Assembly: GCF_001306035.1 (NCBI RefSeq)
Contig: NZ_LGCM01000055.1
Location: 1-64,000, forward strand
Direction of reading: 5' to 3'
Source: Levilinea saccharolytica
GTDB lineage: Bacteria; Chloroflexota; Anaerolineae; Anaerolineales; Anaerolineaceae
Length of the DNA stretch: 64,000 nt
In this document: one piece after another, positions 1 through 64,000 of the stretch
Numbering within the stretch: position 1 is the first letter of the stretch
Layout: each line of letters starts with the position of its first letter
Position numbers and translations under genes: made by a program
Notes under the pieces: model-generated
What the model was told of the DNA's origin: nothing
The model's database searches: none
The model's input: only the letters and a program-made list of their open reading frames with translations

Positions 1-106
1 TCAGGGCAACGATGCGCTGCAGCTCCAGGTCCTGGGCTTTGTAGACTTCGGCAAACGTGCCGGAGCCGAGCAGGGTGAGAATTTTGTACTTGCCGAGTTG
101 GGTCAT
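1..106 (-). CDS. Ser/Thr protein kinase, N-terminal fragment (gene continues beyond left window edge)
   Basis: Reverse strand reads ATG at 104-106 then MTQLGKYKILTLLGSGTFAEVYKAQDLELQRIVAL..., i.e. a Gly-rich loop (GSGTFAEVYKA) typical of Hanks kinases. There is no stop before the window edge. Confidence 0.5.
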   Translation of the reverse strand, partial: MTQLGKYKILTLLGSGTFAEVYKAQDLELQRIVAL

Positions 107-181
107 CCTCTGTTTCCTGTAAAGCTGTTTTTTCGATGGATAGGTTGGACAGGCAAAGCGTTTCTGCGAGAAAGCGATGCG

Positions 182-2176
182 CTAGGGCGTATTTGCGCTT
201 TGAGCGCAGCGGAAGCCGATGCTCTTATTGCGTCCATCGGGACTGTATTGATTGCGGTTTGCTGCACGGATGCTGGTTGATTCATCATTCCATGCCCCTC
301 CGCGCAGCACTCGATTTTCGCCAATCTGCGGCCCTGTGGGATTACGGGTGGGGGAATTTTGGTAATAACCTTCTGCATACCAATCCGATACCCATTCCCA
401 CACATTCCCCGCCATGTTCAGTACGCCGTAAGGACTGGCCCCTTGCGGGAAGCTGTCCACCGGAAGGGTATCGCCAACGACCCCGTTGTAATTTGACAGG
501 TTTATGTTGGGTGGAAAATTTCCCCAGGGATAGATCCGAGGCGAATATTCGCGGGCGGCTTTTTCCCATTCCGCCTCTGTGGGCAGGCGCCGCCCGGCCC
601 ATTGGCAAAACTCCTTTGCCTGGTTCCAATTGACAAAGATAACCGGATAATTGGCAAATTGGCTGTCTTCAAAATAGGAGCTTTGCAGGATAAATGAGTT
701 TTTGTAGGGGGCAGTGCATTCACCATCAGCCACACAGCGGGCGTAAGCGGCGTTGCTGACCTCGGTCTGATCAATCCAGTAGGAATCCAGGTACACTTGG
801 TGCTGAGGCCGTTCATCCATTTGTGCGTAGGGGTCTATGCGTGGGTCGGAGCCCATCTCAAATTCGCCAGCGGGGACGCAAACCTGGGTCATACCGTCCT
901 GGGTAGAGGTGCGGGTTTGGCCGGCTTGTGTGCAATTGACCAAAGCAGCTGCGGTTTCCGCGGGACTGGCGGCCGAAGGGGCCTGGCCGGGTTGAAGGAC
1001 TGCTGCTGACGTTGGGGCATCGCTTACCGCTCCAACGGGGTCTGGTTCCGGCGGATTGTTCGATAATGCCCTGATCAGCATTAATATACCAACGACCAGG
1101 CCGATGCCGAGCATGGCCAACATTGGCCAGATGCGCCCCGGCAGGCGAGATTTCTTTGGCCCTGGCTGTTCTTTTTTCAATGGGGGATGGAGGGTGGCCG
1201 CAGAAGGTTGATACTGTACTGTCGGCGCGGGTGCATGGATTGGCGGATCGGACGGGGGGGCCGACTGTCTTTGGTTAGCTGCCTTCGCGGGAGAAAGATC
1301 TGCGGCGGGCATAGATGCTGTGACCGCCGAGTGGAAAGCAGCCGGGGCTTCTTTGGTTGGCAGCGCGATGTTCGTGGTAAATTCCCTCAACTCGCGCTCA
1401 AAAGCGGCTGCATCCGCCGGGCGGTCGGCCGGGTTTTTACTCAGGCAGCGCTGGATGAAGGCTGACACCCCGTCGGGCAGGTCCGGCGGCGGCCATAGGG
1501 TTCCGAATTCTGGGCCTTCCAGGACGTGTTTGGTCATGACTTCATCGGGCGTTTCACCCGAAAAGAGTATCTGTCCAGAAAGGATCTCGCCCAAAATGCA
1601 GCCTAACGCGTACACATCCGTGGCGGGAGAGGCGGGGGGCTTTCCCCGCCACAGCTCAGGGGCTTTATAGTGAGGGGTGCCCGCAACACCCCCGCTGGAG
1701 GAGGTGGAAGAGGTTAAGACGCGCGCCAGGCCAAAATCGGCTACCACCGCCCGACCCTGGGGGTCAAAGAGGATGTTGGAGGGTTTCATATCGCGGTGCA
1801 CCCAGCCCTGCTGGTGGAGCTGCTGCAGCCCCTCACAGACCTGCCCCAGAATACTGACACATTTATCCCAGGGCAAAGGGCCTTTTTTTTGAAGGTCAGC
1901 CAGACTTCCGCCCGGGTAATAACGCATCGCGATGAAGTAGCGCCCCTGATCCTCGCCCACACCATAGATGGTGACCACGTAGGGATTTTCCAATTGAGCG
2001 GCCAAACGGGCTTCTCTTTGAAAGCGCTGGATGAAATCCGCATCCCAAGCCATTTGCGGATGAAGGACTTTGAGCGCGACCGTGCGACCGAGAGAAGTGT
2101 CTGTGGCGCGGTACACTGTGCCAAAGCCGCCTTTGCCAATTTGCTCGTGAAGTTCGTAAATGTCAAGGATGGTCAT
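182..2176 (-). CDS. Ser/Thr protein kinase fused to a C-terminal FGE-sulfatase (formylglycine-generating-enzyme-like) domain, single TM between them
   Basis: Kinase motifs GKGGFGTVYRA, HRDMKPSNILFD, DFGLAR. After a Pro-rich linker and a hydrophobic segment, the FGE-like motifs YWIDQTEVSNAAYARCV...NVWEWVSDWY...RVLRGGAWN...GFRCA follow. Start chosen at the internal ATG (MTILDIYELHEQ) to avoid a 38-nt overlap with the upstream gene. Confidence 0.85.
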   Translation of the reverse strand: MTILDIYELHEQIGKGGFGTVYRATDTSLGRTVALKVLHPQMAWDADFIQRFQREARLAAQLENPYVVTIYGVGEDQGRYFIAMRYYPGGSLADLQKKGPLPWDKCVSILGQVCEGLQQLHQQGWVHRDMKPSNILFDPQGRAVVADFGLARVLTSSTSSSGGVAGTPHYKAPELWRGKPPASPATDVYALGCILGEILSGQILFSGETPDEVMTKHVLEGPEFGTLWPPPDLPDGVSAFIQRCLSKNPADRPADAAAFERELREFTTNIALPTKEAPAAFHSAVTASMPAADLSPAKAANQRQSAPPSDPPIHAPAPTVQYQPSAATLHPPLKKEQPGPKKSRLPGRIWPMLAMLGIGLVVGILMLIRALSNNPPEPDPVGAVSDAPTSAAVLQPGQAPSAASPAETAAALVNCTQAGQTRTSTQDGMTQVCVPAGEFEMGSDPRIDPYAQMDERPQHQVYLDSYWIDQTEVSNAAYARCVADGECTAPYKNSFILQSSYFEDSQFANYPVIFVNWNQAKEFCQWAGRRLPTEAEWEKAAREYSPRIYPWGNFPPNINLSNYNGVVGDTLPVDSFPQGASPYGVLNMAGNVWEWVSDWYAEGYYQNSPTRNPTGPQIGENRVLRGGAWNDESTSIRAANRNQYSPDGRNKSIGFRCAQSANTP

Positions 2177-2225
2177 TGAGTCCTCAGAAGTCCTGGTAGG
2201 GTCATTCACCCTACCAGGACCGGGT

Positions 2226-3467
2226 TTATTTTGCGGATCGCGGCAGCCGTCGGGATTCTCCACACTGCGGACAGGGGCCGTTGCTCCCGGTTAGCTCATA
2301 ACCACATTTGGCACAGGCCTCTGGTTTAGGTTTAGGCTTACGGATGAGTAGATAGGCGATGGTTGCGATCGCCGCTGCTCCCGCAATCGCTGCCCACCCC
2401 CAGTTAAATACAGGCTCCGGTTCTTGCGGCTCTTCTGCGGGCGGAGCAACCGCCGGAGCCGAGACGGGTACGGCGGTGGAGGTGGGGACGGGGGTGGCCT
2501 GTGGAGCTGCGGTGGCCGTGGGAGGGATGAGCGGGGTTTCGATCAGAGCTTCGGTATTTGCAGTTTCACCACGCATATTCAATTCCACACTCAAAGCAGC
2601 GCTGCGGCCGTCGGCTGGCAGGGTGGTCGTATAACGAACTACGTAACGAGTCTTCAGCAATTCTCCCATGTCGCTGAATAGAGCCGCCAGGTCAGAAGAT
2701 GACGGGGCGGGGCGGTACAGGCCGCCCGTTTCGGCTGCCAGCCGCTGTAAGTACGGCTCGTCAATGGTACTGCCCAGGCCGATGATAAAGAAAGGCACTC
2801 GCGCTTCTTTGGCCAGTTGGATCGCTTCTTCGGGGTCGCCAATATTGGCTGGATCGTTCTTTCCATCACTCAACAGAAGCACTGCGCGGTGACCAGAAGG
2901 CGTACCTTCGAGCAGTTTCACCGCTTTGGCGGCGGCATTATAGAGCTCGGTACCGCCGCTGGCCTGCAGCGCTTCGATGGTGTCGTATAGCGGAAGCAAA
3001 TTTGTGCTTAAGGCATGTTCCCGCTGACTGGAAAGCGCGGCAGGATCGGGGTTGACATCGGTAGAGAAGGCTACCAGGCCGGCCTGATCCCCTTTTTCCA
3101 GATTTTCCAAAAAGCGAGCCGCGGCAACTTTGGCGTCATTAATAGGTTTGCCTTGCATACTGGCAGAAACATCCATTGCCAGAATCACGCGCAGGTCCGT
3201 TTTGGTGTCCACCTCCACCGCGGTGGGGTGGAATTTGATTCCATTTCCTTCTTGAAGGGTGAAATCCTGGGCGGTCAGCCCAGTGAGGGGCAGGCCGCTG
3301 GCATCCCAGGCGCTCAGCTGAATTTGAATCACGGGGAACTCATCGGATTCAATGCGGTCCAGGAACAAATCAATGCCAGGTGTCTGTGCCACGACAGAAG
3401 GTTGAGTTGGGGCAATAAGCAGCGTGAACGCAAGGATCCAGGCAGTCAGCAACTTCATTGGCGGCAT
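2226..3467 (-). CDS. Secreted von Willebrand factor A (vWA) domain protein with C-terminal TM helix and cytoplasmic zinc ribbon
   Basis: N-terminal signal peptide. vWA/MIDAS motifs VILAMDVSASM and LLSDGKND. TM segment WGWAAIAGAAAIATIAYLLI. C-terminal CAKCGYELTGSNGPCPQCG. Confidence 0.8.
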   Translation of the reverse strand: MPPMKLLTAWILAFTLLIAPTQPSVVAQTPGIDLFLDRIESDEFPVIQIQLSAWDASGLPLTGLTAQDFTLQEGNGIKFHPTAVEVDTKTDLRVILAMDVSASMQGKPINDAKVAAARFLENLEKGDQAGLVAFSTDVNPDPAALSSQREHALSTNLLPLYDTIEALQASGGTELYNAAAKAVKLLEGTPSGHRAVLLLSDGKNDPANIGDPEEAIQLAKEARVPFFIIGLGSTIDEPYLQRLAAETGGLYRPAPSSSDLAALFSDMGELLKTRYVVRYTTTLPADGRSAALSVELNMRGETANTEALIETPLIPPTATAAPQATPVPTSTAVPVSAPAVAPPAEEPQEPEPVFNWGWAAIAGAAAIATIAYLLIRKPKPKPEACAKCGYELTGSNGPCPQCGESRRLPRSAK

Positions 3468-3469
3468 GA

Positions 3470-5842
3470 TTACATCCCCTTAAACTCATTCCCACATTTT
3501 TCACAGAATTTGGCGTCCACTGGTGCGGACTGTCCGCAGTTCACGCACACCTTGCGGCCGTCAGTGCCATTTTGAGCCGTAACCCCACCCCCAACGCTGT
3601 GGATCACCTGCGGAGCCTGCCCAGGGGTGATGATGATAGGCTGTGTGGGCGTCTGCTGTCCCTGACTGCGTGCAAAAGATTCAGCCACGCGGGTGATATT
3701 ATCCATGGCGCGCTCAGTGGTTTGGCGAGATTGGTCTGAGGATTTTTCCCAGGCTTCCTTGATGTCCTCGGCCCGTTTATCGGCCTCTTCTTGTGCACGG
3801 CGCGCAGCTTCATCCTTTTCGTGCACCAGGCGTTCGTACATTTCTTTCACCTCAGCGCTGGTGCGTCCTTCGGCGATGGCGCGGAATTTTTCCTGGAAGG
3901 CTTTGGCCACCTCAGGAGAATTCTCTGCGGCCATGGCCAGAATTTGTTCCTCACTCATGCCCTTGAGAGCCTCAGTTTTCTTAAGGTCAGCCAAAATGCG
4001 TCCCTGCTCTGTGCCTGAGATGGCGATGAGCGCTTCGGGCCCCAGTTTGCCAATTTCAGCTAAGCGGCGCAGCTGGTACTCCTGCTCACTTTCCTGCGTT
4101 TTGAGCATGTGTATGCGTTCGTTCTGACGCAGACGTTCTTCCACTTCCATGCGTTCAAGAAGCATTTGTAACTCTGCTCGTTTCCGTTCCAACTCATCCA
4201 CGCGGTGAATACGGAGTCTCTCTTCCTCATCCAGGCGGCGAATGCGGTTGGTGTCTTCTTCGTCCTTGCGGCGCATTTCCTTCATCTGCCCGAGTAAGCG
4301 CATCCCCATCATGGCATCGGCTTCGTCTTCTTCACGCTCCGCGCGTCGCTGGAATTGAGCCAGCTCAATTGCCCGTTTACGGCGATCTTCTTCGATCTGT
4401 TGTTTGGCTTTCTCAATTTCTATCCGCTTCAATTCGAGCTTAATTTCTTCTTCAACCACACGCAGACGAAGCTCAAACTCATAGTCACTGCGTTTGCGGG
4501 CAATTTCGAGCTCGTTATTCAGTTTTTGCACATCTTCAGCGTGCTGGAAATTTAACTGCATGGCGCGCAGCGAGAAATTATGCTCAATCTCTGCTTTCGT
4601 GATCAGATATGCCCGTTCACGAATATGATCCTGATCTTGCTCCAACCAGCCTTGTTTTAGCTCTTCGCGTTCGCGTGCCTTAAGCAGTTTATCCAGATCA
4701 ATGCTATCCAGGAAGAGTTCAAAATCATGCTCGCTGCGGACTTCGTTGATCTTGTCCGATAAGCTGGCTTCACGCATTCGTTGGAATAAAGCAATCCGCT
4801 GTTCGTGAATTTGGACTTTTTCGGTTTCGGCTGCTAAAGCGTTGAGATCTTCGCGATGCTGCAAGGCCTGCCAACGTTCTCGAAAAGCGGTTTCCTCCTC
4901 AGCCTTTCTGATTCGCGCCTCTTCTTCAAAGCGTCTTTTCTCCTCTTCGGATCCCGCAGCCAAGCGCATGCCTTCCAACTCGGCGCTGGTTCGCATATTA
5001 AGGAGGGCATATTTCCCGCGGATACCTTTCACCTCATCGTAGGGTTCCAGGTTGAGTTCGACCGTGCGGGTTTGCAGGAAACGTAAACCGCTTTGTGCAA
5101 AAGTGCGCTTCAGGCTTTGCTCTAACGCCAGATCCAACTGGGTACACAATGAGGCATCTTCTGCTAATTCACTCAAGCTGTGCTCGCGCAGCCACCGATC
5201 AGCCACTTGTGCAACTTCGGGGTAAAGATAAGCACGCAAGTCTTCTTTTCCGTACCGTTCTCTACCCTTGAGAATATTGATGAGGAACTTGGCCGGCTCA
5301 TTGACTTCCACAACGAGACGCAGGCTCATACCCACCGGCAGAGGATCGCGGGTATAACGCCCACCTAAGTTAATGAGTAAGTCAGTAGGGGTGATATCTA
5401 CCAATAAGGCAGTCACTGAATGCGGAATATCGCCCTTTAGAATATCCCAACCTTTTTGGAGAACATTCTCAATCTTGTAACTGCCCGGCGGAACTAATCC
5501 AAGGTTTTCACCGCGTGAAACAAGCAGCGCATTCGTGCCGGGGTCCACCATCAGTCCCTTATTGAGCAAGCCAGGTAGATCGTTCGCTTCTACGCGAACA
5601 GCAAAATCCTCTTCTCGACGAGCCCACCGTTGGTGGGACATTTCTGGGGCAGCGCTTTCTGAAAGCGGGCGCCCGCATTCGGCGCAAAAACTGGCTTCGC
5701 CGCGATTTTGTGTTCCACACGCGCCGCAGATTTTTTTCCCAGAGGCAAGAGGTTCCCCACAATGGGAGCAATAGGCGGCATTGCGGTTCACCGGTTTCCC
5801 GCAGTGCGGGCAGTCAATTGAAAATAATCCCATGACCATCAT
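3470..5842 (-). CDS. Zinc-ribbon + SPFH (band-7/flotillin-like) domain protein with ~400-aa Glu/Arg-rich coiled coil and C-terminal zinc ribbon
   Basis: Four N-terminal CxxC pairs (CPHCG..CSHCG..CGACG..CAECG). SPFH-like block LLVSRGENLGLVPPGSYKIENV...TALLVDITPTDLLINL...LRLVVEVNEP. Long EEEARIRKAEEE-type coiled coil, as in flotillins. C-terminal CVNCG...CEKCG. Confidence 0.65.
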   Translation of the reverse strand: MMVMGLFSIDCPHCGKPVNRNAAYCSHCGEPLASGKKICGACGTQNRGEASFCAECGRPLSESAAPEMSHQRWARREEDFAVRVEANDLPGLLNKGLMVDPGTNALLVSRGENLGLVPPGSYKIENVLQKGWDILKGDIPHSVTALLVDITPTDLLINLGGRYTRDPLPVGMSLRLVVEVNEPAKFLINILKGRERYGKEDLRAYLYPEVAQVADRWLREHSLSELAEDASLCTQLDLALEQSLKRTFAQSGLRFLQTRTVELNLEPYDEVKGIRGKYALLNMRTSAELEGMRLAAGSEEEKRRFEEEARIRKAEEETAFRERWQALQHREDLNALAAETEKVQIHEQRIALFQRMREASLSDKINEVRSEHDFELFLDSIDLDKLLKAREREELKQGWLEQDQDHIRERAYLITKAEIEHNFSLRAMQLNFQHAEDVQKLNNELEIARKRSDYEFELRLRVVEEEIKLELKRIEIEKAKQQIEEDRRKRAIELAQFQRRAEREEDEADAMMGMRLLGQMKEMRRKDEEDTNRIRRLDEEERLRIHRVDELERKRAELQMLLERMEVEERLRQNERIHMLKTQESEQEYQLRRLAEIGKLGPEALIAISGTEQGRILADLKKTEALKGMSEEQILAMAAENSPEVAKAFQEKFRAIAEGRTSAEVKEMYERLVHEKDEAARRAQEEADKRAEDIKEAWEKSSDQSRQTTERAMDNITRVAESFARSQGQQTPTQPIIITPGQAPQVIHSVGGGVTAQNGTDGRKVCVNCGQSAPVDAKFCEKCGNEFKGM

Positions 5843-5857
5843 ATCCTCCCGAATCGT

Positions 5858-7438
5858 TCAATTCAATTTAATGGCGCGTTGACGCCCGCTGAAATGATAC
5901 AAAAATGCATCAAGATGACCCTCGAGATTCACAAGGTCAGTGGTCAGATCATCTCGTGTCGAAAAAATTTCCTGAAATTGTCTGGCAAGATCGGCCAGAG
6001 CCGATGATTCTGCCAGAAGTTGCTCATCATAATCCAATAAGATTTCCCAACTGCGTTGTGGAATGTTCAAATCGCTCAGATAAGGCGGCGCACCAAAATG
6101 GGTCTGAGCCACTTTGTCACTGACATCCTCAAATTTTCTGCGCAGGTCGCGAATTCGTAATGCTTTTTCCTGTTCGCCGTTATGGTAGCTGCGTGATACT
6201 AAATCATCCAACATTGCAGCAGCCGTTTTCATATCATTTGCTACCTGCCCTCGCACGAGACGGTCAGCCTGGGTGCGATTGTTACCCGTTAACTGATCAA
6301 TGTGTTGGAGATTCCCACAACGCCAATTCTGTTCGGCAATCTCCTCCCGTTTTTGTACCAATCGTTTGAGCGCCTCAAAGATCAGCGGCAGGATCACCAG
6401 CCACAAGCCAGTGAGCCATGCGAATTGAAAATCACCAGAAATGCCTTTTCCGAAGTAGATCGAGAGCCCTGTCACAAATAGACCAATGGCTAGCAGGAGG
6501 AAAATCCAAAAAACATACCAGAACCACCACGAACGCATGGGGCGGTCGGGTTGTGGCGGTGGGGTCATTTCTTTCTTTTTAAGAAGGCCGTCCATTCTCC
6601 AGCGTGAAGGAGCGCTGGATTGGTTTTTTACGGCCCGAACCCAATTGGAAATCTTGTCAGTCAGGGGCTGTGATTTCTTTTCCGTTTGCGTCGGTGAATC
6701 TTCCATGACGACTTGTAGGCGGCTTTTGTCCATTACGTCCGGTGCCAATTGATGGACGAACTCTTCGTATTGCGCCTGGGTTTCAACTGCCGCCATTCGC
6801 TTTTGTAGTTCAACATCTTGAAGACGTTCTTCAAGTGCCTGGACCTTTTCAGCCAATTCTGCACGCTCATCTGAACGCCAGAATGATAAAGCCTGGATGG
6901 AGATAAGCTCCATACCGCTGGTTTGAAGAATCCCAGTCAACAGCCTGGTGAGCTCCTCGCTGATCTGGCGAGCGGGCAGGCCGGCAATTAAATCTACCGC
7001 AAGATACCGACGGGCGATTGTGCTGATGATGGCTTGCGTGTCAGCGCTGCTTAAATCGAGCACGTTGGTATCCATCCCGTTTTTTGGGAGAACCAATTCT
7101 TTGAAAAAACAGACTGGATCCGATATCGTTACCAAAGCTGAAATCCAGGCATCTAGCAGCACGCCATCCCCGCTCATAAAATAGCTTGCCTGGAGTTGTA
7201 GTACACAATGATCATCTGAAACATAGCCAGCCATCATCCCGGCGCCTTTACCAGCCAGGCGTTCAAGCCAGTTTATAACACGATGTTTCCCGGGCGGTAG
7301 AATACGGGAGTGTTGGTCGGTCTCCAAGATCACACCGATGTGCCCTGGCGGGATTTCTAAATAACGATTGAGCTTTCCAGAAAGTTGGCTGACATGGAAA
7401 AATCTTCCCGATGAGCCTTTTTTAGTAGTTTTCTGCAT
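5858..7438 (-). CDS. SPFH-like domain membrane protein (paralogous N-terminal domain to the upstream gene), two central TM helices
   Basis: IPPGHIGVILETDQHSRILPPGKHRV matches the SPFH core pattern (v.pGe.gvv...l.PG.h). Central hydrophobic helices WWFWYVFWIFLLLAIGLFVTGLSIYF and WLTGLWLVILPLIF. Separated by 15 nt from the flotillin-like gene. Confidence 0.55.
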   Translation of the reverse strand: MQKTTKKGSSGRFFHVSQLSGKLNRYLEIPPGHIGVILETDQHSRILPPGKHRVINWLERLAGKGAGMMAGYVSDDHCVLQLQASYFMSGDGVLLDAWISALVTISDPVCFFKELVLPKNGMDTNVLDLSSADTQAIISTIARRYLAVDLIAGLPARQISEELTRLLTGILQTSGMELISIQALSFWRSDERAELAEKVQALEERLQDVELQKRMAAVETQAQYEEFVHQLAPDVMDKSRLQVVMEDSPTQTEKKSQPLTDKISNWVRAVKNQSSAPSRWRMDGLLKKKEMTPPPQPDRPMRSWWFWYVFWIFLLLAIGLFVTGLSIYFGKGISGDFQFAWLTGLWLVILPLIFEALKRLVQKREEIAEQNWRCGNLQHIDQLTGNNRTQADRLVRGQVANDMKTAAAMLDDLVSRSYHNGEQEKALRIRDLRRKFEDVSDKVAQTHFGAPPYLSDLNIPQRSWEILLDYDEQLLAESSALADLARQFQEIFSTRDDLTTDLVNLEGHLDAFLYHFSGRQRAIKLN

Positions 7439-7459
7439 CGATAGCCCTCCTAAATTATT

Positions 7460-10210
7460 CTATTCTTCTCTGACCAAACCCGTCAGGTCCATTCCGCAGC
7501 CCCAGCAATGTTTTGCGCCTGGGTCGATCGATAACTTGCATTGGGGGCAGCTCAATTTTGGAGACAAATCTTGATTTTGCTGTAAAGGATCTCCATGATG
7601 GTTTTGGCTTCTTTTTTGATCAACCTCAATTTGAGGAGAGGATCCGCGCGAAACGACCACTTTATCACCTTTTTGGCCGCCAGACTCCACTTTGTCACCG
7701 CCAACCATCTCTACATGTCCATTTTGGGTTTGTATATAGGTGCCGTTGACAAAAATCTGGGCTGGGTGGTCTACCCCCGTCGATTCATCTTTGCTTTTGA
7801 CACGCACATAAGTGGTTTGCCGCGCATTGTATACGCGCTGCGCCAGATCTTTCCACGTCCAGTACAAAATGAGTGGAACGTTACCATAAAGGCCAATTTT
7901 GGGCCGCAAAACAAGGTCGAGTAGTAGCGGCTTATCGGGAGCTAAATGACTGAAACGCGTGGTCGTGGCTTCAATATCTAAATCAAATCGTTCAGGATTT
8001 ACCTTAAAATCAATATCAGTGGCTATGCCATAACCATCGTTAATCACTGTCAATGTAATATGATTAAAGGCGCCTTCCTCAAATACTTGTCTGGCCTGTC
8101 CTTCCACCATGATTCGCGGGAGACGACGATGGAAGATCACCTTTTGCCAACATATTTCTTGACGTTCATCTTCATAGGCTTGCTGGTAAGAATGCATTGC
8201 TGTCTCGTACAATTCTGCAATGAGCAAATGATCTGCCTCGGCATCCTCGCATTGACAAGCTGCCCGATACCAGGCGTCAGCAGCAGCAAGCGTAAGCTGT
8301 TGGAAAGCCGTCGTTTCCCCCTGCCCGATCAGAACGCAAAGGCGGGACCGTATTCTTGCCTCCTCCTCAAACGATCCCTGCGTTCTCAAAAGATCAGCCA
8401 AACGCTCCATACTCCAGCGATCTGGTTTTTGCTGGTTGACCAACCGTCGCAAAACGGCCATTTCTTGCTCAGGTAAATTTGCCTTGCAATATAGTTGCAC
8501 CGCTCGATCGAGGTAACCGGCTTGTTCAGCTAAATTCGCGGCTTCTGACAGGAGATTCGCTTTTACGAACCAGTTAATATTATCCAAATCAGGGGGCATT
8601 TTTTGAGCGACTCGCCGGGCATTAACCTCATCACCTAATTGGGCATATAAATCACGAGCGCGGGCAGGATCTCCTGAATGTTCAAATAATTCCGCCGCGC
8701 GGCGAATGTCATTGGATTTTTCATAATACTCTGCGGCAGTTAATTCATCCCCCTTGGCAAGAAATACGCGCGCCTGAGCTTCTAAATCGCCATCATGCTT
8801 GAAACACCGCAGTGCATCTTCGTACAATTCCTGGCGTAAAGCCAATTCACCGGCCCGTTTATAATCCCCCGCATGTTGATACAACAGAATCGCTTTTTGA
8901 GGCTCTCCCAGGTTGGTTTCAAAAATTTCCGCAGCACGTAGAAAATCGCCATGAAGTGCATAAGCATGGGCGGCTTCGCGATGGTCCCCGTTTTGTAGGA
9001 GTACTCTAGGGTCGGTATCATTGCCAACATTGGGTTTTAACCACACAGCGGCAATTTTCCCACTTCGTGTCCCTGCAACCGTGATCCCTTCAGCAGCGAA
9101 CGGTTCCGTACGAAGAGGATCTTCATCACTGCCCAGACGGTAATGCCAGATCATTTGACCGTTTTTTGTCTTGGCAGTTAGCAAGCTGCCGTCGTCATTA
9201 AACAGCAGAAGGGTTTCAGGATCCACTACACAGAGATGCCGAGGTCGTGCGGGTAGGTCGGCTGCCCAACAAGTCTCTCCGTTGCGCGTGTCAATGGCCA
9301 GAAGTTGATAACGGCCAGCTTCTGTCACATTTTTGCTCCCGCGCACAACGCTGTAGGCGATGGTTTCGCTGCCGTTGACGGATAACTCTAATGGAGTATA
9401 GGCATGGCTAATATTCCGGCGCCATTGCTCTTTCCCGTCGTTTACATCGCGCGCGATCCAGGTTGTGCGGCCTTCCTGATATAAGAAGGTTTTTCCGATC
9501 ACTCGAGGTGCGTAGGGGAGGAGGCCAAGTGTTGGCAGCTGCCATTGTTGCTCACCATCACTGAGGCGGTAAGCAGAGAGCAGTCCTTCGCCCAACATGG
9601 CTTTTCCGTCACTGATCAAGATATTTTCACCTGCCAAGACTGGTTCGGCCGCAGACCACCAGGTCATGAGAGCCTGTTTCCAGATGGGATGCAGACTCTC
9701 ATTGAATTCGAAAAGAATCAATTCATTGGCCCCCGTGCGCAACAGGAGGCGGTCATCTAATGGGACGGCTTGGCCGATAATCGAACTACCCCCTTCCCAA
9801 AGGGTGGACATTTGGCCCGTCGCTGGGTCAACAACAGCCAAAAATCCACTTTGAGCAATTTCGAGCGGGCGTTCATCGCAAATTGAGACCAAAAAATGGC
9901 GGTCTATGCTGATTACGCTACGCACCCTATATCCAACTTGTAAATTAATGCGCCAGAGCAATTTGCCATTGCGCAGGTGGATGCCACCGATTTCCTGACC
10001 TTCAGAGAACGGCAGGAGCAAAATATCTTTCAGAACGGCAGGTTTGGCTGACATTCCGTGTCCTGGCCCACCCAGACCGCCTCCCAAATTTACCGGTCCC
10101 CATGCTATCTGGCCAGCCTGCGCTGCAGGAGGGCGGATCCATCCACACTGGGCGCAACTGGATGCATTGAGGATCAAGTGATTGTTGGGGCAGAAGATGG
10201 TCTGGTACAT
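7460..10210 (-). CDS. Large protein: N-terminal zinc ribbon, PQQ/BamB-like beta-propeller repeats, TPR-like helical region, C-terminal zinc ribbon
   Basis: N-terminal CPNNH...CAQCGW. Repeated WxxxxG propeller-like strands (LLWRINLQVGY, GQMIWHYRLGS, GETCWAADL). Helical repeats (YEKSNDIRRAAELFEHSGD...). C-terminal CPQCK...CWGCG. Paralogous to 21358..23319. Confidence 0.6.
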   Translation of the reverse strand: MYQTIFCPNNHLILNASSCAQCGWIRPPAAQAGQIAWGPVNLGGGLGGPGHGMSAKPAVLKDILLLPFSEGQEIGGIHLRNGKLLWRINLQVGYRVRSVISIDRHFLVSICDERPLEIAQSGFLAVVDPATGQMSTLWEGGSSIIGQAVPLDDRLLLRTGANELILFEFNESLHPIWKQALMTWWSAAEPVLAGENILISDGKAMLGEGLLSAYRLSDGEQQWQLPTLGLLPYAPRVIGKTFLYQEGRTTWIARDVNDGKEQWRRNISHAYTPLELSVNGSETIAYSVVRGSKNVTEAGRYQLLAIDTRNGETCWAADLPARPRHLCVVDPETLLLFNDDGSLLTAKTKNGQMIWHYRLGSDEDPLRTEPFAAEGITVAGTRSGKIAAVWLKPNVGNDTDPRVLLQNGDHREAAHAYALHGDFLRAAEIFETNLGEPQKAILLYQHAGDYKRAGELALRQELYEDALRCFKHDGDLEAQARVFLAKGDELTAAEYYEKSNDIRRAAELFEHSGDPARARDLYAQLGDEVNARRVAQKMPPDLDNINWFVKANLLSEAANLAEQAGYLDRAVQLYCKANLPEQEMAVLRRLVNQQKPDRWSMERLADLLRTQGSFEEEARIRSRLCVLIGQGETTAFQQLTLAAADAWYRAACQCEDAEADHLLIAELYETAMHSYQQAYEDERQEICWQKVIFHRRLPRIMVEGQARQVFEEGAFNHITLTVINDGYGIATDIDFKVNPERFDLDIEATTTRFSHLAPDKPLLLDLVLRPKIGLYGNVPLILYWTWKDLAQRVYNARQTTYVRVKSKDESTGVDHPAQIFVNGTYIQTQNGHVEMVGGDKVESGGQKGDKVVVSRGSSPQIEVDQKRSQNHHGDPLQQNQDLSPKLSCPQCKLSIDPGAKHCWGCGMDLTGLVREE

Positions 10211-10214
10211 GATG

Positions 10215-12776
10215 CTAATGCTCCCTGGCTTTTTCGCGGTCTGTTTTTGCTTGATCGGAGCGCCCTAACGCATCCCACACACTGGCTCGATTTGAATAGT
10301 AGTTGGTATTTTTTGGATCCAGTTGGATGGCGCTAGAAAAATCAGCCGCCGCTAGTGAGTATTGATTCTTGTCATAGTAGCAAAGCCCGCGGCGGTTGAA
10401 AAAGTCCGGGTGTTTTGGATTCAGCTCGATGGCGCGAGTGAGATCGCGTATGGCGGCATCGTAATCTTTGGATAGCCGGTAAGAATTTCCGCGGTTGGAA
10501 TAGAAGACAGCCCTTTCCGGAGCCAGTTGGATGGCGCGAGAATACTCCGCGATGGCCTGCGCGTACTGGCCGGTGTCATAGTAGCAATGTCCGCGGTTGT
10601 TGAAATAGTTCGGGTCTTTTGGATTCAGCTCGATGGCGCGAGTGTAATCGCGTATGGCGGCATCGTAATCTTTGGATAAGTAGAATGAATTTCCGCGGTT
10701 GGAATAGAAGACGGCATCCTCTGGAGCCAGTTGGATGGCGCGGGAATACTCCGCGATGGCCTGTGCGTACTGGCTGGTGTCAAAGTAGCAATGTCCGCGA
10801 AGGTTGAAAAAGTCCGGGTCTTTTGGATTCAGCTCGATGGCGCGAGTGTAATCGCATATGGCGGCATCGTAATCTTTGGATAGCCGGTATGAAATTCCGC
10901 GGTTGAAATAGAAGACGGCATCCTCTGGATCCAATTGGATGGCGCGGGAATACTCCGCGATGGCCTGCGTGTACTGGCCGGTGGCTTTGTAACAAAGCCC
11001 ACGGCGGTTGAAATAGTTCGGGTCTTTTGGATTCAACTCGATGGCGCGAGTGAGATCGCGTATGGCGGCATCGTAATCCTTGGATTGGTAGTATGAATTT
11101 CCGCGACTGAAATAGATGACGGCATCCTCAGGAGCCAGTTGGATGGCGCGGGAATACTCCACGATGGCCTGCGCGTACTGGCCGGTATCAAAGTAGCAAT
11201 GTCCGCGACGGTTGAAATAGTCTGGGTCTTTTGGATTCAGCTCGATGGCGCGAGTGAGATCGCGTATGGCGGCGACGTAATCCTTGGATAGGTAGTATGA
11301 ATTTCCGCGGTTCCCATAGAAGACGGCATCCTCCGGAGCCAGTTGGATGGCGCGGGAATACTCCGCGATGGCCTGTGCGTACTGGCCGGTGGCTTTGTAA
11401 CAAAGCCCACGGCTGTTGAAATAGTTCGGGTCTTTTGGATTCAGCTCGATGGCGCGAGTGTAATCGCGTATGGCGGCATCGTAATCCTTGGATTGGTAGT
11501 ATGAATTTCCGCGGTTGGAATAGAAGACGGCCCTTTCCGGAGCCAATTGGATGGCGCGGGAATACTCCGCGATGGCCTGCGTGTACTGGCCGGTTGCATG
11601 GAAACAATTTCCGCGGCGGTTGAAATAGTTTGGGTCTTTTGGATTCAGCTCGATGGCGCGAGTGTAATCGCGTATGGCGGCATCGTAATCCTTGGATAGG
11701 TAGTATGAATCTCCGCGGTTGGAATGGAAGACGGCCTTTTCCGGATCCAATTGGATGGCGCGGGAATACTCCGCGATGGCCTGCGTGTACTGGCCGGCCT
11801 CCCAATAGGCATACCCTCGATTATTGAAGTACATTCCATTGGCAGGGTCCAGTTCGATCGCACGCGTATAATCACTAATTGCCTCAGGATATTTTTCAGC
11901 TCTGCGGCTGCATCTTCCTCGGGAATTATAATAAAGTGGCTTCTGAGGGGCACGCTCTATGGCCTGAGTGAGCAGCGAATAGGATGTTACCAAACTGCCC
12001 AGGGGGTGGTTCTTATCCACAGCGTTCATGTGGGCTATACCCAATGCGTGGAAATAGGCCGCATTGTTGGGATCTATTTGTTGGGCTCGACTTAAATCTC
12101 CAAAATAGCCCGGCCAATCTTTGACATCCAGTTCAACGCACAGATACCCTCGCATCATACCCCGCAGCCAAAATAGACTGCTGTTTTGCGGGTTTTGCGC
12201 AAGCGCCTGGAATAGTTCAGTTAGCAGCGGCCGCAGTTGAACCTGGGTGAAGAAATTGTCTTTATCGGCATTTTCGTATGCATCCTCCAAATAATTGCAT
12301 ACTTTTTCTCTAATTGCTTTTGAAAGGTTGGGGGTCAGGAGCAGCGACTGCCCTTTTTGTGCCACAGCCTGCCAATCTTTCATCAGCGCATCTAATTCAA
12401 TTTCGCTGAGTTTGCCGTCAAACTCTGGGTTCTCTTTTTGGGTGCATGTTCTACAAAGCACTGCACCCGGCACACGGTGTTCAAGGCACAAATGTGCCCT
12501 ACCGCAGCCTTTACAGCGAAAAGTGTCTTCCGGGCGGTTTAATTTTCCGCACTCTGGACACTCCACAGCATTTGAACCCGCTTGGGCAGGCATGCCCACT
12601 TGAATGGTACTGTGGGCGCCCTCGGCATTTTGAATGGCAAATCCGCTGATTCGGACTGCGGGTTGATCGATCCGGCTCGATTGAGGAACCGGATTTCCGC
12701 ACTGTGAACAAAAACGGGCGTTCTCATCAATTACTGCGCTGCATTGAGGACAAAGCATGGCGGGTTTCTCACTCAC
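10215..12776 (-). CDS. Tetratricopeptide (TPR) repeat protein with two N-terminal zinc ribbons; ~12 near-identical TPR pairs
   Basis: N-terminal CPQCS..CSQCG and CPECG..CKGCG. Then a repeated 68-aa unit AIRDYTRAIELNPKDPNYFNRRG.CY..TGQY.QAIAEYSRAIQLAPE.AVFYSNRGNSYY.SKDYDA. GTG start (revcomp cac at 12774-12776). Confidence 0.85.
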   Translation of the reverse strand: MSEKPAMLCPQCSAVIDENARFCSQCGNPVPQSSRIDQPAVRISGFAIQNAEGAHSTIQVGMPAQAGSNAVECPECGKLNRPEDTFRCKGCGRAHLCLEHRVPGAVLCRTCTQKENPEFDGKLSEIELDALMKDWQAVAQKGQSLLLTPNLSKAIREKVCNYLEDAYENADKDNFFTQVQLRPLLTELFQALAQNPQNSSLFWLRGMMRGYLCVELDVKDWPGYFGDLSRAQQIDPNNAAYFHALGIAHMNAVDKNHPLGSLVTSYSLLTQAIERAPQKPLYYNSRGRCSRRAEKYPEAISDYTRAIELDPANGMYFNNRGYAYWEAGQYTQAIAEYSRAIQLDPEKAVFHSNRGDSYYLSKDYDAAIRDYTRAIELNPKDPNYFNRRGNCFHATGQYTQAIAEYSRAIQLAPERAVFYSNRGNSYYQSKDYDAAIRDYTRAIELNPKDPNYFNSRGLCYKATGQYAQAIAEYSRAIQLAPEDAVFYGNRGNSYYLSKDYVAAIRDLTRAIELNPKDPDYFNRRGHCYFDTGQYAQAIVEYSRAIQLAPEDAVIYFSRGNSYYQSKDYDAAIRDLTRAIELNPKDPNYFNRRGLCYKATGQYTQAIAEYSRAIQLDPEDAVFYFNRGISYRLSKDYDAAICDYTRAIELNPKDPDFFNLRGHCYFDTSQYAQAIAEYSRAIQLAPEDAVFYSNRGNSFYLSKDYDAAIRDYTRAIELNPKDPNYFNNRGHCYYDTGQYAQAIAEYSRAIQLAPERAVFYSNRGNSYRLSKDYDAAIRDLTRAIELNPKHPDFFNRRGLCYYDKNQYSLAAADFSSAIQLDPKNTNYYSNRASVWDALGRSDQAKTDREKAREH
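10300..11900. repeat. ~204-bp tandem DNA repeats (>=10 copies, roughly 85-95% identity) internal to the TPR gene
   Basis: Direct comparison of successive units (e.g. ...ttttggattcagctcgatggcgcgagtg(a/t)(g/a)atcgcgtatggcggcatcgtaatc(t/c)ttggata...) shows near-identical 204-nt periodicity. Off-frame track ORFs 10619..10807, 11435..11623 and 11630..11827 translate identically. Confidence 0.8.
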
Positions 12777-13034
12777 TGGCTAATCAGGGGTTAGAACGAG
12801 GCTGACAATCAATAAAGCCAGGGTGCCTTACATGGTTTGGTAGGCCTGGCTGCATCCCACCTGTTTGAAAGAGGGAGCCAACACAACATCCGAGCCCACC
12901 CATCCATAAGGTGGGGTGGGGTGAGGCGGGTTTAAACAATCTCAATCGAGTGAATACATGGATCTCCCCAAGTTCATCGATTGTACTCATATGATCCCCT
13001 TTTACACCCAATAAAATCAAGGATGAAACAAGGT

Positions 13035-14231
13035 TTATCCTTCGGCTTTTTGGGCCCAATCGCTGTATTTTCGCAGCATGACTGCATCTGCGATGGGCTG
13101 AACCTGATCAAACGCCGTGCGGAAATCTTCCTCACTCAACGGCTCAATGCGGATATGGTAATTGCGTACCGCCTCTTGCCCTTGATCTACGACCGTCAGC
13201 AAATCAGGATTGGCACGTTGCGTCATGCTAGCAACCGCAGTCTGGCAAAGCTGTTCGATTTCCCGGCCGGCATAACCATCGGTGCGCCGTACCAGCTCGT
13301 CCATGCCCAGCGCGGATTTATGACCTCGTTTGGTTAAATGGATTTTCAAGATGGCTTTTCGAGCAGCAGGGTCGGGCAGGGGAACATAAATGCGGCGCTG
13401 AAAACGGCTCAAAATTGCCGTATCGAGAAGCCAGGGTACGTTGGTTGCCCCCATGGTTAAAACAAAGTTTTCATCCTCTTTGGTGGCTAATCCATCCAAC
13501 TCGGCAAGTATTGTGCTGACGATGCGCCTCTCGGCGCCGCTTTCGCCTGACCCACGGGGTGGGGTGAGGGATTCAAATTCATCTAAGAAAATTACCGACG
13601 GGCTCATCTTCCGCGCAGCAGCATATAAGGCGGTTATGAGTTTGCTGCTTTCTCCGAAATACTTCGAGAGAAGGTTGCTCACTTTCACATTGAAGAAGTT
13701 CGCATCCAGACTGCCGGCTGTGGCGGCTGCCAGCAGCGTTTTGCCGGTGCCAGGTGGGCCGTAAAGGAGCACGTTATGCCACGAGCTAATTTCTATGCCA
13801 TCGGGTTTACGAGCTAAAGCCAATCCATACGCTGATTTGATGGCTGCTTTAGTATCCTCTAAACCACCAATATCTGCCCAGCGCACACTGGTTTGTTGGA
13901 GCAAATTGAGCACTTCACTTTCATAGTCATCCGTGGTGGATTCTTCGGATGACCGGCTCGCCTTCGGGCCGCGCCTTTCTGATGGAGCAGGCTCGTAGGG
14001 AATGTTATTGTCTAACGCATGGGCTTTTTCCTGATAAAACTGGACACGCTCCATGCGCTGACGGCGCACAGCAGGATCATTAGCCGAGGATGCGTATTGG
14101 CGGTAAAGTTCGGCACACTGGCGGTACGCTGCTGCGGCGTCCCCAGTTTGTCCCTTGCGCAGCGCATCCTCGGCTCGCTTTAATGCTTTTTTAAACTCAG
14201 CATAAGCCATCTCACCGATATTGATCGGCAT
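13035..14231 (-). CDS. Vps4-like AAA+ ATPase with N-terminal MIT domain (meiotic-clade AAA; Vps4/katanin/spastin family)
   Basis: MIT-like three-helix N-terminus (AYAEFKKALKRAEDALRKGQTGDAAAAYRQCAELYRQYAS). VRWADIGGLEDTKAAIK. Walker A LLYGPPGTGKT. Walker B IFLDEFESL. TMGATNVPWLLDTAILSRFQRRIYVPLPD and TDGYAGREI closely parallel eukaryotic Vps4 ([38 protein letters not shown]). The C-terminal LRKYSDWAQKAEG resembles the Vps4 C-terminal helix. Confidence 0.85.
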   Translation of the reverse strand: MPINIGEMAYAEFKKALKRAEDALRKGQTGDAAAAYRQCAELYRQYASSANDPAVRRQRMERVQFYQEKAHALDNNIPYEPAPSERRGPKASRSSEESTTDDYESEVLNLLQQTSVRWADIGGLEDTKAAIKSAYGLALARKPDGIEISSWHNVLLYGPPGTGKTLLAAATAGSLDANFFNVKVSNLLSKYFGESSKLITALYAAARKMSPSVIFLDEFESLTPPRGSGESGAERRIVSTILAELDGLATKEDENFVLTMGATNVPWLLDTAILSRFQRRIYVPLPDPAARKAILKIHLTKRGHKSALGMDELVRRTDGYAGREIEQLCQTAVASMTQRANPDLLTVVDQGQEAVRNYHIRIEPLSEEDFRTAFDQVQPIADAVMLRKYSDWAQKAEG

Positions 14232-14245
14232 GAAAGCCCCCTTGA

Positions 14246-14944
14246 TTAGAATTCTTCACTATTCTCAGACTCTTCTTTTTTCTTTTTCTCATTTAAAGCG
14301 CGTAATTCAACGTCAATTTGTTCCTCGGTGACTTCTCCAGCTTCACGGGCGCGCTGCATTGCTTGCATAATGTCAAGAACGTCCTTATCTTCGCGATATT
14401 CCGGGGCAATCGAAGCGTTCATGGTCATGGCTCGCAGCAAGTCATCGAACTTGGTCATCTGGAATTCGCCATCCGCGCTGGAAAGATCCACATACCGCAG
14501 GACATCATCCATGTTAAGTCTGGACAATATCGTTTGACTGGAGGTTGACAGAATCAGCGACCGTTCTTTGATTTGAATCAGACCGTTGAGGACGCGCATC
14601 TGTTTAGACAGCGCTTGAAGCACCTGATCCAGACCAGCAGCCTCACCATCCAGGTCGCGAATTTTTCGTGCCAAAACCATCTGTTCGCGATCACTGGTTT
14701 GGCCCTGTACGCCCTCACCAAACAGTTGGCGTTTTCGCAATTCAATTTCACGCAGGCGAGCCAGGGTTTTCTTTTCTTGCTGCTCAAGCTGGATTTTTTC
14801 CATCTTAAGCGTATCCAGGGGGATATCTTCCAATTTGAGCTGGGCAGTTTCAGCGGGAGGGGGTTGAGATTTCGCGGTGCTGTTCAGCCAATCACGCAGC
14901 ATATTCTTACCAAATTCGAAGATAGGATTTTTTACGCCAGCCAT
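14246..14944 (-). CDS. Coiled-coil protein with Snf7/ESCRT-III-like organisation (basic N-terminal helices, acidic C-terminus with MIM-like LRALNEKKK motif)
   Basis: 232 aa. N-terminal half is K/R-rich helical (KMEKIQLEQQEKKTLARLREIELRKRQL...). C-terminal half is acidic (EDKDVLDIMQAMQRAREAGEVTEEQIDVELRALNEKKKKEESENSEEF). Lies 14 nt upstream of the Vps4-like ATPase. Assignment is by architecture and context only. Confidence 0.5.
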   Translation of the reverse strand: MAGVKNPIFEFGKNMLRDWLNSTAKSQPPPAETAQLKLEDIPLDTLKMEKIQLEQQEKKTLARLREIELRKRQLFGEGVQGQTSDREQMVLARKIRDLDGEAAGLDQVLQALSKQMRVLNGLIQIKERSLILSTSSQTILSRLNMDDVLRYVDLSSADGEFQMTKFDDLLRAMTMNASIAPEYREDKDVLDIMQAMQRAREAGEVTEEQIDVELRALNEKKKKEESENSEEF

Positions 14945-14970
14945 GAGTTTCTCCTCTAGAACATGATGGG

Positions 14971-16200
14971 TTAGTTGCGGATTAGCGCCATACCCAGACG
15001 GGGTATTTCCATGATGGAGTATGTATCCCCCTGAGCCATGCGCTGAAAAGCCAATTTTAGAACGCTTTTTGAAAAAGGCAGCGTGCGACCTGCCTGCTCC
15101 AGGGTCAGGCTGTCATAGACCAGCAATTCGTTGTTAATCGCACGGACAGCCTCAGCAATTTGTTCTGATTCTAGCAATGGTACGAAAAGCTCCGCATAGA
15201 TGCGGGCTCGATCATCTTTCTCATTATAGATCAAGTCTCCATTTTCCAGATCGAACAAATAGACCAACAAACGACGTGCGACAAAAGCCTGGCCGGGCTG
15301 TTCTGAAGCGGCAATCATCCGCCGAGCCGATGGATCCCAGCCGGTGGTCGAGGCTAATAAAATCAATCGAAAGCACTGCTCGGTGTTCGCCTCTTCGATT
15401 TGGCGTGACAGCCATGCTTGAAGGTCCTGACTGTCGAGCGGATACGAGTCAAAGCCATTGTTTGCGTGGGCTTGTAAGCGACTGATTGTGTTCACTTGAA
15501 TTTCTACAGGCGGGCCATCGGTGCCTTTGGGCTGGGGCGGCCGGGCAGTAAACCAGGCGTTTAACGGCATCTGTGCGATGGTTTGCGAATCCAAGAACAC
15601 TTTGTTCAAAAGGCGCATCACGTCGGCACGGTGATCGCCTTGTTCCAGGCAGGTTTGCCAGTTTTGAATGGTTATAACTGAACCGTCCAAAGGGTGGATT
15701 AAGGTGGTAATGCCGGTTAACCGGGTAAGGATGCGTTCGGTGAAGTTGATCTCGCGCAGGCGAGCTTCACCTGAGCGCACTACCAACGGAATCTCGCCGC
15801 GGGCCAATGCCTGAAGTGCGGTTTGAAGGCGGTCTTGAGCAGAGGGTTGATGACGGGCACAGAACCGCTTGCCTTCGATTTTGCAGGATGCACATAGAAT
15901 CTCCTCACAGCTTTCAGCAGCGCAGGTTGCCGCAATCTGGCTTTCGGATATAAGGATGCTGTAGCACGATCCGCAGCGCAGCACCGGGTGCAACGGAGTG
16001 ACTTCAGCCCTCTGATCCAAACGGCTCTCAGAAAGTACAGCTTCCAGGTCGCTGCGCCGAATGAGATATAACCCCCCTACCATGGAAGCAGGGATTTTGC
16101 CGGTTTTGATGTGGCGGTACACCGTGCGCGGATTGACGCCCAAGAATTGAGCCGCTTCATTTATTTTCAGATATTCACGAGGATCGTTCCGGTCTGTCAT
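14971..16200 (-). CDS. HTH (MerR/excisionase-type) DNA-binding protein with Cys-rich segment and large C-terminal domain of unknown function
   Basis: LKINEAAQFLGVNPRTVYRHIKTGKIPASMVGGLYLIRRSDLEAVL is a classic helix-turn-helix. Cys cluster CGSCYS...CAAESCEEILCASCKIEGKRFC. Start set at the internal ATG (MTDRND...) 30 nt after the predicted -10 box. Confidence 0.6.
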   Translation of the reverse strand: MTDRNDPREYLKINEAAQFLGVNPRTVYRHIKTGKIPASMVGGLYLIRRSDLEAVLSESRLDQRAEVTPLHPVLRCGSCYSILISESQIAATCAAESCEEILCASCKIEGKRFCARHQPSAQDRLQTALQALARGEIPLVVRSGEARLREINFTERILTRLTGITTLIHPLDGSVITIQNWQTCLEQGDHRADVMRLLNKVFLDSQTIAQMPLNAWFTARPPQPKGTDGPPVEIQVNTISRLQAHANNGFDSYPLDSQDLQAWLSRQIEEANTEQCFRLILLASTTGWDPSARRMIAASEQPGQAFVARRLLVYLFDLENGDLIYNEKDDRARIYAELFVPLLESEQIAEAVRAINNELLVYDSLTLEQAGRTLPFSKSVLKLAFQRMAQGDTYSIMEIPRLGMALIRN

Positions 16201-16230
16201 TGCGCCCACCTGATTGACTATTTGTACATT

Positions 16231-16258
16231 ATTGTACATCGTATCCCAAAAAAGTCAA
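16231..16258 (-). promoter_or_regulatory. Sigma70-like promoter (-35 TTGACT, 16-nt spacer, -10 TACAAT) overlapped by TGTACA palindromes
   Basis: Minus strand reads ccctcTTGACTtttttgggatacgatgTACAATaatgtacaaatagtcaatcaggtgggcgcaATG. TGTACA occurs at 16226-16231, 16236-16241 and 16278-16283. Confidence 0.45.
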
Positions 16259-16508
16259 GAGGGTATATGCACTTTTATGTACAATTCTTACATTGTTTTG
16301 ACCTTAACCATATTTTACCCCCTTAGAACGGAAATCATCACCGGAGGAACATTACAGTCTATTTACATTCATTGGAAGGACACCCATTCGTACTGCTCCT
16401 GATTCAGGTGCGTACTGCGATTCACATTGGTTTGTAGCTTTGCTGGAAATTCGCTGACGCTGACCTGGCGGTTGCAAATACCAATCGGTGGAGACACCCG
16501 TTCATTTT

Positions 16509-18374
16509 TCAGCGGGCACAACGGAAGCCGTTGAGGGCGTTCGCATTGAACGGGAGGTACCTGTAGCGGGAGGCAGCGCGGAGGAAGTTAGCACTGCCGC
16601 TCCACGTGCCGCCGCGCAGCACACGGTAGTCCCCCGCCTCTGGGCCGACCGGGTTAGCGGCAGGAGAGTTCTGGTAGTAACTATCCCCATACCAATCCGC
16701 CACCCACTCCCACACGTTACCGGCCATATCCAGCGCGCCGTAGGGGCTGGCCCCGGCGGGGTAACTTCCAACGGGCGCGGTATCTGGGTAGCCGTCACAG
16801 TTGGGCCCGCCGGGAACGGTGTAAGAATCAAATAGGGTTTCATCATCAAAATTGCCTCTTGAACAGGAGAATTCATCCCCCCAGGGGTAGATGCGTTTGT
16901 CGGTGCCGCGGGCGGCTTTTTCCCATTCGGCTTCGGTGGGCAGTCGCCGCCCGGCCCAGGCGCAGTAGGCGCTGGCCTGGTGCCAATCCACATAGAGGAC
17001 CGGATAGTTGTCAAACTGGCTGCTGCCGTAGTAGGAATACCGTGTGTAAGATGATATTTCCGCGCGCGGGGTGCATTTTCCGTCGGCCACACAGCGCGCG
17101 TACATGGCGTTGGTGACTTCGGTCTGGTCAATCCAGTAGGCGTCCAAGAAGACGCGGTGCTGAGGCAGTTCATCGTCCCGCGCCTGCGGGTCTGTGCTCT
17201 TGTCCGAGCCCATCCAGAATTCACCGGCGGGAATGTAGACCATTACCATTTCATCTTTGGGGGAGACCTGGGTGGAACCGATGTCTGGAGTGGGGCTGAG
17301 ACCTGTTTCGGGAGTTGGGCCAGTGGAGGCGGCCAGAGCGGTCTGGGTGCTGTGCAGGCTGCGGGTCTGCGCGCCGCTGATCCACCATTGGATCCATTGG
17401 CTCAACCCAAACAGCACCAGCACCGCGGCCGCCCCCAGCGCCAGCCACTTGGCGTTCTGCTGCCACCCGGCCTGTCGGCGCTGGCGGGCCTCGGCCTGCT
17501 GGCGTTCGCGCTGCAACTGTTCGCGGGCAACGTGCCGGCGGCCCGCGTGCAGCCGTTCGGCGGCGGCGCGCCCGTCCCAGGGGCGCTGCCTGGGGTCCTC
17601 CGCCAGCATGGCCGCCAGCAGCTCATCCAGCCAGGCGGGGGTGTCGGCGCGCAGGCTGCGGGCACGCGTGCCGGGGCGCTGGTTGTGGTAATCTCGCCCG
17701 GTCAGGGCCAGAAACAGGCAGGCGCCGAGCATGTAGATGTCGCTGGGCGGCTTGAGCGCCTGACTGCCGAAGTTGTGCTCCGGGCTGCGGAAATTGGGGT
17801 GGCCGGGATGCACACTGAGCAGGGCGCTGGACACGCCGTAGCGTTCGCTGAACACGCCGGGGACCTGAGCCAGCCCCAGATCGGCGAGCCGGGCCCGGCC
17901 GTCACGATCAAAGAGGATGTTGCCGGGGTGCAGGTCGCGGTGGATGACATCTCTTTGATGCAGGACTGCCAGGGCATCGGCGATCTGGCCGCCGATGCGC
18001 ACGACCTCAACCACCGGGATGGGGGTGCCTTCGCGGTCGGCGGCTTCGATGCGGGCAGCCAGGCTGCCGCCCGGCATGTACTCCATGGAAAGCAGCAGAA
18101 TGCCGTGATCCTCTTCGAAGTCAAACACCTGGACGAGGTCTGAGCCGTGGAAGAGCTCGTACAGGCGGGCCTCCAGCTCGAAGCGTTCGCGGGCATCCTG
18201 CAGGCGCTGGGGGGCCGAGAATCCGGGGGCATCGGCGCGCAGCACCTTGACGGCCCGTTGACCGTTGAGCTTGATGTGGGTGGCCAGGTAGACCTCACCG
18301 AAGGCGCCCTGGCCGAGCAGGCGTTCGATGCGGTACTTGTCGAGGAGAATGTCATTGGGTTGGTAAACGGGCAT
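16509..18374 (-). CDS. Ser/Thr protein kinase fused to C-terminal FGE-sulfatase-like domain (single TM)
   Basis: MPVYQPNDILLDKYRIERLLGQGAFGEVYLA, HRDLHPGNILFD, DLGLAQ. TM WLALGAAAVLVLFGLSQWIQWWI. FGE-like YWIDQTEVTNAMYARCV...NVWEWVADWY...RVLRGGTWS...GFRCAR. The track ORF start at 18431 is an upstream extension; the true ATG is at 18372-18374 by homology to the 23504 paralog. Confidence 0.85.
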   Translation of the reverse strand: MPVYQPNDILLDKYRIERLLGQGAFGEVYLATHIKLNGQRAVKVLRADAPGFSAPQRLQDARERFELEARLYELFHGSDLVQVFDFEEDHGILLLSMEYMPGGSLAARIEAADREGTPIPVVEVVRIGGQIADALAVLHQRDVIHRDLHPGNILFDRDGRARLADLGLAQVPGVFSERYGVSSALLSVHPGHPNFRSPEHNFGSQALKPPSDIYMLGACLFLALTGRDYHNQRPGTRARSLRADTPAWLDELLAAMLAEDPRQRPWDGRAAAERLHAGRRHVAREQLQRERQQAEARQRRQAGWQQNAKWLALGAAAVLVLFGLSQWIQWWISGAQTRSLHSTQTALAASTGPTPETGLSPTPDIGSTQVSPKDEMVMVYIPAGEFWMGSDKSTDPQARDDELPQHRVFLDAYWIDQTEVTNAMYARCVADGKCTPRAEISSYTRYSYYGSSQFDNYPVLYVDWHQASAYCAWAGRRLPTEAEWEKAARGTDKRIYPWGDEFSCSRGNFDDETLFDSYTVPGGPNCDGYPDTAPVGSYPAGASPYGALDMAGNVWEWVADWYGDSYYQNSPAANPVGPEAGDYRVLRGGTWSGSANFLRAASRYRYLPFNANALNGFRCAR

Positions 18375-18467
18375 GCGGGTCCCCCTGGGGGTGAAGTGGA
18401 TATCGATATTGTACAGGCAAATCGCGGTCATGGGCTCCTCATAGACGAGCCCACGTGGATTAGGTTA

Positions 18468-19985
18468 TTACCCTATCGGGGGGGCCACAGGCTTTTTTGT
18501 CTTTACTTTCTCCTTCTCTGGGGTGTGGCTTAGGGTTGGCCAAACCTGGATTGTATGGGTCATCGTGGGTGTATTCGTGATGGTTGGGGTAAGGGTTGAC
18601 GTAATTGTCGCTGTGGCCGTAGGTGTAGCTGTGTGTGTATGTGTTGGTGTGGGCGTTGGCGTAGCAGTATTCGTGGGCGTTGGGGTGGGGGTTCCGTAGC
18701 GCAGCGCGGCCAGGGCGGCCTGGTGCGGGCGCCCGGCCTGGGCCAGGGTGAAGGCGCTCCAGCCGACGGCCAAGAGCAAGGCCAAAGCGGTCAGCCCGCC
18801 CGCCACCAGCATGGCCGCCCCCCAGCGCTGTTGAAGACGCTGCCAGGGGGTGGGCGCGGGTGGGTCCAGGCGGGCCAGCAGCCCGTGGGGGTCGGGCGGG
18901 GGATTGGGGCTTTGCCGCAGCCAGCGCGCTTTCTCGCGCGCCTCTTCCAGCTTTTGCCCGGCTTCGGCATACGCCGCCCCGGCGCGTTCCTGCAGCTGCA
19001 CCTGTTCCAGCAGCTGGCGCACAGCCTCATTTTCGGGCTGGATGTCAGCGGCTTCTTCCAGATAAGGTCGGGCGGCGATGGGATCATGCCCGGCCAATGC
19101 CTGGCGCGCGCGGTTGAGAGCCTCATCAAACGAGCGCTGTTCCGTGGAAGCCAGGGCAGCGCGTAGGGCGCGCGCAAACTCCAGACAGGAGGCATAGCGC
19201 GCAGCGGGGTCTTTCTCTAAACCGCGCAGCACAACCTGTTCAATCTCATGGGTGACCCGCGGATGCAGGCTGCCTGGGCGGGGCGGGGCTTCACGTACGT
19301 GCTTGAGATAAATTTCCAGGGCGTTGCTGCCCTGAAAGGGGGGCGTGCCGGTGAGCAGCTCGTAGGTCATCACCGCCAGCGAATACTGGTCAGAGGTGGA
19401 GCGGGCGCCCTTGCCTTCGGCCTGCTCGGGGGAGATATAGAGGGGGGTACCTGTCAGCTCGGCGGATTGGGTGTCGGTGGATTTCTCCACCGCACGCAGC
19501 ACCCCGAAATCCGCCAGGCGCGCCCGGGCACCTGGCTGGTCTAAAGGAGCCGAAAGGAGCACATTGGCGGGTTTGACATCCCCATGGACGATACCCTGGC
19601 TGTGGGCGTAATCCAGCGCTTCGGCTACCTCACCGATCAAGGAGCCGATGAGGCGCAGGTTTAAGAGACCGTGATCGCGCACCCACGAAGCCAGGTCGCC
19701 GCCGGGCATGAATTCCATCACCATGAACAGACGACTTTCAAATTCATCCAGGTCGTTGACTGGCACAATGCCGGGGTGGCGCAGGCGGGCGACGGTACGG
19801 GCCTCCTGGATGAAGCGCTCCACCGATGCAGGATCGCCAAACAAGGCCGGGTTGAGGAGCTTGATGGCGACAGTTTTCTTGAGTGAAATTTCCTCTGCCT
19901 TATAGACCACAGCAGCGGCGCCGCGGCCAATTTCCCCTAAGATGCGGTAACCGCTGAATTGAATGTCAGGTTTCTCTAAGCTCAT
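18468..19985 (-). CDS. Ser/Thr protein kinase with TPR-like region, TM helix and Thr/Pro-rich C-terminal tail
   Basis: GRGAAAVVYKAEE, HGDVKPANVLL, DFGVLR. Hydrophobic AAMLVAGGLTALALLLAVGW. C-terminal TPTPTPTNTATPTPTPTHTHTATPT repeat. Confidence 0.85.
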   Translation of the reverse strand: MSLEKPDIQFSGYRILGEIGRGAAAVVYKAEEISLKKTVAIKLLNPALFGDPASVERFIQEARTVARLRHPGIVPVNDLDEFESRLFMVMEFMPGGDLASWVRDHGLLNLRLIGSLIGEVAEALDYAHSQGIVHGDVKPANVLLSAPLDQPGARARLADFGVLRAVEKSTDTQSAELTGTPLYISPEQAEGKGARSTSDQYSLAVMTYELLTGTPPFQGSNALEIYLKHVREAPPRPGSLHPRVTHEIEQVVLRGLEKDPAARYASCLEFARALRAALASTEQRSFDEALNRARQALAGHDPIAARPYLEEAADIQPENEAVRQLLEQVQLQERAGAAYAEAGQKLEEAREKARWLRQSPNPPPDPHGLLARLDPPAPTPWQRLQQRWGAAMLVAGGLTALALLLAVGWSAFTLAQAGRPHQAALAALRYGTPTPTPTNTATPTPTPTHTHTATPTATATITSTLTPTITNTPTMTHTIQVWPTLSHTPEKEKVKTKKPVAPPIG

Positions 19986-19988
19986 GGT

Positions 19989-21221
19989 TTACCCCCTGGC
20001 CGTCAGCAGCAGAAAGGTGAAGTACAACAGCAGCCCACCCGCCCCAAAGCCCAACACCAGCCCCACCAGACCCTGGCGAAGGACCTCACGGGGAGGGAGC
20101 TGCCGGCGAGGGGCAGGACGCAGCCCCAGGGTCGGAAAAAGACCCAGGGGATCGGGATAGTTTGGGATTTTTTCCAGGGTGACCTGCCCTTTTTGACAGG
20201 CCGCCTCCCAGGCGCGCAGGCAGGTCTCGTAGACCTCGGCATTTTGGCGAGCCTCTTCCAGCCGGGCCAGCAGGGTCTGCATATCGGGGCGGCCCTGCAC
20301 CAGGGTGCGCGCCGCGGAGAGCTGTTCCAGGGCCTGGCTGAACTTGTTCTCACCCAAAAGCGTTTCGGCCTGGCTCAACAGGGCGCGGGCCTGGCGGACC
20401 TTTCCGGTATCCCAGGCGGCAGCCAGAGCGCGGGCAAATTCACCGCAGGAGGGGAAGCGCGCCGCCGGTGATTTGGAGAGCGCCCTGGCCAGCACCTCGT
20501 CCACTTCGGCGGGCAGATGTGGATTGAGCGTGGAGGCGGAAGGCGGCGCCTGGGTGACATGCAGCAGGGCCAGAGCGGTGGAGTTATCCGCCGCGAAAGG
20601 GAGCTGCCCCGAAAGCAGTTCAAAAGCCACCACAGCCAGTGAGTATTGATCGGCGCGCCCGTCCAGGTTGGGCATGGCTTGGGCCTGCTCAGGTGAAACA
20701 TACGCCGCGGTACCCACCATTCCGCCAATTTGGGTGAGATGCGGCTCACCGGGCATGCGCACCAGACCAAAGTCGCTGAGGCAGTATCCCCCCTCCTGGT
20801 TAATCAAGATGTTCGAGGTTTTGACATCACGATGGATGATTTTCTGTTCGTGGGCGTAATCCAGAGCGCTGGCGATCTGTTGGACAGCACGCAGCGCTTC
20901 TTCTGTCTCCAGAGGGCCGTTGATTTTGAGCTGCGTGCGCAGATCACGCAGTGGGAAATAATCCATCACCAGAGCTACCCGGTCACCCTCTTCCATCAGG
21001 CGGTGGACTTTGACGATATGGGGATGATCCAAGTTGGAAGCGGCCATGCCGTCCAGGCGGAAACGTTCACGCGTGACCGGATCGGAGGCGAAGATGGGCA
21101 GGAGCACTTTAACGGCTGCATCGGTGTGCAGGGTCAGGTGGCGGGCATGGTAGACCGTTGCAAACCCGCCCGATCCGATTTCTTCCAGAAGTTCGTATTT
21201 GCCAATGGTATTGTCCGGCAT
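19989..21221 (-). CDS. Ser/Thr protein kinase with C-terminal TM anchor
   Basis: GSGGFATVYHARH, HRDVKTSNILIN, DFGLVR. C-terminal LVGLVLGFGAGGLLLYFTFLLL. 3-nt gap to the downstream kinase. Confidence 0.85.
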   Translation of the reverse strand: MPDNTIGKYELLEEIGSGGFATVYHARHLTLHTDAAVKVLLPIFASDPVTRERFRLDGMAASNLDHPHIVKVHRLMEEGDRVALVMDYFPLRDLRTQLKINGPLETEEALRAVQQIASALDYAHEQKIIHRDVKTSNILINQEGGYCLSDFGLVRMPGEPHLTQIGGMVGTAAYVSPEQAQAMPNLDGRADQYSLAVVAFELLSGQLPFAADNSTALALLHVTQAPPSASTLNPHLPAEVDEVLARALSKSPAARFPSCGEFARALAAAWDTGKVRQARALLSQAETLLGENKFSQALEQLSAARTLVQGRPDMQTLLARLEEARQNAEVYETCLRAWEAACQKGQVTLEKIPNYPDPLGLFPTLGLRPAPRRQLPPREVLRQGLVGLVLGFGAGGLLLYFTFLLLTARG

Positions 21222-21357
21222 GATGCTTCCCCTCTGCAGATGAAGATTGACCTATTATAGCAGGGATTCGGGAGGGAACCGTGTCCCTGGACACCTGGTG
21301 ACACCTCACCCATGTATGGATGTATTGACGAGCAAAGCCGTTGCCAGGTTTAGCTCT

Positions 21358-23319
21358 TTAAGGATGGGCATCGGGGACTTCGTCCCTGTCCGCCGGCAGC
21401 GCCTTCACATGCGAGACCGCGCCCACATCCCCGTGCACGCGCACCCGGCCGATAATATCTTTCAGCAAACCTACGTGGCCAAAGATTTCCACACCGTCGT
21501 AGGGTTTGACGTTCCAGGGGAAGACTTTCTGGTTATGCCAGCGCCGGCCTTCTGAATCTACATACGAGGCGTGCACGACCAGGTCGCCGCTGGTGAGGGG
21601 GTAGAGCGGGGCTTCAATTTCCACCGGCACGCCAACGGGTAAACGTTCTGCCTGTAAATGGATGCGCACCTGCAGATTGCCCGCGATGCGAAAGAGGACG
21701 TTGTGGGCGGCCGAATTTCCGCGGTTGACGACTTCAAACACGGCGGTGTAGCTGCGGTCGGAGTCACAATTTTCGGGCAGATTGACTTTGCTGAAGGTCA
21801 GGTAGGGAGCACGGCCCAACCGCTGGGCCTCGGCGCGGCAGCGGTCGGCTTGCGCCTGATCACAGGATTCTTCATACCAATCGGAAGCGCGCAGATACAT
21901 GCGCACCATCAGTTCCTGAGATGGATGGCCCGCGAGGGCGTAGTTTTCTCCGGCGCGCTGAAATTCTTGGGCCAGGTCGCAGGCATTTTGATTGGGCAGC
22001 CGTTCACGCAAGCGGGCGCTCCATTCATAGCGCTCGCCTGCCTGCCAGTAGGACAGGGCGGAATGGAAATATTCGCGGCGCTCTCGGGGCGAGGCTGCGG
22101 TGACCGCAGCCAAAATGGAATATTCACCCGCCTTCTCCTGTTGACGATCCGCGGCGAGAAACCGTGCTGCCCAATCATAGCGCCCGCCGTGCCAGGGGAC
22201 GGCGAAGAATTCGCCCTCCTTCGACCCGGCGTAAAAAACGCCCTCGGCGAACAGCACATCGCTGATCAGGGGGCTGCCTGATGGGAGCACGCTGGACCAC
22301 ACTTCATCACCGTTGCTCAGATCCAGGGCATGCAGGCCGCCGTCATGCCCGGCGCAGACGGCCAGACCCATTCCAACTGCGATGCCGCCGGTCACCCGGC
22401 GGGGCATTTGCGGGGATCGCCAAATTTCATGCCCGCTGGACAGGTCAACGCGCCGCAGGGTGTGGTCTGCCAGAGCCAGCAGGCAGCTTCCATCCGTCAG
22501 AGGCAGCGGGGCGGCGGTGATGGAAGCACCCAGGCTGTAGGTTTTTTCCAGACGCGCGTGGTGAAGACTGACCGTCACCAAACGGCCGTCTGCCAGCGGA
22601 CAGAGCCAATGCCCCTTTCTTAAGATGGGGGGCGCGTTGAGAGCAGCGTCCAACGACAGGCTGCTTTGGGGCAGGATGCTGCCGTGATTGAAGGCGAATA
22701 AGGTGCATTCGCCCTCCCGGTTGAGCACCGCCAGGGTGGAATCTGCCCTGGCCAGCCAGCGCGCGCCGCGCGGGGCTGACACGCACCAGGCCGGGATGAT
22801 CTGCCCGCGGAGGGTATCTACGCCCAGCACCTGACCGTTTTCGCAGGCGGTAAACAGACGATTTTCTCCGGCCAGCAGCGGCGTACCCAGGACGCTGTCT
22901 GGCAGGCCAATCTGCCAGCGCAGGGACCCACTGCGCAGATCTGCGGCTTTTAGTTCCGCGCCCAGATGCGCCAGGCCGCTGCTGGCCGCGTACAGGGAGG
23001 CACCGTCGCTCACCGGGCTGCTGCGCACGCCAGCGGTGAAGGGCAGCGGTTTTTCCCAAACGGGCTGCCCGGTTTCGGCGTGCAGTGCGCTGACCCCGCC
23101 GGAAATGCGCGCGGCCCAGGAGACGTAGATGTTTCCGCCGCGGCGCAGGGCGCAGCCCTGTGCCGCCCCGTTGAGGTGGCTCAGCCACTGGGGTTGGCCG
23201 GGCTGCATCAGGGCGTTTTGCGCGCGCCGCCAGCCGCAGGTACATTCGGCCTGGCGCGGGTCGAGGTATTCGGAACATTCCGGGCAAAACAAGATCATGG
23301 CGTTTTCCAATCTGTTCAT
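21358..23319 (-). CDS. Zinc-ribbon + PQQ/BamB-like beta-propeller protein (paralog of 7460..10210)
   Basis: N-terminal CPECSEYLDPRQAECTCGW, cf. CPNNHLILNASSCAQCGW in the paralog. Propeller-like repeats (GQPVWEKPL, GSLRWQIGLPD, GHEIWRSPQ, GDEVWSSVL). Helical C-terminal half. Confidence 0.6.
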   Translation of the reverse strand: MNRLENAMILFCPECSEYLDPRQAECTCGWRRAQNALMQPGQPQWLSHLNGAAQGCALRRGGNIYVSWAARISGGVSALHAETGQPVWEKPLPFTAGVRSSPVSDGASLYAASSGLAHLGAELKAADLRSGSLRWQIGLPDSVLGTPLLAGENRLFTACENGQVLGVDTLRGQIIPAWCVSAPRGARWLARADSTLAVLNREGECTLFAFNHGSILPQSSLSLDAALNAPPILRKGHWLCPLADGRLVTVSLHHARLEKTYSLGASITAAPLPLTDGSCLLALADHTLRRVDLSSGHEIWRSPQMPRRVTGGIAVGMGLAVCAGHDGGLHALDLSNGDEVWSSVLPSGSPLISDVLFAEGVFYAGSKEGEFFAVPWHGGRYDWAARFLAADRQQEKAGEYSILAAVTAASPRERREYFHSALSYWQAGERYEWSARLRERLPNQNACDLAQEFQRAGENYALAGHPSQELMVRMYLRASDWYEESCDQAQADRCRAEAQRLGRAPYLTFSKVNLPENCDSDRSYTAVFEVVNRGNSAAHNVLFRIAGNLQVRIHLQAERLPVGVPVEIEAPLYPLTSGDLVVHASYVDSEGRRWHNQKVFPWNVKPYDGVEIFGHVGLLKDIIGRVRVHGDVGAVSHVKALPADRDEVPDAHP

Positions 23320-23503
23320 CTGTCTTATCAGCGGTGTTGCGGTCTATACGCTGTCTATCCAGAGTTTGTAGATGATTTTTACCCCTGGGGGGCAAAGCCC
23401 CCTCGCGAAGCATCCACGTCAGGGGGTTGGCCCCCCATCAGACAACCAGAACGCCCTGCGGGCGGCAGAAACCAGAGAATCAGAAACCCGTTCAAACCGT
23501 TTC

Positions 23504-25168
23504 TCAGCGGGCACAACGGAAGCCGAAATCGCCGCTGCGGTTGTCGGGATTGCCCCTGACGCGATTCGCCGTGCGGATGCCGTTCGAACCACAGTTCCAA
23601 GAGCCCCCGCGAAGCACTCGGGTTTCGCCCGAACCCGGCCCAGTGGGGTTGGAAACAGCTTCAGAAGGGTACGGTCCATACCAATCCGCCACCCATTCCC
23701 ACACGTTGCCGGCCATATCCAGCGCGCCGTAGGGGCTGGCCCCGGCGGGGTACTGCCCCACCGCGGTGGTACCCTTTTCATGATTATTAAAGTTCGCTAA
23801 TTGCCCATTGGGGGCTTGATCCCCCCAGGGGTAAATGTGCCCGTCCGTGCCGCGGGTGGCTTTCTCCCATTCGGCTTCGCTGGGCAGACGGATGGATTGG
23901 CCGGAAACCTTGGAAGCCCAGGCGCAAAAGGCGCGGGCCTCCTCCCAGCTGACTTTTACCACCGGGTGGTTCTCTTTGCCCTGAGGGATCACCCCTTTTG
24001 ACCAATGCTCAGGCGGCTTTTGGCCAGTCTGCTGAACAAAGACCTGATATTGGCGGTTGGTCACCGGGTACTTGCCGATCCAGTATTCATCCAGAATTAC
24101 ACGATGTTGCGGCTTTTCTTTAGAATATGCGGCTTTGTCTGAATCTGCTGAACCCATCTGGAACGCCCCGGCGGGGACGCGGCAGAATTCCATCACCACG
24201 CCATCGGCCAGCGGCACCACGAGGCGGTTTTCTTCCACTTTCGGCGCTGCGGGTTTGGGAGGCTGCGGGGGCGAAGCGGCAACAGGCGCTGGCAATTCAG
24301 CGGGTGTTTCCTGGGAGGGCGGGGTCTTTGCGGGTTGGCTGTCCCCGGCCCGCAGCCTCTCGGCCAGCTCCTGCCCGTCCCAGGGGCGCTGCTCGGGGTC
24401 CTTGGCCAGCATGACCGCCAGGAGCTCATCCAGCCAGGCGGGGGTATCGGGGCGCAGACTGCGGGCAGGCGTGCCGGGGCGCAGGCCGCGGTAGCTGCGT
24501 CCGCAGAGCAGCTCAAACAGGATCAACCCCAGGGTGTAGACGTCGGAGGCGGGGGGCAAGTAGGCGAAGGAGGTTTCCTGCTCGGGGCTCATGTAGGCGG
24601 GGGTGCCGGGATGGTGCTCGACCACGCTCAGACGGGAGCGCATGGAGGCGCCGCTGGGGATTTGGGCCAGGCCCAGGTCAGCGATTTTGGCGGAGCCGTC
24701 GGCGCCGAAGAGGATATTGCTGGGTTTGAGATCGCGGTGCACCACCTCGCGCTGATGAAGGACCGCCAGGCCCGCGGCCACCTCCCGCGCTGTGCGCGTG
24801 ATTTCAGCCAGGGGAATTGGCTGACCGCATTCGCGGGCCGAGTTAATGCGCTTTTGCAGGCTGCCGCCGGGAGCAAATTCCATGGCGAGAAGCATCTCCC
24901 CCTCGGCGTCGTCAAAGTCAAACACCTGGATGAGGTGGGGGTGATTGACTTGCGCCCCGAGCTGAGATTCCAGTTGGAAGCGAGCACGGCCCTCGGCGTA
25001 CAGGCTGGAGCCGATCCCCTCGGCGTCCCGGCGCAGGACTTTGAGCGCGCGGCGGACATTCAGGTGGTTGTGCACGGCCAGGTAGACCTCACCGAAGGCG
25101 CCCTGACCGAGCAGGCGTTCGATGCGGTACTTATCGAGGAGGATGTCATTGGGTTGGTAGCTGGGCAT
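23504..25168 (-). CDS. Ser/Thr protein kinase fused to C-terminal FGE-sulfatase-like domain
   Basis: MPSYQPNDILLDKYRIERLLGQGAFGEVYLA, HRDLKPSNILFG, DLGLAQ. FGE-like YWIGKYPVTNRQYQVFV...NVWEWVADWY...RVLRGGSWN...GFRCAR. The track ORF extension to 25570 overlaps rpsT on the other strand and is spurious. Confidence 0.85.
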   Translation of the reverse strand: MPSYQPNDILLDKYRIERLLGQGAFGEVYLAVHNHLNVRRALKVLRRDAEGIGSSLYAEGRARFQLESQLGAQVNHPHLIQVFDFDDAEGEMLLAMEFAPGGSLQKRINSARECGQPIPLAEITRTAREVAAGLAVLHQREVVHRDLKPSNILFGADGSAKIADLGLAQIPSGASMRSRLSVVEHHPGTPAYMSPEQETSFAYLPPASDVYTLGLILFELLCGRSYRGLRPGTPARSLRPDTPAWLDELLAVMLAKDPEQRPWDGQELAERLRAGDSQPAKTPPSQETPAELPAPVAASPPQPPKPAAPKVEENRLVVPLADGVVMEFCRVPAGAFQMGSADSDKAAYSKEKPQHRVILDEYWIGKYPVTNRQYQVFVQQTGQKPPEHWSKGVIPQGKENHPVVKVSWEEARAFCAWASKVSGQSIRLPSEAEWEKATRGTDGHIYPWGDQAPNGQLANFNNHEKGTTAVGQYPAGASPYGALDMAGNVWEWVADWYGPYPSEAVSNPTGPGSGETRVLRGGSWNCGSNGIRTANRVRGNPDNRSGDFGFRCAR

Positions 25169-25366
25169 GCGGGTCCCCCTGGGGCGAGATGATACCTGTA
25201 TTGTACATGCAATCGGCAGGATGCGTGCTGCTGGATCGGAAGCAATATTTGTTGAATCGCGGCGGGGGCAATTTTTGCTGGGGGCGGGGCGAATACTGGA
25301 CAAAAACGCATCTGTCGGGTAAAATCCAGTGTTGCAATCGTTAAGAAGATTCAATCGGAGGAAGCT

Positions 25367-25633
25367 TTGGCTAACATCAAGTCGCAAATTAAGCGCAACA
25401 AGCAGAACGAAAAACGACGCGTGCGCAATCGTGTTTTCCGGGGTAAGGCTCGTACCTTTGTCGGTAAGGCTCGCCTGGCGATCAACACTGGTGATCAGGA
25501 CAACGCCGCTGAGGCTGTCCGTGTGGCCGTGAGCGCGCTGGATAAGGCCGCGGAAAAGGGCATTATCCACAAGAATAACGCCGCACGCCGGAAAAGCCGG
25601 TTAATGAAGCGTTTGGCTGAGCTGCAAAGCTAA
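25367..25633 (+). CDS. rpsT: 30S ribosomal protein S20
   Basis: [31 protein letters not shown]...[17 protein letters not shown] is canonical bS20. TTG start preceded by ggaggaag. Confidence 0.95.
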
Positions 25634-25682
25634 GCCTGAAAGTTTCTCCCGGACGATTCGGGATCCATCAAGCATACCGGCA

Positions 25683-25710
25683 GCGGGAGTTTACCTACTC
25701 CCGCTTTTGC
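25683..25710 (+). terminator. Rho-independent terminator after rpsT
   Basis: gcgggagtttacctactcccgc followed by ttttgc. Confidence 0.6.
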
Positions 25711-25741
25711 ATTTCCACCCAGTTGATCGAACGAGACGCGC

Positions 25742-27505
25742 ATGTTTGAAGCAGAACAAGAACGAATTGGCGAACAGATCCGCACTTACTGCCAGACCCA
25801 GGGGCTGACTCTGGAAGCGGTTCAATGGAACTGGATTCCCTTCAGCGGGCATTGGGGGATTTCGCTGCCGTTTTTCCCCATCGCCGCCCAGGAATCGCGC
25901 CAGGGGCAGAAGATTAACGTGGGGGCGCGGGCGCAGGAGCTGGCCGAAGGGGCCGCGGCCCATTTGGGGCTGCCGGCGGGCTTTGAGCGGGTGGAAGCGG
26001 TGCGCGGCTATTTGAACCTGTATTTTGACAGCGGGGCCTACGCGCGGCGCGTGCTGGAGCATGTGCGCCAGGAGCAAGAGCGCTTTGGCAGCGGCGCGGC
26101 GCGCGGCGAGCAGGTGATGGTGGAATTTTCGCAGCCCAACACCCACAAGGCTTTCCATGTGGGCCATCTGCGCTCGGCCATCCTGGGCGACACCCTGGCA
26201 CGCATCCTGGAATTCGCGGGCTACGCGGTCATCCGCGCCAATTACCCCGGCGATATGGGCCTGCATGTGATCAAATGGCTGTGGAATTACCAAAAATTCC
26301 ATAAGGGCGAGAAGCCGCAAAAGGACATCACCCAGTGGATGGGCCAACTGTACGCCGAGGCCAGCCGCCGCCTGGAAGAAAACCCCGATCTGGAAGCCGA
26401 GGTGCGGGCGCTGTATCAGGCCTGGGACCGACGCGAGCCGGAGATCGTTGCCCTGTGGGAAGAAACCCGCCAATGGTCGCTGGAAGGCTTTCACCAGATG
26501 TACGATCTGCTGGACATCCGCTTTGACCGTTACTACTTTAACAGTCAGGCGGAGCAGCCCGGCAAGGTGATGGTGCAGGATTTGATTGAACGCGGCATCG
26601 CGCAGGATGAACGCCCCGACGGCGCGGTGATTGTGAAACTGGATGAGCTGCTGGGCCTGAAGAACGAAAAGTACCGCGTGATGGTGGTGCTGCGCTCTGA
26701 CGGCACGGCCCTGTACGCCACGGAAGACCTGGCCCTGGCCAAGATCAAATTTGAAGAATACCCCCAGCTGGCGCGCTCGCTGTATGTGGTGGATGTGCGC
26801 CAGTCGCTGCATTTTCAGCAGGTGTTTAAGACGCTGGAACTGGCCGGGTATGATTGGGCAGAGCGCTGCCAGCATATCCCCTATGAGCTGGTGAGCCTGC
26901 CGGGGAATGTGGTGATGGCCTCGCGCGAGGGCACGGTGGTGCTGCTGGAAGATCTGATCCGCGAGGCGACGGAGCGCGCGCTGCAGGTGGTTTCAGATAA
27001 GAACCCCGATTTGAGCGCGGAGCAAAAGCTGGAAGTGGCCAAAGCGGTGGGCATTGGGGCGATTAAGTATCCCATGCTGGCGCGTGAGAACGCCAAGACG
27101 GTCACCTTTGATTGGCAGGCGGCTTTGGATTTCAACGGCCAGGCCTCGCCGTACATTCAATACGCGCATGTGCGCGCCAACAGCATTCTGCGTAAGCTAG
27201 GCGGGGATCTGCCCGAATTGACCGAACCGCAGCATGAGCTGGCCCCGGCCGAGGTGGAGCTGATTGAGCTGATTTCGCGCTTCCCCAAAGAGGTGCAGCG
27301 GGCGGCGGCGGAGCTGCGGCCTTTGTGCCTGGCCTCGCTGGGCTACGATCTGGCGCGTTCCTTCAGCGATTTTTACAACCAGTGCCCGGTGATTTCGGCG
27401 GAACCGGCGGTGCGCGCCTTCCGCGTGCATCTGGTGGCGGCGGCCAAGCAGGCTATGGCCAACTGCCTGAACATTCTGGGCATTCGCGCACCCGAAGTGA
27501 TGTAG
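25742..27505 (+). CDS. argS: Arginine--tRNA ligase
   Basis: Class I HIGH motif PNTHKAFHVGHLRSAILGD. Length 587 aa with characteristic ArgRS anticodon-binding C-terminus. Confidence 0.95.
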   Translation: MFEAEQERIGEQIRTYCQTQGLTLEAVQWNWIPFSGHWGISLPFFPIAAQESRQGQKINVGARAQELAEGAAAHLGLPAGFERVEAVRGYLNLYFDSGAYARRVLEHVRQEQERFGSGAARGEQVMVEFSQPNTHKAFHVGHLRSAILGDTLARILEFAGYAVIRANYPGDMGLHVIKWLWNYQKFHKGEKPQKDITQWMGQLYAEASRRLEENPDLEAEVRALYQAWDRREPEIVALWEETRQWSLEGFHQMYDLLDIRFDRYYFNSQAEQPGKVMVQDLIERGIAQDERPDGAVIVKLDELLGLKNEKYRVMVVLRSDGTALYATEDLALAKIKFEEYPQLARSLYVVDVRQSLHFQQVFKTLELAGYDWAERCQHIPYELVSLPGNVVMASREGTVVLLEDLIREATERALQVVSDKNPDLSAEQKLEVAKAVGIGAIKYPMLARENAKTVTFDWQAALDFNGQASPYIQYAHVRANSILRKLGGDLPELTEPQHELAPAEVELIELISRFPKEVQRAAAELRPLCLASLGYDLARSFSDFYNQCPVISAEPAVRAFRVHLVAAAKQAMANCLNILGIRAPEVM

Positions 27506-27514
27506 TTCGTTCCA

Positions 27515-27545
27515 GGGCTTCCCATATTGGGAAGCCTTGTTTCGG
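27515..27545 (+). terminator. Rho-independent terminator after argS
   Basis: gggcttcccatattgggaagcc hairpin followed by ttgtttcgg. Confidence 0.6.
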
Positions 27546-27631
27546 AATAGCAGTGGCAGGATCCTCATGTGCCTTTTTGGGCTGGAGTGAATCGTATCAA
27601 ACCATCAGACACCAAAAGGAGAAATGCAAGC

Positions 27632-28951
27632 ATGACCCCCATCCGTACTCTTATCATGGGCGCTGCAGGGCGCGACTTCCACAACTTCAACGTGTTCTTC
27701 CGGGATAACCCCGATTACACCGTGGTCGCCTTCACAGCCACCCAGATCCCCAACATTGACGGCCGCAAATACCCCGCGGCCCTGGCCGGTTCGCTGTACC
27801 CCGAAGGCATCCCGATTTTCCCCGAAAGCGATCTGCTCAAGCTGATCAAAGACCTGAAGGTGGATCAGGTGGTCTTCGCTTACAGCGATGTGCCGCACGA
27901 ATACGTGATGCACAAGGCCTCCCTGGTGACGGCCGCGGGCGTTGATTTCCGCCTGATGGGCACCACCACCACCCAGGTGAAATCCACCAAGCCGGTGGTT
28001 TCGGTGTGCGCCATCCGCACGGGCTCGGGCAAGAGCCAGACCACCCGCCGCGTGTCCTTGATCCTGCGCGAAATGGGCTACAAAGTGGCCGCCATCCGCC
28101 ACCCCATGCCCTACGGCGACCTGGTGAAGCAGAAGGTGCAGCGTTACGCCACCTATGCCGATTTGGACAAGCACGAATGCACCATCGAAGAGCGCGAGGA
28201 ATACGAACCTCATCTGGATAACGGCGTGATCGTGTACGCCGGTGTGGATTACGAAGCCATTTTGCGCCAGGCCGAGCAGGAAGTGGACATCGTTTTGTGG
28301 GACGGCGGCAACAACGACTTCTCGTTCTACAAGCCTGACCTGAGCATTGTGGTGCTCGACCCGCACCGCCCCGGGCATGAAGTGGCCTATCACCCCGGCG
28401 AAACCAACATGTACCTGGCGGACGTGTTCGTGATCAACAAAGTGGACACCGCCAACCCCGATTCCGTCATCGCCGTGCGCAACAACGCCGCGCGCCTGAA
28501 CCCCGATGCGGTGGTGATCGAAGGCGCTTCCCCGCTGTTCGTGGACGACCCCGAAGCCATCCGCGGCAAGCGCGTGTTGGTGATTGAAGACGGCCCGACC
28601 CTGACCCACGGCGAAATGGCCTACGGGGCTGGCTGGGTGGCGGCTCGCCGCTTTGGCGCCGCCGAAATCGTGGATCCGCGCCCCTACGCGGTCGGCTCGA
28701 TCATCAGCACCTACCAGAAGTACCCCAAGACCGGTCAGATCCTGCCCGCAATGGGCTACGGCGAAGCGCAGGTGCGCGATTTGGAAGCCACCATCAACCG
28801 CGCCGAAGTGGATATGGTCATCTCGGCCACCCCGATTGACCTGACCCGCATCATCAAGGTCAACAAGCCCATGCAGCGCGTGCGCTACGAACTGCAGGAG
28901 ATCGGCGTTCCTACCCTGGAAACCATCCTCAAGGCGAAGTTCCGCAAGTAG
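27632..28951 (+). CDS. P-loop NTPase-domain protein, possibly cyclic 2,3-diphosphoglycerate synthetase (cPGS) family; family assignment uncertain
   Basis: ~440 aa. N-terminal TLIMGAAGRDFHNFN. P-loop-like VCAIRTGSGKSQTT. Length and layout recall cPGS-type proteins. aaaggag RBS 12 nt before ATG. Confidence 0.5.
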   Translation: MTPIRTLIMGAAGRDFHNFNVFFRDNPDYTVVAFTATQIPNIDGRKYPAALAGSLYPEGIPIFPESDLLKLIKDLKVDQVVFAYSDVPHEYVMHKASLVTAAGVDFRLMGTTTTQVKSTKPVVSVCAIRTGSGKSQTTRRVSLILREMGYKVAAIRHPMPYGDLVKQKVQRYATYADLDKHECTIEEREEYEPHLDNGVIVYAGVDYEAILRQAEQEVDIVLWDGGNNDFSFYKPDLSIVVLDPHRPGHEVAYHPGETNMYLADVFVINKVDTANPDSVIAVRNNAARLNPDAVVIEGASPLFVDDPEAIRGKRVLVIEDGPTLTHGEMAYGAGWVAARRFGAAEIVDPRPYAVGSIISTYQKYPKTGQILPAMGYGEAQVRDLEATINRAEVDMVISATPIDLTRIIKVNKPMQRVRYELQEIGVPTLETILKAKFRK

Positions 28952-28965
28952 TCTTTGAATTTGGC

Positions 28966-29005
28966 CAGCAGGGCGGGGCCAGCCCCCGCCCTGCTGTGTG
29001 TTTAA
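28966..29005 (+). terminator. Rho-independent terminator
   Basis: cagcagggcggggccagcccccgccctgctg hairpin followed by tgtgtttaaa. Confidence 0.55.
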
Positions 29006-29052
29006 AGCGCAGCAGGTTCTGAGAAACGTTGGAAATACGGTACAATTGACGC

Positions 29053-30312
29053 ATGTTTATTGACGAGATCTCTATTTACGTACAATCGGGCAAGGGCGGG
29101 GACGGCATGGTGCATTTCCTGCGGCAGAAGTTCATCGCGCGCGGCGGGCCGGACGGGGGCGACGGCGGCCGGGGCGGGGATGTGATTCTGCAGGTGAACC
29201 CCAAACTGAACACGCTGGCGCATTTCCAGCAGAACGCGCGCTTCATCGCCAAGGACGGCCGCAACGGCGGGCCCACCAACATGACCGGCCGCTCAGCGGA
29301 GCACCTGATCATTCCGGTTCCGCCGGGGACGATGGTGTATGACGCGGCCACGGATGAACTGCTGGGCGATTTGGTGGAGCCAGGCCAGCAGCTGACCATC
29401 TGCAAGGGCGGGCGCGGCGGGCGCGGCAATCAGCATTTTGCCAGCTCGCGCAACCAGGCCCCGCGCACGGCTGAACGCGGCGAGCCGGGCCAGGAACGCA
29501 GTCTGCGGATGGAGCTAAAGCTGATCGCGGATGTGGGCATTGTGGGGGTTCCCAACGCGGGCAAATCCAGTTTGCTGGCGGCGGTGACCAACGCCAAACC
29601 CAAGATCGCCAACTACCCCTTCACCACCCTGGAGCCAAATTTGGGCGTGGCCCTGCTGGACCACCTGAACAGCCTGGTGCTGGCGGATATCCCCGGCCTG
29701 GTGGAAGGCGCGCACATGGGCGTGGGTCTGGGGGATGCCTTCCTGCGCCACATTCAGCGCACGCGGGTGCTGATTCACCTGCTGGACGGGATGAGCGAAG
29801 ACCCGCTGGCGGATTTCAGCCAGATCAACAGCGAACTGGCCTTGTTTGACGCTGGATTGGCGAAGAAACCGCAGATTGTGGTGCTGAATAAGATGGATCA
29901 GCCAGAGGTGCAGGAGCGCTGGCCCAAGATTCAGAAAGAATTGAAGAAGCACGGCTACGAGCCGTTTGCCATCTCGGCCCTGGCGCGCACGGATGTGAAC
30001 CCGGTGCTGTGGAAGGCGGTGGAGCTGCTGCAAACCGCCCCAGAGCCGACCGTGGTGGGTGAGCTGCCCGTGTACCGGCCGGAGGAAGATCCGCGCACCT
30101 TCACCGTGGAAAAGACAGACAGCGGTTATGTGGTGCGGGGGCGGGCCATTGAGCGGGCGGCGGCCATGACCTATTGGGAACATGACGGTTCGGTGCGGCG
30201 CTTCCAACGCCTGATGGAAACCCTGGGCGTGGAAGAGGCCCTGCGCAAGGCGGGCGTGGAGGAAGGCGACACCGTCACCATCGCCGGTTTCGAATTGGAT
30301 TGGCAGGATTAA
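29053..30312 (+). CDS. obg: GTPase Obg
   Basis: Obg fold N-terminus MFIDEISIYVQSGKGGDGMVHFLRQKFIARGGPDGGDGGRGGDVIL. G domains GVPNAGKSSLL, DIPGLVEGA, NKMD. Confidence 0.95.
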   Translation: MFIDEISIYVQSGKGGDGMVHFLRQKFIARGGPDGGDGGRGGDVILQVNPKLNTLAHFQQNARFIAKDGRNGGPTNMTGRSAEHLIIPVPPGTMVYDAATDELLGDLVEPGQQLTICKGGRGGRGNQHFASSRNQAPRTAERGEPGQERSLRMELKLIADVGIVGVPNAGKSSLLAAVTNAKPKIANYPFTTLEPNLGVALLDHLNSLVLADIPGLVEGAHMGVGLGDAFLRHIQRTRVLIHLLDGMSEDPLADFSQINSELALFDAGLAKKPQIVVLNKMDQPEVQERWPKIQKELKKHGYEPFAISALARTDVNPVLWKAVELLQTAPEPTVVGELPVYRPEEDPRTFTVEKTDSGYVVRGRAIERAAAMTYWEHDGSVRRFQRLMETLGVEEALRKAGVEEGDTVTIAGFELDWQD

Positions 30313-30313
30313 T

Positions 30314-30931
30314 TTGGGCGCGCCGCGCATTGGCATTTTTGGCGGCACGTTTGACCCGCCGCATTTGGGCCATTTGATCCTGGCGGCAGAAGCCCAAGAC
30401 CAGTTGGGGCTGGAGCGCCTGCTGTGGGTGCTGACGCCCGACCCGCCGCATAAGCAGGGGCAGGTGATCCGCCCCGCGGAGGTGCGGCTGCAAATGGTGC
30501 AGGCGGCGCTGGCGGATAACCCCGCCTTTGAGCTGTCGCGGGTGGAGCTGGACCGCCCTGGGCCGCATTACGCCCTGGATACGGTGCGGCTGCTGCAAGA
30601 CCAGTTCCCGGATGCGGATTTGTTTTACCTCATCGGCGGGGATTCGCTGCACGATCTGCCCACCTGGCACCAACCCGCGGAATTGATCCGCGCCTGCGCC
30701 GGGCTGGGTGTCATGCGCCGCCCGGGGGATGGGGTGGATTTGGCCCATTTGGAAAGCCTTTTCCCCGGCCTGAGCGCCAAGGTGCATTTTGTGGAAGCGC
30801 CGCTGCTGGAGATCGCCTCTTCGCAGATCCGCAGCCGCATCGCGGCGGGCAAGCCCTACCGCTATTACCTGCCCGCGGGCGTGCGCGCGCTGATTGAAGA
30901 AAACGGCTGGTATCGCGAGGAAAGCACCTGA
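30314..30931 (+). CDS. nadD: Nicotinate-nucleotide adenylyltransferase
   Basis: IGIFGGTFDPPHLGHL (HxGH nucleotidyltransferase motif). Conserved obg-nadD linkage. TTG start 1 nt after obg stop. Confidence 0.9.
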   Translation: MGAPRIGIFGGTFDPPHLGHLILAAEAQDQLGLERLLWVLTPDPPHKQGQVIRPAEVRLQMVQAALADNPAFELSRVELDRPGPHYALDTVRLLQDQFPDADLFYLIGGDSLHDLPTWHQPAELIRACAGLGVMRRPGDGVDLAHLESLFPGLSAKVHFVEAPLLEIASSQIRSRIAAGKPYRYYLPAGVRALIEENGWYREEST

Positions 30932-30954
30932 GCGCTGAACTTAACGGATATAGA

Positions 30955-30995
30955 GACGACCGCCCACGGTAAACCCGCGGGCGGTCGTCTTTTTG
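30955..30995. terminator. Bidirectional rho-independent terminator between nadD (+) and 31010..31873 (-)
   Basis: gacgaccgcccacggtaaacccgcgggcggtcgtc followed by ttttt. Confidence 0.6.
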
Positions 30996-31009
30996 TGGTT
31001 GGAGAGGGA

Positions 31010-31873
31010 TCAGGGCGCGTCTGCGCGGATCAGCTCCAGGCTGCCGACGCCCAATTCCACGCGGATGGTGAGCAGGGGGCCGGGGCCTTCGGCGCGGTAG
31101 GTGCTGCCGGAGATGTTCCAGGTGCCGCTGGGCGAGACGTTGTTCAGCCCGCCGCTGACGATGACCTCGGCGTTGGTTTCCGCGGGAATGCGCAGGGTGG
31201 TGCTGCTGACCCCGCCGGTGATGCGCACGTTAGCGGGCTGGAGCAGAGTGCCGCCGAAATCGAGCTGATAGGAGCCCGCGCCGCCTTCAAAGGTCATTTC
31301 TTGAAAATTGGCGTTGGCCAGGCCGCTGAGGCTGATGCTGGAGGCGCCGGTTTTGAAGGACAGCAGGCGCATGACCTGCGGGTTGGGCTGGGTGAAGGAC
31401 ACGTTCAGGCTGCTGGCCCCGCTGGACATTTCCAGGCGGGTGATGGGCAGGCCGGACAGATCCAGGGAGCCGTCGTAGGCCCCGGCATTGACCTCCAGCT
31501 CAAAGGGGGCGGCGCCGCCGAGGCGCAGATCCCATTCGTTGACGATGTCGTTGTTGGGGAATTGGGCGGTCAGGCTGGTGGGCTGCAAGAGGCTCAGGCG
31601 GCCGTCCTGGCGGGTGACTTTGGGCTGCCAGGAGTCGACGTTGCAGCGGATTTCGCCGTCCACGAAGGTTTTGGCCCCTGGGGCCAGAGTCAGCCGGCCG
31701 GCGCCCATTTCGATGAGCAGGCGGGCGGGGGCTGCGCCTTCGGGCAGCGGCTCGGCCAGGGTGAGGGTTTGGGTGGCGCCGGTGTTGACCGTGCGCACGG
31801 TGGGGACGGTGATGGTGCAGGCCAGGCTGGGCAGGATCAGTAGGAGCAGCATGGCGGTGATTTTTTTGAGCAT
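31010..31873 (-). CDS. Secreted beta-rich protein of unknown function (possibly DUF4097-like adhesin fold)
   Basis: Signal peptide MLKKITAMLLLLILPSLA. Gly/Ser/Thr-rich alternating beta pattern with no catalytic motifs. Confidence 0.55.
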   Translation of the reverse strand: MLKKITAMLLLLILPSLACTITVPTVRTVNTGATQTLTLAEPLPEGAAPARLLIEMGAGRLTLAPGAKTFVDGEIRCNVDSWQPKVTRQDGRLSLLQPTSLTAQFPNNDIVNEWDLRLGGAAPFELEVNAGAYDGSLDLSGLPITRLEMSSGASSLNVSFTQPNPQVMRLLSFKTGASSISLSGLANANFQEMTFEGGAGSYQLDFGGTLLQPANVRITGGVSSTTLRIPAETNAEVIVSGGLNNVSPSGTWNISGSTYRAEGPGPLLTIRVELGVGSLELIRADAP

Positions 31874-31919
31874 AGGGTACCTCCGGTCTGAGATGGATCA
31901 GACATGAGCTGGGTTAAGA

Positions 31920-32465
31920 GTGCGGTGTCATTACGGGTGAAGTGAAGCAATCTGCTGCCTCCTCGTATGTCATTGCGAGCCGCGCAGCGGCGAAGCAATC
32001 TGCTCGCTGAGGTAGAGATTGCTTCGCCCCAAAAAACCGGGGCTCGCAATGACATGGCGGGTGATGAGCGTAGCGAAGCAATCTACACGCCGTGAAAGCA
32101 GAGCTGTGGGGGATGAACCGCGAAGGCGCGAAGGGCGCGAAGCAATCTGCTGTCTCCTCGTATGTCATTGCGAGCCGCGCAGCGGTGTACCCTCGCACTT
32201 CGAGGGCCAAGCAATCTGCTCGCTGAGGTAGAGATTGCTTCGCCCCAAAAAACCGGGGCTCGCAATGACATGGCGGGTGATTGTATGCTGGGGTAGAGAT
32301 TGCTTCGCCCCAAAAAACCGGGGCTCGCAATGACATGGTGGGTGATTGTATGCCGGGGTAGAGATTGCTTCGCCCCCCAAAAAGCGGGGGGCTCGCAATG
32401 ACATGGTTTAGGTCTCAATGACATGGTTTCGGTCGCAACGACATGGTTCAGGTGCAATGACATGA
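31920..32465. repeat. Array of MITE/REP-like structured repeats (nested inverted repeats + poly-A-loop hairpin), about 2 full and 3 partial units, plus 4 short caatgacatggtt repeats
   Basis: Unit is ...gtcattgcgagcc gcgcagcg gcgaagcaatc tgctcgctgaggtaga gattgcttcgc ccc aaaaaacc ggggctcgcaatgacatgg. The outer 13-bp IR is gtcattgcgagcc/ggctcgcaatgac. The inner 11-bp IR is gcgaagcaatc/gattgcttcgc. There is also a gcccc-A6cc-ggggc hairpin. Copies at 31946-32058, 32139-32272, 32283-32345 and 32346-32405. Confidence 0.8.
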
Positions 32466-32477
32466 TTGATTATGGGG

Positions 32478-33518
32478 TTAGATTTGCGCATCCTCGCCCG
32501 AACCCGCCGGGGGTTCCGGGGCCGGGATCGGCGCGGGTGCGACTACCGCCGTAGGCGGGGTGGGGACAGACACAGCCTGCGTGCCGAAGCGGGTGGTGAT
32601 GACCGCGCCCAGGCCGACGACAGCGCCCAGGAAGCCCACGATCCAGCCCACGCAGGGGATCAGGCCGAAGAGGCCCGCCACCAGCGAGGTGAGCAAAGTG
32701 CCCAGGCCGGCGTTGACCGCGGGGGCCCACTGCACCTTGAGGGCGGCGGCCAGGCGGTTGCCGACCTCGTAGCCCAGGGCCACCCAACCGAAGACCAGGG
32801 CGGTGATGAGGGCCAGAATGCCCAGAATGGCCAGCGGCGAGAGCACCAGGGTGATGGCCAAGAGCAGCACCAGGGCGGGGGCCACGATGAGGGTCAGCAG
32901 GCCCATCGCGCCGCTCACCAGGGTTTGAGCCGAGATGGCGTGGGTCACGCGGGCGGTGACGTTGGGCATGAAGAGGACGACCAGGGCCGCCAGGGCAGCC
33001 AGAGCCAGCACCTGGAAGGAACTCCACAGGAAATCACCGATGGAGCGCATGCCGCTCTTCCAGGCCGAGAGCACCGGGTTTTGCAGGGTATTGCGCGGCA
33101 GGTCAAACGAATAGCTGCCGGGGGCGCCGTTGACCACGTCGCCGTTGACGACCGCGCCTTCGGCGCGGGCGATATTGGCCCCCACCGAGATGAGGTTGCC
33201 GTTCACCACGGCGGTATCGCTGAGGTTGATGGTGCCGCCCACGCCGACCACGTCGCCGTTGACCTCACCCGCGACCTCAATGGAGCCGCCGGTGACGACC
33301 ACGGAGCCGTTGACGGTTGCGCCTTCGCGGATGACGGCGGTGCCGCCGATGATGGCCAGATCGCCGTTCAGCGACTGACCGTCGTTGAGGGTGTAGCTGC
33401 CGCCGAAGATGACCTGACCGTCGTCGTCAGGACCCTGGGCGTACACGGGGGCCGGGAAGGCCAGGAAGAGCGCCGCCAGCAGCAAAGATACAAGAGTGAG
33501 CTTATAGAGAGATTTCAT
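32478..33518 (-). CDS. Envelope protein with N-terminal signal peptide, bactofilin/DUF342-like beta-helix repeats and C-terminal multi-TM domain
   Basis: Signal peptide. GDLAIIGGTAVIREGATVNGSVVVTGGSIEVAGEVNGDVVGVGGTINL repeat pattern. C-terminal hydrophobic helices. Last gene of the ECF sigma operon. Confidence 0.55.
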   Translation of the reverse strand: MKSLYKLTLVSLLLAALFLAFPAPVYAQGPDDDGQVIFGGSYTLNDGQSLNGDLAIIGGTAVIREGATVNGSVVVTGGSIEVAGEVNGDVVGVGGTINLSDTAVVNGNLISVGANIARAEGAVVNGDVVNGAPGSYSFDLPRNTLQNPVLSAWKSGMRSIGDFLWSSFQVLALAALAALVVLFMPNVTARVTHAISAQTLVSGAMGLLTLIVAPALVLLLAITLVLSPLAILGILALITALVFGWVALGYEVGNRLAAALKVQWAPAVNAGLGTLLTSLVAGLFGLIPCVGWIVGFLGAVVGLGAVITTRFGTQAVSVPTPPTAVVAPAPIPAPEPPAGSGEDAQI

Positions 33519-34051
33519 TGGTTTGTAACTCCTTTAGCAGAAATGCGCCAGAGGGAGACTGCCCAGATCAGCCCAAGCAGGCTGAGACCGGTGGAGAGGA
33601 TCACCCAAATGGCAACCGGGATGTAGAGGGGCAGGGCATGCCATAAAGACATAATCACCTGCTGCGCATTGTTCCACTGGATCACCAGGCGCGTGGCCAA
33701 CCCCAAAGCGTTGACGAGCAGGGTGGCAAAACTGGTGGTGAAGGCCAGATAGGCCATCAGTGCGAACAAAGCCAGCATGGAGGCGGTGGTGGTGATCAAC
33801 ACAAACCGGCGGGCTTGCAATTGGTGTTGGAGGGCGCGGCGTTCGGCCAACCTGGCCTGGAACCGCCCGGTGAAACCCGGGGCGGGGCGAGCGGGAGGGG
33901 CCGCACGCATCGAGCGGCGGGCAGCGATCCAGCCGGTGGCCAGCTTGCGGCAGGCGGCACACGAATCGAGGTGTTCTTTCATTTGGCGCTGTTCAGCCAA
34001 AGACAGCGCGGCCTCATCCAGGATCCAGGATTCATAAGGCTGATGATTCAT
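33515..34051 (-). CDS. Anti-sigma factor (zf-HC2 type) with single TM
   Basis: N-terminal HLDSCAACRK zinc-finger motif typical of ECF anti-sigma factors. TM LVITTTASMLALFALMAYLAF. Overlaps the sigma gene stop. Confidence 0.65.
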   Translation of the reverse strand: MNHQPYESWILDEAALSLAEQRQMKEHLDSCAACRKLATGWIAARRSMRAAPPARPAPGFTGRFQARLAERRALQHQLQARRFVLITTTASMLALFALMAYLAFTTSFATLLVNALGLATRLVIQWNNAQQVIMSLWHALPLYIPVAIWVILSTGLSLLGLIWAVSLWRISAKGVTNQ

Positions 34052-34628
34052 AAGGGTTCCTTTCCGCATACGCCGGTTCCTTGATGTGCTGCTGCATCTG
34101 TTCCGCCAGAGCGCGGCGCGCCCGGTGGAGACGACTTTTGACAGCAGGGACAGTCAGCGAAAGCGCATCTGCAATCTCCTGATCGGTAAAGTCATACCAA
34201 TAGCGTAAGACGATGGCGGCGCGGTCGGGAGCGGGCATTTGCGTTAACATCTGATGCAAAATCTGGCTCTGCTCCGACTGCGCGGCGGCCTTTTCGGGGC
34301 CGACGCCGCCGTCGGGAAGAAAATCTTCTTCCAGGCTGTCAATCGAAAAGCTGGTAAATCGGCGTTTGCGCTGCTGGTCAATGCAGTAATGCGCGGCGAT
34401 GGAGAGCAGCCAGGTGATGAAGGAGCGGTTGGGGTCGTAACGCTTGAGGGCCTGATAGGCGCGCCAGAAGGCTTCCTGGGCGGCGTCTTCGGCCTCGGCC
34501 TCATCGCCCAGCATGCGGTAGCAAAGGTTGAAGACGGGGTTCTGGTAGGTTTCTACCAGCCTTGAGTAGGCCTCGTCATCTCCTTTGAGCGCTTGCTCCA
34601 GCCATGCGGCTTCTGTGTCGGTCACCAT
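34032..34628 (-). CDS. ECF-family RNA polymerase sigma-70 factor
   Basis: Region 2 [42 protein letters not shown]. Region 4 [22 protein letters not shown]. Start trimmed to the internal ATG ([12 protein letters not shown]). Confidence 0.85.
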
Positions 34629-34709
34629 TTGCTCCTGATTTTTTGCTTTTCTATTACAATATACGCAGGAAATGCAAAAACGTTGCACCCAATTTTCGAG
34701 GGAATCCAG

Positions 34710-35744
34710 ATGAATTTTAACCGACCGCACCGCCGATTCAACCCGTTAAATGGACAATGGGTATTGGTTTCGCCCCACCGCGCCCAGCGCCCCTGGCAGG
34801 GGCAGGTGGAAAAGACCGCCGCAGCCAATTTGCCGGCCTACGACCCCACTTGTTACCTGTGCCCGGGCAACCGGCGCAACCAGGGGGCCGATAACCCCAA
34901 GTATACCGGCCCGTACGTGTTTGACAACGATTTTCCCGCGCTGCTGCCGCCGGAGCCGGGGGAAGAACCCACCGATCACGCTCTCTTTCGCGCCGAGCCG
35001 GAGACGGGGGTGTGCCGGGTGGTGTGCTTTTCGCCGCGCCACGATTTGACCCTGCCGGAGATGGCTTTGGAAGATGTGGAGGCGGTCATCCGCACCTGGA
35101 GCGCGCAGACGGCGGAGCTGGGCGCGCGGCCGGAGATCGGCTATGTGCAGGTGTTTGAAAACAAGGGGGCGGTGATGGGCTGCTCGAACCCGCACCCCCA
35201 CAGCCAGATTTGGGCCACGGGACAGGTTCCCAACGAGCCCGCCGTCGAGGCGGTGCAGCAGGCGGCCTATCACCAGCGCACGGGGGGCTGCCTGCTGTGC
35301 GATGTGACCGCCGAAGAGCGCGCGCGGGGTGAGCGTGTGGTGGCGCAGAACGAGCATTTCACCGCTTTTGTGCCTTTCTGGGCGGTGTGGCCCTTTGAAG
35401 TGCTGGTAACATCCAACGCGCATGTGACCAGCCTGCCGCAGCTCAGCGCGGAACAGGTGCGCGGGCTGGCGGACGTCTTCCGGCAGGTGACCATCCGTTA
35501 CGACAATTTGTTTGAAGTCTCCTTCCCCTATTCGATGGGCTTCCACCAGGAGCCGTTTGACGGGCAGGCCTATCCGGGCTGGCACTTCCACGCCCATTTT
35601 TACCCGCCGCTGCTGCGCTCGGCCACCGTGCGCAAATTTATGGTGGGCTTTGAGATGCTGGGCATGCCCCAGCGCGACCTGACGGCCGAAACGGCCGCCC
35701 AGCGCCTGCGTGAGGTGAGCGGGGTGCATTACAAGCAGCGTTAA
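34710..35744 (+). CDS. galT: Galactose-1-phosphate uridylyltransferase (HIT family)
   Basis: [12 protein letters not shown] zinc motif. HPHSQIW (HxHxQ) active site. [23 protein letters not shown]-terminus. Confidence 0.9.
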
Positions 35745-35806
35745 TCTAAGGGATGCGGCAGGGGGCAAGGCGGCAAAAACCCCGGCGGAAGAAAGGAAGC
35801 ACGCGG

Positions 35807-37375
35807 ATGGCAGACCACAAAAAAGAACAGGAACGCGCGGAACTTCACCGCACGATTTGGAACATTGCCAACGATCTGCGCGGCAGCGTGGACGGTTGGG
35901 ACTTTAAGCAGTACGTGTTGGGCATGTTGTTTTACCGCTACATCTCCGAGAACATCCGCGGCTATATCAACGCCGGGGAGTGGGAGACGGGCAACACCGG
36001 CTTTGATTACGCCCGCCTGGCAGATGACAAGGCCGAGCCGGCGCGCGGCGACCTGGTGCGCACCAAGGGTTTCTTCATCCTGCCCAGCGAGCTGTTTGAA
36101 AACGTGCGCGCCCGCGCCAAAGAAGACCCCAACCTGAACGAAACCCTGGAAGCCATCTTTACCCACATTGAGGCTTCGGCCCAGGGCACCGAAAGCGAAG
36201 AGAATATCCGCGGGCTGTTTGACGATATTGACGTGAACAGCAACAAGCTGGGCGGCACGGTGGCGCAGCGCAACGAAAAACTGGTGAAGCTGCTCAACGC
36301 CGTGGCCGATTTAAAGCTGGGCGACTACAAAGACCACACCATTGACGCGTTTGGCGACGCCTACGAATACCTGATGGCCATGTACGCTTCCAACGCGGGC
36401 AAGAGCGGCGGCGAATATTACACCCCGCAGGAGGTTTCGGAGCTGCTGACGCGCCTGACCCTGGTGGGCAAAACCCAGGTGAACAAGGTCTACGACCCGG
36501 CCTGCGGTTCGGGTTCGCTGCTGCTGAAATTTGCACGCATTTTGGGCAAAGAGAACGTGCGCCGCGGCTTCTTTGGGCAGGAGATCAACATCACCACTTA
36601 CAACCTGTGCCGCATCAACATGTTCCTGCACGATATTGATTACGATAAATTTGATATCGCCCTGGGCGACACGCTGACCGACCCGCAGCATTGGGACGAA
36701 GAGCCGTTTGAGGCCATCGTCTCGAACCCGCCCTATTCGATCAAGTGGAAGGGCGACAGCGACCCGATTTTGATCAACGACCCGCGCTTTGCCCCGGCGG
36801 GGGTGCTGGCGCCCAAAAGCAAGGCGGATCTGGCTTTCATTCTGCACAGCCTGGCCTGGCTGGCGGTGAACGGCACGGCGGCGATTGTGTGCTTTCCGGG
36901 GGTCATGTACCGCGGGGGGGCGGAACAGAAGATCCGTCAGTACCTGATTGACAATAACTATGTGGACGGCGTGATTCAACTGCCGGACAACCTGTTTTTT
37001 GGAACCAGCATCGCCACCTGCATTCTGGTGCTGAAGAAATCCAAACCCGAAAACAGCACCTTGTTCATAGACGCTTCGAAAGAATGCGTGAAGGTGACCA
37101 ACAACAACAAGCTGACGGCCGATCACATCGCCCAGATCGTAGACGCCTACGTGCAGCGCCAGGATCGGGCGCACTTCTGCCGGCTGGTGCCCAACCGCGA
37201 GGTGGCCGCGCAGAATTACAACCTGAGCGTTTCGACTTATGTGGAGGCGGAGGACACGCGCCAGGCGGTGGACATCGCCGCGCTGAACGCCGATTTGCGG
37301 CGCATGGCGGCCCGCGCCCAGGAACTGCGGGAGGAGATCGACAGAATCATCGCCGAGCTGGAGGGAGAGGCGTGA
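35807..37375 (+). CDS. hsdM: Type I restriction-modification system, DNA methyltransferase subunit M
   Basis: HsdM_N region ([30 protein letters not shown]). AdoMet motif [10 protein letters not shown]. Catalytic [11 protein letters not shown]. Confidence 0.9.
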
Positions 37376-38550
37376 GCCGCCTGCGCGCGCTGCTGGCGCA
37401 GCTCTGCCCGGAGGGGGTGGAGTATAAGACGTTGGGGGAGGTTTGTAATATTCTGGATAGTCAGAGAAAACCTGTAACAAAAAAAGACCGAACAAAAGGT
37501 ATCTATCCTTACTACGGCGCAAATGGTATACAAGATTATGTTGGTGATTATATTTTTGATGGTGTTTTTCTTCTCGTAGGCGAAGATGGAAGTGTTATTA
37601 ATACGGATTACAGTCCAGTTTTAACCTGGGCAACTGGAAAAATATGGGTTAATAATCATGCTCACGTTTTAAGTGAGAAACCAGGAACCCTTTTGCGATT
37701 TATTTATCATTACATGCAAACCGTGAATATTGATTCACTAGTCAGAGGTGTACCGCCTAAACTTAATCAGCAAAATTTGAGAAGCATAATCATCCCCCTG
37801 CCGCCGCTGGAGGTGCAGCGGGAAATTGTACGCATATTGGACCAGTTCACGGAGCTTACCGCGGAGCTTACCGCGGAGCTTACCGCGGAGCTTACCGCAA
37901 GAAAGATACAGTATGAGTATTACCGGAATAAGCTTATCAGCTTTAACAAGTATAAAACCAAACCCTTTGGAGAAATCGCCTCCATCGTTCGAGGCGCGTC
38001 TCCACGTCCTATCCGGGCTTTCATAACGGATGCCGAAGACGGAATAAATTGGATAAAAATCGGTGATGTTCAGCCTGGGAGTAAATATATTACTTCCACT
38101 TCTGAAAAGATTACCCCAATGGGCGCGGAAATGTCCCGATTGGTGCGCCCAGGTGATTTTGTTTTGTCGAATTCTATGAGCTTTGGCCGTCCCTACATCA
38201 TGAAAACAGAAGGCTGTATTCATGATGGTTGGCTGTCGATCAGTGGATTTGATGTGTACTTCACTCCAGACTTCCTTTACCATTTGCTAAGTTCCAACAC
38301 AATTCAAATGATGATGGCGCAGCGGGCATCAACCGGTACGGTACAGAACCTCAATGCGGATATCGTAAAAAACTTAGATCTACCCGTTCCTCCTTTGGAA
38401 GAGCAAATCCGTATCACCACGATCTTAGACCATTTTGACGAGCTGACCGCGGGGCTGAGCAGCGGGCTGCCGGCCGAGATCGCCGGGCGCCGCCAGCAGT
38501 ACGCCTATTACCGCGATCACCTGTTTTCCCTGTTGGAGGCGCGGGCATGA
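37372..38550 (+). CDS. hsdS: Type I R-M specificity subunit S (two TRDs, central TAEL-repeat spacer)
   Basis: GTG start overlapping the hsdM stop (gcGTGAgcc). Conserved framework [15 protein letters not shown]...[28 protein letters not shown]...[26 protein letters not shown]...[15 protein letters not shown]. Two AT-rich variable domains. Confidence 0.85.
37852..37899 (+). repeat. 4 x 12-nt tandem repeat (gagcttaccgcg) encoding (ELTA)4 in the hsdS central conserved region
   Basis: ggagcttaccgcggagcttaccgcggagcttaccgcggagcttaccgca read directly. Confidence 0.9.
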
Positions 38551-41500
38551 GCACCTATCAGATTGTGGCCAGCACCACCGATGCCACCGTGGTGGCCGAA
38601 TACGCCGCCGATTACAGCACCCGCCCGGAGAGTTACCAAAGCGAGGCCGAGCTGGAAGCCGAGTTCGTACGCCAGCTCAGCGCCCAGGGTTACGAGCTGT
38701 TCACCGGGCGGGACGAGGCGGCTTTGCGCGCCAATCTGCGCCGCCAGTTGGAAGCCCTGAACGAGATGACCTTCAGCGAAGACGAATGGGGGCGCTTTTT
38801 CCGCGAATGCGTGGCCAATCCGGGCGAGGGCATTGTGGAAAAGACGCGCAAGATTCAGGTAGACCATGTGCAATTGCTGCGGCGCGACGACGGCAGCACC
38901 AAGAACATCTATTTGCTGGATAAGAAGAACATCCATAACAACCGCCTGCAGGTGGCCCACCAGATCACCCAGCGGGAAGGCGCCTACGAAAACCGCTACG
39001 ATGTGACCGTGCTGGTGAACGGGCTGCCGCTGGTGCATGTGGAGCTGAAGCGGCGCGGGGTGGCCGTGCGCGAGGCCTTTAACCAGATTCAGCGTTACCA
39101 GCGCGACAGCTTTTGGGCGGCCAGCGGCCTGTTTGAATACGTGCAGATCTTCGTGATCTCCAACGGCACGCACACCAAATATTACAGCAATACCACGCGC
39201 GAAGCGCATTTGCGCCGCCAGGGTCAGGGGGCCGCGGGGGGGCGGGGCAAGCACAGCAGCCACAGCTTTGAATTCACCAGCTTTTGGGCCGACGCCCACA
39301 ACCGCATCATCCCCGATCTGGTGGATTTCAGCAAGACCTTTTTTGCGCGCCACACCCTGCTGAACATCCTCACCCGCTACTGCGTGTGGACTTCGGAAAA
39401 TGACCTGTTGGTGATGCGGCCCTATCAAATCGCGGCCACCGAGCGGATTTTATCGCGCATCGCCGTGTCGGCGCAGTACAAACGCACGGGCAGCATCGAG
39501 GCGGGCGGCTACATCTGGCATACCACCGGTTCGGGCAAAACGCTGACGAGCTTTAAGACCGCCCAGTTGGCGGCGGCCCTGCCGACGGTGGATAAGGTGC
39601 TGTTTGTGGTGGACCGCAAAGACCTGGATTACCAGACGATGAAGGAGTACGACCGCTTTGAAAAAGGGGCGGCGGACGGCAACACCTCGACGCGCGTGCT
39701 GCAGCGCCAGTTGGAAGACCGCGACGAGAAGGGCAACCCGCACGAATACCGCATCCTGGTCACCACTCTGCAAAAGCTGGAGCGTTTCATCCGCAGCAAC
39801 CGCCAGCACCCCATTTACAAAAAACGGGTGGTGCTGATTTTTGACGAATGCCACCGCTCGCAGTTTGGCGATATGCACCAGGCGGTCACGCGGCATTTTA
39901 AGCAGTATCACATCTTCGGCTTCACCGGCACGCCCATTTTTGCGGCCAACGCGGGTTCGGGGGGCAGCCCGCTGCTGCGCACCACGGAACAGGCCTTCGG
40001 CGAAAAGCTGCACACCTACACCATTGTGGACGCGATCAGCGATCAGAACGTGCTGCCGTTTCGGATTGACTATGTTAACACCCTGCACATGCCGGAGGGG
40101 GTGGCCGATAAAAAGGTGTACGGCATTGACCGTGAAAAGGCCCTGGCCGACCCGCGGCGGGTGAGCGAGGTGGTGCGCTATGTGCTGGAGCATTTTGACC
40201 AGAAGACCCAGCGCAACACGGCCTACACCCTGCCGTCGCGCACACGGCAGGGCGAAGAGCGGCGCGTGGTCGGGTTCAATTCCATCTTCGCCGCGGCCTC
40301 CATCCCCCTGGCCATGCGCTACTACGCCGAATTTCGAAGGCAGAACGCCGAGCAGCAGCGCGGGTTGAAGATCGCCACCATTTTCAGTTTCAGCCCCAAT
40401 GAAGAAGAGGCGGGCGGGCTGCTGCCGGATGAGGATTTTGAGATGGAGCGCCTGGACGCCCCCGCGCGCGATTTTTTGGAGGCGGCCCTGCGGGATTACA
40501 ACGCGGCCTTCAGCACCAATTACGACACCTCGGCGGACAAGTTCCAGAATTATTACAAAGACCTGTCGCTGCGCATGAAGAACCGCGAGGTGGATTTGCT
40601 GATTGTGGTCAACATGTTCCTGACGGGTTTCGACGCCACCACGCTGAACACGCTGTGGGTGGATAAGAATCTGCGCCAGCACGGGCTGCTGCAGGCCTTT
40701 TCACGCACCAACCGCATTTTGAACAGCGTTAAGACCTTTGGCAATATCGTGTGCTTCCGCGACTTAAAAGAAGAAACGGATGAGGCCATTGCCCTGTTTG
40801 GCAACAAGGACGCCGGGGGTGTGGTGCTGCTGCGCACCTACGAGGAGTATTATCACGGCTACGAGGAGGAGGGGCAGCATCAGCCCGGCTATGTGGAACG
40901 CATCGCCGAGCTGACCGCCGCCTATCCGCTGGGGCAGCCCATCACGGGCGAGGAGGCCCAAAAGGACTTCATCCGCCTGTATGGGGCCATTTTGCGGCTG
41001 CGCAACATTTTGAGCGCGTTTGACGACTTCACCGGTCAGGAAATTCTTTCGGAACGGGATTTTCAGGATTACCACAGCCGCTATATTGACCTGTATCAGG
41101 AGCTGCGCCGGGGGAGCGAGGCGGATAAGGAAAGCATCAACGACGATCTGGTGTTTGAACTGGAATTGATCCGGCAGGTTGAGGTGAATATTGATTACAT
41201 CCTCATGCTGGTGGCCCAATACGGCCAATCCAACTGCCAGGATGCCAGCATTTTGACCACCATTGACAAGGCGGTGCAGAGCAGCCTGGAACTGCGCAGC
41301 AAGAAGGAACTGATTCAGCGCTTTATTGACCAGATGAACGCGGCCACGCAGGTGGATGAGGATTGGCGCCAGTTTTTGCAGGAGCGCCGCGCAGCGGATC
41401 TGGAGGCCCTCATTCAGGATGAAAAGTTAAAGCCGGAAGAGACGCGGCGTTTCATGGAAAACGCCTTCCGCGACGGGGTGCTCAAGACCACCGGCACGGC

Positions 41501-41615
41501 CCTGGATCAAATCCTGCCGCCCATCTCGCGTTTTGGGGGCGGACGGGCGGAGAAAAAGCAGGGGATTATCGAAAAGCTGCTGCGCTACTTTGAGAAGTAT
41601 TGGGGTCTGGTGTAG
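38547..41615 (+). CDS. hsdR: Type I restriction enzyme R subunit (helicase/endonuclease)
   Basis: ATG overlaps the hsdS stop (ATGA). HsdR_N nuclease region. SF2 helicase motifs TGSGKT, DECHRSQ, FTGTP. 1022 aa. Confidence 0.9.
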   Translation: MSTYQIVASTTDATVVAEYAADYSTRPESYQSEAELEAEFVRQLSAQGYELFTGRDEAALRANLRRQLEALNEMTFSEDEWGRFFRECVANPGEGIVEKTRKIQVDHVQLLRRDDGSTKNIYLLDKKNIHNNRLQVAHQITQREGAYENRYDVTVLVNGLPLVHVELKRRGVAVREAFNQIQRYQRDSFWAASGLFEYVQIFVISNGTHTKYYSNTTREAHLRRQGQGAAGGRGKHSSHSFEFTSFWADAHNRIIPDLVDFSKTFFARHTLLNILTRYCVWTSENDLLVMRPYQIAATERILSRIAVSAQYKRTGSIEAGGYIWHTTGSGKTLTSFKTAQLAAALPTVDKVLFVVDRKDLDYQTMKEYDRFEKGAADGNTSTRVLQRQLEDRDEKGNPHEYRILVTTLQKLERFIRSNRQHPIYKKRVVLIFDECHRSQFGDMHQAVTRHFKQYHIFGFTGTPIFAANAGSGGSPLLRTTEQAFGEKLHTYTIVDAISDQNVLPFRIDYVNTLHMPEGVADKKVYGIDREKALADPRRVSEVVRYVLEHFDQKTQRNTAYTLPSRTRQGEERRVVGFNSIFAAASIPLAMRYYAEFRRQNAEQQRGLKIATIFSFSPNEEEAGGLLPDEDFEMERLDAPARDFLEAALRDYNAAFSTNYDTSADKFQNYYKDLSLRMKNREVDLLIVVNMFLTGFDATTLNTLWVDKNLRQHGLLQAFSRTNRILNSVKTFGNIVCFRDLKEETDEAIALFGNKDAGGVVLLRTYEEYYHGYEEEGQHQPGYVERIAELTAAYPLGQPITGEEAQKDFIRLYGAILRLRNILSAFDDFTGQEILSERDFQDYHSRYIDLYQELRRGSEADKESINDDLVFELELIRQVEVNIDYILMLVAQYGQSNCQDASILTTIDKAVQSSLELRSKKELIQRFIDQMNAATQVDEDWRQFLQERRAADLEALIQDEKLKPEETRRFMENAFRDGVLKTTGTALDQILPPISRFGGGRAEKKQGIIEKLLRYFEKYWGLV

Positions 41616-41618
41616 GCC

Positions 41619-42266
41619 TCAGCCCTTGCCGTTGAAGGTGATGGTGCTTTTGCCTTGCAGGGTTTCTTCGATGCGCTGGACGACGATATCCAGATGCTGG
41701 GGCTTGTGGACGAAATCCAGGTCGCCGGTGTGCAGGGTGAGCACGGGGCACAGTTCGAAGGTGTTGATCCAGTCTTCGTAGAAGGAATCCAGCAGGGCGA
41801 GGTAATCGGCGCTGATGCCGGTTTCGATATCGCGGGCGCGCTGGCGGATGCGATCCATGAGCACGGGCACGGGGGCTTTGAGGTAGATGAGCAGGGAGGG
41901 CGGGGGGAGCTGTTCGGTGATGAGGTCAAACACGCGCCGGTAAGTTTGATAATCCAATTCGGAGAGGTTGCCCAGGTGGTTGAGGGCGCGCGAGAAGATG
42001 AAGGCGTCTTCGTAGATGCTGCGGTCAATGATGGCCGAACGCGGGTCCTGCCACAGTTCCAGGTGCTGGCGGGCGCGGTGGCCGAGGAAATAGACCTGCA
42101 AATGAAAGGACCAGGCGCGCATGTCGCCGTAAAAGTTGGGCAGGTAGGGGTTATCGGCCACGGATTCAAAGGCGGTGCGCCATCCCAGGCGTTGACCGAT
42201 GCGTTCGGTGAGGGAGGTTTTGCCGGATCCGATATTGCCAGCCAGCAGGATGAGACGTTTGGGCAT
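41619..42266 (-). CDS. Deoxynucleoside kinase (dCK/dGK family)
   Basis: P-loop LAGNIGSGKTSL. ERS-like motif and DRSIYED, characteristic of the dNK family. Confidence 0.8.
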   Translation of the reverse strand: MPKRLILLAGNIGSGKTSLTERIGQRLGWRTAFESVADNPYLPNFYGDMRAWSFHLQVYFLGHRARQHLELWQDPRSAIIDRSIYEDAFIFSRALNHLGNLSELDYQTYRRVFDLITEQLPPPSLLIYLKAPVPVLMDRIRQRARDIETGISADYLALLDSFYEDWINTFELCPVLTLHTGDLDFVHKPQHLDIVVQRIEETLQGKSTITFNGKG

Positions 42267-42412
42267 ACGGTTCTCCAATTAGGGGCTAGGTGCGAGTATA
42301 TCATAGGCGGGGGGATGGGATAGGCGCATTTGCGGGGGAATTTTTTGCGGTGCGGGGGAGAAGGTGGTATCATGGGCGATTATGGATCGGTTTGGTTAGA
42401 TTAAGAGGTGAA

Positions 42413-43729
42413 ATGATGCAGCCCACAGATGATTTTTCCATTTTTCCCATCACCACACGCGTGAACGCGGCGGGGCGGCTGTCCATCGCCGGGCACGACC
42501 TGAAGAGCCTGGCGGAGACCTACGGCACGCCGCTGTATGTGTACGACGGGGCCACCATCCGGCATCAGGCCGAGCGCTTGCAGAGCTTGTTCCGGCAGTA
42601 TTACCCCGGCGAGGCGGCCGTGGCCTACGCGGTGAAGGCCTATTTTTCACACGCGCTGGCGGTGAAGATGGCCGAGATGGGGCTGGGGGCGGATGTGGTC
42701 AGCTACGGCGAAATCCGCATTGCTCAGCAGGCGGGCTTCCCGGCGGAGGGCATTCACCTGCACGGCAACAACAAGTCGCAGCCGGAGCTGGAGGCGGCCC
42801 TGGCCTGGGGGGTGCAGGCCATTGTGGTGGACAGCCTGGATGAGATGCGCTATCTGGAAGATCTGGCGCGCAAAAATCAACGCCGGGCGCGCATTTGGCT
42901 GCGGATTACGCCGGATTTGCGCGTGAACACGCACCCGCACATTGAAACGTCGCACGCCGACAGCAAATTTGGCCTGCATATCCAAAACGGGGAGGCCGCC
43001 GAGGCCATCCGTTTCTGCAAGAACAGCCCCCATTTTCACCTGGTGGGGCTGCATACGCATTTGGGGTCGCAGATCTTTCAGGCCGAGCCGTACCGCAAGG
43101 CGATTGAGATGCTGTATGAGGTGGCCGATGCAGAAGGCTTTGTGCCGGAGGAGATCAGCCCCGGCGGGGGTTGGGGGGTGCGCTACACCGAGGCGGACGG
43201 GCCGGATGACGCCGAAGCCTGGGTGCGCACGGTGAGCGAGGCGGTGGCGGCGGCCAATCACCAGCGCGGCTGGAAGCTGCCCAAGGTGATTTTGGAGCCG
43301 GGGCGGTGGATGGTGGCGCGGGCGGGGGTGGCGCTGTACCGGGTGGGATCGCAGAAGATGACCCCCAACGGCACGCACATTGTGGCCATTGACGGCGGCT
43401 TGGCGGATAACCCGCGGGTGGCGCTGTATGGGGCGCAGTATACGGCGCGGGTGGTGGAGCGCCCCAGCGATCCGCCGACGGAGGCCATGCGCGTGGTGGG
43501 CAAATTCTGTGAATCGGGGGATGTGCTCATCCCGCACATTTTGCTGCCGCCGGTGCAGCGCGGGGAGCTTTTGGCCACGCCCGCGGCGGGGGCGTATCAG
43601 CTGAGCATGTCGTCCAATTACAATTTTGCGGCGCGGCCGGCGGTGGTGTGGTTGGAGGAGGGCCGGGTGGAGGTGATGCAGTGCTGCGAGCAGCCGGAGC
43701 AGCCCGGCTGGTGGGTGTACACGCCGTGA
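42413..43729 (+). CDS. lysA: Diaminopimelate decarboxylase (PLP-dependent, fold-III)
   Basis: TPLYVYDGATIRHQAERL...AVKAY (PLP-Lys region). HLHGNNKSQPEL. GGGWGVRY. C-terminal CESGDVL. agaggtg RBS. Confidence 0.9.
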   Translation: MMQPTDDFSIFPITTRVNAAGRLSIAGHDLKSLAETYGTPLYVYDGATIRHQAERLQSLFRQYYPGEAAVAYAVKAYFSHALAVKMAEMGLGADVVSYGEIRIAQQAGFPAEGIHLHGNNKSQPELEAALAWGVQAIVVDSLDEMRYLEDLARKNQRRARIWLRITPDLRVNTHPHIETSHADSKFGLHIQNGEAAEAIRFCKNSPHFHLVGLHTHLGSQIFQAEPYRKAIEMLYEVADAEGFVPEEISPGGGWGVRYTEADGPDDAEAWVRTVSEAVAAANHQRGWKLPKVILEPGRWMVARAGVALYRVGSQKMTPNGTHIVAIDGGLADNPRVALYGAQYTARVVERPSDPPTEAMRVVGKFCESGDVLIPHILLPPVQRGELLATPAAGAYQLSMSSNYNFAARPAVVWLEEGRVEVMQCCEQPEQPGWWVYTP

Positions 43730-43736
43730 ATCAGGG

Positions 43737-43765
43737 CCGCCCGTGCGAACGGGCGGTTTTTTTGT
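43737..43765 (+). terminator. Rho-independent terminator after lysA
   Basis: gccgcccgtgcgaacgggcgg followed by ttttttt. Confidence 0.7.
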
Positions 43766-43789
43766 GTGCATGGGCGCGTGAAGGGGCAC

Positions 43790-44056
43790 GTCGGTAGGGG
43801 CGCGTGTAGGGGCGCGTCTCAGACGCGCCCGAAAAACGGGGGCACGCGCCAGAAGAACGGGGGCACGCGCCCAAAGAACGGGGCACGCGCCCGAAGAACG
43901 GGGGCACGGGCCAAAAGCGCCCGTGCCCGTACGGGAACGTGAACGCAGGGAAGTGATCTGCACCTTTCGGGGGGGAGATCCCCACAGCCCTCGAAGTACG
44001 AGGGCACGCCCCCAAAAGGCGGGGGCAAGCAATGACATCAGGATGAGCGGGGCACC
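43790..44056. repeat. Non-coding repeat locus: REP-like palindromes (gtaggggcgcg x2; ggggcgcgtctcagacgcgccc), 4 x ~21-nt tandem repeat (c.gaa.aacgggggcacgcgc), and a degenerate copy of the caatgacat element
   Basis: Read directly: gtaggggcgcgtgtaggggcgcgtctcagacgcgcccgaaaaacgggggcacgcgccagaagaacgggggcacgcgcccaaagaacggggcacgcgcccgaagaacgggggcacgggcc ... ccctcgaagtacgaggg ... gcccccaaaaggcgggggcaagcaatgacat. Confidence 0.75.
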
Positions 44057-44680
44057 CTACGCAGATGGACGGCTTTGCAGCTGCTTGACGGCGGGCAGAG
44101 CCTGGGCGACGAAGAAGGTGATCATCAGGCGCACGATGCTGCTGTAGAAATTCATCATGGAGCCTTGCCCTGGGCCGATGAAGAGGCCCAGCACGGCATC
44201 CAGCCCCAGCAGAACCACGGCGGCCAGGAGTGCCCACCACGACAGGCGGCGGGTGAGGTAGGCCAGGGCCAGCAGCAGGGCGCCGTAGCCGAGCTGGTAC
44301 ATGCCGATGCCCATGCTGACGAGCACTTGCCAGCGGAAGAGCAGGGCTAGCAGGCCGGTGAGGAAATTAAACCCGCCTACCAGGAGGATGAGGCTGAAGG
44401 CGTTTTTGAGGCGGGTTTCGGGGTGGGCGGCGGTGCCGGGCAGGTGCTGCCCGTTGCGCAGCACGGCCAGCTCGGCGGCCAGGCCGGTAAAGAGCTGCAC
44501 GTGCAGGGTGGAGCCGTCGGGCAGAGGAAAATCTTGCCCGGCGGTCAGGGCTTTTTTATTTTCCACGCGGCCCACTTCCACGCCGTCCAGTTTGACGGTG
44601 AACTGGGTCCAGTTGGGGGCCCAGGAAATTTCCAGGCGCAGGGGCCCGTTGGGTTCCAGGGCATAGGTTTGGATGGGCAT
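44057..44680 (-). CDS. Hypothetical protein: N-terminal soluble beta domain + three C-terminal TM helices
   Basis: Start set at the internal ATG (MPIQTYALEPNGP...). C-terminal hydrophobic helices. No recognisable motif. Confidence 0.45.
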   Translation of the reverse strand: MPIQTYALEPNGPLRLEISWAPNWTQFTVKLDGVEVGRVENKKALTAGQDFPLPDGSTLHVQLFTGLAAELAVLRNGQHLPGTAAHPETRLKNAFSLILLVGGFNFLTGLLALLFRWQVLVSMGIGMYQLGYGALLLALAYLTRRLSWWALLAAVVLLGLDAVLGLFIGPGQGSMMNFYSSIVRLMITFFVAQALPAVKQLQSRPSA

Positions 44681-44915
44681 ACGGCAGGGTGCTCCTTGGG
44701 CGGGTGGAATGGGTGCATCCAGTCTACCTGTTCTGGGCGAAATGTCAAGGGGGCTGGCAGGCGGTTGAAACCAAGAGGGGGATGTGTTATGATGATAGTG
44801 GACATCTAAATAAAACAGGCTGCGGCGCTGCGGGTGTGCATTTCTCCGCCTGATTTGGCTCCATTTCCCTCCCACCGGTTCGGCGGGAGGTTTTTGTTTG
44901 CAGAGGAGGTGCAAG

Positions 44916-45608
44916 ATGGCCGTGATTACTATTTCCCGGCAGTATGCCAGCGGGGGGAATGAAATTGCCCTGCGCGTGTGTGAGCGGTTGGGCTACCGCA
45001 TATTTGACAAGCGCTTAATGGTGCGGGCGGCAGCGGTGTTGGGCCTTTCGGAGCAGGAGATCTTTGACTTTGCCGAGACCAGCTACAAGGCTAAGAGCTT
45101 TTTGGAACGGGTGTTTGGCGGGTCGCAGGATGTGGCCCAGGTGCGGCTGTGGAAGGAAGACGCCTCTGGAACGCGCAGCGTGCAGGAGCTGGCGCTGAGC
45201 GAATCGGCTGCGCTGCAGTTGGTGCAATTCGCTATCCGCGACGCCTATCAGGTGGGCAACGTGGTCATTGTAGGGCGGGGCGGCCAGGCGCTGTTGGCGG
45301 ATCAACCCGATGTGCTGCATGTGCGTGTCGTCGCACCGGAGGAAGAGCGCATTCAGCGGGTAAAAGAGGAACTGCGCCAGGCGCGGCAGGCGTATAAGGC
45401 GGATATTGAGGTACGGCGCGATGCGCAGGACCGCATTGCCATGCGGGATGCAGCCTCGGCGGAGTATCTTAGCCGGTTTTATAATATCCGCTGGGACGAT
45501 CCGCAGCATTACCATATGGTGCTGAACACCGGCAAACTAGACGTGGAAGAAGCGGCGGATTTGATCCTGCTGGCGGTGGAACACCTGCCTGAACGGGCCG
45601 TCGCCTGA
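44916..45608 (+). CDS. Cytidylate kinase-like family protein (Cytidylate_kin2-type P-loop protein)
   Basis: MAVITISRQYASGGNEIALRVCERLGYRIFDKRLM N-terminus typical of the cytidylate kinase-like family. gaggaggtg RBS. Confidence 0.65.
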   Translation: MAVITISRQYASGGNEIALRVCERLGYRIFDKRLMVRAAAVLGLSEQEIFDFAETSYKAKSFLERVFGGSQDVAQVRLWKEDASGTRSVQELALSESAALQLVQFAIRDAYQVGNVVIVGRGGQALLADQPDVLHVRVVAPEEERIQRVKEELRQARQAYKADIEVRRDAQDRIAMRDAASAEYLSRFYNIRWDDPQHYHMVLNTGKLDVEEAADLILLAVEHLPERAVA

Positions 45609-45625
45609 GCGGCATGAAAAGTCGG

Positions 45626-45665
45626 CCAGCCCTGATGGAGGAGACCCCATCAGGGCTGGGTTTTA
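45626..45665. terminator. Bidirectional rho-independent terminator
   Basis: ccagccctgatggaggagaccccatcagggctgg followed by gtttta. Confidence 0.6.
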
Positions 45666-45670
45666 TAGGG

Positions 45671-46158
45671 TTAACTCACCGCCCAATCGGGGATGCGCAG
45701 GCTCTGACAGCCAAACAAGCGGGCGTGCAGGGCGTCTTCATCGGCGGTGGTGAGGATTTGGATGCTCTGCTGAGCGAGGGCAGCCAGGACCTCGGCGCTG
45801 AGGCTCAACGAAGCGCGGAAAACCGCAAACAGGCTGTCCGCGCAGTCGTCGGCGGCCACGCGGTTGATGGAGAAGGTGCCGCAGTCCTGGCAGCGGTGGA
45901 CAATCATCAGCTCCCCGTGGTGGTCGGGCCCGTATTTTTTGGGCGAGCGCTTGAGGGTGAGGGCGACGGGGCGCATGGGCGCTTTGCAGGCGGCCAGGCG
46001 GTCTCCGGCGCGGTACAGATCCAGGTGGCGTGAATAGAGGCACACCGGGCAGTGGTTGCGGTTCTGCACGCCGGAGAAGGCGGCCTGAGCGGTGACAAAC
46101 TGGCGGCAGTGGCAGCAGGTGAAATCGCCAAAGGTGGGGTGGGTGTAGTGTTTCATGC
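45671..46158 (-). CDS. RNHCP-domain zinc-binding protein
   Basis: MKHYTHPTFGDFTCCHCRQFV...VQNRNHCPVCLYSRH...CQDCGTFSINR has the eponymous RNHCP motif and CxxC pairs. This is the C-terminal 162 aa of track ORF 45671..46564, whose upstream part overlaps rsgA in another frame. Confidence 0.7.
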
Positions 46159-47100
46159 GGCCTCGGCTTTCAAGCGCAGGTAGCTTTGGTAGCGGCGGGG
46201 GTGAACGGCCCCTTGCATGACGGCCTGTCGCACAGCGCAGCCGGGTTCTTCGTCGTGCTGGCAGCTGAGGCCAAAGCGGCAGCGGCCCAAGTGGGGGCGC
46301 ATTTCGGGGAAGCAGGCAGCCATATCTTCGGGCGTGATGTCCCACAGGCCAAATTCGCGCATGCCGGGGGTATCCATGACCGCGCCGCCGCCGGGGAGGG
46401 GGTAAAGGTGGGCCGCGGTGGTGGTGTGGCGGCCTTTGCCGGTGACGGCGTTGACCGCGCGGGTGGACTGATCCGCGCCGGGGAGGAGGGCGTTCAGCAG
46501 GGTGGTTTTGCCCACGCCAGATTTGCCCACCAGCAGGGTGGTCCCTTGAGACAGATGCCCGCATAGCTCACCCAGCCCACTGCCGGTTTGGGCAGAGACC
46601 AGGGAGACCGGGTAGCCCAGGCTGCGGTACAGATCCAGGATTTCGTGCAGTTCCAGCTCGGCGGGGGAGCCGCTGGAGGTCAGGTCGCATTTGGTGATGC
46701 AGATGCGGGCAGGCAGGCCCTGGGCTTCGGCGGCCGCCAAAAAGCGGTCCAGCAGATTCCACTTGGGGGTGGGGCTGGCAGCGGCAAAGACGGGCATGAC
46801 CCAATCCACGTTGGCGGCGATGACCTGCTGGGGGGCGTGGGCACCGGGGCGCGAGGCGGCCGCCGGGCGCGAATATTCGGAGCGGCGGGGCAGGACTGTC
46901 ACCAGGCGCGGCAGGTCGGGGGTGGGGGCGGTTTCACAGCGTACCACGTCACCCGCGGCGACGTGCGCGGCCAGGTGGGGAGGCAGGGCGCACATCAGGG
47001 TGTGGTCACCGGCCAGAACCTGGATTTGATGGATGAATTTTTGGATGACGAGCCCGGTAAAGAGGGCGGAATCAACGATGGTAGTAGGTTGAGGTTTCAT
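46153..47100 (-). CDS. rsgA: Ribosome small-subunit-dependent GTPase A
   Basis: Circularly permuted GTPase: TKCDL (G4) precedes GKSGVGKTTLLNAL (G1) and DTPG (G3). C-terminal zinc finger CRFGLSCQHDEEPGC. Confidence 0.85.
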   Translation of the reverse strand: MKPQPTTIVDSALFTGLVIQKFIHQIQVLAGDHTLMCALPPHLAAHVAAGDVVRCETAPTPDLPRLVTVLPRRSEYSRPAAASRPGAHAPQQVIAANVDWVMPVFAAASPTPKWNLLDRFLAAAEAQGLPARICITKCDLTSSGSPAELELHEILDLYRSLGYPVSLVSAQTGSGLGELCGHLSQGTTLLVGKSGVGKTTLLNALLPGADQSTRAVNAVTGKGRHTTTAAHLYPLPGGGAVMDTPGMREFGLWDITPEDMAACFPEMRPHLGRCRFGLSCQHDEEPGCAVRQAVMQGAVHPRRYQSYLRLKAEAA

Positions 47101-47471
47101 GGTGTATGCTCAGGTTAAACAAAACTGCCAGCCGCGAGAGCTTTCCCGTGACTGGCAGAGGGTTCTTATTGATGGGGTTCAGGGAGGCAGAGTGCCTCCG
47201 CTTCAATCAAAAGGCCACGGGCATTGATCGCTCCCGAGGCCAGGCAGGCAACGCAAAGGAAATGACAGCCCTTTCCGTTTCAGGCGCAATCAACGTGTGA
47301 GATTGTGAACCACCCGAGCAACTTTCGCCAAAAAACCCGACCTTTCTACAAGAATATTTGCTTCAAATTTTGAATAGTTTTCTACAACGCTGTGATTGTA
47401 TCCGCAGGGTGAAAATTTGCCACTGGCCATCTGGGCAGGATTTCAGCCCCCCGGATGGGCGGAATCGGGGT

Positions 47472-47507
47472 AAAAAAACACGCCCTCCGGGGTGCGGAAG
47501 GGCGTGA
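47472..47507 (-). terminator. Rho-independent terminator downstream of the DEAD-box helicase gene
   Basis: Minus strand reads cacgcccttccgcaccccggagggcgtg followed by ttttttt. Confidence 0.6.
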
Positions 47508-47531
47508 GGGTTTGCCTTTGGGCTGGCGCGG

Positions 47532-48995
47532 CTAGCGGGGGCGGCGCTTGCGGGAGCGGCGGCCTGAACCCACGGCAGAGGAAGGCGACTGCGGCGGGCG
47601 GCTGGGGGCTTCATCAGGGGCGATGAGCGGCTCGTGGAAGGTCTGCTGGTAAAAATCATCCAGGAGCATGGCCAGCAGGTGATTATCCTCGCCGGATTGA
47701 GCCAGGGTGGGCACCAGGGGCACGAAGCGGGCCATACGCTCGGTTTGCAGCCGGTCGCGGGTGCGCAGGCGGGCTTCCAGCAGGGCAATGATGCGCTCGG
47801 AGACCACGTGCTGAACATCCTCATCGGAGGGCAGGGGGCGTTCGTTCAGGGGGAAGTTGAACTGCTTGGCGATGCGCAGCAGAGCGGCGCGTTCCACCGC
47901 TGTCACCAAAGTGATAGCCGTGCCAGAGGCGCCGGCGCGCCCGGTGCGGCCGGAGCGGTGGATATAGGCTTCGGGGTCTTCGGGCGGCTCGTATTGGATG
48001 ACGTGGGAAAGCTCCGGCAGGTCAATGCCGCGGGCAGCCACATCCGTGGCTACCAGGAAGCGCAGCGTGCCGCGGCGCACGCGGTCGAGCACTTTTTCAC
48101 GCGAGGACTGGGCCAGATCGGAGGTCAGGTCGTCGGCGTCATAGCCAAAGCGCTGCAGGACGGTGGTGACGTAGTTGACGCGCACCTTGGTATTGCAGAA
48201 GATGAGGGCCGACAGGGGATTTTCCACCTCGATGATGCGGATCAGGGAGCGGTCTTTATCCATGCCGGGGACGGAATAATAGACGTGCTCGATCTCGGAG
48301 ACGTGGATTTGATCGGAGGAGAGGTTGAGGAAGCCGGGGCTGCGCATGAACTGGTGGGTCAGGCGCAGCACGGGGGCGGGGAAGGTGGCGGAGAACATGT
48401 AGGTGCTGATGGCATGTTCGGGAAGATAATGCTGCACGCGGCGCATGTCGGGGTAAAAGCCCATCGAGAGCATGCGGTCGGCTTCATCAAAGATGAGGAA
48501 CTGCAAGTGCTGCAAGGTGAGGGAGCGGCGCAGGAGGTGGTCCAGAACGCGCCCAGGGGTGCCGACGACGATATGAGCGCCAGCCTGGAATGCGGCCAAC
48601 TGCTCGCGGTAGCCCACGCCGCCGTACACGGCCACCGTGCGCACGCCGGTGCCTGTGGCGAGGATTTCGGCCTCGGAGGCAACCTGCACAGCCAGCTCAC
48701 GGGTGGGGACGAGGATGAGAGCCTGCGTGGTGGGCTGGAGGGGGTTGACCATCTCCAGAATGGGCAGCAGGTAGGCGCCCGTTTTGCCGGAACCGGTGCG
48801 CGATTGGATCATCATATCGCGCTGGGCAAAGAGGTAGGGGATGGCGCGGGCCTGCACAGGCATAAGCTCATTCCAGCCGGCGCGGGCGATGCCCGGGCGC
48901 AGGCGTTCGGGCAGATCGTCCAGAGTGGCTTCGGGCAGGTCGGGAAGGGATTCTTGGGAATCTACATTGGAATTTGACACGTGTTCCTCATTCAT
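47532..48995 (-). CDS. DEAD-box ATP-dependent RNA helicase
   Basis: Q-motif region. AQRDMMIQSRTGSGKT (motif I). LIFDEADRML (DEAD box). FSAT. VATDVAARGIDL. HRSGRTGRAG. Basic C-terminal tail. Confidence 0.9.
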   Translation of the reverse strand: MNEEHVSNSNVDSQESLPDLPEATLDDLPERLRPGIARAGWNELMPVQARAIPYLFAQRDMMIQSRTGSGKTGAYLLPILEMVNPLQPTTQALILVPTRELAVQVASEAEILATGTGVRTVAVYGGVGYREQLAAFQAGAHIVVGTPGRVLDHLLRRSLTLQHLQFLIFDEADRMLSMGFYPDMRRVQHYLPEHAISTYMFSATFPAPVLRLTHQFMRSPGFLNLSSDQIHVSEIEHVYYSVPGMDKDRSLIRIIEVENPLSALIFCNTKVRVNYVTTVLQRFGYDADDLTSDLAQSSREKVLDRVRRGTLRFLVATDVAARGIDLPELSHVIQYEPPEDPEAYIHRSGRTGRAGASGTAITLVTAVERAALLRIAKQFNFPLNERPLPSDEDVQHVVSERIIALLEARLRTRDRLQTERMARFVPLVPTLAQSGEDNHLLAMLLDDFYQQTFHEPLIAPDEAPSRPPQSPSSAVGSGRRSRKRRPR

Positions 48996-49497
48996 GGGGG
49001 CCGTCGGACGGCCGCTGCTGATTAATGATTTCGATGGCCGCTTTTCCGGTCATGTGTTCGATTTGAAGTTCGGCCGCGCACACCCGTTTCCAATCGCGCT
49101 CGATCTCTGCATCCCCTTCGGCGGCGAAGCCGGGGGAGTACTTTTCGACCAGGCACTGCAGGGCGTATTTTTTCTCGCTGTCATCGGTGAGCAGGCGGGC
49201 CTTGCCAAAGACGACAGCGCTGCGGTAATGGGTGGTGAAGGCGTGGGGGACGACGGTATCGGCTTGAATGACGCAAAACGAGACCTTGCTGTTTTTACGG
49301 ATGCCGTCCAGCTTGTGGCCTTCGGTGGCAAAGTGGAAATACAGCTTGCCGTCTTTGTAGGCGTAGCTCAAGGGGACGGCATAGGGATAATCCTCATCCC
49401 CCAGGACGGCCAGGACGCCGGAGGTGCAGCTTTGCAAGATCTCAATGGTTTCTGCTTCAGAGAGCAGCTGTTTTTTTCGGCGCATGTCTCGGAACAT
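48988..49497 (-). CDS. Pyridoxamine 5'-phosphate oxidase-like FMN-binding protein (NimA-like family)
   Basis: MFRDMRRKKQLLSEAETIEILQSCTSGVLAVLGDEDYPYAVPLSYAY has the PNPOx split-barrel N-terminus. 8-nt overlap with the helicase start. Confidence 0.65.
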   Translation of the reverse strand: MFRDMRRKKQLLSEAETIEILQSCTSGVLAVLGDEDYPYAVPLSYAYKDGKLYFHFATEGHKLDGIRKNSKVSFCVIQADTVVPHAFTTHYRSAVVFGKARLLTDDSEKKYALQCLVEKYSPGFAAEGDAEIERDWKRVCAAELQIEHMTGKAAIEIINQQRPSDGPHE

Positions 49498-49580
49498 GGG
49501 CGCTCATACCTTTCGGATCAGATGAACCGATTGTAGCACTTTTGGGCGCGCTTGGGAGTAATTGGCACAGCAGAGAGGCA

Positions 49581-49946
49581 TTAAGACAGCAGTTTTCCGC
49601 CAAAGGCGACCCGGCCGGTGCCTTCCGGCTGGTAGAGGATATGGACGTTCTCCTGGGGACGATTACAGACCTGGGCGACGGCGGCGGCCAATTGGGCGGC
49701 CTCTGCCTGCAAAGCCGGCAGAGCGGGCAGGGCTGCTTTCAGCACCGAGACAAACACCGGAAAGAGTTCGTTCGATGGAGTGAGATTCTCGGCGTAGTTT
49801 TGGCTGGCGATGAGGGACACTTTGACCCAGGTGCCGCCGGGTTCTGAATTGAAAATTTGACCAGCGCGGTCGGCCAAGGCCGCGGCGAGGTTTGGGGGGA
49901 GGGTTTCGTCGGGGCGGGTGACAATTTCAACATGCAGGATGGGCAT
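49581..49946 (-). CDS. Hypothetical protein, tautomerase-like (MPILHVEIV N-terminus)
   Basis: N-terminal Pro-1-type MPxxxVxxx start. ~121 aa. Weak assignment. Confidence 0.35.
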   Translation of the reverse strand: MPILHVEIVTRPDETLPPNLAAALADRAGQIFNSEPGGTWVKVSLIASQNYAENLTPSNELFPVFVSVLKAALPALPALQAEAAQLAAAVAQVCNRPQENVHILYQPEGTGRVAFGGKLLS

Positions 49947-50108
49947 GGGGGACCTTTTTTCAGATCTGGGGGGATGGCTGACAAACGGCAAGGTTTCGCA
50001 GCGTATGGGATTTAACAGGAACCCCTTCTGGAATTTCAGCGCAGAATCCCGATAGGCGGGTAAGTCCCCGTCTGTCGAGTCTATAGGTATAAGGGGTTGT
50101 CGAACACC

Positions 50109-50939
50109 CTACGCTTTTTCACGGCGCAAGTTGGCGGCTCCCCACCGCTTTACGATTAGGAAAACCGCAATTGCTAGAAAAAGACTCATGAACCCGATGG
50201 TGAGCAGGTCCATTTTCATACTGGGCATTGCCAACCAGATCGACCAATTCATTGAAGTGTGCATCAGGAGGGTAGCCAAAATGCTGCCGTTGGTATGATT
50301 GAATAACCAGGTGAAGAGGATTGATGTAAGGGTAATCACTACCAGCAGCGCAAAAAAGGTAACGAGATTGTCCGCCATGAACCTTCCGGGAATAAATACG
50401 GCTGGCAGATGCCACAGCCACCAGAAAAAGCCCAGGATGATACTGGATGTTAGCGCACTAAAGCGAGATTGTAAGCGCGGTAACGCGTACCCTCGCCAAC
50501 CAAACTCCTCCTGAAGAGGGCCGGCAGTGAACAAGATGACAAAAAAGGCAACCAAAGCGTAGGGCGGATTAGAAATTACCGATAGGTCCAATGGCCTTTT
50601 GCCCACCAATATCGCGGCAAAAATGGATCCGCTGAAGATGATGAGCGGAAGAAACAAGATCGCTGCCAACCAGACCTTCTTGAAACGAAAGTCAATTCCT
50701 CGCTGTAAGAGTTGGAGAATGCCTTTACCTCCTTGCTGTAAATAAGTTAGCAGTAATGCGGCAAATAATGGACCAAATGCGGCAGGGTTGAACGGCCCAG
50801 CGAGGAAATCCGACAGCCCTGAGGGCAAGGAGATGCCCTGTGCTGCCAAAGCATTAGGGATCCAGAAGATCCAAGAAAAAGCGAAAGTAACCCCAAAGTA
50901 CCACCACAATGATTTGTTGTCATTCATTTTGCCTGTCAT
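50109..50939 (-). CDS. CPBP-family (CAAX) intramembrane metalloprotease
   Basis: Multi-TM protein with EEFGWRGYALPRL (EExxxR motif 1) and FWWLWH / MHTSMN (motifs 2/3). Confidence 0.75.
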   Translation of the reverse strand: MTGKMNDNKSLWWYFGVTFAFSWIFWIPNALAAQGISLPSGLSDFLAGPFNPAAFGPLFAALLLTYLQQGGKGILQLLQRGIDFRFKKVWLAAILFLPLIIFSGSIFAAILVGKRPLDLSVISNPPYALVAFFVILFTAGPLQEEFGWRGYALPRLQSRFSALTSSIILGFFWWLWHLPAVFIPGRFMADNLVTFFALLVVITLTSILFTWLFNHTNGSILATLLMHTSMNWSIWLAMPSMKMDLLTIGFMSLFLAIAVFLIVKRWGAANLRREKA

Positions 50940-51113
50940 TACAATCTCTCCTATCGTATTCTGCCCAATGGTGTGCATTCATGGCAGGTGGGATTTGGCA
51001 GGTAAATACCTAAGCGAAGAACCCGATTTCGGGGTTAAAACCTTTCCTTTGAAGGCAACAAGTGCGCCGCACTGCGTCCAGGTGGGGTTGAATATCGGTG
51101 GTGGATGACCATC

Positions 51114-51554
51114 TTATTCCGGTTCTGGGATCTGATGCTCGCCCAGGTGGCCGGTGAATTCCATGTTAAGCTGGCGCAGCACGTTCTCATTCTCGAAAGC
51201 GGCTTCCGGTAAGCGTTCCACGAAGTCAATCAAGGCGGTGCGCATGGTCTCAAAGGACGCGGCGATCTCATCCTCGCTTTTGGCAGCCGCCTGGGCAACG
51301 GCTTCAGCGTTGAAGGCGTCCACATCATATCGGAGCGGTTGGAAGGTGGGGTCGCTGAGATAGCGCTGGATGGATTGATGGCCGACCTGCCACCAGGCCA
51401 CGATGTGGGCCAGCAGGTCGCCAAAACGGGCGTACCCCTGCGCGGCCAGGAAGGCGGTCTGCGCCTCGGGGGACATGCGGCGAAATTGGGGGATGTATTC
51501 CGCCCAATCCTGGCGGAGGATCTGTAGAACTTGCTGTTGAACCGGATGAGTCAT
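51114..51554 (-). CDS. Hypothetical helical protein (possibly ClbS/DfsB DUF1706-like four-helix bundle)
   Basis: 146 aa, helical. DLLAHIVAWWQVG resembles the ClbS-family Trp-rich helix. Weak. Confidence 0.35.
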   Translation of the reverse strand: MTHPVQQQVLQILRQDWAEYIPQFRRMSPEAQTAFLAAQGYARFGDLLAHIVAWWQVGHQSIQRYLSDPTFQPLRYDVDAFNAEAVAQAAAKSEDEIAASFETMRTALIDFVERLPEAAFENENVLRQLNMEFTGHLGEHQIPEPE

Positions 51555-51641
51555 GAGGATACCCTTTTTCGTTTGATTATATCCCCCTGTTTTGAAGAGT
51601 CAAATACCCACTGGCTGTTTTGACAGGATGTCCACAAGGGC

Positions 51642-52220
51642 TTAACGGCGGCGGGGATTTTCGGCCCAATTGGCCGGGTTGGCCTGGATGTATTGATGGA
51701 TTTGCTGATATTCCTGCTCACTGCGGATGATGTGTTCGTAATAGTTGCGTTGCCATACGGGCGTGCCGGGGGCTTGGCGGACGGCGTTGATGCGCCGGGC
51801 GGAGAAGGATTTGAAGGCACGCACGATTTCGGACAGCGGATATATGCGCGGGTTGGTGGGTATAGGGTCGGTGGGCGTAGGGGTGGTGTGCGTAGTGGGC
51901 GTAGGGGCGGGTCTCAGACCCGCCCCTACTACAACGGCCCCCGCCCCTACAACCACATCATCCACATTATGCAGGAGGATGATTCCATGCACATGATCCG
52001 GCATGATGCAAAAGGTGCCCAATTCAACCTGGGCATAATGGACGGGCAAATCTTGCCAGGCGTGTTCAACGATTTTGCCATATTCATTCAAATGCATGCC
52101 GCCGTCATGGATTTCCCCCAGGGAGGTTTCGTGCCCGTGTGCCTTGATGGTGACGAAATAGGCGCCGGCCCGGGTGTAATCGTAACCGGGCAGGCGGATG
52201 GAACGGCGGCGGTGCTGCAT
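51642..52220 (-). CDS. REP-associated tyrosine transposase (RAYT; IS200-like Y1/HuH transposase) carrying an in-frame REP-like insertion
   Basis: YDYTRAGAYFVTIKAH (motif). HuH motif DHVHGIILL. C-terminal catalytic Tyr region QRNYYEHIIRSEQEY. Central ~36-aa Gly/Val/Pro/Thr-rich insert encoded by palindromic DNA. Confidence 0.8.
   Translation of the reverse strand: MQHRRRSIRLPGYDYTRAGAYFVTIKAHGHETSLGEIHDGGMHLNEYGKIVEHAWQDLPVHYAQVELGTFCIMPDHVHGIILLHNVDDVVVGAGAVVVGAGLRPAPTPTTHTTPTPTDPIPTNPRIYPLSEIVRAFKSFSARRINAVRQAPGTPVWQRNYYEHIIRSEQEYQQIHQYIQANPANWAENPRRR
51850..51960. repeat. REP-like palindromic repeats inside the RAYT ORF (perfect 13-bp IR gtaggggcgggtc tca gacccgcccctac plus further gtagggg/cccctac copies)
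   Basis: Read directly at 51901-51929. Related to ggggcgcgtctcagacgcgccc at 43808-43828. Confidence 0.8.
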
Positions 52221-52307
52221 GCGGATGCCTCCAATGCCCCCGTGCCTGGGGGATGCTGCTGCCAGGTGCGGGAATCCCCTATTGATATTTGAAGATCACC
52301 CCACCCC

Positions 52308-54887
52308 TCAGCACTCTGAGTAGCCGCAGGCGTAACATTTGCGGCAGCCCTCCTCGTTCACCACGGCGGCCTGGCCGCATTCGGGGCACAGATCGCCAAT
52401 GCGGGGCAGGCTGACAGCTGCCAAAGGCGGTGTTGCCGCGGCGGCCTGGATGAGGGGCAGGGGGGCCTGGATGGGGGCATCGGCATCGGATTGGGCCAGG
52501 CGCTCCTGGCGTTCCTGTAAATATTCTTCCAGCACCTGGGCCACGCCGTCGGGCAGAGAGCGCACGCGGTTGGGGCCAAAGCCCAGGGATCGCCCGCCGC
52601 CGATGCCGCCCAGCTGGCGGGTGATTTCGCTCAGGCGGCGCGAGGGTTCGATGGGAGAGGCGATGCGCAGCACGTACGACACCAGCCGCCCGATGGCTTC
52701 CGAGACGGCGGCGGTGTCGGAGCCGGCCTTGGCGGTGTTGATGAAGACTTCAAAGGGCTGCGAGCCGCCGTTTTCGTTGATGGTGACAAAGGCTTTGCCC
52801 AGGGGGGTTTCCACCGTGTAGGTGTAGCCGGGCAGGGAACGCGGGCGGGGCTTTTTGGCGTCGTGCCAGATATGGAGCTGATCCGCGGCGTCGGCAGCGG
52901 GGGTCTTTTGCTTGGCCTGCAGGGTGGCGTGGGTTTCCAGCACCACTTTTTCACGTGAGCCGGTGACGTACACGGTGAGGCCCTTGCAGCCCAGCTTCCA
53001 GGCCAGCAGGTAGGCGGTGGCCACATCTTCGGGGCCGGCCTCAGCGGGGAAGTTGATGGTCTTGGAGAGGGAGTTATCCACAAAGGCCTGCATGGCGGCC
53101 TGCATGCGCACGTGCTCTTCGGCGGAAATATCGGCGGAGACGACGAAGACCTGACGGATGGATTCGGGCAGGGCTTCCACCGCCTGGCAGGAACCGTCGC
53201 GCATGGTCTGTTCATAGACGGCCTGTTGGGTTTCGGGGTCCAGGCCGGCTTCTTCCAGTGCGCGCTGGAAATGGGGCGAGGTGTAGGTGAGCTGCAGATC
53301 GCGGCCGTTGTCGTTGACGTGGCGGATATAGGCCAGGGCGAAAACCGGCTCGCAGCCGTAGCCCTCACAGCCGGCCACGGTGGCGATGGTTCCCGTGGGG
53401 GCGATGGTGGTTTGGGCGGCGTTGCGGATGCCGTACTGGCGCAGATCGGCCTCCAGGCCCTCCCAATCCACCGCCGGGCGGCCCCAATCGCTGGTATAGG
53501 CTTCCAGCGGGGCGGGCGGCGACCAGCGCAGATTGGCGGGGTCGTACAGCGAGCCGCGGATGGCGGGGAAGGGGCCGCGTTCACGGGCCAGATCCACCGA
53601 GGTGCGCATGGCCTGATAGCGGACAAATTCCATCACCTGGGCGGCGAATTCCTGACCCTGGGGGGAGCCGTAGCGGATGCCGACGTGGTACATCAGGTCG
53701 GCAAGGCCCATGATGCCCAGGCCGATGCGGCGGGCGCGGTGGGCGGCCTCGGAAAGCTGGGGCACGGCGGGGACGTACTGGTTGGCGTCAATCACATCGT
53801 CGAGGAAGCGGGTGGCGATCTCCACCGAATGGCGCACGGCTTCCCAATCCACGCTGTGATCGGGGCCGAAAAGCTCAGCGAGATTGACGGAACCCAGGCA
53901 GCAGTTTTCATAGGGGCCAAGCCACTGCTCGCCGCAGGGATTGGTGGCTTCCAGAGGGTAAAGGTGCGGGACGGGGTTGTAACGGTTGGCGGCGTCCAGG
54001 AAGAGCATGCCCGGCTCACCGTTGTGGTGCGACTGGCGCACAATCAGATCAAACAGCTCGCGGGCGCGCACGGTGCGGTAGGTCTTGATGGGGATGCCGG
54101 CGGCCTCGGCCTCTTCCAGGGTGCCGGAGAAGCCGCGGTAGGCGGGGTGGTGAACATCGGGGAAGCGCAGATCCCAATCGGCGTCGGCTTCCACGGCGCG
54201 CATGAAGGCGTCGGTGATGCCCACGGAGATGTTGAAATTGGTGATCTGGTTTTCGTTGGTCTTGCAGGAGATGAACTCTTCGATATCGGGGTGATCCACA
54301 CGCAGCACGGCCATGTTGGCGCCGCGGCGCGAGCCGCCCTGAGCCACCTCGCCGAAGGCGTGATCATAGACACGCAAAAAGCCCACCGGGCCGGTGGCCT
54401 GACCGGCGGAGGATTTGACCAGGGAGCCCTGGGGGCGCAGGCGGGAGAAGGAGAAGCCGTTGCCGCCGCCGGTCTGCTGGATGAGGGCGGCGTCGCGCAG
54501 GGTTTGGAAAATGCCGGTGGATTCGCGGCCCATATCATCCGTGATGGGCAGCACGAAACAGGCCGCCAATTGACCCAGGGGAGTGCCCGCGCCGGTGAAG
54601 GTGGGCGAATTGGGGAAGAAGCGCCGGGCAGTGAGCAGGGTGTAAAATTCGCGGGCGCGGGCGTTGATGTCCACGTTCCAGGATTCTTCCACTTTGGCCA
54701 CGTGGTAGGCCACGCGCCAGAACATCTCGTCCACAGTTTCGGCCGGAGAGCCGTCATCTGCGCGGCGCACGTAGCGGCGGATGAGCACCTGGCGGGCGTT
54801 ATCGGTCAATTGAATCGAAGGAAGATCGGCGGGGATGGGGGGAGTGGGGAGGACGGCGGCACGCCGGTTTTTAGAATCGGTGGACAT
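52308..54887 (-). CDS. nrdJ: Ribonucleotide reductase, probably class II adenosylcobalamin-dependent (NrdJ), with C-terminal zinc ribbon
   Basis: ATP-cone-less RNR catalytic core. Active-site NPCGEQWL...CCLGSVNL. No nrdB/nrdF in the vicinity. C-terminal CPECG...CRKCYACG. Preceded by nrdR. Confidence 0.85.
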
Positions 54888-54913
54888 GAGGGCACGCTCC
54901 TGGGAGGGGATAA

Positions 54914-55363
54914 TTAGTTTTCCAATAAACGATCAATTTCTTTGCGGATGGACTGCAAATCGTCGAGGTGCAGGTACACGATGGCGTAGCGGACGTAGGC
55001 GATCAGATCTAGTTCTTTGAGACCGGCGACTACCATATCCCCGACCACGCGCACGGAGACCTCGGCGCGGCCCATGCGCTGCAGGGCAACTTCGATTTCA
55101 CCGACGAGGCGTTCGATATCGGCGGCAGAGACGGGACGCTTGGCGCAGGCGATGCGGATGCCGCGGGCCAATTTTTCGCGGTCGAACTCTTCGCGGGTAC
55201 CGTCTTTTTTGATCAGCAGGGGCGTGGCCAGGATGGGACGCTCGTAGGTGCTGAAGCGCTGGTGGCAGGACTCGCATTCGCGGCGGCGGCGCACCCCGCC
55301 GCGGGTGTCGTGGGTGGTGTCGAGGACGCGGGATTGATCGTGCTGGCAATAGGGACAAATCAT
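54914..55363 (-). CDS. nrdR: Transcriptional repressor NrdR
   Basis: [41 protein letters not shown] zinc ribbon followed by an ATP-cone. Start at the internal ATG (MICPYC). Confidence 0.9.
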
Positions 55364-55704
55364 ACACACCTCGCAAAGCGGCCGCATTTGGAGTTCGGCA
55401 AGGGGACTGCGTAAATTTGGGTTAGTGAAAAATAACCCCCCACAGGTGGGGGTGTGCGGTGTTTGTCCCCGTATATTTAGGGATAGAGGTATTTTAGCAC
55501 AAACGCTCTATGGATGCAATAGAGGGGGGAAAATCTTAAGGTTAAATGTTTGCAACGTGTAGACAGCCACAGATGTAAGGAAAAATGACGGGTATATATG
55601 CGGCGCGGGGCGGGGAGGCTGGCGATGAAGGCCAGGGATGGGGGTGAGCGGTGGCGGGGGGGAGCCAGAAGGCTGACACTTGGCGGGGGCGCGAAGGACC
55701 ACCC

Positions 55705-56409
55705 TTAACGCGGCGGGAGGGAAGCTTTGGCGCTGTTCATCCCTTTCCAACATTCCTGAACAGGCAGAATGATTAACAGGACAGCGGCGACGAGATTGGC
55801 GGCCATCATCACCATGGCGAGGGTTTGCTTCTCCTGGGCTCGTTTGGCAAAGGCTTCAAAAGTCCCCGCATAGATCAGGTCTGCTCGCACCGATTGCGAC
55901 CACTCCCCATTGACGAGGTTTAGAGTGTTTTCTACAAATCCCACCACAATCACAGGTTGTTTGGCTTTCAGATAAGCCATCCCACCGGCGTCGATTGGCC
56001 AGACGCTGGCCTGGTACGTGTCGTTCGTAACGGCAACACTCTCGTCTTTAAGGTCCAGCCAAAGTTCCATCGGCGACCACAGATGGTTTTCGTCGGTGTA
56101 TGCCAAATAGTCGCCCAGCAGGGGGGTGTTGCGTTCACTCACTGTGGCCGCGATCAGGATCGCGTCACCGCTTTTCATATTTTTCATGTCGGATAACCGG
56201 GCAGTTGGCGCGTTAATACTGGCGCGGTTCAAACCGCTGAGCCCCAGGTAGGCTAGAAAAGCATTGAACAGGAGCATGGCGGTGAGGACACAAAAGAACA
56301 AGAACAGCAGGCGGTAGGCTTCCGGCGTCTTGGCTTTCCTGAGCGGAAAGCGGTACAGCAGCCAGGCCATAAAAATGCAAAAAGCAAATAGGATCAGATT
56401 GCCAACCAT
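55705..56409 (-). CDS. Hypothetical membrane protein (N- and C-terminal TM helices flanking a ~150-aa domain)
   Basis: Hydrophobic segments LILFAFCIFMAWLLY, LFLFFCVLTAMLLFNAFLAYL and MMAANLVAAVLLIILP. Confidence 0.45.
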   Translation of the reverse strand: MVGNLILFAFCIFMAWLLYRFPLRKAKTPEAYRLLFLFFCVLTAMLLFNAFLAYLGLSGLNRASINAPTARLSDMKNMKSGDAILIAATVSERNTPLLGDYLAYTDENHLWSPMELWLDLKDESVAVTNDTYQASVWPIDAGGMAYLKAKQPVIVVGFVENTLNLVNGEWSQSVRADLIYAGTFEAFAKRAQEKQTLAMVMMAANLVAAVLLIILPVQECWKGMNSAKASLPPR

Positions 56410-56761
56410 CGCCTCTCCCCTCAAAACTGAGTGATGAACGGCTTCCGCCCCCACCGGGCGCATTCGACGATTTAGGAACTACTATAGAACCGCATGGTCT
56501 TTCGCGTGAATGGATTATGGATTTAATTGTAGCATCATTCCGTTATCGTCATTTTGGAAAAGTCGATCATAGTCTCGACCTGGCTGCCGATTCTTGCAGC
56601 AAGGTGGGGAGGGTGCGGAGAGGCTGGAGATGGGACAGCCGTGAGTGCATGAAGGGTCACCCGTTGAGGGGTTGTGGTTTCGATAGCGGCGAAGGGCAGC
56701 CTGGATGAAATGATCTGACGCCGTATTTCTGCTGAGGAGCCTAAAGAAGACAGCGCAACAA

Positions 56762-57538
56762 TTACATCCATGCTATGAACTTTTTCCCATCCGCAAAAAC
56801 CGTTTTTACTGGAATGTGATAAATCTTGGAAAGGTTTTCTTCGGTGACCATTTCAGCTGTCCGTCCTGAGGTCAGGACACGGCCCTTTTCCATTAAGATG
56901 GTGTCATCACTCAGGGCCAGAGCAAGTTCAGGCTCGTGGGTGGACATGAGAATCGTTGTTCCTGAATTCTTTAATTTCCTTAAGATATGGACGAGACGTA
57001 CTTTGTTGCTCAGATCGAGATGTGAAGTGGGCTCATCCAAGAGCAGTAGTTTTGGCTCTTGAGCCAGGGCGCGGGCAGCCAACACCATTTGCCGTTCGCC
57101 GCCGCTCAGCGTCAGGATGGAATGGTCATATAGATCGCCAATCCCCATTTTCACCAATGCCTCATAAGCGATTTTTTCGTCGTCTTGAGACGGCGCCCCC
57201 AGTGGGGGTAAATAAGGGGCGCGTCCCAACAGGACATATTCAAGGACAGTGTATTCAAAGGGGGTATGTTCGCTTTGGGGAATCAGGGAGATGTGTTGTC
57301 CCAAGGCGCGTCGGCTGTAATTTTCAATGGGGATATCCAACAGACAAATCTTTCCTGCCCAGGGTTTCAGCCAGCCTAGCACCAGATAAAGCAAGGTAGT
57401 TTTTCCTGCACCATTTGGGCCCAGGATGGCAGTAATCCGGCCTTCTTTGAGGGAAAGATCCAACCCATCGAAAACAGGAGCCTCCGTACGGTTATATCCA
57501 AAACGGACTTCTTGAAAGGTCAGCAGGGAAGGGGTCAT
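56762..57538 (-). CDS. ABC transporter ATP-binding protein (FecE/BtuD-type iron-siderophore/cobalamin importer)
   Basis: Walker A GPNGAGKTTLL. Signature LSGGERQMV. Walker B LLLDEPTSHLD. Overlaps the permease gene by 4 nt. Confidence 0.85.
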   Translation of the reverse strand: MTPSLLTFQEVRFGYNRTEAPVFDGLDLSLKEGRITAILGPNGAGKTTLLYLVLGWLKPWAGKICLLDIPIENYSRRALGQHISLIPQSEHTPFEYTVLEYVLLGRAPYLPPLGAPSQDDEKIAYEALVKMGIGDLYDHSILTLSGGERQMVLAARALAQEPKLLLLDEPTSHLDLSNKVRLVHILRKLKNSGTTILMSTHEPELALALSDDTILMEKGRVLTSGRTAEMVTEENLSKIYHIPVKTVFADGKKFIAWM

Positions 57539-58572
57539 CGGTGCACCTTCGTACCGCGGGAGATCATTAAAACGATAAAAATGGTTGACCCCAGCAGCGA
57601 GGTGAGGATACCTAAGGGGATTTCACCCGCGAGCAAGCTTCTACTCAGATCATCACATAGGATAGTAAAAATTCCGCCGAGCAGCATGGCCGCGGGAAGG
57701 GTTAAGTGCGTATCGGAGCCAAATAAGCGGCGAGCAATATGCGGAATGATCAAACCTACCCAGCCAACCATTCCGGCCACCGAGATCACAGCGGCGGTGG
57801 GCAGTACGGCGGCTGTGAGCAGCAGCAGACGATCTCGTTTGGGCGCTGCCCCCATTGAAAAGGCAGCCTCATCACTGAGGGCTAAAATGTTCAGCCGCCA
57901 GCGGAAAAGGTATAGAAAAACGAGACCAGAGATCACGGCAGGTAGGATGGCAAGCAGCTTCTTCCAGGTGATACTCGAAAGCCCACCCAGCAGCCAAAAA
58001 GTAATTTCTGGCAACTGACGCAGGGGGTCAGCCAGATATTTTAGGATTCCCAGACCCGCAGAAAACAAGGCTGAAACAGCGATTCCGGAAAGGACCAAAC
58101 GCAGTACCCATCCGCCGTAACGAATGCGTCTTGCCAATAAATAAGAAAGTGCTAAACCAGCCAAAGCAAATACCGCTGCACTGCCTTGAAGCAGAACTGC
58201 CGATCCACCCAGGAAGACGATACAGAGCGCTGCGCCAAAAGCAGCGCCTTGAGATACCCCTAAAAAGCCAGGTTCTACCAGGGGATTACCAAACAACATC
58301 TGAAAAACGATGCCCCCCGCTGAAAGAACTGCGCCTAAGAGCAAGGCTGTTATTAACCGTGGTAATCGTACATTAAAAATAAGCAGTTTTGCCAATTCAT
58401 CTTGGTTAACTCGCTGCCAGGAGATGAACCCCAATCCCGGGTAGCGTCCCCACAACAACGAGAAGATGAAGATTCCGACCAGCGTGACTCCTAAGATTAA
58501 TAGGATCCATCGCCGGGTTAACTTCCGTAAAGCCAATTCTTGCAAAGCGACCGCAGCCGCGGTATCACTCAC
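57535..58572 (-). CDS. ABC transporter permease, FecCD/BtuC family
   Basis: ~10 TM helices with the FecCD signature region (LSGIAVSALFSAGLGILKY, LALSDEAAFSMG). Confidence 0.85.
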   Translation of the reverse strand: MSDTAAAVALQELALRKLTRRWILLILGVTLVGIFIFSLLWGRYPGLGFISWQRVNQDELAKLLIFNVRLPRLITALLLGAVLSAGGIVFQMLFGNPLVEPGFLGVSQGAAFGAALCIVFLGGSAVLLQGSAAVFALAGLALSYLLARRIRYGGWVLRLVLSGIAVSALFSAGLGILKYLADPLRQLPEITFWLLGGLSSITWKKLLAILPAVISGLVFLYLFRWRLNILALSDEAAFSMGAAPKRDRLLLLTAAVLPTAAVISVAGMVGWVGLIIPHIARRLFGSDTHLTLPAAMLLGGIFTILCDDLSRSLLAGEIPLGILTSLLGSTIFIVLMISRGTKVHR

Positions 58573-59666
58573 GGCAAATCACCTCTGAAGGTTGGACGAA
58601 TTTTTGATTCGAACAGTTTGGTATCCACTCTATACATCTGCTCGTAGAACTCAAACGTCTCTTTTATGATGTCTTGCTTGGGAAAAATGTCTGGATGTAA
58701 ACGAGCTGCCATCCAGGAAAGACCGAGGATCCAACGCGCGTCGGCTTGATCCCAACTGTACATGTCGGCGGGAAAACCAGACAAATGATTTTCCTTCACG
58801 GCACGTAACAACCGCCACTGCGGGTCATTTTTCAACTTTTGCGCAATTTCGGCTGAGTTCTTTTCGTAGGAAATAATGAAGATATGGTCGGGATCCCAGA
58901 CGGCAATCTGTTCTACAGTTACCGCAGCCCATCCCTTTCCCGGGTTTGCTGAGGCCCATACAGGTTGACCGCCAGCAAGGTCTACCATTTTGCTTTGCAT
59001 CCAGCTCATGGGCGGGACATTGAAAGCGACTACGCCATCCTTATCGTTATAGAAAAGCATTAAAACACGAGGTTGTATCGTACGATCTTTCAGCTGCATT
59101 TGGATATCATTCACTTTTTTTGCGTAGAAATCGGACAATTCCTGTGCCCTGGGTTCATTTTGAAACACCTTGCCAAGGATCATGAGATCACGCGAATATT
59201 GTTCGGGAGTTTCAAAATCGACATAAACGATCGGGATCTTTAGCGCTTCGATGGTTGGCCCCATGGTTTCGGCTAAATAACTTTTTAGAATGACCAGGTC
59301 TGGCTGGACCGCCGCAATTTGTTCAGCGCCGGCATCCCCTTGTAAAATCACTTTTTTGGAAAACAGAGGATCAATCAGCGGAATAAAATTGCCACTCCCT
59401 TGATTCGCAACGCCCAGAGCCGCCACCCGATCATGAGCTTCAGGGAACATAAACACTGCATTCAACGTAAATATCATGCCCTTACCGGTAATTACGATCC
59501 GTGATGGAGGCTGGGTGAAGGTGACTTGTCTGCCCAAGGCATCAATTACAGTGAAGCTTTGGTTTGGCGTTGCACTTGCAGAGGACGAATGTTCTTCTTG
59601 AACCGGTATGCTTGAGCATGCATGCAGAAAAATTGCAATGATCAACAGACTGATTAACCGTTTCAC
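58569..59666 (-). CDS. ABC transporter periplasmic substrate-binding lipoprotein (class III, iron-siderophore/cobalamin type)
   Basis: Lipobox LLIIAIFLHACSS. Peripla_BP_2-like pattern (RIVITGKGMIFTLNAV...PDLVILKSY). Confidence 0.8.
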   Translation of the reverse strand: MKRLISLLIIAIFLHACSSIPVQEEHSSSASATPNQSFTVIDALGRQVTFTQPPSRIVITGKGMIFTLNAVFMFPEAHDRVAALGVANQGSGNFIPLIDPLFSKKVILQGDAGAEQIAAVQPDLVILKSYLAETMGPTIEALKIPIVYVDFETPEQYSRDLMILGKVFQNEPRAQELSDFYAKKVNDIQMQLKDRTIQPRVLMLFYNDKDGVVAFNVPPMSWMQSKMVDLAGGQPVWASANPGKGWAAVTVEQIAVWDPDHIFIISYEKNSAEIAQKLKNDPQWRLLRAVKENHLSGFPADMYSWDQADARWILGLSWMAARLHPDIFPKQDIIKETFEFYEQMYRVDTKLFESKIRPTFRGDLP

Positions 59667-59806
59667 TGACGTCTCCTTAAAAATTAACCACAGTATCTGA
59701 TATCGTAGAATCAGAAACGTCTGCTCAGCAGTCAGATTGAATTGGCCGCACGAAGCTGATACTCATTAAATGAGTATAAGGAGTATAGATTTATGAAACG
59801 GGCTTG

Positions 59807-60577
59807 TCAAGGGTTTTCCATCACTGTAACGGTAGAATAAGCCTCAGCAGTGATCAGGCGAACGCCATGATTGCGGATCTGCCGAAATGTAGCCCCTTGG
59901 CAGACCAGAGGCAGTACCTTTTGAGGGTCTTCAACAAGGCAGCCTGATAAAACATCAATTCCGTATTGAAATAAAAGGGGAGACAGCGGCGTGCTGGGGC
60001 CGATCAACAGCACTTTTGCACCCGGCTTGCGCAAGTTGAAGATGTTTTCAAACGTATGGTTAATCAAGGTCGTAGCTGTAACCGCCAGGATATCGGCCTG
60101 AGGAATTACCTCTGGTGCATCTGATGCGGGTAGATCGCCTTCCTGGGGGTTCAATTCTAGAACCCAAAGTTTTTTAACCTGTTCCTTGAGCCGTGGGACA
60201 AAGGGGAAATGTCCAATAAGCGCTATTTGCTTATCATGGCCTTGCTGAGCGATAAAATCCTCGGCAGCCAAGTTGCTCGAATGATCTATCGGCGGTATTA
60301 ATGCGTTGATCGCTGCTAATCCAACTCCTGCTTCGGTATAACTTTTAGAAAACACCCAACTGGCTAAGTTGAGTGCAGACATCTCTTCTAGGCGGCCTGC
60401 TTTTTCGACCGCAGGGATGCGAGCGTTTTCAAATTCAGGATTCGTTAATGTGGCAGATAAACCGCAACGCTGAATCCCATTTCGTTCTACAACGACGGCA
60501 GTCCAAAACAACCCAATGTTTACACTGACGACTTTACCATCGGGTAAAGATGGAAGGATGTAGTTAAAAATGTTCAT
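59807..60577 (-). CDS. DUF364/DUF4213-like Rossmann-fold protein (family commonly linked to chelate/cobalamin ABC importers)
   Basis: 256 aa. KVLLIGPSTPLSPLLFQYGIDVLSG and ADILAVTATTLINHTFENI Rossmann-like layout. First gene of the importer operon. Confidence 0.5.
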   Translation of the reverse strand: MNIFNYILPSLPDGKVVSVNIGLFWTAVVVERNGIQRCGLSATLTNPEFENARIPAVEKAGRLEEMSALNLASWVFSKSYTEAGVGLAAINALIPPIDHSSNLAAEDFIAQQGHDKQIALIGHFPFVPRLKEQVKKLWVLELNPQEGDLPASDAPEVIPQADILAVTATTLINHTFENIFNLRKPGAKVLLIGPSTPLSPLLFQYGIDVLSGCLVEDPQKVLPLVCQGATFRQIRNHGVRLITAEAYSTVTVMENP

Positions 60578-60928
60578 GAAGGAATTTCCTTAGGAGGTGC
60601 GAATTCTATTAAAACCTCTGTGTAAATGAATAGGCCTGGACTGATATCGGTGTTTCTGTGCCAGCACAGCGGTTTGAGGGGTGATTGATGGGTGAAATCG
60701 TTGTGAGTACAGTCAGACCTCATCAGAAGGCTTCTTCATCAAAGGCGTTGTCCGAGACGATACATGCAGTATCAAATGTTTCTGCGTAATTTTCCTAACT
60801 ATACACCCATTTAGGAAGCACGTGGGCGAAGGCATGAGGGTAGAATCGGTCTTTTGTGCGCGTATCATAATATGGAAGTCCAAAATTCCTCTACGCCCTG
60901 ACTAAGCCCACTCCAAAATCCGGGTATA

Positions 60929-61849
60929 ATGTTCAGAATGAGAACGAAAACACCCTTTTTCTGGCTGCTGATTCTCGGCGCGGCGCTGCTTATGGGGGCT
61001 TGCACGCCCAATGCGGAACCGGCGCCCACTGTCCCCGCGGGCGACACGCCCATCCCCACCCTGCCTCAGCCCACATCCACGGTGACGCCGACTCCGGAGC
61101 CGGCTGCGGTGGTGGTGAACGGCGAGCGGGTGACGCTGGCCGAATTTGAGGAAGAGCTGGCGCGCTTCACGGCGGCTCAGGAGGCCCTGGGGCAGACGGT
61201 GAGCGCGGACGCGGCCCGCGAACGGGTGTTGAACGAGCTGATTGAGCAGACGCTGATGGCGCAGGCGGCGGTGGAGGGCGGTTTTCAGGCCAACGAAGCT
61301 CAGGTGACGGCGCGCATCGACGCCCTGGCTGCGAAGTTGGGCGGCGCGGATGCGCTGCGCGCCTGGTGGGAACGCAACGGGTACACCGAAGACAGTTTCC
61401 GGCGTGCGCTGGCCCGCCAGATGGCGGCTGCCTGGCAGCGTGAACAGCTCGCGGCCAGTGTAGGCAAGAACGTGGAGCAGGTGCACGCTCGCCAGATTCT
61501 GGCCTATCAGCGGGAGAACGCCGAAAAAGCTCTGGAAGAGCTGCGCGCTGGCGCGGATTTTGCAACCATTGCCGCACGCTTTGACCCGCAGACGGGCGGC
61601 GAGCTGGGCTGGTTCCCGCGCGGTTACCTGCTGCAGCCGGCGGTGGAAGAGGCCGCTTTTTCGCTGGAGCCGATGTCGTACAGTGAAATCATCGAGACCC
61701 CTTTGGGGTTTCATATTGTGCAGGTGCTCGAACGGGGCGCAAGCCACGCCCTGACGCCAGATGCGCGGCTGCGGCTGGCAGAGGAAGCGGTGGCAAAATG
61801 GCTGAAAGAAGCCCGGGCCAAGTCTGCCATTGAGGTATTAACGCCTTAG
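60929..61849 (+). CDS. Parvulin-type peptidyl-prolyl cis-trans isomerase lipoprotein (PrsA/SurA-like)
   Basis: Lipoprotein signal LLMGACTP. C-terminal parvulin domain (HARQILA...GGELGWF...GFHIVQVLE). Confidence 0.75.
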   Translation: MFRMRTKTPFFWLLILGAALLMGACTPNAEPAPTVPAGDTPIPTLPQPTSTVTPTPEPAAVVVNGERVTLAEFEEELARFTAAQEALGQTVSADAARERVLNELIEQTLMAQAAVEGGFQANEAQVTARIDALAAKLGGADALRAWWERNGYTEDSFRRALARQMAAAWQREQLAASVGKNVEQVHARQILAYQRENAEKALEELRAGADFATIAARFDPQTGGELGWFPRGYLLQPAVEEAAFSLEPMSYSEIIETPLGFHIVQVLERGASHALTPDARLRLAEEAVAKWLKEARAKSAIEVLTP

Positions 61850-61879
61850 GGGGCGCGGGAAACCGGCAAGGAGAAAACG

Positions 61880-62659
61880 TTGACCCAGGAAGAACAACCA
61901 GACGTGCAACCGATGGAAGAACCGATCCAGCCCGCCGCCCCCAAAGCGGCGCTGCGGCCCAAGAACGCCGACGGCCTGTGGAATGTGCTCACGGTGCTGG
62001 GCCTGCTGGGACTGGCGGCCATGCTGACGGTGGCGGGGCTGATCTATTGGAATCCGTATGTGCCCTTTAACCCCTACCCACCGCCCACCCTGCCTGCGCC
62101 TTTGGTGCTGCCTTCGGCCACACCGACGATCCCGGCTCTGCCGCCCACCTGGACGCCGACGGTGACGTTGACCACGGCCCCCACAGATACGCCCGTGCCG
62201 CCCACACCAACCGCCACGCTGATTGGCATGGGGCCGACGGCCACGCCCACGGCCACGGAGCCGGTGAACACCGTGTACGCCTTCGCCCTGCAAAGCCCCC
62301 CGGCCATGATCAGCGCCACGATCCTGTATCCGGAACGCAGCAGCTGCGATTGGATGGGGGTGGGCGGACAGGTGCTGGATATGCAGGGCGGCCCGGCGGT
62401 GGGTATCTCCGTGCAGGTGGGAGGCAGCCTGGAAGGCTACGCGCTGACCCTGTACCCCAGCCTGACGGGAACCGCGCTGAAATACGGCGCGGCGGGCTAC
62501 GAAGTGACCTTGAACAACCGTCCGGTGGCTTCGCAGGGTAAGCTGTGGATCCAGTTAATTGACCAGCAGCGCCTGCCGCTTTCCAGCCGGGTGTATTTTG
62601 ACACCTCAGGGGACTGCGAAAAGAACCTGGTGGTGATCAATTTCAAACAGGTTCGCTAG
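61880..62659 (+). CDS. Hypothetical membrane-anchored protein with Pro/Thr-rich linker and C-terminal beta domain
   Basis: aaggag RBS then TTG start. TM LTVLGLLGLAAMLTVAGLIYW. PT-rich TPTIPALPPTWTPTVTLTTAPTDTPVPPTPTAT. Confidence 0.5.
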   Translation: MTQEEQPDVQPMEEPIQPAAPKAALRPKNADGLWNVLTVLGLLGLAAMLTVAGLIYWNPYVPFNPYPPPTLPAPLVLPSATPTIPALPPTWTPTVTLTTAPTDTPVPPTPTATLIGMGPTATPTATEPVNTVYAFALQSPPAMISATILYPERSSCDWMGVGGQVLDMQGGPAVGISVQVGGSLEGYALTLYPSLTGTALKYGAAGYEVTLNNRPVASQGKLWIQLIDQQRLPLSSRVYFDTSGDCEKNLVVINFKQVR

Positions 62660-62677
62660 AACTGGGTCGTAAATATT

Positions 62678-62706
62678 AAAGGCGCGCTATCGGCGCGCCT
62701 TTTTTG
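62678..62706. terminator. Bidirectional rho-independent terminator
   Basis: aggcgcgctatcggcgcgcct followed by tttttt. Confidence 0.7.
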
Positions 62707-62723
62707 TTGGCTGAGAACGAGGG

Positions 62724-64000
62724 TTAAGCAGCCGGTGGAGTTTGATCGTCGAGGGCTTCGATGGGGCGCGAAAGGCCCATGCCCTGACGGTCGGCCTGTT
62801 GGGCGCTGAGGCGGTCTTGAAAATCGACAAAATGATGCTGAACGGAATTTTTAACGCGTTGGAGGTAGCGTTCCACCGGCGCAGCGCGTTCGGCGGGCAG
62901 CACGTCCAGCAGATCTTGCAGCAGGGCTTGCAGGCGGCGCATGACCTGGATGGAACCGGCGCCGTACTGGCGGATTTCGTCAATGGCCAGGCTGAGGAAG
63001 TCCTCCCAATCGGGGGTGGGGTAGAGCACGCGGATTACACCCTGGCGGCTGCGAAGGATGCCCACATCCAGGTGGCGGGTTCCCAGGCGGTGCAGCAGGT
63101 CGTCCAATTCGTCCAGGGCCTGTACGGCGGTGGTGGGGTCGTTGATGGCCGGGGAGAGGGCGCGGATGGCGATATCCACAATCAGCCGTAGGGCATATTT
63201 GGGGTCCTGCTCGATGGTGCGTTCGTGCCCCAATTCCACCGCGGCGCGCAGAAACGCCGGGCGGATGGTGCGGCGGGCGCCGCGCAGGTTTAAGATGACC
63301 GCACCGTCCGGGAGGGTGTCGCCGGGGGGATAGCGAATTTCAATCAACCCCTGGGCGCGCTGGGCCAGAATCAGAAGCTGATCCATGTGGTATTGGAGGA
63401 TGATGCCCGGCTCACCGGAATGTACCAGGGATTGGGTGATGGGCGGCAGGGGCAGGGGAACCTGTTCCAGCATGGACTGGTGATCGGTGAGGTCCTCGCT
63501 TTCACCAGCGGCAAACCGGCGGGTATACATGCGCTCGATGACCTGACGCCCGCGAGAGCCGACCATGTGCAGCACACTGGAGACGCGCAGCGAGGTGACG
63601 CGCTCGATGAGGGCCAGGAACATGACGGAGGAGGCCGTCACCAGCAGCAGGGCGAAGATGACGGCCAGGTTCGGGACGGCTTCGCTGGCGCGCACATTGA
63701 CGTAGGAGGCGGCGTTCAGGGTAAAGAGGAAGGTCCCGGTGAAGACGCCCAGCGCGTGGCGCACCACCGGGTCTTGGAGCAAATACCCGGCCAGGCGGGG
63801 GGTGTAGGTGGTGGAGCCGAATTGGATCAGCACAAACACCATCGAAAAGACAAAACCGGTGAAGGCGATCATGCCGGAAGAGATCGTGGAAAGCAGCGCT
63901 GAGGCGGTTCCGGCGTCAATCAAAAAGAGGCGGGGGAAGATGATAAAGTTGATCTGGGGGATGAGGTGGCCCAGGATCGTAGCTGCCAGGATGTAGGCCA
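62724..64000 (-). CDS. DUF2254-family membrane protein (N-terminus beyond right window edge)
   Basis: The reading frame stays open to the window edge (…AYILAATILGHLIPQINFIIFPRLFLIDAGTASALLSTISSGMIAFTGFVFSMVFVLIQF…), so the TTG 'start' at 63923 in the track is internal. Architecture is multi-TM N-terminus plus a soluble C-terminal domain. Confidence 0.6.
   Translation of the reverse strand, partial: AYILAATILGHLIPQINFIIFPRLFLIDAGTASALLSTISSGMIAFTGFVFSMVFVLIQFGSTTYTPRLAGYLLQDPVVRHALGVFTGTFLFTLNAASYVNVRASEAVPNLAVIFALLLVTASSVMFLALIERVTSLRVSSVLHMVGSRGRQVIERMYTRRFAAGESEDLTDHQSMLEQVPLPLPPITQSLVHSGEPGIILQYHMDQLLILAQRAQGLIEIRYPPGDTLPDGAVILNLRGARRTIRPAFLRAAVELGHERTIEQDPKYALRLIVDIAIRALSPAINDPTTAVQALDELDDLLHRLGTRHLDVGILRSRQGVIRVLYPTPDWEDFLSLAIDEIRQYGAGSIQVMRRLQALLQDLLDVLPAERAAPVERYLQRVKNSVQHHFVDFQDRLSAQQADRQGMGLSRPIEALDDQTPPAA

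Follow-up and report, generated by a model that had tools for sequence, protein, structure and literature searches.

An in-frame REP palindrome nested in a TnpAREP/RAYT gene of Levilinea saccharolytica

Within 64,000 nucleotides of DNA from Levilinea saccharolytica (hereafter the window) lies a RAYT/TnpAREP gene of 192 codons (51642..52220, minus strand) that carries a perfect REP palindrome in frame in its coding sequence. Very probably the gene is an ordinary and functional representative of TnpAREP/RAYT subclass 2.4, the group 4 RAYTs of Bertels et al. 2017 (PMC5581495), with its cognate REP nested in the gene; the assignment to subclass 2.4 is based on shared features. A nested REP is already known as a kind: a REP in frame within its own tnpAREP gene is a published hallmark of the subclass (Quentin et al. 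2018, BMC Genomics 19:475, PMC6006769), and the gene described here is one more subclass 2.4 RAYT. What the present analysis adds to PMC6006769 is a set of regularities at the DNA level, the tracking of REP type with enzyme core, a dispersed 29-mer, the gain and loss of REP arms in frame, and a reassignment of the motif RNYYEHII.

The gene and its predicted enzyme

What kind of protein does this gene encode? The open reading frame, from ATG to stop, specifies 192 amino acids and is 100% identical to an NCBI entry, ‘transposase [Levilinea saccharolytica]’. It is located directly downstream of a class II ribonucleotide reductase gene (52308..54887, minus strand). Of three syntenic orthologues, L081, L082 and L083, the latter two have the same gene order, nrdR–nrd–RAYT. 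The original prediction had named it a RAYT-type Y1 gene, and the HuH, GTAG-contact and Y---NP motifs agree with that, as does the fold of E. coli TnpAREP (4ER8). Judged from its sequence, the product is predicted to be a Y1 HuH single-strand DNA endonuclease/strand-transferase.

Curated profiles score this protein weakly. Pfam Y1_Tnp gives 30.5 bits (cutoff 23) and matches only the C-terminal half; NCBIfam REP_Tyr_transpos gives 62.6 bits (cutoff 80), the match being split in two. We attribute these weak scores to the REP-coded insert, which splits the domain, and curated HMMs consequently under-score subclass 2.4-like proteins. A single-sequence phmmer search of the PDB with the window protein gave no match, but profile and fold searches reached 4ER8. 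The profile search matched it at E = 4e-6, and 4er8_A was the best Foldseek match of the predicted model (E = 9.8e-7, TM 0.62, rmsd 3.1). The AF2 model has a pLDDT of 80.6 overall and above 90 in the core. The N-terminus is shorter by five residues than in most homologues, and the C-terminus extends 10 residues past N181–P182.

The HuH codons, H76–V77–H78 (51987..51995, minus strand), lie at the end of β strand 76–83, as judged from the alignment, 4ER8 and AF2; the predicted motif HVHGIILL is present. In our alignment of 36 sequences (A1), which includes the window protein, H76 and H78 do not vary, and they align with the HuH of 4ER8. Further on, the motif WQRNYYEHIIR (51723..51755, minus strand) falls in the alignment to residues 91–122 of 4ER8, in which W156, Q157, E162, H163 and R166 correspond to W94, Q95, E100, H101 and R104; in E. 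coli TnpAREP these five make the contact with GTAG (PMC6006769, PMC8266576). RNYYEHII (residues 158–165) had been taken for the catalytic tyrosine region. It is instead the equivalent of the GTAG contact, and the catalytic tyrosine is Y177, in the motif Y177-I-Q-A-N181-P182 (51675..51692, minus strand), which aligns with Y115…N119–P120 of 4ER8 and bears the class 2 signature Y---NP (PMC6006769). Y177, I178 and N181 are without variation in A1. Its 30 invariant columns include the HuH, W–Q, Y and N residues and, since the window protein is one of the 36, we conclude that the catalytic and DNA-contact residues are kept there.

Is the gene maintained? The enzyme cores are under purifying selection: against the orthologues, the core dN/dS is 0.28–0.31. 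The original prediction had offered decay of the gene as one explanation, and a decaying pseudogene, its palindromes so much junk in a dead frame, might fit the partial Pfam and sub-threshold NCBIfam matches, the N-terminus short by five residues, and the want of a consensus promoter directly upstream. However, the frame of 192 codons is unbroken, the invariant HuH, W–Q, Y and N residues are retained, the core is constrained as above, the predicted core is confident and matches 4ER8, and the split domain accounts for the weak HMM scores. We regard a dead gene as highly improbable.

Other scans of the region were negative. With the protein as query, tblastn gave no further RAYT copy, whole or vestigial, in the 64-kb window; an Rfam scan (E ≤ 1) found no RNA family in 51000–52800; and a consensus scan placed no promoter immediately before the gene, its sole promoter-like site (51603..51576, minus strand) lying downstream of it. 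Nor did the consensus scan give a terminator at the hairpin, so an intragenic terminator is not supported.

The nested palindrome and its relatives

The inner, double-foot REP (51901..51929) has the form GTAGGGGCGGGTCT-N-AGACCCGCCCCTAC, read here as GTAGGGGCGGGTCT C AGACCCGCCCCTAC. A perfect in-frame inverted repeat of 13 bp had been predicted; what we find is better still, two arms of 14 nt, 100% complementary, about a single central base (14+1+14). A GTAG-footed hairpin is thereby presented on either strand, with a stem, GTAG-GGG…CCC-CTAC, of 14 bp when the feet are included. The coding strand of the palindrome reads V98-G-A-G-L-R-P-A-P-T107 (VGAGLRPAPT). Around it are the remains of an outer pair. 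A left half-arm, GTAGGGGCGGGGGCC (51936..51950, minus, the coding strand), encodes V91-G-A-G-A, and a decayed right half-arm, CCACCCCTAC (51877..51886, same strand), encodes T112-T-P-T and pairs with the left one in the predicted nested fold. What separates the HuH and C-terminal motifs is a genuine REP, with GTAG foot and G/C stem, in frame, as had been supposed. The REP-derived linker as a whole spans residues ~85–128 (51837..51968, minus strand), as delimited by pLDDT, dN/dS and variation among homologues. In the AF2 model this linker forms a disordered loop that joins the HuH strand to the DNA-binding helix 129–148, with pLDDT below 50 at residues 90–94, 101–114 and 117–121; its length and sequence differ among homologues.

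Could such a palindrome have arisen by chance? Perfect hairpins with a GT[AG]G foot occur at two places in the 64-kb window and number 0–2 in each of 20 Markov shuffles. Compared with dinucleotide shuffles, the fold of the 106-nt segment has a z-score of −3.65 for DNA and −4.31 for RNA. From the hairpin scan and the folding z-scores we conclude that the palindrome is not a chance occurrence.

The second place is an extragenic, single-foot REP, GTAG GGGCGCGTCT C AGACGCGCCC (43806..43830, plus strand), found in the hairpin scan between convergent genes and within a cluster of arm repeats (43772–43917). It belongs to the same family as the intragenic REP and has the same loop; in its stem a G and a C have changed places in a compensatory way. 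It is the only related extragenic REP in the 64-kb window. Beyond the ORF itself, the 1 kb on either side of the RAYT gene contains no GT[AG]G hairpin, the nearest being this one, 8 kb off; with no flanking REP in the window, the intragenic copy is the sole REP at the RAYT locus. In L082, a GT[AG]G hairpin is situated ~1 kb downstream of the RAYT gene. Three near-matches to the arm were rejected as REPs: those at 16740 and 23729 are coding sequence in two paralogous FGE/SUMF1-like genes, and that at 49908 is within a tautomerase-like ORF. All three are without a partner arm.

Beyond the window, at least 120 metagenome contigs contain the exact 29-mer. Among the matches listed, 126 of 133 sites have no adjoining RAYT core, two are inside a RAYT gene and three more have one RAYT core adjacent. 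Open frames spanning these listed sites have a median of 486 nt, against 1161 nt at random positions. The 29-mer is a dispersed GTAG-type REP, mostly away from RAYT genes.

How is the nested copy conserved? L081, L082 and L083 carry the same 29-nt REP at the same codon position, 100% identical, at a synonymous divergence from the window gene of 0.3–0.4. All 29 of its positions are invariant in the three orthologues, as against 70% of the fourfold sites of the core (P about 3e-5). The linker around it has a dN/dS of about 0.9–2.1. Its dS, compared with that of the cores, is 0.07 versus 0.41 for L081 and 0.27 versus 0.32 for L082; the argument for conservation of the REP thus rests on the invariance of the 29-mer, a drop in linker dS being seen against L081 but not against L082. 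The half-arm GTAGGGGCGGGGGCC is present in two copies in the window gene, three in L081 and one in L082 and L083, the differences being in-frame indels.

A REP slot across the family

Is this arrangement peculiar to Levilinea? Of 79 homologous loci, drawn from many phyla, 61 have a GT[AG]G hairpin inside the gene, an approximate figure, for the ‘inside’ class spans ~250–300 nt around the loop and may count REPs just outside short ORFs. The 80 loci were picked by similarity to the query, and percentages drawn from them are no unbiased census. Most of the 36 aligned homologues have a REP at the same slot, and REPs in the same loop are found in homologues of 40–60% identity from many phyla. Slot peptides such as VGAG(L/F/S)(R/K/E)PAPT occur in Chloroflexota, Cyanobacteria, Nitrospirota, Planctomycetota, Bacteroidota and others. 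Members lacking a REP have loops of 10–19 residues (L012, L033, L037, L039, L050, L059). The REP slot is family-wide in this RAYT subfamily, and old.

The regularities of the slot are those of DNA. Perfect double-foot stems occur in 39 of 83 genes. Stem length is exactly 14 bp in 31 of 42, and GTAGGGGC stands at the stem start in 37 of 42. The inner 6-mers are of 16 different kinds, each with perfect compensation in the other arm. The GTAG is read in frame 0 (n = 33) or frame 1 (n = 9) and never in the frame that makes TAG a stop, and the same DNA arms, read in two frames, give unrelated peptides (VGA… versus RRGGS…/RGTAC…; APT versus PL). At 23 loci the flanks contain the same REP core as the gene. 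Stem distance is correlated with core-protein identity, the linker being left out (rho = −0.34; none of 2000 permutations was as strong). REP type varies with the RAYT core, and one type can turn up in phyla that are unrelated: Chloroflexota and Nitrospirota have the GGTTCG type in common, Bacillota and Salinibacteraceae the GTATTG type. The intragenic element acts at the DNA level.

We picture the system as follows. The cognate substrate of the RAYT would be a GTAG-footed, G/C-rich REP hairpin, in single-stranded form GTAGGGGCGGGTCTNAGACCCGCCCC; that role is suggested by co-occurrence, co-divergence and the conserved GTAG-contact residues. One double-foot copy (GTAG…CTAC) sits within the codons for a disordered surface loop, and the encoded peptide, VGAGLRPAPT with Pro/Thr-rich remnants of arms, would be a by-product of a DNA-level element. 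Selection on the enzyme probably filters the arrangements, passing lengths that are a multiple of three and keeping the GTAG out of the TAG frame. The REP in the slot stays perfect and co-diverges with the enzyme core, and its arms come and go in frame between close relatives. We infer that perfection is upheld by ongoing turnover at the site, whether by RAYT-mediated processing, by slippage or by gene conversion with other copies as donors; the orientation of the loop, away from the active site, is probably what makes the REP tolerable. Against the explanation as a whole count the NCBIfam score below its cutoff, the lack of any flanking REP within 1 kb, and the finding of a single related extragenic REP in 64 kb.

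Alternative readings

The original prediction offered a self-targeted insertion as one option, and named the same linker in orthologous RAYTs as the observation that would speak for an ancestral feature; the syntenic orthologues do have the same REP at the same position, and most homologues have a REP there. A recent, lineage-specific insertion whose frame was kept by luck is accordingly very unlikely. The perfection of the inner palindrome does, by itself, suggest youth, and REPs insert into various unrelated genes (PMC3733652), but the identical REP and codon position persist in orthologues at the synonymous divergence given above, distant homologues have REPs in the same loop, and the decayed outer arms form an older layer beneath. 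Still harder to credit is selection of the Gly/Ala/Pro/Thr linker as a peptide, for example a flexible tether, with palindromy of the DNA incidental. It would explain the recurrence of VGAGLRPAPT-like peptides in many homologues. It does not suit unrelated peptides from the same arms in two frames, 16 inner stem types with both arms always changed together, identical sequences outside genes, or a linker dN/dS of about 1–2.

Might the nested REP itself be selected as a cis element? It would then keep one heritable copy of the cognate REP within the gene of its enzyme, as a master copy or ‘minimal REPtron’ able to re-seed REPs after horizontal transfer, or as a site by which the enzyme senses or regulates its own gene or mRNA. 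This reading extends the preferred one, an ordinary RAYT with a nested substrate, and does not exclude it; we hold it tentatively, as the less probable case. In its favour, 29 of 29 REP positions are invariant while the surrounding peptide has a dN/dS of at least 1, the slot is filled in most family members and across phyla, REP type goes with the RAYT core and reappears in phyla that are unrelated, and the intragenic REP is the sole one at the window locus. Yet the existence of REP-less members means that the REP is not needed for persistence of the protein or gene, perfection could equally come from gene conversion or re-insertion of the far commoner extragenic copies, and co-divergence is expected from enzyme–substrate specificity alone (PMC8266576). 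A bolder and slightly more doubtful form makes the RAYT gene with its nested substrate a self-contained replicator, the REP serving as heritable master copy or self-recognition site. Were this true, the unit would carry a REP type across phyla and re-seed the REP family, or autoregulate, in new hosts, and it would explain the filled slot in subclass 2.4, the perfect palindrome amid a drifting peptide, and the tracking of REP with core.

With the preferred reading, of a functional RAYT that harbours its own REP, peptides such as VGAGLRPAPT, VGARHASPL and RRGGSRTAPT count as REP footprints and should not be taken for protein motifs. The fixed 14-bp arm, the two frames, the co-divergence of REP and core, and the in-frame turnover of arms offer handles on RAYT–REP coupling.

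Relation to known systems

How does the window RAYT compare with the published subclass 2.4? Members of the subclass have a mean length of 194 aa, lack the conserved C-terminal extension, and bear the signature NH[IFV]H / WQ / YIxNNP (PMC6006769). The window RAYT resembles them in its HuH, W–Q and Y---NP motifs, in a conserved motif that precedes the core on the N-terminal side, in its 192 aa without C-terminal extension, in an in-frame REP insert of variable length between β3 (HuH) and αC, in long double-foot GT[AG]G…C[TC]AC REPs whose stem base is three G–C pairs, and in a patchy spread over many phyla, Chloroflexi-type lineages included. It differs in having DHVH for NH[IFV]H and YIQANP for YIxNNP, WQ being present; against the strict signature, these two departures tell against membership. 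The D variant of DHVH also occurs in a few homologues, and NH.H in most close ones. At most published subclass 2.4 loci REPs flank the gene (PMC6006769), whereas there is none within 1 kb of the window gene. The phyla highlighted for the subclass are Cyanobacteria and Bacteroidetes; the host here belongs to Chloroflexota (Anaerolineae).

With E. coli TnpAREP (YafM; 4ER8; subclass 2.2, group 2), its best structural match, the modelled window RAYT appears to share the fold, and it has in common the catalytic Tyr and Asn, the HuH, and the GTAG-contacting W, Q, E, H and R. The E. coli enzyme acts on a GTAG-footed hairpin in single-stranded DNA, and by analogy we propose the same for the window RAYT. 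The spacing from HuH to W is about 30 residues in the former and about 78 in the latter, and the C-terminal tail of the E. coli protein is absent. E. coli REPs are imperfect, bulged and strictly extragenic, flanking the gene (REPtron/BIME), whereas the window REP is nested in it.

Di Nocera et al. 2013 (PMC3733652) described GTAG/CGTC REPs that lie within unrelated genes. Like these and the Rickettsia palindromic elements (RPE), the present REP is an in-frame palindrome translated as an extra surface segment. Those insertions are sporadic, in differing sites and genes, whereas REPs of the window type reside in their own putative enzyme, in the same loop subfamily-wide. Finally, the window RAYT would share with the TnpA of IS200/IS605 elements (IS608, ISDra2) the Y1 HuH chemistry, the recognition of a sub-terminal hairpin and a guide-like tetranucleotide 5' of that hairpin. 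In IS200/IS605 the hairpins flank the transposase gene, with none in the coding sequence, and the element is mobile and multi-copy; the window RAYT, in contrast, is single-copy in the window, syntenic and apparently vertically inherited.

The transposase gene and its nested palindrome

What does the gene at 51642..52220 (-) encode? The open reading frame runs from ATG to stop over 192 residues, and its product is 100% identical to the NCBI entry 'transposase [Levilinea saccharolytica]'. The predicted Y1 transposase of the RAYT type was borne out. Pfam Y1_Tnp matches above threshold (30.5 bits, in the C-terminal half of the protein only), and 4ER8, the REP-hairpin-bound E. coli TnpAREP, is the best match of our structural model in the PDB (E = 9.8e-7, TM 0.62) as well as the first match of the family profile in a sequence search. 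The NCBIfam model 'REP-associated tyrosine transposase' hits the protein as two separate segments, at 62.6 bits versus a cutoff of 80.

The catalytic tyrosine had been placed in the stretch RNYYEHII. In the profile alignment to 4ER8, however, RNYYEHII falls within the W-Q...E-H...R stretch; the equivalent residues of the E. coli enzyme touch the GTAG foot (PMC6006769). The catalytic tyrosine is Y177, in YIQANP; 'Y---NP' is the class 2 signature (PMC6006769). By these alignments, the Levilinea enzyme possesses the full set of TnpAREP catalytic and GTAG-contact residues. AlphaFold2, supplied with the family alignment, models the core with confidence (110 residues at pLDDT >= 90). Confidence is low between the HuH-bearing strand 76-83 and helix 129-148, with pLDDT < 50 at residues 90-94, 101-114 and 117-121.

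Inside the gene, at 51901-51929, lies a double-foot (GTAG...CTAC) REP palindrome, GTAGGGGCGGGTCT-C-AGACCCGCCCCTAC, whose 14-nt arms are 100% complementary, a better inverted repeat than originally described. Its coding strand reads GTA GGG GCG GGT CTG AGA CCC GCC CCT AC, or V98-G-A-G-L-R-P-A-P-T107; because it is a palindrome, either strand would give the same peptide. It is flanked by two half-arms, an extra left one (51936-51950) and a decayed right one (51877-51886), and more Pro/Thr codons of arm origin surround it. A nested hairpin is predicted for the whole REP segment (z = -3.65 as DNA, -4.31 as RNA). Throughout the 64-kb window, perfect hairpins with a GT[AG]G foot occur in two places only, 51901-51929 and 43806-43830; each of 20 Markov-shuffled control windows contained 0-2.

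Age and upkeep of the REP segment

Is the REP segment a self-targeted insertion into this gene, or a mark of its decay, as the original prediction proposed? We aligned the protein with 35 homologues of 161-285 aa, giving 36 sequences. Variation in length among the homologues is concentrated at the position of the REP segment, and in most of them VGAGLRPAPT, VGAG(L/F)KPAPT or VGAGSEPAPT stands exactly in that slot. At the orthologous loci L082 and L083, the latter a duplicate of the former, nrdR and the gene for class II ribonucleotide reductase (nrd) precede the RAYT gene, as in the window. All three orthologous RAYT genes (~88% nucleotide identity) share the 29-nt palindrome letter for letter, and at the same codon position. 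Orthologues with the same linker were the outcome named beforehand as refuting an insertion; the segment is therefore neither private to the Levilinea lineage nor recent in it.

Decay is ruled out. The reading frame is intact, the AlphaFold2 core is confident, and the 30 invariant columns of the alignment, H76, H78, W156, Q157, Y177 and N181 among them, are all kept. Nei-Gojobori dN/dS over the two core halves is 0.28 against the orthologous locus L081 and 0.31 against L082, compared with 0.05 for the neighbouring nrd gene and ~0.9-2.1 for the linker. Of the original interpretation, the REP lying in frame within a RAYT gene stands; private insertion and decay fall.

How well has the palindrome been kept? 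Across the three orthologous genes 29/29 REP positions are invariant, versus 35/50 four-fold degenerate core sites (P ~3e-5 by four-fold sites, ~2e-3 by all core positions). As there is no constraint on the peptide around it, the palindrome is being kept perfect at the DNA level, whether selection does this or other copies homogenise it. Levilinea has two left half-arms, L081 three and L082/L083 one; right arms change correspondingly, always by indels in multiples of three. Other homologues contain tandem right-arm runs, for example (xPAPT)n or a seven-fold KPAPTDTVHM repeat.

Upstream of the RAYT gene, as far as nrd, we found no consensus promoter; the two genes may therefore be co-transcribed. 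Between the RAYT stop codon and the next gene downstream (51114..51554) is a sigma-70-like match at 51576-51603 (-), TTGACT-16-TATAAT, 11/12, the only such match in the region.

REPs in the slot across the family

We took 80 homologous RAYT loci from one-genome-per-species contigs; they span Chloroflexota, Cyanobacteria, Nitrospirota, Planctomycetota, Bacteroidota, Proteobacteria, Patescibacteria and others. The loop after the HuH motif almost always consists of palindrome-translated peptides, either of a VGA type (VGAGFKPAPT, VGARHAVPL, VGATHASPL, VGAQHAAPL, VGAIHELPL, VGAHGRAPL, VGATRRVAPT) or otherwise (RRGGSRTAPT, RGTACRAPT, RRGVLQYAPT, GQPQGVAPT). A perfect GT[AG]G-footed hairpin lies in the gene region at 61/79 loci, and 39/83 genes hold a perfect double-foot stem of >= 10 bp. 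Double-foot stems are exactly 14 bp in 31 of 42 cases and start with GTAGGGGC in 37 of 42. Their six inner base pairs come in no fewer than 16 types, and in each type the two arms have changed in step. The nested-REP arrangement is family-wide.

Among the frame-scored double-foot stems, GTAG stands 33 times in frame 0 (GTA GGG, read V-G), nine times in frame 1 (xGT AGG, read x-R) and never in frame 2, where TAG is a stop. Frame-preserving, stop-free arrangements are the only kind seen. Since the same arms, read in two frames, yield unrelated peptides in different homologues, selection on the linker peptide is ruled out; the nested REP is a DNA-level element rather than a peptide motif.

Does the REP type follow the enzyme? 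Identity of the linker-stripped cores drops steadily with the Hamming distance between intragenic stems, from 60% at distance 0 to 43% at 8 (Spearman rho -0.34; 0/2000 label permutations as strong). The same stem types recur in different phyla, and REP type accompanies, as judged visually, the sequence class of the helix after the loop. The E. coli counterpart of this helix is the DNA-binding helix that touches the REP stem, and co-evolution with their REPs was shown experimentally for TnpAREP groups 2 and 3 (PMC8266576). By sequence comparison, REP type tracks the RAYT enzyme. Two loci carry paired RAYT genes ~0.7-1.5 kb apart: in L013 (10213, 11699) both have the same intragenic REP type (GGTTCG); in L064 (9464, 10207) the types differ (GCACGG, GGTTCG), as do the helix-alphaC sequence classes.

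How might a REP persist within the gene of its own enzyme? We infer that the enzyme's cognate substrate is this very REP, and that it persists because any sequence can be accommodated in the loop. Its perfection, and the multiplication or shrinkage of its arms, would come from continued REP-processing, slippage or gene conversion at the slot, and selection on the enzyme would remove out-of-frame and TAG-frame outcomes. Might the nested copy also have a function of its own, in enzyme-substrate co-transmission, re-seeding after horizontal transfer, or autoregulation? We consider this unlikely, given the members that lack a REP and have short post-HuH loops: 10-19 residues in L012, L033, L037, L039, L050 and L059. 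With L041 (26 residues) these make seven loci, 4/7 of them cyanobacterial. Since such members exist, the nested REP is dispensable for the protein to persist.

Dispersed copies and the published subclass

The intragenic stem sequence recurs in flanks outside the RAYT gene at 23 loci. Identical copies of the Levilinea REP, GTAGGGGCGGGTCTNAGACCCGCCCC, are present in at least 120 metagenome contigs. Among the matches listed there are 133 sites, 95 of them double-foot; two lie between RAYT core halves and three more have one RAYT core adjoining. At the 89 listed sites without a RAYT core nearby and away from contig ends, the median open frame is 486 nt, versus 1161 nt at random positions of the same contigs. 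We conclude that the nested palindrome is a genuine REP, and that the Levilinea gene holds in its disordered loop a perfect copy of what is also a dispersed repeat. On the metagenome contig L085 (1500-2002), five copies of the identical 29-nt double-foot REP lie 104-134 nt apart with conserved spacers, a BIME-like cluster of the Levilinea REP type; two further metagenome contigs, L137 and L154, also have arrays.

Around the window's RAYT gene, the GT[AG]G-hairpin scan found no REP within 1 kb. The other hairpin (43806-43830) is a single-foot relative, GTAG-GGGCGCGTCT-C-AGACGCGCCC, with the same loop as 51901-51929 and a compensated G/C swap. It belongs to an intergenic cluster (43772-43917) between the convergent genes 42290..43729 (+) and 44057..44914 (-), in which a 12-nt left-arm unit (x3.7) is followed by the single-foot REP and then a 21-nt unit, ACGCGCCCGAAGAACGGGGGC (x4.3). 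REP arms seem to have been amplified in tandem here, a type of event also seen inside RAYT linkers. Matches to GTAGGGGCTGGCC at 16740-16752 and 23729-23741 were rejected as REPs, being coding matches without a partner arm; they lie in two paralogous genes, by eye formylglycine-generating-enzyme/SUMF1-like, with long near-identical stretches. L082 has an identical extragenic REP copy ~1 kb downstream of its RAYT gene. There, at 11544-11640, the extragenic REP is directly followed by ~45 nt resembling the RAYT gene 3' end (...ANPAHWDRDPRRR-stop). These may be what is left of a second RAYT copy after a deletion that ran from the REP almost to the stop codon.

Intragenic REPs in tnpAREP genes were already described by Quentin, Siguier, Chandler and Fichant (BMC Genomics 2018, PMC6006769), and GTAG REPs and in-frame REPs in other genes were catalogued by Di Nocera et al. 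(2013, PMC3733652); our search for later literature on intragenic REPs in RAYT genes gave nothing further. TnpAREP subclass 2.4, equivalent to group 4 of Bertels et al. (2017, PMC5581495), has the signature NH[IFV]H / WQ / YIxNNP, a mean length of 194 aa, 'long' or 'double foot' REPs (5' GT[AG]G ... C[TC]AC 3') and an insert that is peripheral in a structural model; it is plentiful in Cyanobacteria and Bacteroidetes, with a scattered distribution over many phyla (PMC6006769). Group 4 is common in Cyanobacteria, Chlorobia and Caldilineae (PMC5581495). The Levilinea gene matches this subclass in architecture, length, REP type and insert position, but its DHVH and YIQANP are two motif residues off the signature, and it is without flanking REPs. 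It fits the subclass 2.4 description, an assignment by shared features. A REP nested in a RAYT gene is a documented phenomenon, of which the Levilinea gene is a further case.
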